From Basidiobolus meristosporus CBS 931.73 (Eukaryota; Fungi; Basidiobolomycota): DNA of 64,000 nt. The number at the start of each line of letters is the position of its first letter. The first letter of the stretch is position 1. The position numbers and the translations under genes are program-made. Shown here one piece after another: positions 1 to 64,000 of this stretch. Location of the stretch: positions 124,001 through 188,000 of the forward strand of contig MCFE01000006.1 of NCBI GenBank assembly GCA_002104905.1. The letters are read 5' to 3'. A model generated the notes under the pieces. The model saw nothing but the letters and a program-made list of their open reading frames with translations. It had not been told where the DNA came from and did no database searches.

Positions 1-434
1 TCAATTAAACTTAAGAATCGACTTAATCTCTACACTATTGAGCGCTAGACGGTGACGGTTGTCATTCCGAAACGGAGAGCAGAAATAGACATCCACCTAA
101 TTGAAAACAAGTTTTTGATCGATCTTATAAATACTTCAATATACATGAATAGGAGTGCTTATTCATCTCTATTTGAACCCCTTTCAGCTTCCTTTATCCT
201 GCACGAATTTTTTTACATGGCTTTATAGCCAGACTGCAAGTCTACCAAATTTTCTTTTCTATACTCTTCGTCTTTCTCAACCACACATATACCTAGATAC
301 ATTCCTGTCACTATTTCTCCAGACCCAATCACTCGTTCAGTTGCACATACTTCTGTGCCAACACGGAAGTCAATTGAGTTGAATTTGAAATTCAGTCAAC
401 GGTCCTTGACTACGATACTTATTCCTATTCCGAT

Positions 435-2647
435 ATGGCAACAAACAGCTCGGAAAGTTCTCCTCAGAGCGGGACTTCGTCAACTTTTATTAAGCAGCTT
501 GATAGTAAAATCAAAGCATACCGTCAGGAATTGGAAGCAGTCAAGGAATGCAACCAGTTTCAAAAAGATATCTCGAAGATAAAAAGCGGCGATACACCAA
601 TGAGTATGTTGAAGTTATTATAGTGTTTTCTTGACTCATTTCCTAAAGCGCTCGTTTGCTTGTAGATCGCCGCGCATCGGCAAGTGCACTATTAAAGCAC
701 TGTGAAAACCTTACAGCGAACGACACTCAGACAACTCGTCCAATAGGGGCTGTAAGGAGATCCTCTCTGTCAAAGCCCGGCAGGATCTTAGAACATCAAC
801 CGCGGAAGTATTCAATCGAGAGTCAAATCATGGAACCATGTCCTGAGCCCGAAGATGCCGAATACATCGATCCGATTTATCTTCAGCCATGCAATGAGTT
901 TACAGAGCAACATGATGATGATGATGATGATTTCGACAATGAAAGTCTGTGCAACTCTATCCAGTACTCGGAGCACACTCACATACTAGATGTTGAACCC
1001 CCGGCCTTCTCGGTATTCGGCGATGAAAGTGTCTATGAAGCATCCCTTGCTGATTCCACGGTGGCCCGCCGAAAGTTTCATGATGGCCATCTATTGAACA
1101 AAGGCTACGACCATGTAAGATACGGGCTGAAGAATTATGAAGATACGATCTATGAGAATGATTATCTAGATAGAACCTATCTGCCCATACAGTCGTCTGA
1201 TGCTTCTAAATATCGAACTACTCTGCAAAAAAACAACTATTCTCTCCAGAGATCGGAGCCCAAATCTTTCACTACACTTTCAAATGATGAACCCAACGAC
1301 ATCGGCCTTTTTCAAGACGATGGCGATTCTGTTTCTTCTCGTCGCTCATCCGCTCATTACGATGCTAGCTGCCAACGCTTACGTAGAGTTGAATCCGACT
1401 ATCTCGGTAGACACACCTATTATGATACCGCAAAGGGCCATGGTTATGATGGCGCTTGTATCCGCGACGAACGTAAAAAACCCGATTCAGATTTTAGAGA
1501 TTTGTATAGCATAGACAATTATAAGGAACGAGATTACACCAGATTCGATAACAATTCGTCGAGCCAGTCTTACAGTTTGCGTGATGATGTTTCATCAAGG
1601 GAAGGCTCTGTCGATACTTCGGTTCGTTACTCACCATGCCTCGAGGAGCATCCTCTGGGTCGAAGGTCCTCGCTAAATACACCAATGCCAAGCTCTCCCA
1701 ATCCACGATATCAGCACGGTCGACATGCATTGTTTGATCGATATGATCGGGACATACTTCGCCGTTCACGATCGAATATATCGGAGATACTCTTGAACTC
1801 AGCCCGGTCACCAATCACTTCGCCACGTGAGAATGGATCTCGTATTTCTCCAATGCTACCGGAAGCAAAACGAATTCCTCGAGCCCATTCCCCGTCTGTT
1901 GCTTCCTCACATTCTGTGCGAAACCTAATACCCGAAAGGACCAACAGAAGAAATCGCTACACAATTTCGAATCCTGGAGATCTCCGTTCTGAACCTAGGG
2001 GTGATTTTCGACCATCCTCTCGTTTATCTATGGGAACTAGCTCTGCACATCCAACATTCTCGGATACTGCTTCTCAGAGCACCAGTGGAGACTTTCGGTC
2101 CCGTAAATTGAATGAAGTCAAATTCGAGATCTTTCGGGCAGTACATCGAGTGAAATTGGCATTGGATGCTCTTGCTGAAGACTCCAGAGCCCACTCAATC
2201 AATACTGAAGTACAAGGCATACAGGATCTGAACGAAATGGCCTTGCAGACTATGATTGAGCAATTCGAGCACGTCCATGAAATGCTCGGAGAAGGTGAGG
2301 GATCTGTTGGAGCTCGAAGACCTATATCTCCACTTTCTGACGAGTCATATGGCAAATTAATTCCTAACGATACCAAAAAATTTGGAATTACAGAAGATAC
2401 AAATTATGGCCGGCAGAGCGTATCCGAGGAGATGAACTCTTCGGGATATGCAAAATCCAATGCATCATCGCCTAATTTGTATAGCCATCGTCCCAGCTAT
2501 AGCTCAAGGCTTGATCGTAACACCTATGTTGAGCCGCCTCTATCTCCCAGCCCTTCCCAAATCTCCAAATGGCAGAGTTTAATAGAAGATTCAAAAACCC
2601 CTGGCTTGCTAGCCAACCGACTTCGTAGTACTACTTTTGATAGGTAA
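435..2647 (+). CDS. Hypothetical Ser/Arg/Asp-rich, largely disordered protein (~716 aa, 2 exons)
   Basis: ATG at 435 (MATNSSESSPQ...). A GTATGT...TGTAG intron at 604-665 joins ORF 435-623 in phase to the 663-aa ORF 656-2647. No recognisable domain. Confidence 0.7.
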
Positions 2648-5600
2648 ACATCTTCATCACGTTATGTTAGTTATTCTATATATACATATATATACAATGA
2701 TACTATATTGTTGCTCAAAGAAAACGCCATTTCTTTTTGCTTAATCTTTTCAAACTCCCCGTTTGAAAGAGGCGTACCTGTAATTATTCCATTCGCTATT
2801 GCAAACCATATTCAAACCAGCTTTTTTGTTTATACCTTACATTCTGTTTGAGAATTCTAGGAAACTGCTTCACTAAGATACATTGGCCTTCATATATCGC
2901 TTTCCTCATTCTCTATGAGGAGAGGGGGGGATCAACCTCCTACAATGAAACAGTATCTCTTTTGAATTCATGTGCTTTTGTATCCTAGAAATTGCTTTAT
3001 TACCAGATAAACTATTGCAATGACTGTCCAGCTCATTCAATATACTACCCCTTGGTCAGCTCACCACCTCTGCTCGAAGCAAAGAAGCGGAGTTTGGGGT
3101 ATCAACTTTGTGTATGGGCAACTCGTTTCAGGATGCCACTCCACGGTCATTGAGTATTTAGTAAGTATCTCGTCCTCGTCGCCAATCATGTGTTGAAGCC
3201 GAAAGGCCTATTCCAAATCACCAACGCCACCAGATATTTCTCTCTTACCAAACATAGATATATATATATATGTGGCAACTGTAGTTTATGCAATACGATT
3301 ATTAGCACAATCCCAATTACTACGCAATTGGTTTGTAATCTTCTGATATAAACGCATGTGATATATAATTCTGACCTATTTCGTAGGATGTAAGCAATAA
3401 ATCTAGAACGGTACGAAGCCGAACATTACAAATATTATCTTGGTGGAAAGAACTTGCTAAAAATGGCATTATTACAATGCAGTATATAGTGCGGGATCTA
3501 CTGGCAAAACAAGCATACTCACAGTAGATCCAAATGTACACCATGCCTACCTACAGCTCATTACCCAATACGCTAGACACGTTCTAATCAACGAACAACA
3601 ACGCGCGGTTAATCTTAGCCAACAGAGATATCTTCCAGTCACATGCGAATTGACTAGGTGAGTCATCATAATTAACCTTTCATTCAGCCCGTAGGGACTG
3701 AAGAAACATCTATTGATCTTTGAGCACCACAAGAGAATGTGTTCAAGTCGCTGTACTACGTTAATCATCAATAGGCGAATTCTACGAGCAATTTGAAGCA
3801 TAAGAAACCCAAATAGATTCATAGCACATTTCTCCAGCTCCAAGTTATACATATCAAGTTTAAGATACATTCATATGATATGAAAGCAAATATATCTACT
3901 GATCTGGGAAATATAATCTGTAAATTCTAATGCGCGACAGTTTCTATTATACTACGTATGCCTGATAACGTCTTCTCCGTAAAATCCTACTTTCAGGAAA
4001 TCTTGACCCCATGTTGGGCGGGAATAATCCTTAACTGGTCTTTATTGGAGGTAGATACAATAACTACTTCATCAACTCGGGTGAGGGAAGTATGAGATCA
4101 TTTGTGATAACCATCTGAATGTACAAATTGTGATCTGATACAAACAATATTCAGAACGAATCAATCAGCCTGGTTTGTGATGCGAATCAGGAGTAGGTAT
4201 CAATCACGCAGTAGCGGTCGTTCAATATCTTGTGTGTAGATTATTCATATCTATGAAGTAATTTCATTTGTCCAGTGCGAACATAGTATCTGATGTGTGG
4301 GAGTATTTGATCGGTTCTCTGTGAACACCAAAATTGTGGTTTTCGACCCTCCAAATTTGTGGTGATTGCTGTGCAACTGATACGCTTTTCATCCACCATA
4401 TGGCATCTCTTGTAATCCATATACCTAGCCTTCACCCAAACTCTCCGCTCTTCTCAACATTGCCTCCCACTATCACTCGTCACACCACCCAATTTCTAAA
4501 GTAGTGGTGAGCTTCGAACCACGCCGTGAGAATATTCACCTGCTTTCAACGTATAGCCCTTCAGGAGTATACAACTTATTTGCACATGAATATCATGATA
4601 AATCCACCCACTTGATAGGTCGTTGTCGGGCGCATTTGCTTATCCCTTCAGGCTTTATACGTGGTCGTGATTGATTTAGTCATATTATCAGAAGAGCAGT
4701 CTAATTTCAAAGACTAATCCATTGTGTCGCAAGACCTAGGCTTGAGCTGTTCCCAGGAAAATGATTTCAACCAGTGACATTTGTTAGTGGACTCCTAATT
4801 TGTGCGGTCTAGAAGTGGTTTCCAGAAATTGTAACGGGCCGCATTTTTGGTGAATTGTATTTTTTGGCTTTAGATCGTCGATTAGTGAGGACGAAGCTTT
4901 ACGAGTGCCCCCATATAGTGACGTAAATGGAAATAGTACCCAAATAGCCTTACATCTCGCCAAATGATTGTGATGTCATTCAGAATGGGCATACTTGCTC
5001 AGATATCGTGGCTATCGACGTGGCATAACGTAATACTATACTCTATTCGGAATTAAAGGAGCCTGGTGAGCGTAAAATACCTCACTAGATGATATCTTCA
5101 AAATTATGCCATTAGGAGGGTTGGTGAATGGCTTAATTTGGATGCATGATTATCTTTAGGCCAAGTTGGCATGATAAGGGTTAGGGTCTCATACTAATCA
5201 TGGATCAACGAATGAATGTCCATAGAGTCATCATGATCATCAGACCATATTACAGTCTACAGCAGCAATTAAGCTTTTCCTCATTATTAAGGTTTCGATG
5301 GAAGGAAATATCTCGATCATATCTCATCTAACAGGACCAAGTTATCAGAGTCGGGCCTACGGCAGAATGAAGGAGCTAAGGTCGATTGCATCTGCGGAAG
5401 AATTCTGAAGTAATGTCTAAAAGTGGACTCACCCTCACCAATGCCACATACTGTTCGTAATGAGGCAGTGACACGATTTCCGATTATGGCCTTATATCAC
5501 AGCTCCATGATTGAAGTCATGTTTTAAAGGCCATTTAGGTCGCCGCACCACCACATTTTGGGAACATTGCTTATTGTTTCTAGTATAAATTAATTAAGAT

Positions 5601-7032
5601 TGATCGGAAGACATGTCTTTCTATCCTGGAACAAAGAAACCTATGCTATGCTGTGACAGGAAAGGTTTTAATTGTACCTGTTCCGCCAAAGATTCCTGAA
5701 GCCACGGTTTTGTTTCCATGCTGATGACAATGTGCACTCCATATGGGATTCAGCTGGTATTGTCCAGTGGAGTTGATTGCCATGGTTATTTCCGTAAATT
5801 ACTTGATCTATGTAATTTGAGTATTGAATTTTCACGGAGGGGGTGCCTATAAACCCCAAAACCTCGATCCGTTCTCGAGTCTTCGCTTGCGGATCTATTC
5901 AATTATGTTATTAACCGAATTTTTCTCATCCTGCAATTATGACCTGTATGGAGCCCACCAAGAAAACCGTATCCATAGGGGTGAAACTGGGTCATATGAG
6001 TGGGACCAAAGTGACACGCTCGATGCAGGCCGTTTAAAGTAGATTAGCTTCTGACCCAATCAGTGAGCCAATGGCAGAGGATGCAACCTTATCCAGTTTT
6101 TCCATATTTCCGAATCCCTCCAACATCCACAACGGTCAGTGACTATGCAAAATAACTGGTCCATGCGATAGATATTGCTTAATTGGATATTTCTATCATC
6201 AAAATAAGCACACTACACTCTTCGCTATATCCACTGACATTCGAATATCTACAGCGTTTCTGATATTCCTTTTCCTAATCAAGAGACTGTGAGATCCTTG
6301 ATAGCTTATGAGACATCCATGTTAGCTACTGTGCTGCCATCTTGACTTTTCATCTTGAGCACTACTGATTTGGGAGTGGGGTCAGATATAAATGGCAATA
6401 TCGCGGTTGAATGAATATACTCAACTTCAATGTGTTACTATGGCCAGGATCTCTAATTGGGAGTTCGTAGAGTCCAAGATAGTTCACAAACTTTCTGTGA
6501 CTGAATTGCCATTTTTCATCGAGATGACTCTACTATTCCTACTCTAAGGCCTATAATTTAAGTGTTAACCAAGGATTCTATTGAATCAGAGAGTTTTGGT
6601 CTTTGGTCGCCCAATGCAGGTTAGATTAGGTCTACATAAGAGAATCCGGTGTTAGTAATTCACCCTATCATATTCTATCCGTCTGATTTAAGATCCATTT
6701 CTTTGACACTCTTCAAAACCTGACATCTCCACGGAATTCGAGTGGCTTACAACCCATTCATATTTCTCTCCTCTTTCTCCTCTTTCTGGTTTCTGTATTT
6801 GCATCGATCCCATTTTTCGGTTTCTTTCTTTCCTCTACTATCCTAATTTCTTGTTCAAAGCAGCTCATTCATAGTTACAACGGCAATACCCTTTACGCTG
6901 GTAACGATCTGTGTTTTTGAACATTCCACTTTGCTTACTTAGCGTTCGTCATTTCGCCCAGTTGTGTTATATAACTAGAGCTAGTAGTTCTACACCTCTC
7001 TTGTACGATTAGGTATAGCTTTCTTTTCCAAA

Positions 7033-9013
7033 ATGCAGCCTTCGGCTCCGTATGGTGGCTTCCACCCACAGCAGTTTCAAGGGATTGATTCTCGGTAACT
7101 TTCACTGTGCTCTACCAACTGGCCACGTTTGTTGCAACCTAACATGTTTACCCTTGTGTCCACCGTCCTTGATTCTTTTAGGCAATCTTTACCGCAATTC
7201 AAGCAGGAACCTTTATTCCCGGACAATCATTCACACCAGCTGCTTTCCCATCAATCTGTTCTAAACCATCAACTACCCAGCGTGGCTTCCAGTCATTTCC
7301 TTCCTCATGGCCAATCCATTCCCCAGTTCAATACCCATCACAATACCAATACTCATCCCAACGAAATGCCGGTACCGCACCAGATGCAGGCTCATCACTA
7401 TCAGCATCAATCTCACCTAGAGACATCCCAGCAAAATCATGACGCCCACTTTGGACTTAATGCAGGCGTTGCAGTTACCTCGCCTGCCAATGCCGCTCTT
7501 CCTTCTAATCCCAATTCGTAAGTTTATCTTAGCTACTACTGTGAAACGATACCCAACTGTTCTCAACTGATTTGTTGTTATGTAGAAACCTTCGTTTCGA
7601 GGTGGTCTTGGAGGCTCAAACTGCTGCTGCGCAGCGCTTGGATGAAAATCCTCTCACTTATCTCAATAAAGGTAATTAGGATTCTATTTACACCATATTC
7701 ACGCCTGGTCTGAATCGCGCAACAACTTCTTTAGGGCAGTATTACCCCATTGCACTAAACGACAACGCAAGAGACGATGCAGAGTTAACTAGTACTCTGA
7801 GAGTGATGTTTCACGATGATGCTCACCGCAAGCTGGCCAATACCTACTGGCAATTCTGGCTGTCTCAGCAGCCCAACCCCAAAACCGCTCGTGCAGTAGA
7901 TATAGGTATCTATCCTTCGGTCCAAATCGGCTGCGTAACTGATCCTAATGAAAATCATCTTTTCCTATTCGTGCCAAAGATAAAGCTGCCTCAACGGGAA
8001 TCAAGAATGTAGAGTGCTCATCATTGGATCGAATCACATTTCAGTGGAACGGAAGGAAAGGTGCCAAAATATACATCAAATTCAACTGTTTATCCACCGA
8101 TTTTTCTCGGATCAAGGGGGTAAAGGGAATCCCCTTGAGAGCTCGCATGGAGACTGCACCTGATATGAACCCAGCAAGCAATGAGAAAAGTTTCGCCAAG
8201 GTTAAGTTGTTTAGAGATAAGGTAAGGGCAACTTGTCAAGCTTTGCAGGAGACGAGCTGATACGAACGTGTGTTTATAGGGCGCCGAGAGAAAAAATAAA
8301 GACGACCAACGCCACCTGGAAAAGATCTGGGAGAAGATGCGCGGTTGGTGGCAATTTTCTTTGCATTCTGTATCGATAAGACCACTAATTATTCTTCTAG
8401 GCAAACAGCAAGACTCTAACCCACTATTGATGATGTTTGCGCAAGCAAGTCCCGTTACATCCTTCATAGAATGGTCGAGTAACGATCTCTCGGATGCGGA
8501 AGAGGATCCTAGCAACATTGATGTAGATACTATTGATCCGGAAAACGCCGAACTGGATCCAGCTGTTTTAGCTGCTACTAAAAAAAGAAGATTAGAGTCT
8601 TTGGGACATGACTTGGATCTTCTCGAATTGGATCCAACTTATGTTCCAAGCAGGAAAAAACGCTCAGGTAACGCCATGGCTCTGCTCTGGAATCTGCCCT
8701 ATCAACAAGCTAACTGTTACGATCTGCCTTTACACCAGTTTTGTCGTTGTTTATACGGCTTACCGGAGAGAACGTCTACCGAGCTGTATACTTAGAAAAG
8801 CTTACAGCACAGGATATGATCCAGAAATTTGCTGAAAAATTGAATATCCCACCTCAGGACGTCGCTAACATTGTTCGCATTACGAAGAAAGGGTTCCAAG
8901 TTCGGATTGACGATTCCGTTGTTTCGCAGCTTGAGGATGAGCAAGACATGGAGTTGGATTGCGAATTTGCGAATGACGGAACGAACAATTTCAACATAAT
9001 TCTAAGGTTCTGA
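7033..9013 (+). CDS. CP2/Grainyhead-family transcription factor (multi-exon)
   Basis: Spliced peptides RFEVVLEAQTAAAQRLDENPLTYLNKGQYY, WQFWLSQQ, FNCLSTDFSRIKGVKGIPLR and VKLFRDKGAERKNKDD are CP2 DNA-binding-domain hallmarks. His/Gln-rich N-terminus; the C-terminal exon (LFIRLTGENVYRAVYLEKLT...) resembles the Grainyhead C-terminal domain. GT-AG introns at 7095-7181, 7518-7585, 7672-7734 and further on. Confidence 0.9.
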
Positions 9014-9706
9014 GTGATTGAGAACCGCCTTGAATTTTCTGTTTGGTGATTTGCTTGTACGCAGGCAAAGTGATGTTTCTTATGAAGTCTAATATTACCA
9101 CATACATAACTTAATTATATCCCTCTTGTAAAAACTTCGTCATATTTTCCATTCTTGCCCATGATTTTTTCCATTTCATGCCCCCATATTAGTTCAGGTT
9201 TTCTTTTTTGTTGGTTTGATATCGATGTCTTTACGGTGGATGACATGTGGAATCCTCGCCACGAATGTACCCAGAGGCGCCTAACATTGCAATTGCATTC
9301 TTCCTTGAGATGTCTGAAAGTTAATCTAATCTATACAAATATTTGATGTTCGTGCACTCCCCATATGATTTATACAAATGAGTTGTATTCATTTGCATCG
9401 TTGACTAGCATTAAGCAGCCATTTATCCAATTAAATAGTCAATTTCATCCGCTCCGTGAACATGGTCCAACGAACACGGCTAGATAGTAGTTCTTCGAAA
9501 CCACCACTACCACCAGATTATTCAGTAGACACTTATCTTGTATCGGGACAGTTATCAATCCACGCGATACAATTGTTCATTGTGACCGTTTTGTGGTGAA
9601 ATTATCCGAACATTAGGATATTTGATGCATTTCCCATCAATTTATTCATTCAAGCCACTCCATCGCCTCTTTAATAGTAGGGGAACTTGAACTGAGAAAT
9701 ACCAAG

Positions 9707-12700
9707 ATGACTTCAGCTATACTAGATCCAGCATTTGTTGGTTCAGGGCGTAGTACAGAGTTCTTTGAGTTTCTTCGTTGTCTAAATGATGCCACGGGAA
9801 AGGAGGTACTGCTGGGGAACTCGTGACTCTCCTATACCAAGACTAACCCGCTCTTTGTACCTAGGAAGAGGCTCAGGGTGTCAAAGCAGAAATAGCTAGA
9901 TTAAAGCAAAGATTTCAGTCTCCAGGCCAGTTATCTCAGGTTCGAGCCCACTTTACTTCTTAGATGATGCTAGGTCTAACCATCAATTCAAGGCCAAATT
10001 GGCAGAGTGTGTTGTCAGCTTATTGTATTGCGAAATGCTGGGATATAAAGTGGAGTTCGGTTATATTCACGCGATAATACTTGCTCAAAGTGCAAAAAAT
10101 TTAAAGGAAAAGCGCATTGGTACGACAAATGTGTTGGCTCTTTATCGAAAACATCTGCTAAATAGGTCCGACCTGCCAGGCTACTTGGTTTCATCGCTTT
10201 TGTTAAACAAAGATCACGAACTTTCTATCATGCTTATGAATTCGATACAGCAGGTGCTCATGAATTCCTCTCAATCGCACTTCATAGAAATGCTGACTCG
10301 TGCCTTGTATAGGATTTAAAAAGTCCCAATCCGTTGGTTATATGCTGTGCCCTGGATACACTTCGTCACCTGGTGAACTCGGAAACCTTTCCTATTTTTT
10401 CGCAAACGTTAGGGGCTTTGTTGATGCACAACAGGTAGTGAGCATCCATTCTACATCAAAAGGCTTCACTAAAAAGTAAACACCTGTGTAGCCCTTTTGT
10501 TCGTAAGAAAGCAGTGACAGTATTACACAGGGTATTCAACTTGGACGCCAGCCTGCTAACGACACAATTCGAAAAGCTGCAAAATTTACTGGAAGATGGC
10601 GACATCGGAGTTCGTGAGACTGCGCTATCCTTTGTCGTCGATATAGTTGCAGTAATGCCATTTTCTTGAATTGAGAGTATTCAGTGATACGTTACTAATC
10701 GTAGATGCCTTGATCTGGCATGTAGAGAAATAAGGAGTATTATCACCTATTTAGCCTTTCGATACTCAACACACTTGAAGTGATCGTTGACATTAAATTG
10801 GGGAAAGTTCACGATTACCACGGTATAACCGCACCGTGGATTCAGATCAAATGCCTTAGAATCCTGGGATATATTGGCAACAGTGATCCAAAGTAGCCGT
10901 CCGCGTCAGATCTATTCCAACGTGTATACACTTATTCCGTTTTGTTTGCAGGCTCAGCGAAAGGACTCTCGACATTATCCTTAAAACCTTACGTAAAGCT
11001 GTTAAAGGGATCGATGCCGCTTATGGTACCATTCCAATCACAAACATCGGTTGAAACTACAGGCTAACCTGATTTTGTGTTTCTTAGCAATCATTCTTGA
11101 GGCCTTCAAGTCATTGACCAGACTTCAAATTGAATTGCCTCCTAGATATCGCGCTTTCTTCCACGATATTATCAGCAGATTCACTGATTCCACTAATAAC
11201 AACCTCAAATACAACGGGTTGCTACTTCTAATGAATATGGTTCATTTTGATCAGGGTGGTACTACAAAATACCAAGAGTTCATTTTCGAATGTCTTGAAT
11301 CTTCTGATGACACACTTAAGCAGACGGTATCTTTTCTAGAGCGGCTACCACTCGCTTCCAGAGCTGACAATTCTTACTATACCAGGCCATTGATCTTTTA
11401 TATACAACGAGTGACAATGGAAACATCGAACGAATTACCATCGAAATACTGAAGCATCTTTGCTCAAGTACTGACTCGTTCCGACAGCGACAATTAACGA
11501 ACTGCATTCTAGATATCGGAGAAAAATATCCTTGAACACTACAGGAATTGTTGATTCTGTCTCGAACCCATTAACAGCCTCCTTAACTCTTGTGTAAGCA
11601 TGGAATGGATAAATTCTGGTATATTGACACTCTGGTGGCCGTACTTCAGTTCAATGCCGAAATGGAACGAGCTCTACCTGAGATGGTGATTCAGATGTTT
11701 ACAAAACGTACACTAGCCTTTCCGGTTTGCTCGTCGAAGTGGTTTTAATCGAAATATTTTGATGACAGACCGACCGAGCCTCGAAGATGCTTTCGTATCG
11801 CAACTGCTTGAGCAGCTTGCAAATGTTGCCAATCAGGACGTGGTTTTATCTTCTAGCTTGATCCGAGTGATCGCATGGGTACACTTCTCGGCCGTAACAA
11901 CCCACCTCAGTTTGGCACTTACTTTGGCAATGCAACAATAGGCTTTTGGTGAATGGTTTCTGTTGGCTTCGGATCAAGCCTCAATCATACAACAGCTGTT
12001 TGAGCTACTGAAAAAATCATTGGGTATGTTCATTGTCTCTGCAACGCACCAACACAATCACCTTGGCTAACCGATCAATCGTAGACTCAGTTACCCAGGT
12101 GTGCATTCATAATGCGCTGACTAAGATTCTGAGCCAAACAGAAGTTGTACCTGATAGTTTCATCGATGAACTGGACAATCTGAAGCAGAACCAAAAATAT
12201 CCGTATAATTGGGTCAGTTCAATCATTGTTTACAGTTAGCATGATTGAAAGGATATTGAACGCAGCTTGACGCTAGATTTGCAATGAGTTGGACCTACTT
12301 TGTACCAAACCGAAACTACTACACGATGCATTATGTTCGGATGATGGCCAAATAGACATCAAGCAAATCCAGGTAACTAACAACTCGCGGGATTACGCAA
12401 GTGAAAATACTGATGAAAAGCTTTAGATCGATGAACATCTCTCGTTTCTTGATGAATTCGTCGCCGAAGCAATTGCTGATGGAGCGCCGTCCTATGACTC
12501 CGCTAAATGTGGCTCATGGCTTAAAATACCAGGTGACGCTGAATGTTGTGTACAGTTTCATTCGTCCATTGATCTTACCTTTATGGCTAGACGCGAAGAA
12601 TAGCTCAATCAAATATCATGCCTACGAGCAGCCTGAATTTTCCGACTTGAGAGACCGCGATTTCAAGTACGGCATTAATTCGCCTACCTTGAACAGCCTT

Positions 12701-14740
12701 TCCAAGACTTCACTGCATAGTGGTTTCGAAAGTACGAGGGTTTCGGAGGATATGCCAGAACCTAGGTAACAGTAAATGTGCTTATCTGCGAGAGACTCAT
12801 CTTAGTAACATCTTCTCAGTATCATACCTACTATTCGTTCGTATTTACCAACCGGAGTGTCCCAATTTTTGAGGAAAGACTACTTCGCATTACCCAAGTC
12901 CGACATTCTATGATAAGAATTTTTCATGTTTGCGGCAAATTAATATTGCATTCGTAGTCGCTCTTTTTCCATGCCTGAAGCAGCCAAACGAAACCAGCAG
13001 AGGTATTGATTTTGGGGACAGACAACAACTTGGATTAACTCAACTAATTGGATTTGGGCCTAGAAACGGGGATGTATCTACGGATAGAAGCTTCTCATTA
13101 CCCAATGTGACTTGTTATACTACTGAGCTGAGCTCGAGCACTTCCCATTAACCTGTGACGTTTCTCTAGCCACACTACGATTCCAGAAAATCGTCAGCCA
13201 CATTTCCTGGTCATCACAGTCCACACGTAAGCTATCTCAAAAAGTAACCATTGACACGTTCGAAGGATTCACCTGTGGCTAATCATTGCAGTCGTTATAC
13301 AATGAAAGCCACTCTAGCCCCACCCATCTTAGGAGTGTGTCTCAATCAATGTGTAAAGTAGAACTTATACTACGTTTGTGAAAGAACGGCTCATTTAAAT
13401 CTATGCTTGATAGATATGTCCTCTCGAGAAAGACGTCCAACCCAAGAACGAGGCCATGATCTCAGAGCAAGCTTGCCCAATGTGTTGGAGACAAAGGTAT
13501 CAAGGATGTAGGAGATGTGGTGAACAGGATACTTACATCATTCAAATCATTTACAGGGTGGGACTATCATCCGACACGATTTGGGAAATAGTAAGTCCAT
13601 GATCACGAATGCTGTAAGCCAGCTGAACTCACCAGTCAAATCGCTTTTAGGTGGGATTATTGAAGTAATTTGATCATATACATGCCCTCGATGGGAAAAT
13701 CGTTGTCAGCATATTCTGAAAGAGCTCTACAATGTAGGATCAGATAGGCCCTGGTTATCACACATATCAAAGTGGAGCTTTAACGGTCCATCTTCGTAAA
13801 ACCCACCAGGTAAAGAGCGCATCCCCCTATTTCTGACAGTAGTGACTGAACGCGACGTATTTGGAAATCCCCCTAGCCGGATTTGGTTACGATTGAATTG
13901 ACACTACAAAATGTCTCCGAGATTGATATCGTCAAATTCCAAGGAAAAGCCGAATACGAATCTGAGCAATTATCGGTATTCCCCTCCACATTAAATCCCA
14001 CCTTCCAACCAAGTGTCGATAACCAAGAATGAATCGCAACAGAGCCAGTGGGAGATCCGTTCTGATGTGGACGAATCCGAAATCACAAGTGGACCAGAAG
14101 TAGAAATCCCTCTTATCAAAAGCTTCGGAACAGTAATGATCAGCTAGATGCAGATGAGGGACATGATCCACTTTTAACGTTTACTTCTGTAGGTCTCGCT
14201 TCATCTAGGAATATCCATCTCTTCCGAGATCGACTTCAGCCCTATATCTGTCGAGTTGATCGCCACCTACTTGGAACAGACCGGAGCCACCCACGTGTTT
14301 CAAACCGAGTGTGACTTGCTTGTGACCGATTTCCTTCGCCCTTGGAAGATCACCCTTAAAGAATTCAACTCCCACTGGGATGAGAACAATGCCGAGGTCA
14401 AGAAGCACCTACCTTTCGACAAGTCTACCACGTTCCAGGAGATTGCTCAGAAGATGGCGAACTTTGACGGGACCCAGAGCAGCGATAGAAGGCTGCACTT
14501 GATTGAGATCACAGGTAAGCACGAGGTCGCGCTTCGAACCAACTGCCACTCAACACCGAACAATTTGTAGATGAGCGAGTCAGTGTGGCTGGACAAACCA
14601 TCAACCAAAGGCATTACTGTCTAATCCGATTCCAGAGAACGAGCTACCTCCCAGAGCATCTAATCGAGATGCGAGTTCGCTCAAGCAGGCCTACGCTGGC
14701 AAAACTGGTGGCCCGAGATTGCAAACCTCTACTCTCTTAG
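9707..14740 (+). CDS. AP4E1: AP-4 adaptor complex subunit epsilon (about 20 introns)
   Basis: N-terminal adaptin trunk: STEFFEFLRCL, LLYCEMLGYKVEFGYIHAIIL, EKRIGYLVSSLLL, VRKKAVTVIHR, DYHGITAPWIQIKCLRIL. C-terminal appendage platform: DFLRPWKITLKEFNSHW...LHLIEIT...IEMRVRSSRPTLAKLVARDC, stop TAG 14738-14740. These match the AP-4 epsilon pattern as recalled. Some internal exon boundaries are approximate. Confidence 0.87.
11526..11597 (+). other. U12-type (minor spliceosome) intron with AT-AA termini in the AP-4 epsilon gene
   Basis: 5' end ATATCCTT (11526-11533), branch site TCCTTAAC (11580-11587), 3' end ...TGTGTAA. Removing it skips an in-frame TGA and gives GEK-HGMDKFWYIDTL. No GT-AG alternative I tested restores the frame. 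Confidence 0.85.
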
Positions 14741-15319
14741 ATTCCCTGCAAATTCTATATACCACCAATCAATCCGTCTTCCAAATAAAATCCACCAATC
14801 CCATGAAACCGTCCATACCTTCCCTCCGCCGCTGGCTAGCCGATTAATATGACGAAGTTGGGATCCAACGTTGGTTTCCTCGGAATACTTTTATTGAACA
14901 GTCTAAGCAATTCATGGAGGAGTGGAATCAGGCTCGGTGTGATGGGAAATTTCTTGTATCTACATTATATAGTTTAGAATCCCCACTAAAATATATAGAA
15001 CGGAGTTGTGGAACGGTTGGCAGCAACTTGGCGACCCGATGTTCGCTATGACGGATGCTGAGTGAAAAATACATGTAGAGGTTGTAGATAGGTACAAGAA
15101 ATGTGAACAAAATGATTGAAAGGATTAAATGTAGTAGTTGGATCAAAAATGTAAGAATCCCTGTGCCCAGGAACAGGGCGAATGTGGGTCTGGCTCATAC
15201 TATTGGGTGCAAGCATTTGCTCATAATCCCCCTGATGTCACACATAATCAATATGTTGCAATGGAGACGGCTGGATCATCGTGAGTAATCTCCACATTGA
15301 ACGTAGCAAATGCATGGCC

Positions 15320-16660
15320 TTACGTTTCCCCCGTCAAAGCGCCAATCAACTCCGCGGTTGTCAGGCCAGCCGCTTTGTAGTCGCTGTCATCTGCGCTTAC
15401 AGATACTAGCCCTTCCGCGCCTTGATGATGTAGAAGCAAATCAGCCAGGTCCGGGGTATTATTAGCGTTTGTGTGCTCTTCTTGGGGAACGAGCTTATTA
15501 AATAAGGTAGCCTTTCCCCTTCTCGGTTTAAAGTCCGTGAACTTCGATCGGTAGTTGTCAACAGCCCTTTGGAGCAATGATTTGCGCCCGGCAAGACGGA
15601 CTGGATTCAGCCAGGCAAGCTTCCAAGCCAGCTGGTTACATGCCGACTCGTACTCCCATCTGTTCCCTGCGTATTCTTCTTGCTTCACAAATGCCCTTGG
15701 ATATACACAATTTTCTTTTTTGAAAAGCTCGTCGATCTGGTTTAGATTCACCTCCTCAATATCTACACGTATTCTAACTTTCATCGGGATTCCCTTCGAC
15801 ATGATATCAAGGGTGAGATTCTTCGGACCTCGATTTCGTTTCGGATCGGGTAACTCCTCACTATCTCGAGCAGATCGTTTACGCAGCGTGCCGTTCATCA
15901 GCTTCTCTTGTCTGACCACACGTCTAGAACGAAGCTCCGGATACCGGTTCCGATAGGAATCGACAGCACGTTGCAATAGCCCACGCTTCCCACAGATCAC
16001 ATCAGGGTTTAGGTAAGATAGTTTCCAGCCAAGCATATTGCACTCGGTTTCGTAGGCCCAGCGGTTCCCTTGGTATTTGTCTTCAGAGCAGAATGCTCTT
16101 GGGTAGAGGCAGTTATCGTGCTTGAATTGGTTGTCAATCTCGTCCAAGGAGATATTGTCGATATCAGTGCGGATTTGGTATTCCTTATTCGTACCTTTCA
16201 CAGAGTACGTAAAGGTGACCCACTCCACCCCCTCTCTCATCTCCGTGATGGGTGAGGTGGCTGGGAGAGCATGATTCGGTGCGGGATTGGTGAGCACACA
16301 GGGATTATGCGTAGAGCTACCGGGGGATGCTTGTTCGCTTGAGCTTACGGAGCCCGTAAGGTTGGCGACACCGGTTAACGCGGAGCCATCATGAGAAAGA
16401 AGCGAGTCAAGTGCAGGTGAAGGGGTACTCAGATTGCTACCGATGTGTTGTTTGGTGACAAACGTTTCACGTCGCTTATTTTCATTAGCTTTTTTACGTT
16501 TGATTCTTTGCACAGTTTTTTCAATTCTAAGTAACTGCTCTCCCGAGAGAGTTGCCAACAACTGTTCAGTTGTTGAGTCGGGCTCTATAAGAGAGGCAAG
16601 AGAGATAGGTGGTATGGAAGGTGGATAAGCTGGTGGAGTATTAGCCGGGTGACTTTCCAT
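15320..16660 (-). CDS. Uncharacterised fungal protein with two tandem copies of a conserved domain (resembles DUF8032, name from memory)
   Basis: Intronless ORF, ATG at 16660 (MESHPANTPP). Repeat 1: NCLYPRA...YQGNRWAYETECNMLGWKLSYLNP...GKRGLLQRAVDSYRN. Repeat 2: NCVYPRA...YAGNRWEYESACNQLAWKLAWLNP...GRKSLLQRAVDNYRS. Confidence 0.8.
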   Translation of the reverse strand: MESHPANTPPAYPPSIPPISLASLIEPDSTTEQLLATLSGEQLLRIEKTVQRIKRKKANENKRRETFVTKQHIGSNLSTPSPALDSLLSHDGSALTGVANLTGSVSSSEQASPGSSTHNPCVLTNPAPNHALPATSPITEMREGVEWVTFTYSVKGTNKEYQIRTDIDNISLDEIDNQFKHDNCLYPRAFCSEDKYQGNRWAYETECNMLGWKLSYLNPDVICGKRGLLQRAVDSYRNRYPELRSRRVVRQEKLMNGTLRKRSARDSEELPDPKRNRGPKNLTLDIMSKGIPMKVRIRVDIEEVNLNQIDELFKKENCVYPRAFVKQEEYAGNRWEYESACNQLAWKLAWLNPVRLAGRKSLLQRAVDNYRSKFTDFKPRRGKATLFNKLVPQEEHTNANNTPDLADLLLHHQGAEGLVSVSADDSDYKAAGLTTAELIGALTGET

Positions 16661-17995
16661 CTTATACACACCTCAGTAAATATATGGTTTATACTAGGTT
16701 TACCAGTTACGAGTCAAACAAACAGAACGACAGGGGTTTCTTTAGGGGCCTTGTATTGCTAAACTAGGAACGGTCGTTAGGTTAACTACTAGGGTTCGTA
16801 GGGGTATTTCTTTTGGTTAGAAAGTTGAACCCCGGTTGGTAAATAAAGTTAATTTGCCCACGTACTTACTTCTGAATACAGGGGAGGTAAGCTTCTTACT
16901 TTTGAACAATAAACTTGGGTGAGGGTTCGGTTAAAGGACGACCAGGATTGCGCATGGGTTCCTGAAAATATATCCCTCCCTTCATTTCGATCCTTTTTTT
17001 TCATTGTGATCACCAGTGAAGTTAGATCTCCTACCCTTAACACGTGATATTGTGACAATGAATGGTGGAGATACCAGCGGCGGAGAGGATTAATTGCGAA
17101 TGGAATCGTTCCATTCATGAGCCAATGGGCGTATGTGTGGAGTCCCTTGAAAGAAGCAAGAAGTGGTACATGATAAGATCTGGATATGTGTAGGATCCAA
17201 TTTTCCAGTATCTACATATCATGCTTAGTTTCAAGTAAATTCGATGAATGTCGCTCCACAAGTCATAGGAGATACAGGGCCATTGAAATGGGGGGGAGGA
17301 GGGGGTTGGCTCTGATGTACTGGAGAGCAGTGTTATTCGTAGGTGATGAATGCCGGAACATACAGTAACTTCATTTTGGCCAGTACCTCTTTTAGAGAGC
17401 TACGGAGCTAAAGCTACAGTCTCTTTCTTTTGGGTGCTCATCTTTATTAATAGTATGTACCAAGAAGTAAATGGAAGATTGACCGAGTATTACACTTGAT
17501 ACTTGTTACTTACTTGAAATGACGGGTCAAGCCGAAACGTGATAAAAGGATAAACTAGAACTAAGAAGTAATTGAAAAGATATTCTATCTATGCACATAG
17601 AGCATGGGGAAACAGTTGGAAGAAAAGCTAACTAAAACAAGGACGGTGAACGTTTTTAAGTTTTTTTGTTTTGTACAATCTGAAGTAAAACAAATATGAA
17701 GTTAAGGACCCGAGAGAAAATATTGGGGAGGGCATCAAACGGTGTTGTTGAAATAAAGGAAATTGAAGATGACTGCTTGGCCAAAATTTCAACGACAGTC
17801 AAGTATGAACAGCACATACGATGAAGCTGAGATAGGCAACCAAAAAATCTTCACCCTTAGCTTCTAAACAGGGAGAAAGGGAATGTCATAAAATTCGGAA
17901 TGGTGAATGTAAAACAAAGGCTAATAGAGAGAAAATATTAACTCACGAATCAGTGGAGATTTCTTTACCCTTTGATCTGAGCCGGAATGGTAAGT

Positions 17996-20973
<2,978 letters not shown>

Positions 20974-21907
20974 GGTAAAGTCAAGGTAGATCTGATAAAG
21001 GTTTCAAAGTAAGATTGCAATAGAGTGAGATATACGTACGTTTGATCATTCATGTTTACTAGGTAGGTAACAATTAAGTTCTGGTTGGTACCGAACTTTT
21101 ATTAGGATTAAAAGATTTGGTGGAATCTAATAAAGTAAGTGATGAATCCGATATGAAGATACAAGACTTTACAAACTAGGGAAATAGCTGATATGAGGTT
21201 GGTTTTATGATAGGACTTGGTTGAGTTCGCGTACCTCAAGTTTGTGTTAAAGAGAAAAAGACAGGGCCAGTTTGAAAATTATCATCATCAGGGAGCAGTT
21301 ACATAAAGTGTATACGTTCGATTTTAATTAGGTATTCCAATGATAATGATCCGCTGACGAAACAACCGTAATTTTTATTTCCTCCCATTGGTCGACATCA
21401 CAAGACTACCGGATCACGATATTTCAATTACCTAAATTGACAATCGCTACAATCATGTTACATCTAGCAAAACATGATCTCTTTCAAAATGTAAATCACA
21501 AGTATTTAATGATTCCACGCAATTTATCCTGCCCATTAAGGAGCTCTACAACAAGCACAAGCCATTGAACAAAGTCACCTCAACAGAATCAATCAGACCA
21601 AAGATGTAACCCAAAACGCAGCTCGGTAAGCGCTCAGCTCAACAACCATGTCAAGGGATTTACAGTGTAGTGCACTGAATCTTCAAGTGGTATTTGTAGT
21701 AGCATTAGACCCATCAGCACATCACATCACACCAATTTCCATACTAGAATGTGATGAATAGAGCGGCCCGCAGCTATTCCGAAATTATATATTCTGGGTT
21801 ACTGAGGAGCCTTTTTTTTCTTTTTTTTTGAATAGCAGATAGCAAAATTTCATTTAGCTTTAGAAAGCGCTTAGTTAGCTATTTGTTACACACTTGGATA
21901 GACCATA

Positions 21908-22729
21908 ATGAGCTCAGGTGTTCAGCGCGGCGGTCCTAACAAGAGAAGGGGCTCTAGAGGCGGCTTCAAAGCCATCGGTAGTCGTGGGAGAGAGCGTGGT
22001 GCTGTTTACACTAACAAAGGTGAATATCATCGAGATTGAGTCTACCCCAATATAACAGTACTGACCATCTGGAATTACACAGTGACAAAAATCAAACAGA
22101 AGTTGATTCATAATGCCAAGGTAAAAAAGGAGTTTTACAAAGCCATCAAGAACGAAACCGACCTCCTAGAAACCCCCGAGCATCTTAAAAGTGTACGTTT
22201 TTTGGTATTGTTTGAATCCAACATGCAGCTAATTTCGTGCGATTCAGATTTTTGAGGAGGATGCTCCTGAGGCTGAAGCACACGAAGAACACAAGGAGGG
22301 CTCTTCTGACGAAAATGCCACCGAAATTCCCAGTAAGGCAAAGCAAAAGCAGCCTCAAGCACAAAAAAAGTATTTGCAGATCTGATTGATATCTTTTGGC
22401 CCAAATTCTCACGCTTTGTCACCATCAAGTCCCTCTAAGCCCAATCCTTACAAGCGCGCGATGGCCGAGGTGGAGCGCCAAGAACGTGAGCGCCAGGCGA
22501 TTATCGATGTAAGTCCCTCTGGAGAATCTTAATGCATCCAGTACCTTACAAGCTCAACTCTATTTAGGCTGAGCGCAAAGAGCGTGAAGATGCTCAGAAA
22601 AATCGTGTGGCGTACTACAAGAAGCGTCATAATCTCAAAAAGAAGTACACAGAGAAGAACGCCCGTGGGCAACCTGTTATGCGAGGCCAGATAAATCACC
22701 TGCTAGACAAAATCAAAAAGATGAATTAA
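21908..22729 (+). CDS. Fyv7/TAP26 (CCDC59)-like rRNA-processing protein
   Basis: Spliced product MSSGVQRGGPNKRRG...KIKQKLIHNAKVKKEFYK...KPNPYKRA...KKYTEKNARGQPVMRGQINHLLDKI. The GQPVM...LLDKI end is typical of this family. Four GT-AG introns. Confidence 0.75.
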
Positions 22730-23381
22730 AGCGGAAACGTTGGGCTCTTGTTTATTCTTTGTGTGTACTATACATAATATCTATTTAATAAAGGACTCTC
22801 CTTAATACATGGTTACCCGTCACCTGCGAAATCGGTTCCCAACCCATTCCAATCCAGGGGCAAGTACAGCACTGAAAAGATACATGTGATGGATCTGACC
22901 ATATAGCAACTTTCCTGTAAAATGTCACAAGACTATCTGTGTGAAGTACCGAATGGGTATAGCTAACATCCAGCACTCAGCTACATGCATAATTCGAGTT
23001 ACCAGGATGTTTTAGAAGGCTGAGTTTCGGGTGACAACTTAATTTTCCCAATTGGTAGCTGATGTAACATGAGTATGGGGTTCGGTTAAAGAAGCTCGCA
23101 GTGATAGGTTAGACCGTGGCAGACAGTCCGGTACTGATTTCTGACTCCTTGTTGATGATAGGGGAAATTAATGTGTAATAATTGGGTACATCCAATTGGT
23201 CAATATGGATTACGTTTCTTACGGCTGTCTCCACTCTATACTACAAGTCTGTAGCTGGCAGTACATCATCGACGAAGTACTACTTCCAATGGTTGGGGTG
23301 GTGTGTTTCAATGGTCGATTGCTATAAATCGTAGCGTCTGTCTCCGTTGGAGTTGCTATCCTCCGGTCTTGTAAGCAAACC

Positions 23382-24334
23382 ATGGCTGAAATTAAGAATC
23401 GTATCCTTGGGGCACCAAACACCCTGGAGCACCGTGTCTACTTTGGTAAGTTCGGGATGTGAGCAACATGCCATCGGCTTCCCGTATCTAACATTGGTCT
23501 GAAATAGAGAAGGATGACAAGATCATTTCTCCGTTCCACGATATTCCTCTCTTTGCGAACGATACCAAGAATGTTTACAACATGGTTGTCGAGATCCCTC
23601 GCTGGACCAATGCCAAGCTGGAAATTGCAACTGGCGAGCCCTTCAACGGAATCAAGCAAGATGTCAAGAAAGGAAAGTTGAGATATGTTCGTAACTGCTT
23701 CCCTCATCACGGTTACATCTGGAACTATGGTGCATTCCCTCAGACTTGGGAGGATCCTACCCATTCTCACCCCGAGACTAAGGCTCGTGGTGACAATGAT
23801 CCTATCGATGTTCTTGAGATTGGTGAGCAAGTTGGTTTTACTGGCCAAGTAAAGCAGGTCAAGATCCTCGGTGTTATGGCCCTGCTTGATGAGGGTGAAA
23901 CTGATTGGAAAGTGATCGCCATTGATATCAATGACCCTTTGGCTAATAAACTCAATGATATCGAAGATGTTGAGAAGCACCTCCCCGGTTTGACTCGTGC
24001 TACAAACGAATGGTTCCGTATTTATAAGATTCCTGATGGCAAGCCTGAAAATCAATTTGCCTTCTCCGGCAAACCCAAGAACAAGAAATATGCCACGGAC
24101 GTTGTTCTGGAAACTCACGAGGCATGGAAGCGTTTGATTACCGGTGCTATCCCTCCCAAGGGTGAGCTTTATGACTTGGCTCTTCAAAATACCACTGTCG
24201 AGGGATCCCCTTACAAGGTCACTGTCGACGACGATTCATACAAGAGCATTCCCGCTGACTCTCGTAAGGCACCTGCCCCTATCGATTCTTCTATCGATAA
24301 ATGGTTCTACATCTCTGGTGCCTCCATTGTTTAA
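23382..24334 (+). CDS. IPP1: Inorganic pyrophosphatase (family I)
   Basis: [57 protein letters not shown] and IDKWFY motifs. One intron after exon 1 ([21 protein letters not shown]). Confidence 0.96.
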
Positions 24335-25297
24335 CCAGGTAGCACCAACCAAACTGTAATTTATGTCAAAAGGGAAATAAAACTGTCTTTTGTTGCCTGT
24401 AGCGCGATACGAAAATGGTCAATTTGATAGTTAGAGTTAAGCCACCTTCTACGATTGGCACATAACCTCAGTCACTGCGGGCATGATGATTGGGTTATGG
24501 ATAGTATGGAATCGACATGTAATTCGGGACTTTACCTACACCGCTTTTCCTCAGGAAATCCACCCAGGGCACGCTGTGTGCTTGTATATATATTAAGCTG
24601 GAGATGTACTAATACCTTTTGTAGTAAGATAGAGTATAATGACCAGCGTTCGCCATTCGAAACTCCGTCTACGTTCGTTCTTTCCAGTAGTTCCAAATAT
24701 CACCTACAAGCTCGTTTCCCAGTATCGTGCAGTAATTTACGGGCCTGCCATCGGTGTAGAAGTTAAAACGCTATAGCATATGGTTGGTGGTAGGTGAAAT
24801 CTACCAGGGCAGACGTATATAGATATCGAAAAGTTCGGTGTAGAATAGGCATCCATGTTGGTCTTCAACTATCACGAAAGCCTACGGCTCGCCTAAATTT
24901 AGCCATTGTCTATACATCTATATGCCAGGCCGCAACTTGTGATGTTGATGAGAGAAACCTGTTCTGATTCAGGTTTCCTATTTCAATTGAGCCTAATATT
25001 AAAATTGTGTGTTGCTGTGGACTCTGGAGAACTCCGCTTAAGGCTTCCTAGATCCACAATTCATGAATCGACTAATTAGCAATCGCAGAGAGGAATCAAG
25101 CATTCCGCCGAGGATCCATCCTTACCATATTAATCAAAATAACCCAATATACTCCTTGAGTCATTCAACATCATTCCATCATCATTGTCTATCTATCAAG
25201 AATCAAGCTGGCCCATTACCCTCGACTGACTACATTAACTCGACATTTCCCTCTCCATTTCTTAGTTTTTCACAGTGAGTGCTAGTGCCCTAATAAT

Positions 25298-26974
25298 ATG
25301 CAGGTACTCTAGTATAACTTGCGGTATCTACACAACAACCGAAGATATTAACCTTTACAAAAACAACGTCTAGCTTGATATCACACCTGCCTACGAAGAG
25401 GTAAAAGAGTTAATTTCCTCGGGAAAAGGAAACACTGTGCCTATATATCACGCACTGTCGGCCGATTTGTCCACCCCAGTTTCCACTTATTTGAAGCTGA
25501 GAAAGGATGGCGTCCACTCATTTTTGTTAGAGTCGGTTACCGGCGGAGAGAAAATCGGGCGGTACTCCTTTATTAGTTTTGGTGAGTACTGCATTTCAGC
25601 TTAGGAAAAGCCTTCGCTTTGCTAAGATGTTTATTTGAAGACGCTCAGAAGGTTATCAAAACCGGCGATAACGAGAATATCCAAGGAGACCCCTTGGTTG
25701 CTGTTGAGCACGAGCTCAAAGACGTCAAATTCGTCCCTGTACCTGGGCTCCCTTCTTTCACAGGTAACTCGGCTAACGTGGCACACTGATATTTGCGGTT
25801 ACTGATGGTTGACATATTAGGTGGCGCCATCGGATACATCTCATACGACTGCATAAAGTATTTCGAGCCCCGCACGGCCAGAGACATGGAGGACACACTT
25901 GGAATCCCCGAGAGCATCTTCCTGTTCTGCGATACAATGATTATTTTCGATCATCTTCACCATTTAATCAAGATCGTTAGTCATATCAAGTGTGACCCTG
26001 ATCATCTCGATTCGTTAGAAAGCAAATATAGCAAGGCTAGCGCCGAGATTATGGAGGTTGTGAAGCGATTAAATGAGGACAACATCCCGTTGCCCGAGCA
26101 GCCACCAATCAAATTGGGACAGGATTATACCTCGAATGTTGGTCAAGAGGGATATGAATATTTTGTAAAAAACCTGAAGGAGCACATCGTCAAGGGCGAT
26201 ATCATCCAAGCGGTACCGTCGCAAAGGCTGGCTCGCCCCACTTCTCTACACCCATTCAATGCATATAGACATCTTCGCACTGTTAATCCGGCACCTTACA
26301 TGTTTTACTTCGACTTCCACGATTTCCACGTGGTTGGTGCCTCTCCGGAGATGCTCGTCAAGGTTGAAAATAACATCGTTTATACTCATCCCATTGCCGG
26401 CACTCGTAAGCGTGGAAAGACTCCGGAGGAGGATGACGCTTTGGCTGCTGACCTTCTAGCAGATGAGAAGGAGGTTGCTGAGCATGTCATGCTTGTTGAT
26501 CTTGGTCGTAATGATGTCAACAGAGTGTGCCGCCCAGAGACTGTGAAAGTAGACTCGCTGATGCATATCGAGCGCTACAGCCATGTAATGCACATTGTTA
26601 GTAATGTCAGTGGTGAGCTTCGTGAAGATCAAACACCATTTGACGCATTTAGATCCATTTTCCCAGCTGGTACTGTTTCAGGTGCACCAAAAATCCGTGC
26701 GATTGAGTTGGTCAACGAGTTGGAGAAGGAGAAGCGCGGTATTTACGCCGGTGCCGTAGGCCACTTCAATTACTCTGGAGATTTGGATACGTGCATTTCC
26801 ATTCGCACCATGGTGTTCAAGGATGGTGTAGCCTATTTGCAAGCAGGAGCAGGGATTGTCTACGATTCCGTGCCCGAGAAGGAGTATGAGGAAACAATGA
26901 ACAAATTGATGTCCAACATGACTGCGATTACTCAAGCCGAGAAACATCATTATAATTTACAACAGCAAGCCTAA
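25298..26974 (+). CDS. TRP2: Anthranilate synthase component I
   Basis: [74 protein letters not shown] and [11 protein letters not shown] motifs. Three 5' introns. Confidence 0.95.
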
Positions 26975-27457
26975 GAGGTTGAGGGTTTCTTCTCGTGGTT
27001 GTGCTAAACAGTATCTGCGATTAATGATCATTAGACCACAATTAAATAAAATACTACACTCTTGGAATGACCCATACGCATTGGATATTATTCACTACTG
27101 GCTTGACCATAGCGACGGAGGCCAAATTAATGAATAAGAAATCATCAATCTGCACGAGTAGGCCCCTCTGTGACAATTGATTTGAATGGATGACCTAGAA
27201 TCTTACTAAAACCCCTCTCTGGGTAATTAATTCATCTGCCTGTCCGAGTGTCTAAGTAGAATACTGAATGTAATAAGTTATATCAACAACCCAGAACTTT
27301 AGGCTATATTCTGACAATTAAACCCAAAAATGTGTGAATCTATTACGGAAGTGCCTTCCCCTATAAATAGTAATATCCCTATTGGGCTTACGAACGGTCT
27401 GTTTATATACCCTAGCTGGCTCGTTAGTTCAGTAAGTGAAGCAATTACTTTAGAAAT

Positions 27458-30044
27458 ATGGAAGAAACCCTACCAAAGTCACGTCCCATTTACAACTTGA
27501 GTGAATTGGATAAGTGGGATAGTACTGCCGATGAGTTTTGGCAAACTTTTGCAAGATCTCTCCCTTTGGCCAATCGACCAGAGCGTAGCACTCTTGAAAG
27601 AGAGGAGTTCGCTGACAACTGGAAGAAGATACCCGGGAAAGTTTTGGTTTGCCATGACATGGCGGGCGGTAAAGTGCACATATCAGAAGTACTCAGATCC
27701 TCCAAATTAATTGTGTGCTGTTTCCTCTTCTGTCTAGGATACAATGAGGACTGCTCAGTTCAGGGTGAAGCAGTAGGGGAGAAATATAATCTCCAATATT
27801 GGCAATATTTGGATTATTTTGTCTATTTCTCTCATCATCGAGTGACCATCCCTCCTGTTACGTGGATTAACGCTGCACATAAGAACGGTGTCCCGGTCTT
27901 GGTTGGTGTTTATGGCTGTTGGTACTACCAGAATTGAGGTATAATGCTGGTTTTGTTTCAGGGTACATTTATAACCGAGTGGGAGGAGGGTGCTCAAGAG
28001 ACTAGCAAGTTACTCAAAAATGCGGAGTTTTATGCAAACCAGCTAGGTTGGTGATCTCATTATTGAAGTAGTTCGTTGCGGCTGGCTTGGTTGATTGCAT
28101 TCACAAAAGCCACATTCTCGCGATTATGTGCTAATCCAACGGGCAATCTACATTAGCCGATGTAGCTGCGTGCTACGGGTTCGATGGTTGGCTGTTAAAT
28201 ATTGAAAACGTGTTTCTCAACCTTGAAGAAGATACAGAACACATGATCAGCTTCATCCGTATATTGACGGAGCAAATGCACAAAAAAGTCCCCAATTCTA
28301 AAGTCATATGGTAAACGCCACTTTTTGATCCATATATCTCGAATGTTGGCTAACGGAGTTCCTTGTCCAGGTACGATTCTGTGACTGTAGAGGGGCTCCT
28401 GGCCTGGCAAAATCGATTAAACCTGTTGAACCTTCCATTCTTTGATGTATGTGATGGGATCTTCTTGAATTACACATGGGGTAGACTATACCCTAAGGTA
28501 TCTTCACTAGCAGCTGGAGAGAATCGGAAGTTTGACGTCTTTGCTGGAATCGATGTTCATGGGCGAAATACCTTCGGTGGTGGAATGTTCGATACATACA
28601 AGGTGGTAGCCAATCTGGACGGTATTGTATTATAGCATTCAACTCCACAATATTTATGGTTCTTTAGGCGCTTCACGTCATTGCAGACGCGTCCATCTCC
28701 GCTGCTATATTTGCTCCAGCCTGGACATATGAAAACTTCCAAGGTCGAAATTTTACAGACAATGAAGCAAAGTTTTGGATTGGAAATGGGTGTAAGTATG
28801 CTCGGGTCAGAGGATGCTCGTTTGGTCTCCGAAGAAAGCTAAAAGTTTTTTGTAGTAAACCACCATAGTGTTTCGCAGTTTGTCAAACCGCATGTTGCTC
28901 CTGGAGATATCCAATTTGTTACCAACTTTGATCAAGGCATTGGGACTCAATTTTCTATACATGGAAAGGTGATAATTTAAGAATTGCCAGGAAGCAGTAT
29001 TTACACTAACAATGCCTTTAGATTGTTCACAAGGGTAGTTGGTTGAATTTCAGCCAGCAAAGCCTGGTACCTACGTATCGTAATTGGGCGACAGAAATCA
29101 TATCCCAGGCCCCGTTAATCTTGAATTCTTCAGTAACCAACGAAATTAGTTTCTATGGCGGCTCAAGCTACCGATTAGAAATAGAAACCATCTCCCAAGA
29201 TTTTATCGATGATGCGGTATCCTTATTCCCGATTTTTGATACGAACGTCGCGCTTTCAGACTACACTGTGCTCTCTGTGGTCTATGATCACGGACAGATT
29301 CTAAGCCACCGTATGGAGTTGAACCTGCTGCTTAGGTTACGTCTGGAAGATGACCGCTACATATACTTATCCCCGAGCGGGGATGGTGTGACGGGGACAA
29401 TATTTGAAAACAACCCTCCAATGGCACCTTTATTTGAGAGAGAGATTCCAGGAACAGATTGGTCAGTTGCAGTGTTCGACCTTGGCAAGTTGAAGGACAC
29501 CCGAGTGACTCAAATCGACGGCGTGGTAATAATAAAAGGGCTGATCTCAGCGCCTGACACCACGTTACATCAGCTCCATATCGGAGAAATTAAGATATAC
29601 CAAGAGCGTAAGATCAAGTACAAGGAGGTGGATTTGGCTAATCTCATGAGCGATTTGTTCTACATCTCAGAGTTGCCACAGCCATTAAACCTCAGGAGTT
29701 CGAAAGCAATCGTCAAAGGGCCTGTGTTCAACGGGATAGAATCGAAGGTGGATTACCAAATCCAGCTGACTATATCGTGGGATTCGACCCGGTTCAGAAT
29801 GTTCAACGTTTATGCGGTGACTCCAACGTCGAAGAAGTACCTGGGCACATCGTTCTGTGACTCCTACCGAGTGCAATTATCCACAAATGCAATTGGAGCT
29901 CAGTTGGATGAAACATCCAGCGAACGGATTGGCTTCCCGTTGAAATTTCAAGTGCAGGTAGTGAACGACTTGTATCAGGTCACCAATCTTGAGATTTCAC
30001 CGCTGTTAGATGTATTTGTAGATTTGCCTGCTTCAGTCAATTAG
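27458..30044 (+). CDS. Cytosolic endo-beta-N-acetylglucosaminidase (GH85, ENGase), multi-exon
   Basis: VLVCHDMAGGY, WQYLDYFVYFSHHRVTIPP, AAHKNGV, GFDGWLLNIEN, WYDSVTVEGLLAWQNRLN, DGIFLNYTW, GIDVHGRNTFGGG and AIFAPAWTYE motifs. Long last exon 29043-30044. Confidence 0.9.
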
Positions 30045-30595
30045 TGTATCGTTAACGGTAATCTTCAGTCGTTCGGTAATCAGTCTAATAAATGCATATA
30101 TAGTGGTTCCATTGAAGCGACCCGCCTCAACCAGGCGATTGCCCTTGCCAACACATGAGTGCCATATTGACCGACAACACGTCCTTCGAATTGTCTGATC
30201 ATGCCAGCAAGCCTTACGTGATACTGGTGATGGGACACAGGGTACGGATGTTGTACGGATCATCTTGGATGTATATGGAGAAGTATGCTCTACATACACT
30301 TTCATTTCTACGGGGTAATGCATGCATGTTATCATTCTCCATTATCATCGCATATGATCGTATCCATAATTGGTGTGAATCATCAGTTGAATAAGCTGTT
30401 TAGAACAGTACTCCCAGTGATATAAAAAATAGTCTTATTCTTGACTCTATCTCCCCTGCCCAAATATAGGATCCAGGAATGTGCACCTCATTGGTGGAGT
30501 AGCTTGTGTACACCTAGCCTTTTCGTTTTACATAAGCTTTCATCTCAGCTATCCATACCTATCCTCCTTATTGTTCAGCAATATATCAAAGAACC

Positions 30596-30924
<329 letters not shown>

Positions 30925-32017
30925 GCATATTCATTGTGTCCATCATCTAGGGTCGTCTCTTGCTTTTCGCTTAATAAAAGAACCCAAAATTCTAAGTGCA
31001 AAGTCGAGTTCCTAGAGCCATGTCATCTGGGGGTCGCTCCTGACAACACCAGGCGCCGAGGGTGGCGGTGATATTGAGGCTATTTTACAGGCAGAACATA
31101 GTGAATTTAGTGCAGCATATCTATTCAGGTGTTGTTGAGTATAATGGTGGCAAGATGAGACGAAAGGGATCTTGACATTCCCCTCAGCCTCGCCTCTCTC
31201 AGTGATGTATAAGCTACGAAATATCCATAACCCACGGCAATGCCATGGTTAGTGCACAGATCACTTCTACGCTGAGGACCAACATTCAGTCTATTGGAGA
31301 ATTCGCACACGATAAAGGTTACTAGTAATATCTGTAGACTTTAGCGTTGTACTGATCTGAAAATACATGATTCAAATATAATTCGATGCATTGCATATCT
31401 TGACATGTATTGGAATAAATCAAGCCCGAGATGAGTTGAAGGTTATATTCCAAAAACGTAATGTCAAACTTGAGCAGAAGAGTTTTTATCACATTGAGAG
31501 AAGGCAGCTATGGAGTAATCACCTCTGCTTCGCTTTATTGAACCATACCCACGAATACTTCCAGCAAAACTCCAAGGATGAGCTCATCATCTGATGATAT
31601 TCTAGAATCCCAGAGAATAGGAATAAATCCCAAAATTTGATATTTGTTGTGCGGCAGTTAATACAAACATGAACTTTTGGTCAATGCTGCGAAATACTCA
31701 CCAACCCGAGAAGGGTAGAGTCGCCAACCTTGGCTAGATGCCCAATACAATCGCATTCCTCTTCAACTTATTGGATAGAATAGAAGATTATCAAATGTAA
31801 CCCTTGAGCGATATCGAAACTTTAGACATAGTTCTCATTCCATACGGAAGTTGCTGCTCTCCAACGGTCTCGATAGTATCGCTACCGATGTGTATTTCCA
31901 CTTTAAATTCATTTCCATCAGGCAGTTAGTAAGCTTCGTAATATGAATGATGCAATAGAACGGGATCCTTGGTAATTAATCTTTGTATATTACTCGATTC
32001 TGATAGTGACTGTCATA

Positions 32018-32956
32018 TTATAGAGAGATAAACTGAAATACTGTCGCCTCATCCATTGTTTTCACTCTCAACGGCTCTCCATAACTCGCTTTGAAGAACT
32101 CTACACTATAGAAATACATTCCATCCGAGATCACAAACATGCTCTTATATTTTGTAGGAATCAGCTTGATATTGAGCTGCGGCTTCTGATCAAATAAGTG
32201 TATCTTGTACAGATTGGTGCATCTATCACAAACTGTGAACGCATTGTGTTGTTGGTGCTCGGCAGCCTCATAGCTCAGGGTCTCTTCATCCACGCCGATA
32301 CCTAGATAGCCAATGTCGCCAAATGCAGATCTAACGTATATATCATCATCAACGTCAATACGGAATGTGATGCCTTGTGAATAGTTGTGCGAGCCAAATA
32401 TCAAGAAGCCTTCGTACAGATCAGTGGAACACATGCCATTTTCACCACATATACTTAGCTTGAATTTGGCATCTGGAGTAAATAGGCTCACTCCATCTGC
32501 TGACACGAGCTGATCACCGGAAGGGCTTGGAGTGATGTCTGGAGCGGTGTAGTCATTGAGAGTATCCAAATAGGCCAACTGCACAATCAGCGCCCGATCC
32601 GGATCATCTTGGAATTGCAGACTCTCGTCCAGATATTGGTCGCCATGTTTGAAGACAAGCAATTCGATATCTTCATCGAAGTCGGGATGGTATTCAAGTT
32701 GGACAAACTCGTTGCTCTGTTCGTGATTTAAGCTGACGGCATTGTTCTGAACGATGAGGGTGTTGGTTCTCGGAATAGCTTCGTAATCGTCAACTCCTTC
32801 TTCGTTGAGCATCAAACAGCTGGGAGCTCCAATGAATACGGAACCATTCAGAAAATGACCGTCTCTAATCTCTAAAGCACCATCATTGATGCATATGTAT
32901 TTGTACTCCCCAGTAATGATGAAACGGAATATGTAGCCTTCGATCTCATCATACAT
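32018..32956 (-). CDS. Hypothetical acidic, beta-strand-rich protein (312 aa, intronless)
   Basis: Open 312-codon ORF with ATG and natural amino-acid composition; no signal peptide; no family recognised. Confidence 0.7.
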   Translation of the reverse strand: MYDEIEGYIFRFIITGEYKYICINDGALEIRDGHFLNGSVFIGAPSCLMLNEEGVDDYEAIPRTNTLIVQNNAVSLNHEQSNEFVQLEYHPDFDEDIELLVFKHGDQYLDESLQFQDDPDRALIVQLAYLDTLNDYTAPDITPSPSGDQLVSADGVSLFTPDAKFKLSICGENGMCSTDLYEGFLIFGSHNYSQGITFRIDVDDDIYVRSAFGDIGYLGIGVDEETLSYEAAEHQQHNAFTVCDRCTNLYKIHLFDQKPQLNIKLIPTKYKSMFVISDGMYFYSVEFFKASYGEPLRVKTMDEATVFQFISL

Positions 32957-34546
32957 GGTTCATAAACAAGATGCACAAATCGTGGAAATTTGAAACGATG
33001 AAAAGTAATTAACAGCAATGCCATTGTTTTTGTCAGCGTCTTCATACATATATGATTCGCTTCATCCCCTGTATCTTATCTATGACATGGTACCAGTGAG
33101 TGGCACAGAAATCGTATACAATCAGAGTCGGGTCCATACAAGGCAAACAGAAGCATTGATTTCTCCCACCACAATTATATTTGGGAAACCATTTAATATT
33201 GGATTGATCCCGTAGATAATGTCCATTGCTCAGTGCAATAGCTCAATTCCAATCGTTTTCTCGTTTGAATGATGGTTTTCCTTCTCTTCAACATCTGCAC
33301 AGTACTTGGTCTAGTCACCCAGATCTTTGCATAAATCACAAGGTGTCTGTATAAAATCAGAAATTTAATATGTAGTATGATGTTACTTGATATACCATCA
33401 TATGGCCCAGGTGAGCCTCCAAGAGATTAAAACAGTATTTATGGAGACATAGCCTTGTACTGCATTCCTCCTACTCTCCGTATTCACAACCACTTCCAAT
33501 ACAAAGAATGATAGTTGACACGAATATGAAAATTTAACAGGGGTCAGGACTGCTGCAGTCATGGTCATTTGATTCCACGATTTCTGACAAGCCAAGTCAA
33601 ACACCTAGTCCAGGCTGAGGAGTCGAGCCATCGGCATTTCATTTTTCACTAATCAATGTGTGTGCATCTTGTGTGAGCACATATAAATGTTGTGGCACTG
33701 ATCATTTGCATCACTCACCACACTCACCGCACCCACTTCTGATAACAAGCATGCATCATCAAGGGAAGGGGTCAGGTAGTGCTATCGAAGTACTAGTGTC
33801 GCACAAAACACAAGTAATAGGTGGAAGTAGAGTAGGGTACTATTAAAGTTGCACTCAATGTTTATGCAGAATCAAACGACAATCGTTTACCGATACACTT
33901 CTGTGTAGTATCTTCTCAACAATGAAACCCTGGCCAAAACTGGCGCTAATTACAGCCAGAATAGTACTAAACGGGCTTTAGGTTGATGCGACGGCAAAGG
34001 CCATTTTTGATTTTCATGATCCATGTGGCCTTGTGACATACAATACGTCGGCCCCTATAATTTTTCTAAATAGTACTTATGCATTTCACCATTCCACATG
34101 CTGCCTGCTAAGAGCATCCCTGTGTGTCAATTTGAAACCTATTGCATGTCTTAGTAAGAGATATAGATATGAATTGAAGTTCAAGTCTAAAGATGCACAG
34201 ATGGCGAAAAGTATCCTACATATATGAGATATGCAAACTAAATGTTTAGCCTCGTTTTACGAAACTCTGTTCAAATCATTACCATCGATTTGAGCTGGGG
34301 AATATATGTCTCCTCATCTGCAGCGCTTTGCCCACAGACAGTCATCCCATTATTGTTGAACTAATTTATTATAGGAAATAAGTCAGAACCATCGATATTG
34401 AAGTATATTGCCACGTTCACCTGTGGCATGTTGCGCATTTTTGGGGAGCTTTGGGTTTTGAATCTGAATCACTGTGTTCTATTCTCTAGCAACCATTACC
34501 TGGTATTAAGCACCATCCAACATCTTCTGAAACATTGCCAAGGGCT

Positions 34547-34553
34547 TATATAA
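34547..34553 (+). promoter_or_regulatory. Putative TATA box of the secreted Gly/Tyr-rich protein gene
   Basis: TATATAA about 60 nt upstream of the ATG at 34613, followed by a C/A-rich leader. Confidence 0.45.
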
Positions 34554-34612
34554 GGCACACAAACCCCATTGCTCACATCACTTGCAGTCGCTCCTACCCT
34601 CCTTCTCCTGCT

Positions 34613-35008
34613 ATGAAGTTCTTTGCTGTTCTCGGTTTCACTACTTTGGCTCTTGCCCAAACGCTCTTTGCGCAGGAGGCTCCAATTACCGAAGGCACCG
34701 AAGAGGTATCGGCCAAAAGCCAATTCCGGGATTCCAGCTGGTATCCTGGTACTTGGCTTGGCGGGTATGAAGGTGGGCTAGGAGGAGATTATGGCTCCAT
34801 TCCTCGCTATGGCCCTGCTTCCCGATATGGATCTCGATTTGGTTACGTTCCTCGTTATGGTGGAAGTCTTGGCCGAGGATACCTTGGTGGCATCTCCACA
34901 CCTCGTTATCGCGCTTGGGATGACTACGATGATGGTGTTGGATGGGATAGCGATGACAGCTATGTTGACTACGTTCCTGGTCCTGACAACCATATCTATG
35001 TTGATTGA
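34613..35008 (+). CDS. Small secreted Gly/Tyr/Arg-rich protein (131 aa)
   Basis: MKFFAVLGFTTLALAQTLFAQ is signal-peptide-like. Repeated (P/S)RYG motifs; acidic Asp/Tyr/Trp tail. Confidence 0.75.
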   Translation: MKFFAVLGFTTLALAQTLFAQEAPITEGTEEVSAKSQFRDSSWYPGTWLGGYEGGLGGDYGSIPRYGPASRYGSRFGYVPRYGGSLGRGYLGGISTPRYRAWDDYDDGVGWDSDDSYVDYVPGPDNHIYVD

Positions 35009-35605
35009 TCGAAATGAATCTTCGTAGATCAAGTCTCACTTTGTAGCTATTGTTTGAATAAATAGTTCGAGTTGACTGCAACGTATATACTGGGCATTAT
35101 CATTGTATGTAGTATTCGAGCTACCTTGAAGCAGAACAAGCTGATCACGAGCCAAATGGCGCATACTACAAAATCGGACTGCGAAGACGCACCTCGGGCC
35201 AGGAGATTTTCAAACCAGATTTCTAGGTTGCTTCAAATAATAATAATAACAACAACATCAGAGGCCTTTGATAGCTATTGAGTCATGAATATCGCAGAGT
35301 GAGCTGCAACAAAGGCCAATGGCAACCAGTTGACATGCTTCATCTAACACGCGAGGCTGTGGCTTTCAGAAGTGAAGCCCTCAATCTTGGAAATATAGGT
35401 GCAATAGAAAGGAGCAATTCCTTCTGTATCTATGTGAAATGAATCACTCAATATTGTCTAAGCCTGCAGCTCGTGCATTGGGTAAGGTATCGTCGCATAA
35501 AAGAGACTAGACATGAAATACAAACAAGCCGAGGGGCAAGTAAAGTAGATGCTCTTGCGAGTGGACGGGTTGGAAATAGTTTCATGGGAGAAGTATTCAG
35601 TTGGT

Positions 35606-36061
35606 TTATTGGGTCCTATGTGGTCTATAATCCCTCACATCATAATCAGACATCGTTTTACCTACTGGTATAGTACCAACATCTATCCCATATCCATAAT
35701 AGTCACTAGCAATAGAGCCACCTCCTTTGGCCTTTCCACCGAAGCGAGCTTGGATTTCACCAATTTCATTATTGGCAAAGCCTGTACCTTGGAAATTCCC
35801 GTTGAAACCTGCTCCAAGGCCACGCTGTTTGGTCACCTCGGCTGCAACTCTGGCGCGACCGCCCAGCTCCACTCCAGCATTTCCACTCAGCACTTTGCGA
35901 AGATACCCAAGGCGGGGATCTGTGAATATGTCTTTCAAGATCCAGTTGTCAATGTCCTGCACCTCTTCAGAAACCTCGGCAAGTCTGTTTACGGGCTGAG
36001 CCATCATAAGGCTACAGGACAAGAGGATACCTCCAACCAAAAACACTGAGTGAAATATCAT
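35606..36061 (-). CDS. Small secreted Gly-rich protein (151 aa)
   Basis: MIFHSVFLVGGILLSCSLMMAQP is signal-peptide-like. Intronless; convergent with the 34613-35008 gene. Confidence 0.7.
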   Translation of the reverse strand: MIFHSVFLVGGILLSCSLMMAQPVNRLAEVSEEVQDIDNWILKDIFTDPRLGYLRKVLSGNAGVELGGRARVAAEVTKQRGLGAGFNGNFQGTGFANNEIGEIQARFGGKAKGGGSIASDYYGYGIDVGTIPVGKTMSDYDVRDYRPHRTQ

Positions 36062-36893
36062 TTCAACGGAGGTGGCGCTGTACAGAACGGCGGATGGAAG
36101 GTAAGGTAATATAGACTACTGGAGACCAAAATGGTAACATTTCAAGAAGCAGAATTCGCCAGTCAAATAGTAGCCCATGGCCAGGTGTTTCATCCAACAA
36201 GGCTGTGAATCTAACGTATGAATCAAAGATTCATCTTTGAAACACCAAAAGGTATGGTAAAGCTGGGGCTGTTACAGGGCTGATGTGTAAGTGGCACTGT
36301 CACTTGAAACAGACGCTTTTTTGTTAAGTGACATACTCATCAAACAAAGCGACTATGATTCAAGAGGATCATGTTTGTCATGGCCTTTGACTCAAACGAT
36401 CTAAACCGAATCAAACCAAGATTTTGCTTAGTCCGTACAAATAAATACCGGTTCAATGGCCACGTTTTTTACTTTTGCTTACTCAAGGTCGGATTCTGCT
36501 TAGGTGTCCAATCGAGGTTTAACATATCTGTATGAATGCCTATTCTTCCAAGTACAGTAACTCTCTTATAATATCATTACCGCATGGTACAAGAGTTGGT
36601 TGCATTTGCATGGCTAATTCAATCCCATTATTACCACAACTGACCTATTGCAAATTATTTTAGTCAATTCCACTACAGCATAATCTCTGACAGAAACTTA
36701 CTATAATATGAAGTTAAATATGGTATAGCTTCTCAGCACATACTGTAGGCTTTCAAACAATCAAATCAAGCTCCTAAAGGCTAATGCTACTTGCATGCTT
36801 ACAATAATTCATCATACTCCGACATGACAGAAAAAGTCTTACTAACTTGGTGCAATGGTAATATATGTTAGTTAAGCATTGGTACCTGAGTGC

Positions 36894-37626
36894 CATTGTA
36901 AGATTTGTAGTAACGGTTAAATATTCCAATAGCTTGGTGCCTTAGTTGATAGCCTACAGGCTTAGAGTATCTTGTCCAAATTCCATGTCAGGATTTACTT
37001 CAACATTTCACCAGATCATCAGGCACCCAAACATGAGAAAACTCAAGCTCATTCAAACATCCACTAACTCAGCACACATGCTCTTGAGGCCTTTCTAACT
37101 GTACTTTATGAGTGTGTTTGCCAATACCATGTAAAAATTCAAACACAACATCACATCCAATCAACCATTAAGCAAAAACCATATAATCTACTTGATCTCC
37201 AACTCACTTTCAATATATGTAAAACTCTTAAAAAAGCTATGTGGCCCAAGCTCTCACTCTGGGATATCTGCTACTGATATCACTGGAACTTTTCCCTCAG
37301 CTCAAAAGCTAGATGTATATAACTACCAGGTCTGGAAGGAGAGGATGGATATGCTACTGCAAGAAAGAGGCCTCCAGTAAATTGTCATGGGAGAAGAATG
37401 TTCTCCTGAGGATATAGGAGAAGAAGCTTTAGTGTGCTTGGAAGAAATAGCATAGTGCCTTTGACTGCATTTGCCATAATGTCATATACAAGCTTCTAGC
37501 TCAATACTCAAGAGCAAAGAATGCTTGGAAGGCATTAAGTGATATATATTAGTCATGCTTTCCTGCCAGGAAAGTGTATCTTAGACAAACATATGTGGCT
37601 ACAAAGATGCCCCCAAGTGAATTAAT
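36894..37626 (+). mobile_element. Degenerate Copia 5' LTR plus start of gag (same family as the 37627-42311 element), interrupted by it
   Basis: Diverged match to the LTR and to gag (ITGTFPSAQKLDVYNYQVWKERMDMLLQERGL). Homology resumes briefly at 42317-42335 after the insertion. Start approximate. Confidence 0.75.
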
Positions 37627-37975
37627 TGTTGTAAAAATTCGTATTTCCACCTAAATATTCACCTAACTTAGTCACTTAGATCATTACCTTCAAATCCTAG
37701 AAAATACTGACCAAATTCCTTGTTGGGATTTACTTTGAGAATTTTCATGTTCTGGGTACCTGGTATTTTGGTGAAAATATTCTAAGTTGTCCAAACAGCC
37801 CCAAACTTTGCACACATGTTCTTGGGACCTTCCTTAACCTATTCTACGAGTTTGTAATGCCAAGACCAGGTAAAAGTATAAATACTACTTTTACATTCAA
37901 TAAATCATTAAGTGAAAACCACATAATCTACTTGTTCTCCCAATCACTTCCAGTATCTCCAAGACTCTTACAACA
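37627..37975 (+). repeat. 5' LTR (family A)
   Basis: TGTTGTAAAA...TTACAACA; TATAAA at 37877. Eight substitutions plus a 48-bp inversion relative to the 3' LTR. Confidence 0.95.
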
Positions 37976-37989
37976 GGTTATGAGCCCTG
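37976..37989 (+). promoter_or_regulatory. Primer-binding site complementary to the anticodon arm of initiator tRNA-Met
   Basis: GGTTATGAGCCCTG directly after the LTR is the reverse complement of CAGGGCUCAUAACC of tRNAiMet (sequence recalled from yeast). It contains the gag ATG. Confidence 0.85.
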
Positions 37990-40900
37990 AGCTGTCACTC
38001 TCTGCAATGTCTACTACTGCTATTACTGGAATTTTTCCCTCTGCTGAAAAGTTGGATGGATCTAACTACCAAGTGTGGAAGGTGAAGATGAAGATGCTGC
38101 TACAAGAAAGAGGCCTTTGGGATATTGTCATGGGAGAAGAATGCCCTCCTAAAAACATGGGAGAGGAAGCCTTAAAGTACCAGAAGAAAGAACAAAGTGC
38201 CTTTAACTGCATTTGCCTTAATGTCAAGGACAAATTGCTAATTCAATGCTCAAGAGCAAAAACGGCAAAAAATGCCTGGAAAGCATTGGAAGACACCTAC
38301 CAGTCATGTTCAGCTGCCAAGAAAATGTATCTGAGAAGAAAATTCTTTACTACAAAGATGCTGCCAGGAGAAGAAATGAAAAATCTAATTAACAGAATTA
38401 CCCTGCTGGTAGATGAGATGGAATCTGTGGGCGTACCAACTACTGATGAGGATGTGATAGTTACCATCCTGAATAGCCTGACAGACAAGTTTCAGGGCCT
38501 TGTATCAGCCCTAGAGTCCAGAACTGAAGATTTGACCTTAAATTACGTATATGGAAGGCTCCTGGATGAAGAATTAAGAAAATCAAGCGCCAATAAGAAG
38601 GAAGAAGAAAATGCTTTAATAAGCAATGATAACCAACAAAGGAGGTATCCAAGACCCTACAAAGGCAACAGCAACCTATTTTGCAACTACTGCAAAAGGA
38701 AAGGACACACATCAGACCGGTGTTTCAAAAAGAGAGATTATCAGCAAAAGAAGCCTGAATATGGAAATGCTGCAACAACTGAAGATAGACTATTCATATC
38801 TGCACTAAATATGACCACAAACAAGGATTCTCAGACATGGTATATTGACTCTGGAGCTTCTCAACACTTTACACACCAAAAAGAACTTTTTACCCAATAT
38901 CAAGAAATTCCAATTAAGAAGGTTTTCATGGGCAACGATAGAACACTTGATGCAGTGGGAGAAGGAACTATCCAAGTAAACCTTAGAAGTAGTGAAGGAA
39001 GCCATACACTGACCTTTAAAGAAGTACTCTATGTACCAGAAATAGCCAAGAACCTACTCTCTGTAAGCAAGGCCACAGCAGAAGGACTCAGTTTCAGTTT
39101 TGACAATTCTGGATGCAGGATCACTGATCAAAATGGTGCTCATATTGCTTCGGGCATCAGAGATCAGAACCTATACAAGTTGACTTATATTCCATCATAT
39201 CTGGAAGCCAATATAAGTAACTTAAATGAAGAAACACCAATGCTTTGGCACAGGAGATTTGGGCACATCAATTTTGATTATTTGCGCAAAATGATCAAAG
39301 ATCAGCTAATTTCTGGAGTAAAAATTGATCCCCCAGCTAATTTGGAGCACTGTGAAGCCTGCATATATGGGAAACAAGCCAGACAACCGTTCAAGAGCTC
39401 TGGGTTAATCAAAACTAAGAAAAAATTAGATCTAATTCACTCAGATCTGTGTGGACCTATGCAAAATTTATCCTTAGGCGGGATGAAGTATTTAATCACT
39501 TTTATTGATGATTATACAAGATACACATGGGTCTACTTCATGGAGAGAAAGGAAGAAGCTCTGTCTAAGTTCAGGGAGTTTAAAGCCATGGTGGAGAAAG
39601 AAACTGGTGAAAAAATCAAGAAAATACGCTCTGACAATGGTGGAGAATATACCTCAAAACTCTTCATCCACTTCTGCAAAATTCATGGGATAAAGCAAGA
39701 GACTACTGTACCATACTCCCCACAGCAAAATGGAGTAGCAGAACAAGCTAACAGATCAATAATTGATATGGCAAGATCTATGATCCATGATCAAAAATTA
39801 TCCTATGATTTTTGGGTGGAATCAGTTGCCACTGCTGTATATCTTAAAAATAGGAGTTATAACAGAATACTTCGTGATTCTACTCCATTTGAAGCATGGT
39901 ATGGATACAGACCAAGTGCAGAACATCTAAGAATATTTGGGTGTACAGCATATGCCAAAAAACTGGCCGGAAATCAGTCAAAATTTGAGCCAAAAAGTGT
40001 AAAATGCATATTTTTGGGCTACTGCAATAAGAGTAAGGCATACAGACTCTACAATACCAAAGCAAAGAAGCTGATCAAGTCCAGGGATGTGTTGTTTGAT
40101 GAAAATTCAAAATGTTCACAAAAAATGACATCAGATGATGACAAAAATTTGATCTCAAGTCCACCAATTGTCAGGATTGAATCAGAGCAAAACAATGAAA
40201 ATTTTTTCACTCCAGAGGACTCTACAACCGTGGTTCAGCCAGAATCAGTGCCCAGGAATATCCCAGAAGTGATCATTCCAGTATTAAATGCCCGGAGATC
40301 CAATCGGACAAGAAATAGCCCAAATTACTATATCAATGAGGGTACAAACTTAGCCTATGCCTATTCAGTCCATATTGATGAACCCCAGACTGTAAAAGAG
40401 GCCCTAAATAGCCCTCAGACAAAGTTTTGGAGATCTGCAATGACTGAGGAATATCAGGCCCTGATGGAAAATCAAACTTGGGACTTAGTCAAATTACCAA
40501 TCAACCAAAAATCAATTGGATGCAGATGGGTCTTTAAAACAAAATACAAGGCTGATGGTACAATTGAAAGATACAAAGCAAGACTTGTAGCCAAAGGATA
40601 CTCTCAAACAAAAGGACTTGACTATACTGAGACCTTTGCACTGGTAGCCAAGTTTAATTCCATCAGATTAATATTGGCTATTGCAGCCAAATATAAGTTT
40701 TTTATTCATCAAATGGATGTAAAAACTGCATTTTTGAATGGAGAACTTGATGAGGACGTGTATATGGACCAGCCTGATGGGTTTGTTGACCAAAATGACC
40801 CCCATTTGGTCTGCAAGCTTAAAAAGTCACTATATGGTCTCAAACAATCACCAAGAGCCTGGAATTGCAAGATAGATTCTTATTTGGAATATTTGAGTTT

Positions 40901-41951
40901 CAAAAGGAGTAATGCTGACTATAGTATATACTATAAGCCAGATAGAGCAAATCCAGTTCTATTAGCTCTATATGTGGATGATCTTATTATAGCCGCCAAT
41001 AACCTAGAAACATTGGAAGAGACTAAATCCAGCCTATCTAAGGAGTTCAAGATGTCCGATCTAGGAGAACTTAGTTACTACTTAGGGATTAAGTTCTCCA
41101 TAGACAGAAGTACCCAGACAATTACCCTAAGCCAATCCAAGTATATTCAAGATATACTAAAGAAGTACAAAATGGAAGACTGTAAACCGGCAGCTACCCC
41201 AATGGAGACAAACCTTAACTTGGTCAAAACTCAACCATATCAAGAGAGCTTGGTGCCATCTGAAAGCCCTGACTTTCCTTATCAATCTATGGTCGGCAGT
41301 CTGATGTATATCATGCTTGGAACTCGTCCAGATATCTCATATTCAGTGGGAGTTGTCAGCCAACATAATCAGAGCTATGGATCTGATCATATTGCAGCAG
41401 TTAAGCGGATTTTTAGATACCTAAAAGGAACTGCTGATATCTGCTTAAGATACACTTATAAGGACTCAGAACAAGATCTTGTGGGATACTCTGATGCAGA
41501 TTGGGGACAAAATTTGGAAGACAGAAGATCCACCACAGGATATACCTTTCTTTACTGTAAAGGAGCAATTTCATGGAACTCAAGAAAGCAACCAACCGTA
41601 GCACTTTCTACTACAGAGGCAGAGTATATGGCAGCTTGTGAAGCTACAAAAGAAGCAATGTGGCTAAGAAAGCTCTTTACAGATTTAGGCCTATGTCAAA
41701 AAACGCCTATTACTTTATTTCAAGATAATCAAGGATGTATACAATTAGGTAGAAATCCAACTTTTCATGCTAGAACCAAGCACATAGATATTAGACATCA
41801 TTTCATATGTGAAGCTATAGAGAGTAACTTAGTTAGCTTAGTTTACTGTCCTACAGATGAAATGATTGCAGACATATTTAGCAAACCATTAGCTAGAGAC
41901 AAGTTTGAATATCTTAGGTCAAAATTAGGACTAGTCAGTATGAACATTTAG
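37980..41951 (+). CDS. Copia gag-pol polyprotein (1323 aa)
   Basis: Zinc knuckle CNYCKRKGHTSDRC; protease WYIDSGASQH; integrase HRRFGH...CEAC, HSDLCGP, IRSDNGGEY; RT QMDVKTAFLNG, LYGLKQ, LYVDDL; RNase H GYSDADW, DNQG, KHIDIRHH, ADIFSK. Confidence 0.93.
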   Translation: MSPELSLSAMSTTAITGIFPSAEKLDGSNYQVWKVKMKMLLQERGLWDIVMGEECPPKNMGEEALKYQKKEQSAFNCICLNVKDKLLIQCSRAKTAKNAWKALEDTYQSCSAAKKMYLRRKFFTTKMLPGEEMKNLINRITLLVDEMESVGVPTTDEDVIVTILNSLTDKFQGLVSALESRTEDLTLNYVYGRLLDEELRKSSANKKEEENALISNDNQQRRYPRPYKGNSNLFCNYCKRKGHTSDRCFKKRDYQQKKPEYGNAATTEDRLFISALNMTTNKDSQTWYIDSGASQHFTHQKELFTQYQEIPIKKVFMGNDRTLDAVGEGTIQVNLRSSEGSHTLTFKEVLYVPEIAKNLLSVSKATAEGLSFSFDNSGCRITDQNGAHIASGIRDQNLYKLTYIPSYLEANISNLNEETPMLWHRRFGHINFDYLRKMIKDQLISGVKIDPPANLEHCEACIYGKQARQPFKSSGLIKTKKKLDLIHSDLCGPMQNLSLGGMKYLITFIDDYTRYTWVYFMERKEEALSKFREFKAMVEKETGEKIKKIRSDNGGEYTSKLFIHFCKIHGIKQETTVPYSPQQNGVAEQANRSIIDMARSMIHDQKLSYDFWVESVATAVYLKNRSYNRILRDSTPFEAWYGYRPSAEHLRIFGCTAYAKKLAGNQSKFEPKSVKCIFLGYCNKSKAYRLYNTKAKKLIKSRDVLFDENSKCSQKMTSDDDKNLISSPPIVRIESEQNNENFFTPEDSTTVVQPESVPRNIPEVIIPVLNARRSNRTRNSPNYYINEGTNLAYAYSVHIDEPQTVKEALNSPQTKFWRSAMTEEYQALMENQTWDLVKLPINQKSIGCRWVFKTKYKADGTIERYKARLVAKGYSQTKGLDYTETFALVAKFNSIRLILAIAAKYKFFIHQMDVKTAFLNGELDEDVYMDQPDGFVDQNDPHLVCKLKKSLYGLKQSPRAWNCKIDSYLEYLSFKRSNADYSIYYKPDRANPVLLALYVDDLIIAANNLETLEETKSSLSKEFKMSDLGELSYYLGIKFSIDRSTQTITLSQSKYIQDILKKYKMEDCKPAATPMETNLNLVKTQPYQESLVPSESPDFPYQSMVGSLMYIMLGTRPDISYSVGVVSQHNQSYGSDHIAAVKRIFRYLKGTADICLRYTYKDSEQDLVGYSDADWGQNLEDRRSTTGYTFLYCKGAISWNSRKQPTVALSTTEAEYMAACEATKEAMWLRKLFTDLGLCQKTPITLFQDNQGCIQLGRNPTFHARTKHIDIRHHFICEAIESNLVSLVYCPTDEMIADIFSKPLARDKFEYLRSKLGLVSMNI

Positions 41952-41962
41952 CTGAGTGGGAG
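41951..41962 (+). promoter_or_regulatory. Polypurine tract
   Basis: GCTGAGTGGGAG directly before the 3' LTR; the same motif precedes 46876. Confidence 0.8.
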
Positions 41963-42311
41963 TGTTGTAAAAATTTGTATTTCCACCTAAACATTCACCT
42001 AACTTAGTCACTTAGATCATTACCTTCAAATCCTAGAAAATACTGACTAAATTCCTTGTTGGGATTTACTTAGAATACTTTCACCAAAATACCAGGTACC
42101 CAGAACATGAAAATTCTCAGAGTTGTCCAAACAGCCCCAAACTTTGCACACATGTTCTTGGGACCTTCCTTAACCTATTCTACGTGTTTGTAATGCCAAG
42201 ACCAGGTAAAAGTATAAATAATACTTTTACATTCAATAAATCATTAAGTGAAAACCACATAATCTACTTGTTCTCCCAATCACTTCCAATATCTCCAAGA
42301 CTCTTACAACA
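41963..42311 (+). repeat. 3' LTR (family A)
   Basis: 349-bp direct repeat of 37627-37975. Confidence 0.95.
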
Positions 42312-42342
42312 TTAATGAAGATCTAATACTACATTATATGAT

Positions 42343-42597
42343 ACCCTATGAAAAATAACTGTAATGATCCATTCAAAGGACTGCCACAACATTTATATCT
42401 CATGATTAAGAGGTATTGATGTAATGCAGACACCATGCAAAGACTATCAAAAAAGCTGTACCTCTGAACTGATAAAAAACATGGTCAAAATATCTCTTCA
42501 CAGCAGTCCCTAAGTTGTTTTTGATGGTCCCACTGCCATTTCTTTCATTTACTGATCCTGGACACTCAATCATCTCCTACATTATTGTACTCTATTA
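42343..42597 (-). repeat. Unclassified repeat family Y, copy 1, left piece (continues at 47224 after the nested Copia)
   Basis: Matches 50594-50840 and the reverse complement of about 56690-56930. Confidence 0.65.
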
Positions 42598-43306
42598 TGT
42601 TGTAAAGATTTGTAATTCCACCTAAATATTCCCCAACTTAGTCACTTAGATCATTACCTTCAAATCCTAGGGAATACTGACCAAATTCCTTGTGGGGATT
42701 TACTTAGAATATTTTCATCAAGATACCAGGTACCTAGTACATGATAATTCTCAAAGATGTTCAGACAGCCCCAAACTTTGCACACTTGTTCTTGGAACCC
42801 TCCTAAACCTATTCTGCATGTCTCTTATGCTAAGACCATGTAGGAGTATAAATACTACTTTTACATTCAGTAAATCATTAGGTGAAAGCCACATAATCTA
42901 CTTGCACTCCCAATCACTTCCAATATCTTTAAGACTCTTACAACAGGTTATGAGCCCCAAGCTGGCACTCTCTTCAATGTCTACTACTGCTTTTACTGGA
43001 GTTTTTCCCTCTGCTGAAAAGTTGGATGAATCTACCTACCAAGCATGGAAGGTGAAGATGAAGATGCTGCAACAAGAAAGAGGCCTTTAGGATATTGTCA
43101 TGGGAGAAGAATGTTCTCCTGAAAACATGGGAGAGGAAGCCTTAAAGTACCAGAAGAAAGAACAAAGTGCCTTTGACTGCATTTGCCTTAAGGTTAAAGA
43201 CAAATTGCTAACTCAATGCTCAAGAGTAAAAGCAGCAAAGAATGCCTGGAATGCATTCAAAGGCACCTACCAGGCAGGTTCAGACAAATATTCTTTGCTA
43301 CAAAGA

Positions 43307-43818
43307 TGTCATGATCACATGACATCCCTGGTCTCCAATTTTTTAGCCAAATCAGGTCAGTGAAGAAATCCCAGTTCCATCTAGGAGTTCTACTACATTC
43401 TAGCAACTTCTTGAAAGCTCCAAGTCAATGCCACACAATGGAACATTCTATGGAAGCTTCCCATCAGAGTTTATGTAGTCCCATGCCATATATGGTAACT
43501 ACCTGTCACATGATCAGCTGACCCCTGACATATCTCCATGTGCTATTCCAGTCTGTTCTTTAGTATATCCAATCTTGGCACACTTACTGTGCCTCACCCC
43601 AGAACCCCATTAGTATTAGCCAATAACTCTTGGCATCCATATTGCCAAAAAGTATATATAGTCCTATCCCCCCTTATATTCCTCAGTCTGATAAACACAG
43701 GTCTTGAATAAACAGCCTTGCCTTGGAAATCCGCCTTGCCTTGTTGATCCACACCTAAGTCCTTTCCTGGTCCTGCCTTGCCTAGCTCTACTCTCCTGCC
43801 TTGTGTCTATTCATAACA
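43307..43818 (+). mobile_element. Solo LTR, family B (512 bp), inserted in gag of the degenerate Copia
   Basis: TGTCATGATC...TTCATAACA; perfect 5-bp TSD AAAGA (43302-43306 and 43819-43823). Homologous to 59987-60507. Confidence 0.88.
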
Positions 43819-45785
43819 AAAGATGCTGCCAGCAGAAGAAATTAAAAATATAATTACCAGAATTACCCTGATGGTGGATGAGATGGAATCTGTGGGTGTA
43901 CCAACTTCTGATGAGGATGCAATAGTAACCATCCTGAATGGCCTGATAGACAGGTTTCAGGGCACTGATATCAGCCCTAGAGCTAGAACTGAAGATTTGA
44001 CAATAAATTATGCTCAAGGAAGGCTCCTGGATGAAGAATTAGCAAAATCAAGTGGCAAAAGAAGGAAGAAGAAAATGCTTTAATAAGCAATGATCACCAA
44101 CAAAGGAGATACCCAAGAGCTTTCAGAGGTAATAGCAACCAGTGTTGTAACTACTGCAAAAGGAAAGGACACACATCAGACCGGTGTTTGAAAAACAGAG
44201 ATAGTCAGCAGAAAAAGCCTGAATACAGAAATGCTGCAACAACTGAAAACAGACTATTCATATCTGCACTAAATATGACCACAAACAAGGACTTACAGAT
44301 GTGGTATATTGACTCTAGAGCTTCTCAATACTTTACACACCAAAAAGAACCTTTTACTCAACATCAAGAAATTCCAAATAAGGAGGTTTTCATGGGTGAC
44401 AATAGAACACTTGATGCAGTGGGAGAAGGAACTATCCAAGTAAACCTTAGAAGCAGCAAAGGAATCCATACAATGACTATTAATGAAGTACACCATGTAC
44501 CAGAAATGACCAAGAACCTACTATCTGTAAGCAAGGCCACTGTAGAAGGACTCAGTTTTAGCTTTGACAGTTCTGAATGCAGGATCACTGATCAGAATGG
44601 TCCCCACATTGCTTTGGGTATCAGAGATCAGACTCTATACAAGTTGACTTATATTCCATCATATCTGGAAGCCAATATTAGTAACCTAGGTGAAGAAACA
44701 CCAATGCTTTGGCACAGGAGATTTAGAAACATGAATTTTGATTATTTGTGCAAAATGATCAAAGATCAGCAAATTTCTGGAGTAAAAGTTGATCCCACAG
44801 CCAATCTGAAGCTCTCTGAAGCCTGCATCAATGGGAAACAAGCTATACAACTGTTCAAGAGCTCTGAGTTGATCAAAACTAAGAAAAAATTAGATCTAAC
44901 TCACTCAGATCTGTGTGGACCTATGCAAAATTTATCCTTAGGTGGGATGAAGTATTTGATCACTTTTACTGATGGTTATACAAGATACACATGGGCCTAC
45001 TTCATGGAGAGAAAGGAAGAAGCTCTGTCTAGGTTCAGGGAGCTTAAAGCTATGGTGGAGAGACAAACTGGTGAAAAAATCAAGAAAATACGCTCTGATA
45101 ATTGTGGAGAATATACCTCAAAACTCTTCACCCACTTCTGCAAAATTCATGGGATAATTCAAGAGACTACTGTACCATACTCCCCACAGCAAAATGGAGA
45201 AGCAGAATGTGCAAACAGATCCATAACTGATATTGCAAGATTGATGATCCATGATCAAAAATAATCCTACAATTTTTGGGTGGAATCAGTTGCCTCAGCT
45301 GTGTACCTTAAAAATAGGGGTTATAGCAGAATGCTTTGTATTCTACTCCATTTGAAGACTAGCATGAATACAGACCAAGTGCAGAACATCTAAGAACATT
45401 TGGGTGTACAGCATATACCAAGAAACAGCATGGAAATCAGTCAAAATCTGAGCCAAAAAGTGTGAAATGGATATTTTTAGGCTACTCCATTGAGAGTAAA
45501 GCAAACAGAAAAAAAATTAATTGGATGCAGATGGGTCTTTAAGACAAAGTATAAGGTTGACGGTACAATTGAAAGATACAAAGTAAGGCTTGTGGCTAAA
45601 GGATACTCTCAAATAAAAGGACTTGACAATATTGAGACCTTTGCACCAGTAGCCAAGTTGAACTTGATCAGATTAAGGTTGGCTATTGCAGCCAAATATA
45701 AGTTTTCTATACATCAAATGAATGTAAAAACTGCATTTTTGAGTGGAGAACTTGATGATGACATGTATATGGACTAGCCTGATGG

Positions 45786-46036
45786 ACAGGAGGCCACCCA
45801 GCAGGGGTGGGGGGGACTCCCTGAGACATGATGGGTGGGGGGAGGATGGCCCCCCAGCCAGTTCCCCTCTCCCTCTAGTCTGGAAGATTTGCATCCAGGG
45901 GGCCTTATTATGATTGGGTGGCCCCTCCCCACCTCCCTGCTCCCCCTCCAAACACCCCCTCCCCCTATTCACCTTGCATCCAGTGCCAAGGAGTGGGGCA
46001 TTTAAATAATGCACCCCCCTGGGTGCACAGAGTGGG
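45786..46036. other. 251-bp G/C-tract-rich insertion replacing part of the RT
   Basis: Flanks align to RT positions about 40778 and 41127 of the intact copy. The insert is unrelated to Copia and carries G-runs, C-runs and a 3' hairpin. Confidence 0.75.
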
Positions 46037-47223
46037 CCTAAGCCAATCCAAGTATATTCAAGATAGACTAAAGAAGTACCAAATTGAAGACTGTAAACTG
46101 CCAGCTACCTCAATGGAGACAAGCCTTAACTTGGTCAAAACTCAGCCAAAGCAAGAGGGCTTTGTGCTGTCTGAAAGCCCTGACTTTCCTTGTCAATCTA
46201 TGGTTGGCAGTCTGATGTATATCATGCTTTTTTTTTGATGTCTGGATATCTCATATTCAGTGGGAGTTGTCAGCCAGCTTAATTTGAACTATGGATCTGA
46301 TCATATTGCAGCAGTTAAGCAGATTTTTAGATATCCCAAAGGAAATGCTGATATCTGCTTAAGATACACTTATAAGGATTCAGAACTGTATTTTGTGGGA
46401 TGCTCTGATGCTGATTGGGGACAAAATGTATAAGACAGAAGATCCACCACAGGGTAAACCTTTCTTTACTGTCAAGAAGCAATTTCATGGATATGAAGAA
46501 AGCAACCAACTGTAGCACTTTCCACTACAGAGGCAGAGTATATTACAGCCTGTGAAGCTACAAAAGAGACAATGTGGTTAAGAAAGCTTTTACAGATTTA
46601 GGCCTATGTCAAAAAACAACTATTACTTTATTTCAAGATAATCAAGGATGTATACAATTAGGTAGAAATCCAACTTTTCATGCTAGAGCTAAGCACATAG
46701 ATATTAGACATCATTACATATGTGAAGCTATAGAGACTTACTCAGTTAGCTTGGTTTACTGTCCTTCAAATGAAATGATTGCAGATATATTTACCAAGCC
46801 ATTAGCAACAGACAAGTCTGAATATCCAAGGTCAAAATCAGTACCAGTCAGTGTGAGCATTTAGCTGAGTGGGAGTGTTGTAAAGATTTGTGATTCCACC
46901 TAAATATTTACCCAACTTAGTCACTTAGATTATTACCTTCCAATCCTGGGGAATACTGACCAAATTCCTTGTTGGGATTTACTTCAATTACTTTCACCAA
47001 AAGATCAGGTACCCAGAAAATGATAATTCTCAAAGTTATTCTGATAGACCCAAACTTTGCGCACATGTTCTTGGGACTGTACTGAACCTATTCTACATGT
47101 TTGTAATGCCAACATCATGTAAAAGTATAAATACAACACTTATATTCAATAAATCATCAAGTGAAAACCACATAATCTACTTGTTCTCCCAATCACTTCC
47201 ATATCTCCAAGACTCTTACAACA

Positions 47224-48381
47224 TAATTGACTATTAACTCTTTCTCACATTCCTTACTTCTTCACTTAACTGGTGCCCTAAATTTCATGCATAAAAATTG
47301 GTGTATTTCCATTGAGTTTCTGGCTGCAACTCAGTTGTAAGTTGTACTGCTCTATACAAGTCCCTTTACCCAACACTAACATTTAGCTTAGCCTCACACT
47401 CAACAAGTAACTTCCTCAGAATCTAATATATAATATGTCACTTGGTTAAAATACTTGCTGTCCATGAGTTTGGTGGGAACCCAGGGGTTTTATGCTGTTG
47501 TTTGCTCAGCAGCACCCTTATATTCTGGTCTCCTACTAGCACTGCCATGTCTAGCCTCTTATATACCAGTCTTCACAAAAACTTTTCAATAGTTAAGAGT
47601 GTTTTCTGGAGCACTGTTCTTGAAGAAGTGCTGCAACCTCTTGGTGTGCATGCCACTGTTCTAAAATCCCACTGTAGGCATTATGATAGTCCCCAATTTC
47701 ATGAAATTGTTGCTTTATCTGCCAGTGAGATCTCCACTCCGTCTACAATGGAGGATGTAGAGGCAATGGTAGATACATTGTCTTTCTCTGCGTACTCATT
47801 TACCTCACTGGAGTGTAACTCAACTGGCTGCATTTCCAACTATTAAGAAACAGCTGTTGTCCAACTGGTAATTCTTCTTGGCTATTATGGGATTTGGCCT
47901 GTCCTGGGCTGATAGCATGAATTGGTGAGAGTGGCAGCTTTTTTCTCATGCTTTGCTGTGTCTGGCCTGGGTGGACCTTTTTCCCTATACTTTGAACTCT
48001 ATCACTGTAAGGTCTTTCACTGCTGCTTTGACTGAGTGATTCTGGTACTGTACTATATTCTTTTGCTGATAAATGCTGCACTGGTGCATCTGTTGGTGCC
48101 TGCTTGTCTTCTATAGGTTCTTATCTGGCTACCTAGCATTTCTTTACCACTTGTGTAGAGCTTTCAGCCCTGATTATGATAGGCTGTCAAGAAGATGCTG
48201 GTGCCTAGCCATGTCACCTGTTTACTGCTGTTAATATTATCTGCTTTTCTTGAGATTTTTTCTTAGCATACTAATGCTGGCCTAAATCCATTTGCCTGCT
48301 TGAATTCAGGATAATGCTCTCAGAGCAGGTTAAGCCCACTCTGCTTGGCCTTGTCTTTCAATGGTTGTATGGCATGTTAGC
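47224..48381 (-). repeat. Unclassified repeat family Y, copy 1, right piece
   Basis: Colinear with about 50850-52200; decayed coding frame on the minus strand. Confidence 0.65.
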
Positions 48382-49480
48382 CCCAAGAATTCTGTAAAGC
48401 TTTGGTGACTTCAGGAGTGCTTAGAAGCTCAAGTATATTTTCTGGCTTTCACTTAGTTATTCACTGAAATCAGAAGTAGTATATAGACTCATACGTAGTC
48501 TTGGCAAACAACCATGTAGAGTATGCTTAGGAAGATCCCAAGAACATGTGTGCAGGTTGGGCTGTTTGGACTACTTTGAAGAATTTCATGTTCTAGGCAC
48601 CTAGCATTTGATGAAAGTATTCTTAAGAACTATGGACAAGAAATTTGGTCAGAATTCTCCAAGAATCTTAGGTAATGATGCAAGTCACTAGATTGGGTGA
48701 ATTTTTAGGTGCAATTAAAAGACTTACAGCACTCCCATGCAACTAAATATTCATATCCATGAGTCTTAAATGTCATCTGAGAGGCCTGTATTTGACTTGG
48801 GCCAATACTTCAGTATATATATCTGCAATTACTTCATCTATAGTACAGTAAGTTAGGCAAACTGACTTATTCCCTATAGCATCAGATATGAAATGATGTC
48901 CAATATTTACATGTTTAGCTCTAGCATGAAATGCAGGATTTCCACCTAATTGTATACAACTATAAATATCCTGAAATACAGTAGTGGGGGCAATTAAGAA
49001 AATCTGAAGTCTTTGAACAGCTTTCTTAGCCATATTACTTCTTTATTAGCCTCTCAAGTGGTCATGTAATCTGCTGGGGTAGTGGAATGTGCTACAGTTG
49101 GTTGCTTTCCTGAGTTTTATGAGATTGCTTCTCATAAGTAAGTATAAGAATTTCCTATGGTGGATCTGGTGTCTTCTAAGTTCTGTACCCAATCAGATTC
49201 AGAGTATCTCACATGTTCCTGTTCTAAATCTTGAATGGTATACCTTAAGCAAGTATTAGTAGGTCCATTTACATATCTAAAAACCTGCTTAACTGCTGCA
49301 ACTTGAGCAGATACATAGTTATGGCTATGCTGGCTGACAGTTGATATTGATTATGAGCCATCTTGATGTGCTCTTAGCATGTTATACATTAAGCTGCAGA
49401 CCCTGTATTGAGAAGGGAAGTATGGGCTTTCAGATAACCCCAAGCACTAATTATTTTGCTGAGTTTTGACCAAGATAAGG
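48382..49480 (-). mobile_element. Degenerate Copia family-A 3' fragment (RT end, RNase H, 3' LTR at about 48382-48731)
   Basis: ORF 48773-49033 (CIQLGGNPAFHARAKHVNIGHHFI...ADIYT). The reverse complement of 48382-48731 aligns to LTR A, with a PPT remnant next to it. Confidence 0.85.
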
Positions 49481-50593
49481 TGTGTGCTTGTTAGGATACA
49501 TCAAGAAAAACAATCAGGAAAAGGTGGGCACATTGCAATCATAGCATTGGCTGTATTCCAGCTTTCCCAAAAGTGTCAACTCTTGGTACCCAAGGTGTTG
49601 GCTCCCTATGAGAAGTAATTTAATTCCACAGGTGGGCACAATCTAGATCAGCCATCAGGATCCCATAATAAGGCTATTGTAATGTCAGCAGCTTGGAATT
49701 CTTGACTCTCTTCACAGTCCTATGGCAGGATTGTGACAGTACTTTGCTGTTTTTACTGTCAAACTAATCAATAAACTTGACAGTGCATCTACAGTGCTTA
49801 AGTTGGCCTTGAATGGTATATAGGAAGTCTTTATGTGGCCTACATCTATTTAAGTGGACCTAGCCAGCCAATAGGTGCAGCTACATTATATGCCAAGTAT
49901 CTCGGAGATGTTTAGATGGACTTGAGGCAGACCTTAGCAGGCAGTAGCACTGCAGTGCAGTGGCCTACAGCTAGTCCTGTATAGTGCTACTGTACCAATT
50001 TACTAAATGGCTTTTCATCTTCCTACATCCCCTAGTGTCATTTGTGTAAGCCATGTTGGAATCAAGCTACCTCATTTGCCTACCCAATACTACTACAGAT
50101 ATTCCACATCCAGTCAGATCAAAGAAAACTATGGCCTCCTGCCTACCAACCTCTACATATGCACAGACCTACTTCAAGGTTGCATGTTTTGTGCAACCCC
50201 ACCTTAGCTTACTTAGCTGATAGCCCATACATTGGGGCTGCTTAGCTTCCTGATGCCAATGGCAGGGGTACCTCCATGTGCACATCTATGCTTGGTATTT
50301 TCCAACTCTATATGGGTCTCCTCCATATGACAACTCATCACATCTATGCAGGACTTAAAGGTAATATCCCTGATGAGACTGGGATATGGCAATACTGGTT
50401 AATTAACTTGTCTTTCTATCTTCACGCAAATCCACTCCATAGGAAGCCTCCAATACTTGCTATATACAAAGCAAGAGGAGGCAGGGAATGGATACAGTAG
50501 CCACAGAGATATATGTGCTCAGCAGTATGCTGGCAGTATGGTTGCTCAAATTCTGTCACAAACTCATTGCAAAAAAGCTGCAGATGTTCAAGC

Positions 50594-52250
50594 CCCAAGA
50601 AAAATAATTTTGAAGATCCTGATGAAAGGCTTTTGCAAAATTGAAATCCCATGACTAAGAGGTATTGATCCCATCAGTACACCATGCAAAGACCATTGAA
50701 AGAATTGCACCCCAGATCTCACAAATAACTTAGTCAAAAAAATACATCATAAAAATATATTAGTAGCTTATAATTGGTTCTTTGCCAATTTTCTCACTTT
50801 CTGATCCTGGAGACAGAATCACCTTCTATGTGTGTGTATGTTAATTGGTAGTTACCTCTTATTCATACTTTTTACTTCCCAACTCAACCAATTTTCTTAC
50901 ATTTCATGCCTACAAATTGATTTATTTCTGTCTAAACTTCAGTTGTACCTCAATTGCCAATTGGACTGGCCTACACAAGTCCCTATATACAATACTGATC
51001 TTAAGCTTAACCCCTCATTCAACAAGTAACTCTATTAAGATCCATCATTCAATAAGTATTTCAGCTGTAATGTCCTTTCTCCAAGATGTTGGCAGGAACC
51101 CTACAGCTTTATGCCATTTTTTATTTACCAGTTACCATATGTCCTGGCTTTCAGCTGGCACTGCAAGGTTCAGCACTTCATGAGCCAGTCTTGGCTATAA
51201 ATCTTCTCAATAATTAAGTGAACTTTCTTGAGCACTGCACTTGAAGAAGAGCTGCAGCTTCTTGGTATGCCTTTTAATGTTTCATAATCCCAATTTAGGC
51301 ATTGTAATAGTTGTTTGAGTTACTGATGTTGTTGCTTTGTCTGTCAGTGTAAGCTCCACTCCATATACCACAGAGGACATGGAGTCATTAATAGACAAAT
51401 TGCCTTTCTCTACAGGGTCATCTACTTCACTAGAGTGTAGCTCAACTAGCAGATTCCAACTCTTTTGAGAACAGCTGTTGTCTTATTGGTAAATTTTCAT
51501 GGCTATTATGTAACTCAGTCTGTTCTGGGCTAGTGGCATTAATTGGTGAGAACAGCAGCTTTTTCTCATACTTCCCTGTCTCTGGCTTGGATAGACTGTT
51601 ATCTCCTCACCTTTACCATTGTCACTGCAAAGTCTGTCACTAATATTTTAACCAAATGATTCATGTATTGAACCACATTTCTTCTTGATAAATGCTGCAC
51701 TGGAGTATTCATCTTTACCTGCTTGCCCCTTACCAGCACTCTCCTGACAACCTGATGTTTCTTTGCCACTTGTTCTCAATGCTCAACCCTGCTTGTCATG
51801 GGCCCCTAAAAAAGCCATGGTTTTTTATCACTGCCCAGTGATTTGCTACTACTTTAGCTGAGTGCTTCATGCATTAAACTACATTCTTCCCATGATAAAT
51901 GCTGCACTGTTACACTGGTGCATCTATTTTGGCCTGATTGTCCCTTACCAGCACTCTTCTGGCTGCCTGATGTTTCTTTGCTGCTTATTGAAAGTCTTGA
52001 GCACTGTATGTGGCAAGCTCTTGAGGAAGCTGCTGGTTTTTAGCTGTGGCACTGTTATTCCTTTGCATCTTATAGTTTCTGCTATTCTTGAGATGAATTC
52101 TTAGCATAGCAATTCTGACCTAAAACTTATTTGCTTGCTTGAGTCCAGGATAATGCTCATGGAACAGATCAATTGAATTCTGCTTGGCCTTGAGCTCCTG
52201 ATAGCTGCACAGTATGCCAACAGTGAAGTGATGTCATGCTAGACTTCTGA
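50594..52250 (-). repeat. Unclassified repeat family Y, copy 2
   Basis: Homologous to copies 1, 3 and 4; contains an internal ~210-bp duplication (about 51690-51780 vs 51890-51990). Ends approximate. Confidence 0.65.
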
Positions 52251-52793
52251 TTTCCTCCTGAACATCAGCCTACTTTTCATCATTTCACTTAATGGCGTAA
52301 TAGATCTCCAATGCCTTATGATATGCAGGCTTGGGTGTAAAGATCAAGGTCTCTCCCTCCCATGCTGTAGTAGGCTTCTCTGTGGGCTTTATCTTTGGGT
52401 ACTGCTGTTGTGCTTCAAAGACTGCACAGTATTCCTCTGCAATTACATTGGGAAATGGCTCAATCTCTTGGCTGTGACATTAAGCCACTAGGGTTCCTTC
52501 CTTGAAGCCTATATACTGTGTTCTCTAGTTGAGTATTGATTGCACTACACAGACCATCTGCTCTTGTGGTCTCTGGACAATTTCCAGATTTCTTTTGGCC
52601 ATTGCATGTATCCTCGTATCCACCACACCTAATTGCCTCATTAGTACTTTGGTATGAGTAGACAGCATGTTTGTTAATATTGGTGGTAGTGATTTTACAA
52701 TGGTCATTTGCTGATCTTCCACTGGAGGTATTGTGTTTGCTACAGTCTCATCTACCTGAGCATTAGGATAAGCCTGCACCTCTGCAAGGACTT

Positions 52794-53200
52794 TCAGTGC
52801 CTACTTGACTGAGAGCCTGAGCAGTTGGAGAGTATTACTGTAAATGTATGACTGTAATATTTGTTGGACTGCATTAGCTTCTTTAGACAGGGTATTGCTG
52901 GAATATATCTGGAGTATGAACAATGTTTTCCCTCAATGGTGGTGGATTCCTGACAATTTGGACACATTGCCATAGTGGCATTTTTGGATTTGAATGCCAT
53001 GCAACTGTCAACACATGTTGGAATCAGGACAGTCTCTAGGTCATTTGTTGCCAGCCACATGATAGTTGTCCACTTGTACCATGTACATGATAAGTTGGAT
53101 CCTGGAATGATTTTGGCAAGAAGTAGTAATAAATCCTCAAGGCCCCCATTACTGATATTAGTACAAATGCTCTACTATTCTAGCCACAACATTACATCAT
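52794..53200 (-). mobile_element. CACTA/EnSpm transposase relic (N-terminal part)
   Basis: Minus-strand peptide ISNGGLEDLLLLLAKIIPGSNL...IPTCVDSCMAF...CPNCQE...RYIPAIPCLKKLM matches the CACTA transposase N-terminal Cys motif (C-x-N/D-x-C...CPxC...YxP). Confidence 0.7.
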
Positions 53201-54048
53201 TCACCAGTAGATATATTACTGGGCTCACTTGGCTCTATAAAGTATCCTTGGCATTTGTTTCAGTGGGTGTTGTCTCATTGCATATTGGGATTTGACCAGG
53301 CTCATGGGTTGAACTGTTGTTAGGAAAGATGGGACCAAAATCCATCAGTGAGCCTTCTGTGTCAGAGCTATCACTCTGCATGCCATATTCAGAAGGATGA
53401 GGTGAGCCTAAAGGTATCACAAACTCACTTGACCCAGTTTGTGCAAGGTGACAAGTATGGCCATTTTAGAAGTATTAAGTTGCTGGCAAGATATTGCTGG
53501 TACAGTAGTAACTGATAAATTGTCAAATATAACATGTGTGGCAAAACACTGTCAGCAATACTTGTAATGCTTCCTATGCTATCTGAATGCTTCATGGCTG
53601 AGAGGCTTGCTATAAGAGCTACATGATCTTTTTCTCTTTTTGGCTCATACAAGTGCATTAATGAGGCACTTTGGTGCTTTAGCTCATAGAATAGATGTAA
53701 TGGTCAGAGAAAAGAGGACACAGTCCAGAAACATGATGAGCAGATAATATGTGTAGAGCAAATAGTATCCCAAGTAGTGAGTGCAGTATCTTTGCTGCAA
53801 AGAAGGAACTCAAGTAGCTCAATGCTATAGCTAAGAGTTGGGCCATTTCCAAATTTAACAATAGAGCAACACTGTTCAGTATTTAAAGCTCAACAACAGT
53901 GCCTGGAGATAATGCCCACAAAAAAACATACCACAGCATTGGAGGAAGAGACTGTGGTGTTTATACCCAGGCCTAAGAGTCAAATGACATTGAAGGTCCA
54001 TAAATCCATTGGGTGAAATGATGCAGAGTACATCAATATTTAAGAGGG

Positions 54049-54631
54049 TGTTGTGGTAGGCTAAACATACCTCCCACAGAAAATTTTATTCATATAGCTA
54101 TTATGTTGTACTTATCCATATAATATCTTATTATTATTATGTCATTCTTCTTTTGCCTATATTATTGGTATAATCTCCATATGATGTTTACCCTGATTAG
54201 TTATTAGCGTTAGTTATACCAGATGTTACTCTGCTTTGTGACCAGTATATGAATCTACATAAGGCAAGTACCCACATCAGTACCTGTGACACATGACCTA
54301 GGTCTGTGCTACCATCCCTTCCATTTCAATACCATATGTGGTATCCTTATGTTGCACAGGTTTCAGACTACAGATCCCTGATTGGTTCGATGTGCTGTTC
54401 CTTTTAAACCTTCCAGGACCTTTTTGGAGTATTATTTAGCTCATAGTAATTTCATCACAGATTCCACTAATGCCTGGAATTTTCTAGAACCTTGTCATTA
54501 GTAATCACTTGGCAATCATATCAAGTATTTAAGGGATGTCAATCCCTCATCAATAAGTCATCCCATCTATGAATAACACTTCTCCCTTATTGATCAGCAG
54601 TTGATCACTGCACCTGCCTTCAACAGTTACA
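54049..54631 (+). repeat. Possible LTR (family D), single copy in this window
   Basis: Starts TGTTG after a purine run (AAGAGGG), ends GTTACA, with TATA-like and AATAA-like motifs inside. No partner LTR or TSD seen. Confidence 0.3.
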
Positions 54632-55239
54632 TCTCAAACCTGCCATCAAGGAGCTTTTCAGGGTAGTGCACAAGACACACAGAGGCCTTTGGAGACACTT
54701 GGAGCACCTAGAAATCTAGAGAAGAGGAACTTTTATAATAGTGACATATTGACAAAGGCACCAGCAGTTTAGACCCAGAGGTTATTGCACCCTTCAGACA
54801 TCTCACACACCTTGAGTTGTGTAGCTTCTCCCAGGAGTACCCCTACACCACCACACCATTAAAAGTCTAGCATGGTATTGCCTAAAGGCAGGTACACCAT
54901 GGGACCATCAGGAGCTCAAGGTCAAGCAGATGATAGTTCCAGGCAAGGAGTAAAGAAACGCTAGGTTGCTGGGGGAGTGCCAGCAAGAGACAAGCAGGCA
55001 AAAATTGAAGTCAGATTGGGTATTTGACGGTAAATATAACAACAAGTAATAACATGTAAATACATTTTTATTTCATATATAATTTAAAAGTTTCTTGTTT
55101 CAAAAATAGTTTTTCAGACTTTTGTTTTAAATTTGGTTTTTAATATTTAAATTTCAATTCTGGTTTTTTAACTTAAACCATATCTTTTGTTAACCTTTAT
55201 AGTTGCCATATAAAAAAAGTTTTTTAAAAAATATTTACA

Positions 55240-55400
55240 GCAAAAGTTTTGTCAAGATGAGAAACTTTGGGTTAAAAAAAATAGTTGGAAAGGTTTTGTC
55301 TAAAATCAAACTTGTGGAAGAAAAAGATATGTTGCAAAAGTTTTGTCTAAGATTAAACTTGTTGGGATTAAAAAATGGTTTCAAAAGGTTTGGTTTGAAA
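55240..55400. repeat. 47-bp tandem repeat, about 3.4 copies, inside a 410-bp AT-rich island
   Basis: Units start at 55240, 55287, 55334 and 55381, with core G(C/G)AAA(A/G)GTTTTGTC...AAACTT. Confidence 0.75.
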
Positions 55401-55827
55401 GATTTATTCCAGAATATTTGGGAGAGTACCGGCAAGAGACAAGCAGGCAAAAATGGAAGCACCCATGCAGCTTATGTCAAAGAGAAAACAGAGAACAATA
55501 CAAGAAGCACTCAGTCAAAGTGGCAGTGTATGACTTGGCAGTGATAATGGTAAAGGTGAAGAGAAACAGGTTTACCCAAGCCAGAGACAGGGAAGTGTGT
55601 GAAAAAAGCTGCAGTTCTCATCAATCAATGCCATAGGCACAGAACAGGCTGAGTCTCATTGCAGCCAAGAAGAAGTACCAGCAAGACATGAGTTGTTTTC
55701 TCAAGTGATGGAAGTGCAGCCACTTGAGCTACACTCAAGTGAGGTAGATGAGTTTGCTTGTCTACCACTGCCACCATGTCCTCTATTGTAGACAGAGTGA
55801 AGGTCCTGGTGAGAGAGAAAGCACAAC

Positions 55828-56193
55828 TGTTACAAGTCTTGATATAAGAGTTGTAGAGGAATAGGGAGTTTAGCTAGTATTATATTCACCAAAGCTTGAA
55901 CTGATTTTTATTGAGGTTCCAGCAGCTCCTTGTATACATTTTGCCAGATCAATTGCTGACTAATTGTATTTCCTAATGTAAGCCATGGCTGATGACTCAT
56001 TTGATTGCATCATCATCCAATAAGATCTTACTTAATACAACTATTTCTGTCTGATAAGGATCTGCTGATTCATTTGCTGACTAATGCTACTGATTTGATA
56101 GATAACACTGATATACTGATAAGCTAAACATATAACTAACTAACTTGACTAAAAGCTGAGCTAATATAAACACTCAAGTGGTAGATCATAACA
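55828..56193 (-). mobile_element. Solo LTR, family C (Copia)
   Basis: High identity to 61313-61685; TG/CA ends; AATAAA on the minus strand. TSD not resolved. Confidence 0.7.
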
Positions 56194-57049
56194 CATCATC
56201 AAGAACTCAAAAGACTATCACAATGCCAACAGTAGAATTTTGGAATGTTAATAGGCACACTAAGAGGTAGCAGAACCTCATCACAAGCAGTGCTCAAGAA
56301 AATGTTTGAATATTGAAAGGACTTATTGCAAAGACTGGCAGAAGAGGTGCTGGATCTTGCAGTGCTGATTGAAGGCCAGGATATATAGGAATCAGTGAAT
56401 GAAGAGTGGCATAAAGCAACAGGGTTCCTGCCAAAGGCCTGGAAAAGGGCTTTATAGCTGAAATGCTTATTGAATGGTTCATTTTGATGGAGTTACTTGT
56501 TGAGTGTGGGGTTGGGCTTAGCATCAGTTTTGGGTGTAGGGACTTGTATAGGTCAATACTATTGGCAATGGAGGTGCAACTGAAGTTTTGACACAAATAG
56601 TTCAATTTGTATAGATGAAAAGTAAGAAAATTAGTAGAGTCAGAAAGTAACAAGTGAGAAAAAGAGGCAATAACCAATCAATGTATGCAAATGAGGAGGT
56701 GATTAAGTGTCTAGGATTAGAAAGTGAGAGAATTGGCAGAAAACCAATCAAAAGCCACTGATGTATTGTTATGATGAAAATATTTGACCACTTTGTTGTG
56801 ACATCTGGGGTGCAATTATTTTTCAGCAGTCTTTGGATGGTATCCTGATGGGATCAATATCTTTTAGTCTCATGACTTTGATTTTGTAGTGGCCTTTGAT
56901 GGGATCATCACAATAATTTCTTGTAGGGTTTACTAAAGTATGCTTGGTTTCTCCTGGGTGCAAGTTGATTTCTACACTATTCAATACGAATTCAAACAAA
57001 CAAGAACCTGAGCATACAAATGGGGGGGGGACTAAAATAAATCAGGGAG

Positions 57050-57700
57050 AATGAAAACACTGTCCAAGTTCCAAAAAGTGTTTTGCGGATATTCAAGAGG
57101 TGTTGATAGCAAAAGTGGCTGCAGCCAAGTATGTGTTTGCAAGATGTATATGTAACCAGCAATACAGTCCATATAGCAATTGTGCAAGTATTTCACTGAA
57201 AAGCCACTAAGTTGATGCGTTAGAAGTGTGTCAACTGTAGTGGGTGAGTATGCATATAGGGGTCTGTGGGTAGGAGGCCATACATTTTTTGATTTGAATT
57301 ATATGTGGAATACGCATGGTAGTAATGGGTATACAAATCATTTGGGGTGATTCCACAAAGATGTATATGAGTGACATAAAGGGAGGTATCAAATGAAATA
57401 CCATCTTATATATTAGTACAGTAGCATTATACAGCACTAGCTATAGGCCACTATACCATCATTATAATGACAACAGATGTCCACATCAAGGCCATCAAAA
57501 TACTGTGCAGTTATTCCAAAGAGGGTATTTGCATGTACTGGCTGATTGGGCCCACTCAAATGAGCTAAGGCTGCAATACAACTGTCAGATTCCCATCAAA
57601 ATTGCTTGAACAACCACTTAACACTGTCAAACTTGCTTACCTGCATAGAGTAAGAACCAGCATAATACCATTACAACTCCATCACAAGAGTATAAACTAG
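57050..57700 (-). mobile_element. Possible CACTA transposase relic (middle region)
   Basis: Broken minus-strand peptides IAALAHLSGPNQPVHANTLF and PLLLSTPLEYPQNTF weakly resemble CACTA transposase motifs. Confidence 0.35.
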
Positions 57701-58099
57701 GTCACTCATTCCAATCAGTTGGCATTGTCACATCCTCATTGCAAGATCTTGATGACTCATCCACATTGGATCCACCTGCAGGGCCAACACATGATTCCTA
57801 ATGCTTCAAATGTACACTAAGTAGTGGCTGCTTCAGAATACCACTTGAATAAAAACTATCATCTTTAGTCAGTCTTGGGTGTATATTGTTGCATAAACAT
57901 ATGAACATTAATTGGAGCTTGGAGGAGTAACTTTCATAGCAGATACACTGTAATATATACTGGTTCCTTCAAACCTTACCAGTATCCGAAGGGGCTCATT
58001 AAGCTTAATATACCCCATATAACATGCATGTTGTTATTGGAATATTCTTCAAGAGCAAATGCATTCCACTCTGTTGTTGGTTTTTCCCTTTGAGAAAGT

Positions 58100-58830
58100 G
58101 CTGAAATAATCCTGTCAAAAGGCTGTCCCAAATTTAAGTCCAGTAACTAAGAGGTATTGGAGGATATGTAGTCTATGGTAGCCAAGTTTGCTTTCTCTGC
58201 AGGATCATCAACCTCACTAGCTTGTAGCTCAACTGGCTATGCTCCCAAATCTTTCAAAAACAGCTGTAATTTTGTTGGTGAACAATCTTGGCAATTTTGT
58301 AATTAAGCTTGTTCAGGGCTGATGGCATTTACTGGCATGAACCACAGCTTTTTGCACACACTTCCCTCTCTCTGGCTTGGATGAATCTTCTTGTCTTTAC
58401 TTTGAGCTTTATCACCGCCAATTCACTCACTACTAGTTTGACTCAGTGCCTCTTTTATTACACTACATTTTCTCCTTAATGAATGCAGCACTCATGCATC
58501 AGTTTTTGCCTGCTTGTTCCTTACATGTACTCTACTAGTAGGTTGCCATTTTTCTGTTGCTTACTTGAAATTTTGAGCTCTGCTTGTGACTGGCCCCTGC
58601 AAAAGCTACAGGCTTTAATCACTGCCAGGTCCTTTACTGCTTCTTTGACTGAGAGCTTCTTGTATTGGTTACATACTTTCCTTGCTAGATCTTGCTCTGA
58701 TGCACTTATTTTGCCTGCATATTGTTTTCTGCCACTCTTTAGGCTGCCAAATGCTTCTTTGCCAATTGTTAGGCTTGTAATATTGCACCTGCAAAAATAT
58801 TTGGACTTGATGATCCAATTGCAGTATAAC
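58100..58830 (-). repeat. Unclassified repeat family Y, copy 4 (partial)
   Basis: Matches about 51380-51800 (e.g. CTTCCCTCTCTCTGGCTTGGAT, AATGCAGCACT). Confidence 0.6.
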
Positions 58831-59986
58831 TAACAGTATTCCAGCAAACAGCCATCATTAAATCTCCACTATCACCAGTACTTTCAAGTATGTGTTTGTT
58901 GAAAATATTGGAACACTTGGAATCATTAAGCAGCAAAAAATTTACTTAGCAATTCAAGACTAGTCTTGATTACTATAGGACTTACTTACAGCCCTAGTTT
59001 TGCCAGCTTCTTCAGATCTACAATCATATGATTGTTTCCCTATAGGCAAGATTAAATTAACACTTTTTACCAAATATTATTTACTAACCCTGAAGCTGTT
59101 ACAGATTGCTCCTGAATGTTGAGAAACCCTCCTTACTTTGTATTATAGCTGAATTACTTCTACAAAGGTATAAACACTGACCCTCTTTATGAATAAACAA
59201 CAGCTGAACTGTTATCAGTTTTCCTTCATAGGTTCCTTATATTCAATTCACTTCTTGTACTAGAGCATTGGAAGAGAAATCAAGCATAATGACTGATACA
59301 GCAGCTGCTTTGATTTGGAGAATGCAGGACACTCTACAGAGATAGGATATGCATGTAACATATGCTGAAATTAATCTACCAAGGACTAGATTCCTTATCT
59401 TTACTGCAAAGAAGGAACTTAAGTAGCTCAGTGGCACTCTTCAGGCTTAACCTCTGTCAGGTGTAACAGCAATGGTACACCAAAGAGTCTTTTAAGCACA
59501 ATATTCATGCCCTGGGACAAAGGTTACAAAACTCCTATTACAGAACTGAAAAGAGCAACTGCAGTATAGTATTTCATAGTTATAGAATAGTCTAAAAGTC
59601 AAAAGTTGCTCAAAACCTGATAGGCAACTGAGGGTAATATGAAGTGTGGGGTTGTGAATACCCTATAAATAAACACTTGGTCCTGGAGATGGCTCCAGTT
59701 CAGTTCAGCCATCAGTATCATGCAACAAGGCTGTCTTAATGCCAACTGCTTGAAATTTCTAATCCTCTTTACACACTTATGGCAGGATTGTGACAATGTT
59801 TACTGATTTTACTGCTAGAATTGGCTGGTACCCAAAGGTAGCCTGACAAAGGTTGGTGTAGTTGTCCTAATAAAATTAGTTGCTTGTTGCATTCAGGCCA
59901 ACCTTGCTCTACTTCACTGATAGCCCATGCATTGCAGCCACTTAGCTCCTCAATACCAGAGGCATAGGTTTCACTATGACAGCATG

Positions 59987-60507
59987 TGTCATGATCACAT
60001 GACAACCATGAGCACCCATGCCAAGTTTCAGCTTCCTAGCTCAATTTCTAAGAGATTCCTTCTGGAGCCTGCTACCACCTTCCAGAAAGTTCCTGACCAT
60101 TCCAAACCATTGTTACACAATGGAACATTCCATGGAAGCTTCCTGTTGTATTTTTCATAGTCCAGTACCATATATGGAAATACCAGGTCTCATGACTTAG
60201 TGAAATGATCAGGTGACGCAATCCATTTCCCCATCCTGTCTCAGTGCCTTGCCTTCTATATTATTATCCCCAGCACTGCTGCTGTGCCTCACCCCACAAC
60301 CCCATTATTATTAGCTAATATCTCTTGGCATCAGTATAGCCAAAAAGTCTATATAGTCCTATCCCCTGTTATGTATTCCTCAGTCTGATAAAAACAGGTC
60401 TTGAATAAACAGCCTTGCCTTGAATCCTGCCTTGCCTTGATGGTCCACACCTAAGTCCTTCCCTGCCGTGCCTAGCTTTTCCTCCTGCCTTGTGTCTATT
60501 CATAACA
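59987..60507 (+). mobile_element. Solo LTR, family B (521 bp)
   Basis: TGTCATGATC...TTCATAACA; TSD GCATG/ACATG (1 mismatch). Homologous to 43307-43818. Confidence 0.85.
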
Positions 60508-60679
60508 ACATGTGTCTTCAGTATTCACAACTTGTCCTGGCTGTCTGCCATGTGCAAACTCATTTCAACTATGATAGACCTGGAGACAGTACTCTTACAA
60601 AGATGGGGATGTGGTGGTACTAGCTACTTGACTCATCTTGCCTTCTCCTGACACATCTGCTCTATAGGCCACTCCTGAA

Positions 60680-62000
60680 AGGTGAAGAATGCTCAATATT
60701 CCCCACACCCCAAGCATTGAGGGGTAGAGAATGGCTGCAGTCACAGTAGAGATCTATGTGCTCAGCTTTGTGCTTGTAGTATTGCTGCTTACATCCCAAC
60801 ACAAACTCCTTGCTTGACAGCTGTCAATGAAAAAAGTTGACATTGATGATCTGCTTCTTTACAAATATTTTTACCATGGAAAGATATGACTCCAAATACT
60901 CTTAATGTACACTGCAGGGGAACTGCTTCAGAAGACCAATTGAAGCAACACACATCCAGTACACCCAGTCCTTGCATTTGAACTGTTGCAAATGCACAGG
61001 ATTCTTAATATAGCTGGTGAGGAATACATTGGTTAGTGGATACATGGGTGCTATCAGGGTAGCTTTATCAAGTTTTTCTTCTATCTCAAAGCATGCATTG
61101 AGCCTGAAATGCCCTGTGCACAACTTGATCATTATAATAGGGATCTTGATGCAGAGCAAAGTCATTGAACCCAGTGAGAATATTTCATCAGAATCATACA
61201 TCACAAAGAAGACTTACCAACACAACAAGAGCAATTTTTGCAAGTATTTGAAGCACAGCCAATAGAGCTTTACCTTTGTGAGGTAGATTAGTTTTCAGAG
61301 AAAGGTAACTTGTGTTACAAGTCTTGGTATAAGAGTGGTAGAGGAATAGGGAGTTTGGCTAGTATTGTATTCACTAAGACTTGAACTGATCTTTATTGAG
61401 GTTCCAGCCGCTCCTTATATACATTTTGCCAGATCAATTGTTGGCTAATTGTATTTCCTAATGTAGGTCGTGGCTGATGACTCATTTGATTGCATCATCA
61501 TCACCCAATAAGATCCTACTTAATATATCTATTTCTGTCTGATAAGGATATACTGATTCATTTGCTGACTAATGCTACTAATTTAATAGATAAGACTGAT
61601 ATACTGATATACTGATAACCTAAGCATACAACCAATGGATTTGACTAAAAACTGATCTAACTTAAATATTCAAGTGGCTCCCACATCATATATTGTAGAA
61701 AATGTTGATATTGCACTGCATGCAACATAACTTTACTCTGAAATTATCATACTCTGATAATGTCTATAGCCAAAGCCAGGGCCTGTGGGAACCTGCAAGT
61801 AAACAACTGTGCAAAGCTGCTGTGCTATATATGGCAGATTGAGTACACTTACTCATGGTTTTCCATTTCTTTGATAAGCAATTCTGCTTTGCCCATATGA
61901 AGAGTACCAGCCACTTATGATACTTATCCAGATATGATGTTGGCAATAGTTATGGCAGAATTTTCAAGGTTTACTGTAAGCAAGTAAATTTAGGACAGAC
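60680..62000 (-). mobile_element. CACTA/EnSpm transposase relic (central to C-terminal), interrupted by an LTR-C copy
   Basis: Minus-strand peptides IKNPVHLQQFKCKDWVYWMCVASIGLLKQF and FVLGCKQQYYKHKAEHIDL match the CACTA FKAxEWxxW...F...Y...Y pattern; KLCCMQCNI lies upstream. Confidence 0.6.
61313..61685 (-). mobile_element. Solo LTR, family C (Copia)
   Basis: High identity to 55828-56193. Confidence 0.7.
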
Positions 62001-62505
62001 AAGCATCCAAGCTGAAGATCTTGATATAAAGGGTATATGATGTCCTATTTATACAATCATGGTACAATCATTAAAGCGTCTATACTGTGCAGGTCTCATA
62101 CTACTGCTCAATGCTTGTTTGAGATTATCCTCTCTTTTAGAGCCTTGCAGAGCTCACATCATGTACCTTAGCTTGTTGTGATGTTGTCCAAAGCACTGCA
62201 GAAGCCTATAGCCTCACTTATATCAAGCATTAGTAGTCACATATCATTCTGAAGATGCATCAAATCAAAGTCAATCCCCTTGGTAGACAATTCCATCTAT
62301 CTGCAATCCTGTGCCTATATTGGCTGGCAGCTGATCACTCCATGTACCTTCCGGAGTTGTAACTCCAAGTTACTATCAGCAAGCTTGCAGAGCATGCAGG
62401 GGGCTTTGAAAACACATGGAGCACCTTGGATGCTAAAGATACAAGGGCTCTTACAGCTATAGCTTGCTAAAAGACAAGCTAGAAGCTTAGACATATGCAT
62501 TATTA

Positions 62506-64000
62506 TGTTTTAGTATAAAAGGGAGGTAGAGTAATAGGGAGTTAGCTAATTTGGCATTCTCTAAAAATGGCCTGACTTTTTTAAATATCTAGCAGCTCCT
62601 TAGAAAAACTCAGCCATACCAGGTGCTGACTAATTATAAATCTCAATGTAAGCTGCAGCCAATGACCCATTTAACTGCATTGTAAGTTAAAAGTAAATTC
62701 TTGAGTTACTTTTGTAGCCATGTAGCCTTCTTAGCTGCTTGACAAGCAACTATGCATTCAGCTTCAGTTGTAGATAGCGACACAGCTGGTTGTTTCTTGT
62801 AATGCCAAGTAATAGCTGCACCAGCATAAAGAAATAGATACCCAGTGATAAAGCATCTGTAAATCAGATCCCAGCCCCAATCTGAAACACTCTAACCAGG
62901 AAATATTTGCCTATTAGCTGCTCCAGAGTATCTTAGTATCTTATTACTAGTACCTGGTAAATATCTGAAAATCTGCTTAACTGCTATAATTTGATTTGAT
63001 ATATAATTTTGCATGAGCTGACTGGCTATTCCTAGTGCAACTGCAATATCTGGATATGAAGACTCCATCAGGCACATCATGCTGCAAACTATTGATTGAT
63101 AGGGAACGCTCTGGTCTAGAATTGAGCCCTTTTTAAACTAAAACTGGCTGCAATTTGCTTGATTTTCAGGTTATTCTCCATAGGAGTAGCTGCAAGATTA
63201 CAATTTTCCAGTTTAAGCATCCTAGTATGACCCTGATGTAACTAGACTGGTTCAGCACAATCTCTTCATGGGCATGCTCAGGATGACTCCAGTTCCAAGG
63301 AAACTGATCTATTTTCCAACATTTGGCATTTCAAACTTGCTGATGAAGTCTGATTGTGTCTGTTTAAGTGCATGCCAGTTGCATGATGCTATTATCAAAT
63401 TGTCCACATTCTAAACTAGGATGATCACACCTGTTTTTAGCTGTTTCAAATATATATTGTGATCTGCAGTGCTACAGATGAGCCCAATCTCCTCTGGATG
63501 TGTTTTAATCTAGTTATACCACGCTTCAAGTGGCTGATTACCTGGTAACAATTTCCAAATCTGCAAACAATATGGGGCCTTTTAGATTAGTAAAACCTTC
63601 TGGTAGCTCCATAAATATAGTTTCTTGCAGATTTCCATTTAGTAAAACTGCTTTGACATCCTCTTGGTATAGAATTCAACTGTATACAGCTGCCAGGGCT
63701 AGAACTGTCCTAATGAAGAAAAGTTGACAATGGGAGCAGAAATTTCCACACACATAGTACAAGGGCTCTTTAACATGGGGGAGAGGCAAGAGGATGCTAT
63801 GCTAAAACTGAGTACTAGAAAGGTAACACCTTCAGAAGTATTTACAGTATTAATGCTGCTATATATATTTAGAACAACAGATACTCTGTCTGCTTCAAAG
63901 CTTACCAGAAAAGTATGAGCCACTCATGCTTTCTTTTGACAGCAGAGAAGACAATCAGACTTTAGTCTATTGCAGAGGAAGACTTCTGCATGAAGAGCTC
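62506..64000 (-). mobile_element. Degenerate Copia of a second family (RT/RNase H relic next to a diverged partial LTR-C)
   Basis: Minus-strand peptides IRTVLALAAV...LYQEDVKAVLLNGNLQETIFMELPEGF and GYLFLYAGAAITWHYKKQPAVSLSTTEAE. 62506-62690 resembles LTR-C. Confidence 0.8.

Follow-up and report, generated by a model that had tools for sequence, protein, structure and literature searches.

Among fungi, Basidiobolus meristosporus has the highest reported content of minor (U12-type) introns, with 249 (0.554%) in one survey (PMC10639083) and 237 in another (PMC11347168), and its genome holds genes for U11, U12 and U6atac together with a divergent U4atac candidate (PMC11347168). The gene family considered here also has its place in this literature, since mouse Ap4e1 is a minor-intron gene that is listed in U12DB and has been assayed (PMC8848931). 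As to the ends of minor introns, three AT-AA introns were counted in human, four in mouse and one in Arabidopsis, and switching between AT-AA and AT-AC occurs among orthologues, for instance between human and mouse MSH3 (Sheth 2006, PMC1557818). About 4% of conserved minor introns are non-canonical and AT-AA is their commonest terminus in animals and plants (Larue and Roy 2023, PMC10639083), while AT-AN introns are regarded as a single functional 'A-type' class (de Wolf 2021, PMC8280824). An earlier note on the present locus had called AT-AA a rare class: the terminus is indeed uncommon, yet it is well known and already documented (PMC1557818, PMC10639083, PMC8280824). In U12 introns, the branch point is optimally placed 11-13 nt from the 3' splice site (PMC3584512).

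We analysed a 64-kb stretch of the B. meristosporus genome, hereafter the window, in which a conserved reading frame is broken within an AP-4 epsilon (AP4E1-like) gene. At this point the window reads GAT ATC GGA GAA AA, then ATATCCTTGAACAC...GCCTCCTTAACTCTTGTGTAA, after which the exon resumes with GCATGGAATGGATAAATTCTGGTATATTGACACT. The unspliced reading is blocked by three in-frame stops (TGA 11533-35, TAA 11572 and TAA 11584), the first of which ends the read-through GEKYP, in line with the earlier description of an exon reading DIGEK and then hitting TGA. The donor motif ATATCCTT begins at the first intron base, as in U12 5' splice sites, and the branch motif TCCTTAAC fits the U12 branch consensus over its whole length. 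From the latter to the last intron base at 11597 the gap is 10 nt, the branch adenosine at 11585 or 11586 lying 12 or 11 nt from the 3' end, and this interval reads CTCTTGTGTAA, with the short distance and the lack of a long polypyrimidine tract that are typical of U12 introns. Excision of 11526-11597 joins GAA AA to G CAT, giving E K H followed by GMDKFWYIDT; it restores the conserved reading frame and puts the next donor, the GT at 11708, in frame. The predicted product aligns without gaps to the AP4E proteins of five species. The claims of the earlier note on perfect donor and branch sites, on colinearity with AP-4 epsilon and on the phase of the next intron were therefore all borne out. 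On motifs, frame and orthologous introns together, 11526-11597 is very probably a genuine U12-type intron of the A-type AT-AN class in the AP-4 epsilon gene (Table 1). Like the documented members of that class, it would combine its ends, here predicted as AT-AA, with full U12 donor and branch consensus.

Table 1. Features of the AP-4 epsilon gene in the window and introns at the same site in other species (positions refer to the window or, for the other species, to the locus in brackets).
Feature or species	Position	Strand	Intron length	Intron ends	Residues past junction	Basis or remark
Window: AP-4 epsilon (AP4E1-like) gene, modelled part, ATG 9707, 16 exons	9707..12532	+				open adaptin-like exons, orthologue alignment
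Window: exon 10, ends LDIGE plus AA (first 2 bases of Lys codon)	11386..11525	+				alignment with orthologue ...LAEK exon
Window: predicted U12-type intron, phase 2	11526..11597	+	72 nt	AT-AA	HGMDKFWYIDT	motifs, frame, orthologous U12 introns
Window: predicted 5' splice site ATATCCTT	11526..11533	+				matches U12 consensus RTATCCTT
Window: in-frame TGA closing read-through GEKYP	11533..11535	+				direct read of sequence
Window: predicted branch-point sequence TCCTTAAC	11580..11587	+				match to TCCTTRAY
Window: predicted 3' terminal dinucleotide AA	11596..11597	+				frame and 11-residue colinearity with orthologues
Window: exon 11, G completes Lys, then HGMDKFWYIDTLVAVLQFNAEMERALPEMVIQMFTK; GT donor at 11708	11598..11707	+				colinear with orthologues
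Calcarisporiella thermophila, Mucoromycota (L006)	1976-2076		101 nt	AT-AC	YAPNRKWCIRT	branch TCCTTAAC; correctly annotated
Diversispora eburnea, Glomeromycota (L005)	2574-2738		165 nt	AT-AC	FYQSSEWFIKT	public model mis-drawn
Crotalus horridus, snake (L004)	11704-12493		790 nt	AT-AC	YAPNNEWFIRT	branch TCCTTAAT 11 nt before end; model mis-drawn
Dipodomys ordii, rodent (L012)	donor 24455		24,021 nt	AT-AC		model mis-drawn
Limulus polyphemus, horseshoe crab (L007)	49461-54689		5,229 nt	AT-AA	HSSDHKWIIVT	branch TTTCTTTAAC 10 nt before end; exon resumes G CAT
Balamuthia mandrillaris, Amoebozoa (L001)	2423-2508		86 nt	GT-AG	YAPSSEWFLDT	GTAAGC...CCCAG, major-type, same site and phase

The site was compared with AP-4 epsilon loci of Balamuthia, Crotalus, Diversispora, Calcarisporiella, Limulus, Basidiobolus ranarum, Brassica, Amborella, Phytophthora and Dipodomys and of two metagenome contigs. 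The donor AA|ATATCCTT stands in the Lys codon, at the same codon and phase, in the AP-4 epsilon genes of five other species, so that recognised U12 introns occupy this same position, which is common to three fungal phyla (window included) and three animals. In Dipodomys, the 64-kb locus has no RTATCCTT on the gene strand other than this donor. The 11 residues past the junction align gap-free among six species, with W at +7 and T at +11. Compared with the vertebrate AP4E1 minor intron, the window intron sits in the same gene, in the Lys codon of ...AEK|YAP..., in phase 2 and behind the same donor, and both have a TCCTTAAC-type branch site near the 3' end. They differ in that the vertebrate copies are 0.8-24 kb long and end in AC, whereas the window copy is far shorter and ends in AA, and in the codon past the junction, which is His in the window versus Tyr in vertebrate AP4E1. 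Since codon, phase and donor are shared across fungi and animals, the 11526-11597 intron is, as judged from these alignments, the orthologue of the known vertebrate and arthropod AP4E1 minor intron. The Dipodomys result therefore suggests that the minor intron of mouse Ap4e1 is this same intron.

Once the intron is accepted as U12-type, its exact 3' end has to be decided. Moving the junction by one A (11525-11596) yields an identical mRNA, and among 3' ends only 11597 both preserves the frame and leaves the 11 residues colinear with orthologues. Together, these two constraints would demand a 3' end at 11597, and hence AT as the first and AA as the last bases. The best surviving alternative, which we nevertheless regard as improbable, retains the U12 intron with another 3' end, either because base 11597 is truly a C that was misread (AT-AC) or because the AG at 11598 or the AC at 11630 is used. 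Although AC ends the intron in most orthologues and 3' site choice in U12 introns has been reported as error-prone (PMC3584512), use of the AG at 11598 would shift the frame into a stop, while the AC at 11630, albeit in frame, sits 43 nt downstream of the branch motif and would delete HGMDKFWYIDT, the best-conserved residues. A sequencing error at 11597 would leave the junction unchanged, and in Limulus a RefSeq model with a colinear protein ends this very intron in AA.

The last intron base would thus be A in the window; it is A in Limulus and C in most relatives. The intron of the Limulus AP4E1-like gene (models XP_022240770.1 and XP_022240771.1) agrees with that predicted in the window in position, phase and donor, and in both the AT-AA termini are followed by G CAT (Lys-His); it differs in its length of 5.2 kb and in its branch motif, TTTCTTTAAC. 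The AA in the window is most simply read as the outcome of a C-to-A substitution at the final intron position in the Basidiobolus lineage, which would be tolerated because the minor spliceosome locates the 3' site by how far it lies from the branch point. By what is established for minor splicing, the ATATCCTT donor would pair first with U11 and later with U6atac, and U12 would pair with TCCTTAAC and bulge the branch adenosine. The 3' site would then be picked 11-12 nt past the branch, where it falls after AA and not AC, and the product would be GGAGAAAA|GCATGGAA, predicted to code for DIGEK-HGMDKFWYIDT. The documented AT-AA cases are from animals and plants, whereas the window is fungal, and a literature search of limited reach found no description of a fungal AT-AA intron; the window intron would accordingly provide a fungal example of this terminus class. 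We would raise only tentatively, as a rather doubtful proposition, that the combination of AA with G-CAT, seen only in Basidiobolus and Limulus among the copies examined, is ancestral or reflects repeated joint changes of the last intron and first exon bases, and that, if the public Basidiobolus model mis-draws the junction, annotation-based censuses under-count fungal non-canonical minor introns and the window holds the first described fungal AT-AA case.

A further reading is that this gene copy is a pseudogene, or that the intron is largely retained, the motifs being relics of a once-functional U12 intron. This is very unlikely. All 16 modelled exons translate without stops and are conserved, which argues against a pseudogene, and decay would not predict donor and branch motifs that are both perfect. 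The model extends to 12532 and leaves out the C-terminal part beyond that position. The U12 candidate is intron 10; the other introns are GT-AG and 57-74 nt long, save one of 44 nt. The latter, the second intron (9930-9973), is also GT-AG and was placed from the frame alone, as the sole frame-consistent option. Outside the U12 intron, the AP4E1-like gene is otherwise normally built.

Several searches bear on the identity of this gene. Pfam Adaptin_N matches were obtained on four single exons at successive positions of the profile, each scoring under the whole-protein cut-off because the exon pieces are short. In a search of solved structures, exon 10 aligns with residues 388-423 of AP-2 alpha, at an E of only about 0.1 and beside designed-repeat noise, and exon 11 alone gave no match. 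A HMMER search with exon 3 retrieved relatives that are named AP-4 epsilon by their sources and carry the AP4E appendage domain PF14807, and AP4E orthologues align to the window exons in tblastn. The modelled exons thereby join Adaptin_N matches with AP4E-specific similarity, as expected for an AP4E trunk, and on these alignments the gene that carries the candidate intron is an AP-4 epsilon adaptin. The 36-aa exon 11 was not placed by exon-by-exon Smith-Waterman alignment and was placed by direct inspection and by tblastn with Balamuthia exons; a word search with the 148-aa ORF adjoining the intron returned no matches. Word searches with Balamuthia AP4E, and with an alignment in which the window exons formed separate rows, gave no protein from the genome of the window itself; the second result also lacked rows of its own query alignment, so that its blank carries no information. 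The nearest library protein is a partial one from Basidiobolus ranarum, with 95% identity over the query exon and 94% over exon 1. The corresponding B. ranarum contig, which ends short of the intron, is only 69% identical to the window at the DNA level over 1 kb; the window therefore represents another species of the same genus, or a paralogue.

How much weight the motifs can bear was assessed against their chance level. RTATCCTT occurs 10 times in the window versus 5.6 expected, and TCCTTAAC five times versus 2.0, so that either U12 motif taken singly means little. The ordered donor-branch pair at a spacing of 20-500 nt is found once in the window and was seen in 5% of 400 Markov-simulated windows, and this single pair coincides exactly with the break in the conserved reading frame. 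Among junctions, we tested the GT-AG, GC-AG and AT-AC pairings that span the three stops without loss of frame. The earlier statement that nearby GT-AG pairings all hit stops proved slightly too sweeping, as nine GT-AG or GC-AG pairings remain open, but each of these drops at least 31 conserved codons, and only the AT-AA junction spares every conserved residue. It is accordingly scarcely credible that a major-spliceosome GT-AG or GC-AG intron spans the stops and that the U12-like motifs are coincidental: open pairings exist and neither motif is singly rare in the window, but each such pairing deletes 31-78 conserved codons, the donor motif stands at the same codon in six lineages, and even the 5% expectation for the motif pair does not yet count its position.

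Other candidate sites in the window were also considered. The remaining RTATCC[TC]T sites were rejected as U12 donors, being without a branch motif at a workable distance. At 16970-17060 (+), ATATCCCT is followed 65 nt on by CCTTAAC and then by ...GTGAC, with no convincing coding frame on that strand, and this motif pair is probably a chance match. Exon 14 holds AAAAATATCCGT at 12194-12205, which again codes for K-Y-P and resembles a U12 donor inside coding sequence; ATATCCGT at 12197 was rejected as a second U12 donor, given that a splice from this site to the next exon would change the frame and meet a stop. Elsewhere, the window has an ORF of 1364 aa at 37857-41951 (+) and an ORF at 25793-26974 (+) with chorismate-binding and anthranilate synthase component I N-terminal domains (E 2e-95). 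A further ORF at 44188-45264 (+) bears Pol_BBD, gag_pre-integrase and rve (integrase) domains, and the window therefore includes retrotransposon sequence.

Public annotation of this intron in other species is uneven. In several AP4E models, divergence sets in after ...LAEKYP or ...LAGKYP, because AA|ATATCC, when read through, encodes K-Y-P. The intron is missed in the models of Crotalus (KAL7980045.1), Dipodomys (XP_012865411.1) and Diversispora (CAG8450341.1), all of which drop or skip one or more downstream exons. The Crotalus and Dipodomys models continue past the exon end into the donor, giving ...K-Y-P; that of Diversispora breaks otherwise, lacking that stretch and resuming at ...ERETIDNVFK... 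A K-Y-P followed by divergence may thus serve as a practical flag for overlooked AT-AC or AT-AA introns.

The suggestion of the earlier note that the intron may be ancestral is borne out by orthologous loci, since three fungal phyla and three animals all have the ATATCCTT donor in this position and phase. These comparisons place the AP4E1 intron, already of U12 type, in the common ancestor of animals and fungi at the least. Comparison with animal and plant AP4E1 genes, which the note had also proposed, gave opposite answers: position and phase match in Crotalus, Dipodomys and Limulus, whereas Brassica rapa and Amborella have no intron there, one exon spanning AEQFAPSNQWFIQ. Phytophthora cactorum AP-4 epsilon is likewise intronless at the conserved site. 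The position is therefore absent in the two angiosperms and the oomycete examined and is shared with an amoebozoan, Balamuthia. The Balamuthia intron equals that of the window in position and phase and differs in being major-type (GTAAGC...polypyrimidine...CAG), which suggests a U12-to-U2 conversion or the reverse. In the metagenome contigs (L002 and L003), a 453-aa AP4E-like ORF is unbroken across the junction site (...SLAEKFAPSNSWYIQT). This ORF is present in ENA, JGI and Logan assemblies, and one member of its cluster is labelled as a Promethearchaeia MAG protein, which most likely reflects eukaryotic contamination or an intron-poor protist.

For B. meristosporus itself, the suggestion of the earlier note that this organism has a working minor spliceosome matches published work (PMC10639083, PMC11347168); no Rfam match to minor snRNA genes was found within the 64-kb window. 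The published minor-intron set of this species, which depends on annotated gene models, resembles the window intron in that its U12 introns are short and sit in housekeeping genes that are old and rich in introns. The richness of the genus in minor introns, the AP4E1 minor intron and the AT-AA class were all known already, and the window intron is an old and unexceptional case of a known kind. It leaves the picture of minor splicing in fungi unchanged, this having been published already for Basidiobolus. To conclude, the AP4E1 intron joins, as one more well-supported case, the few minor introns that animals and fungi have kept in common; it is at least as old as the opisthokont ancestor, and an amoebozoan has a major-type intron at the corresponding site.
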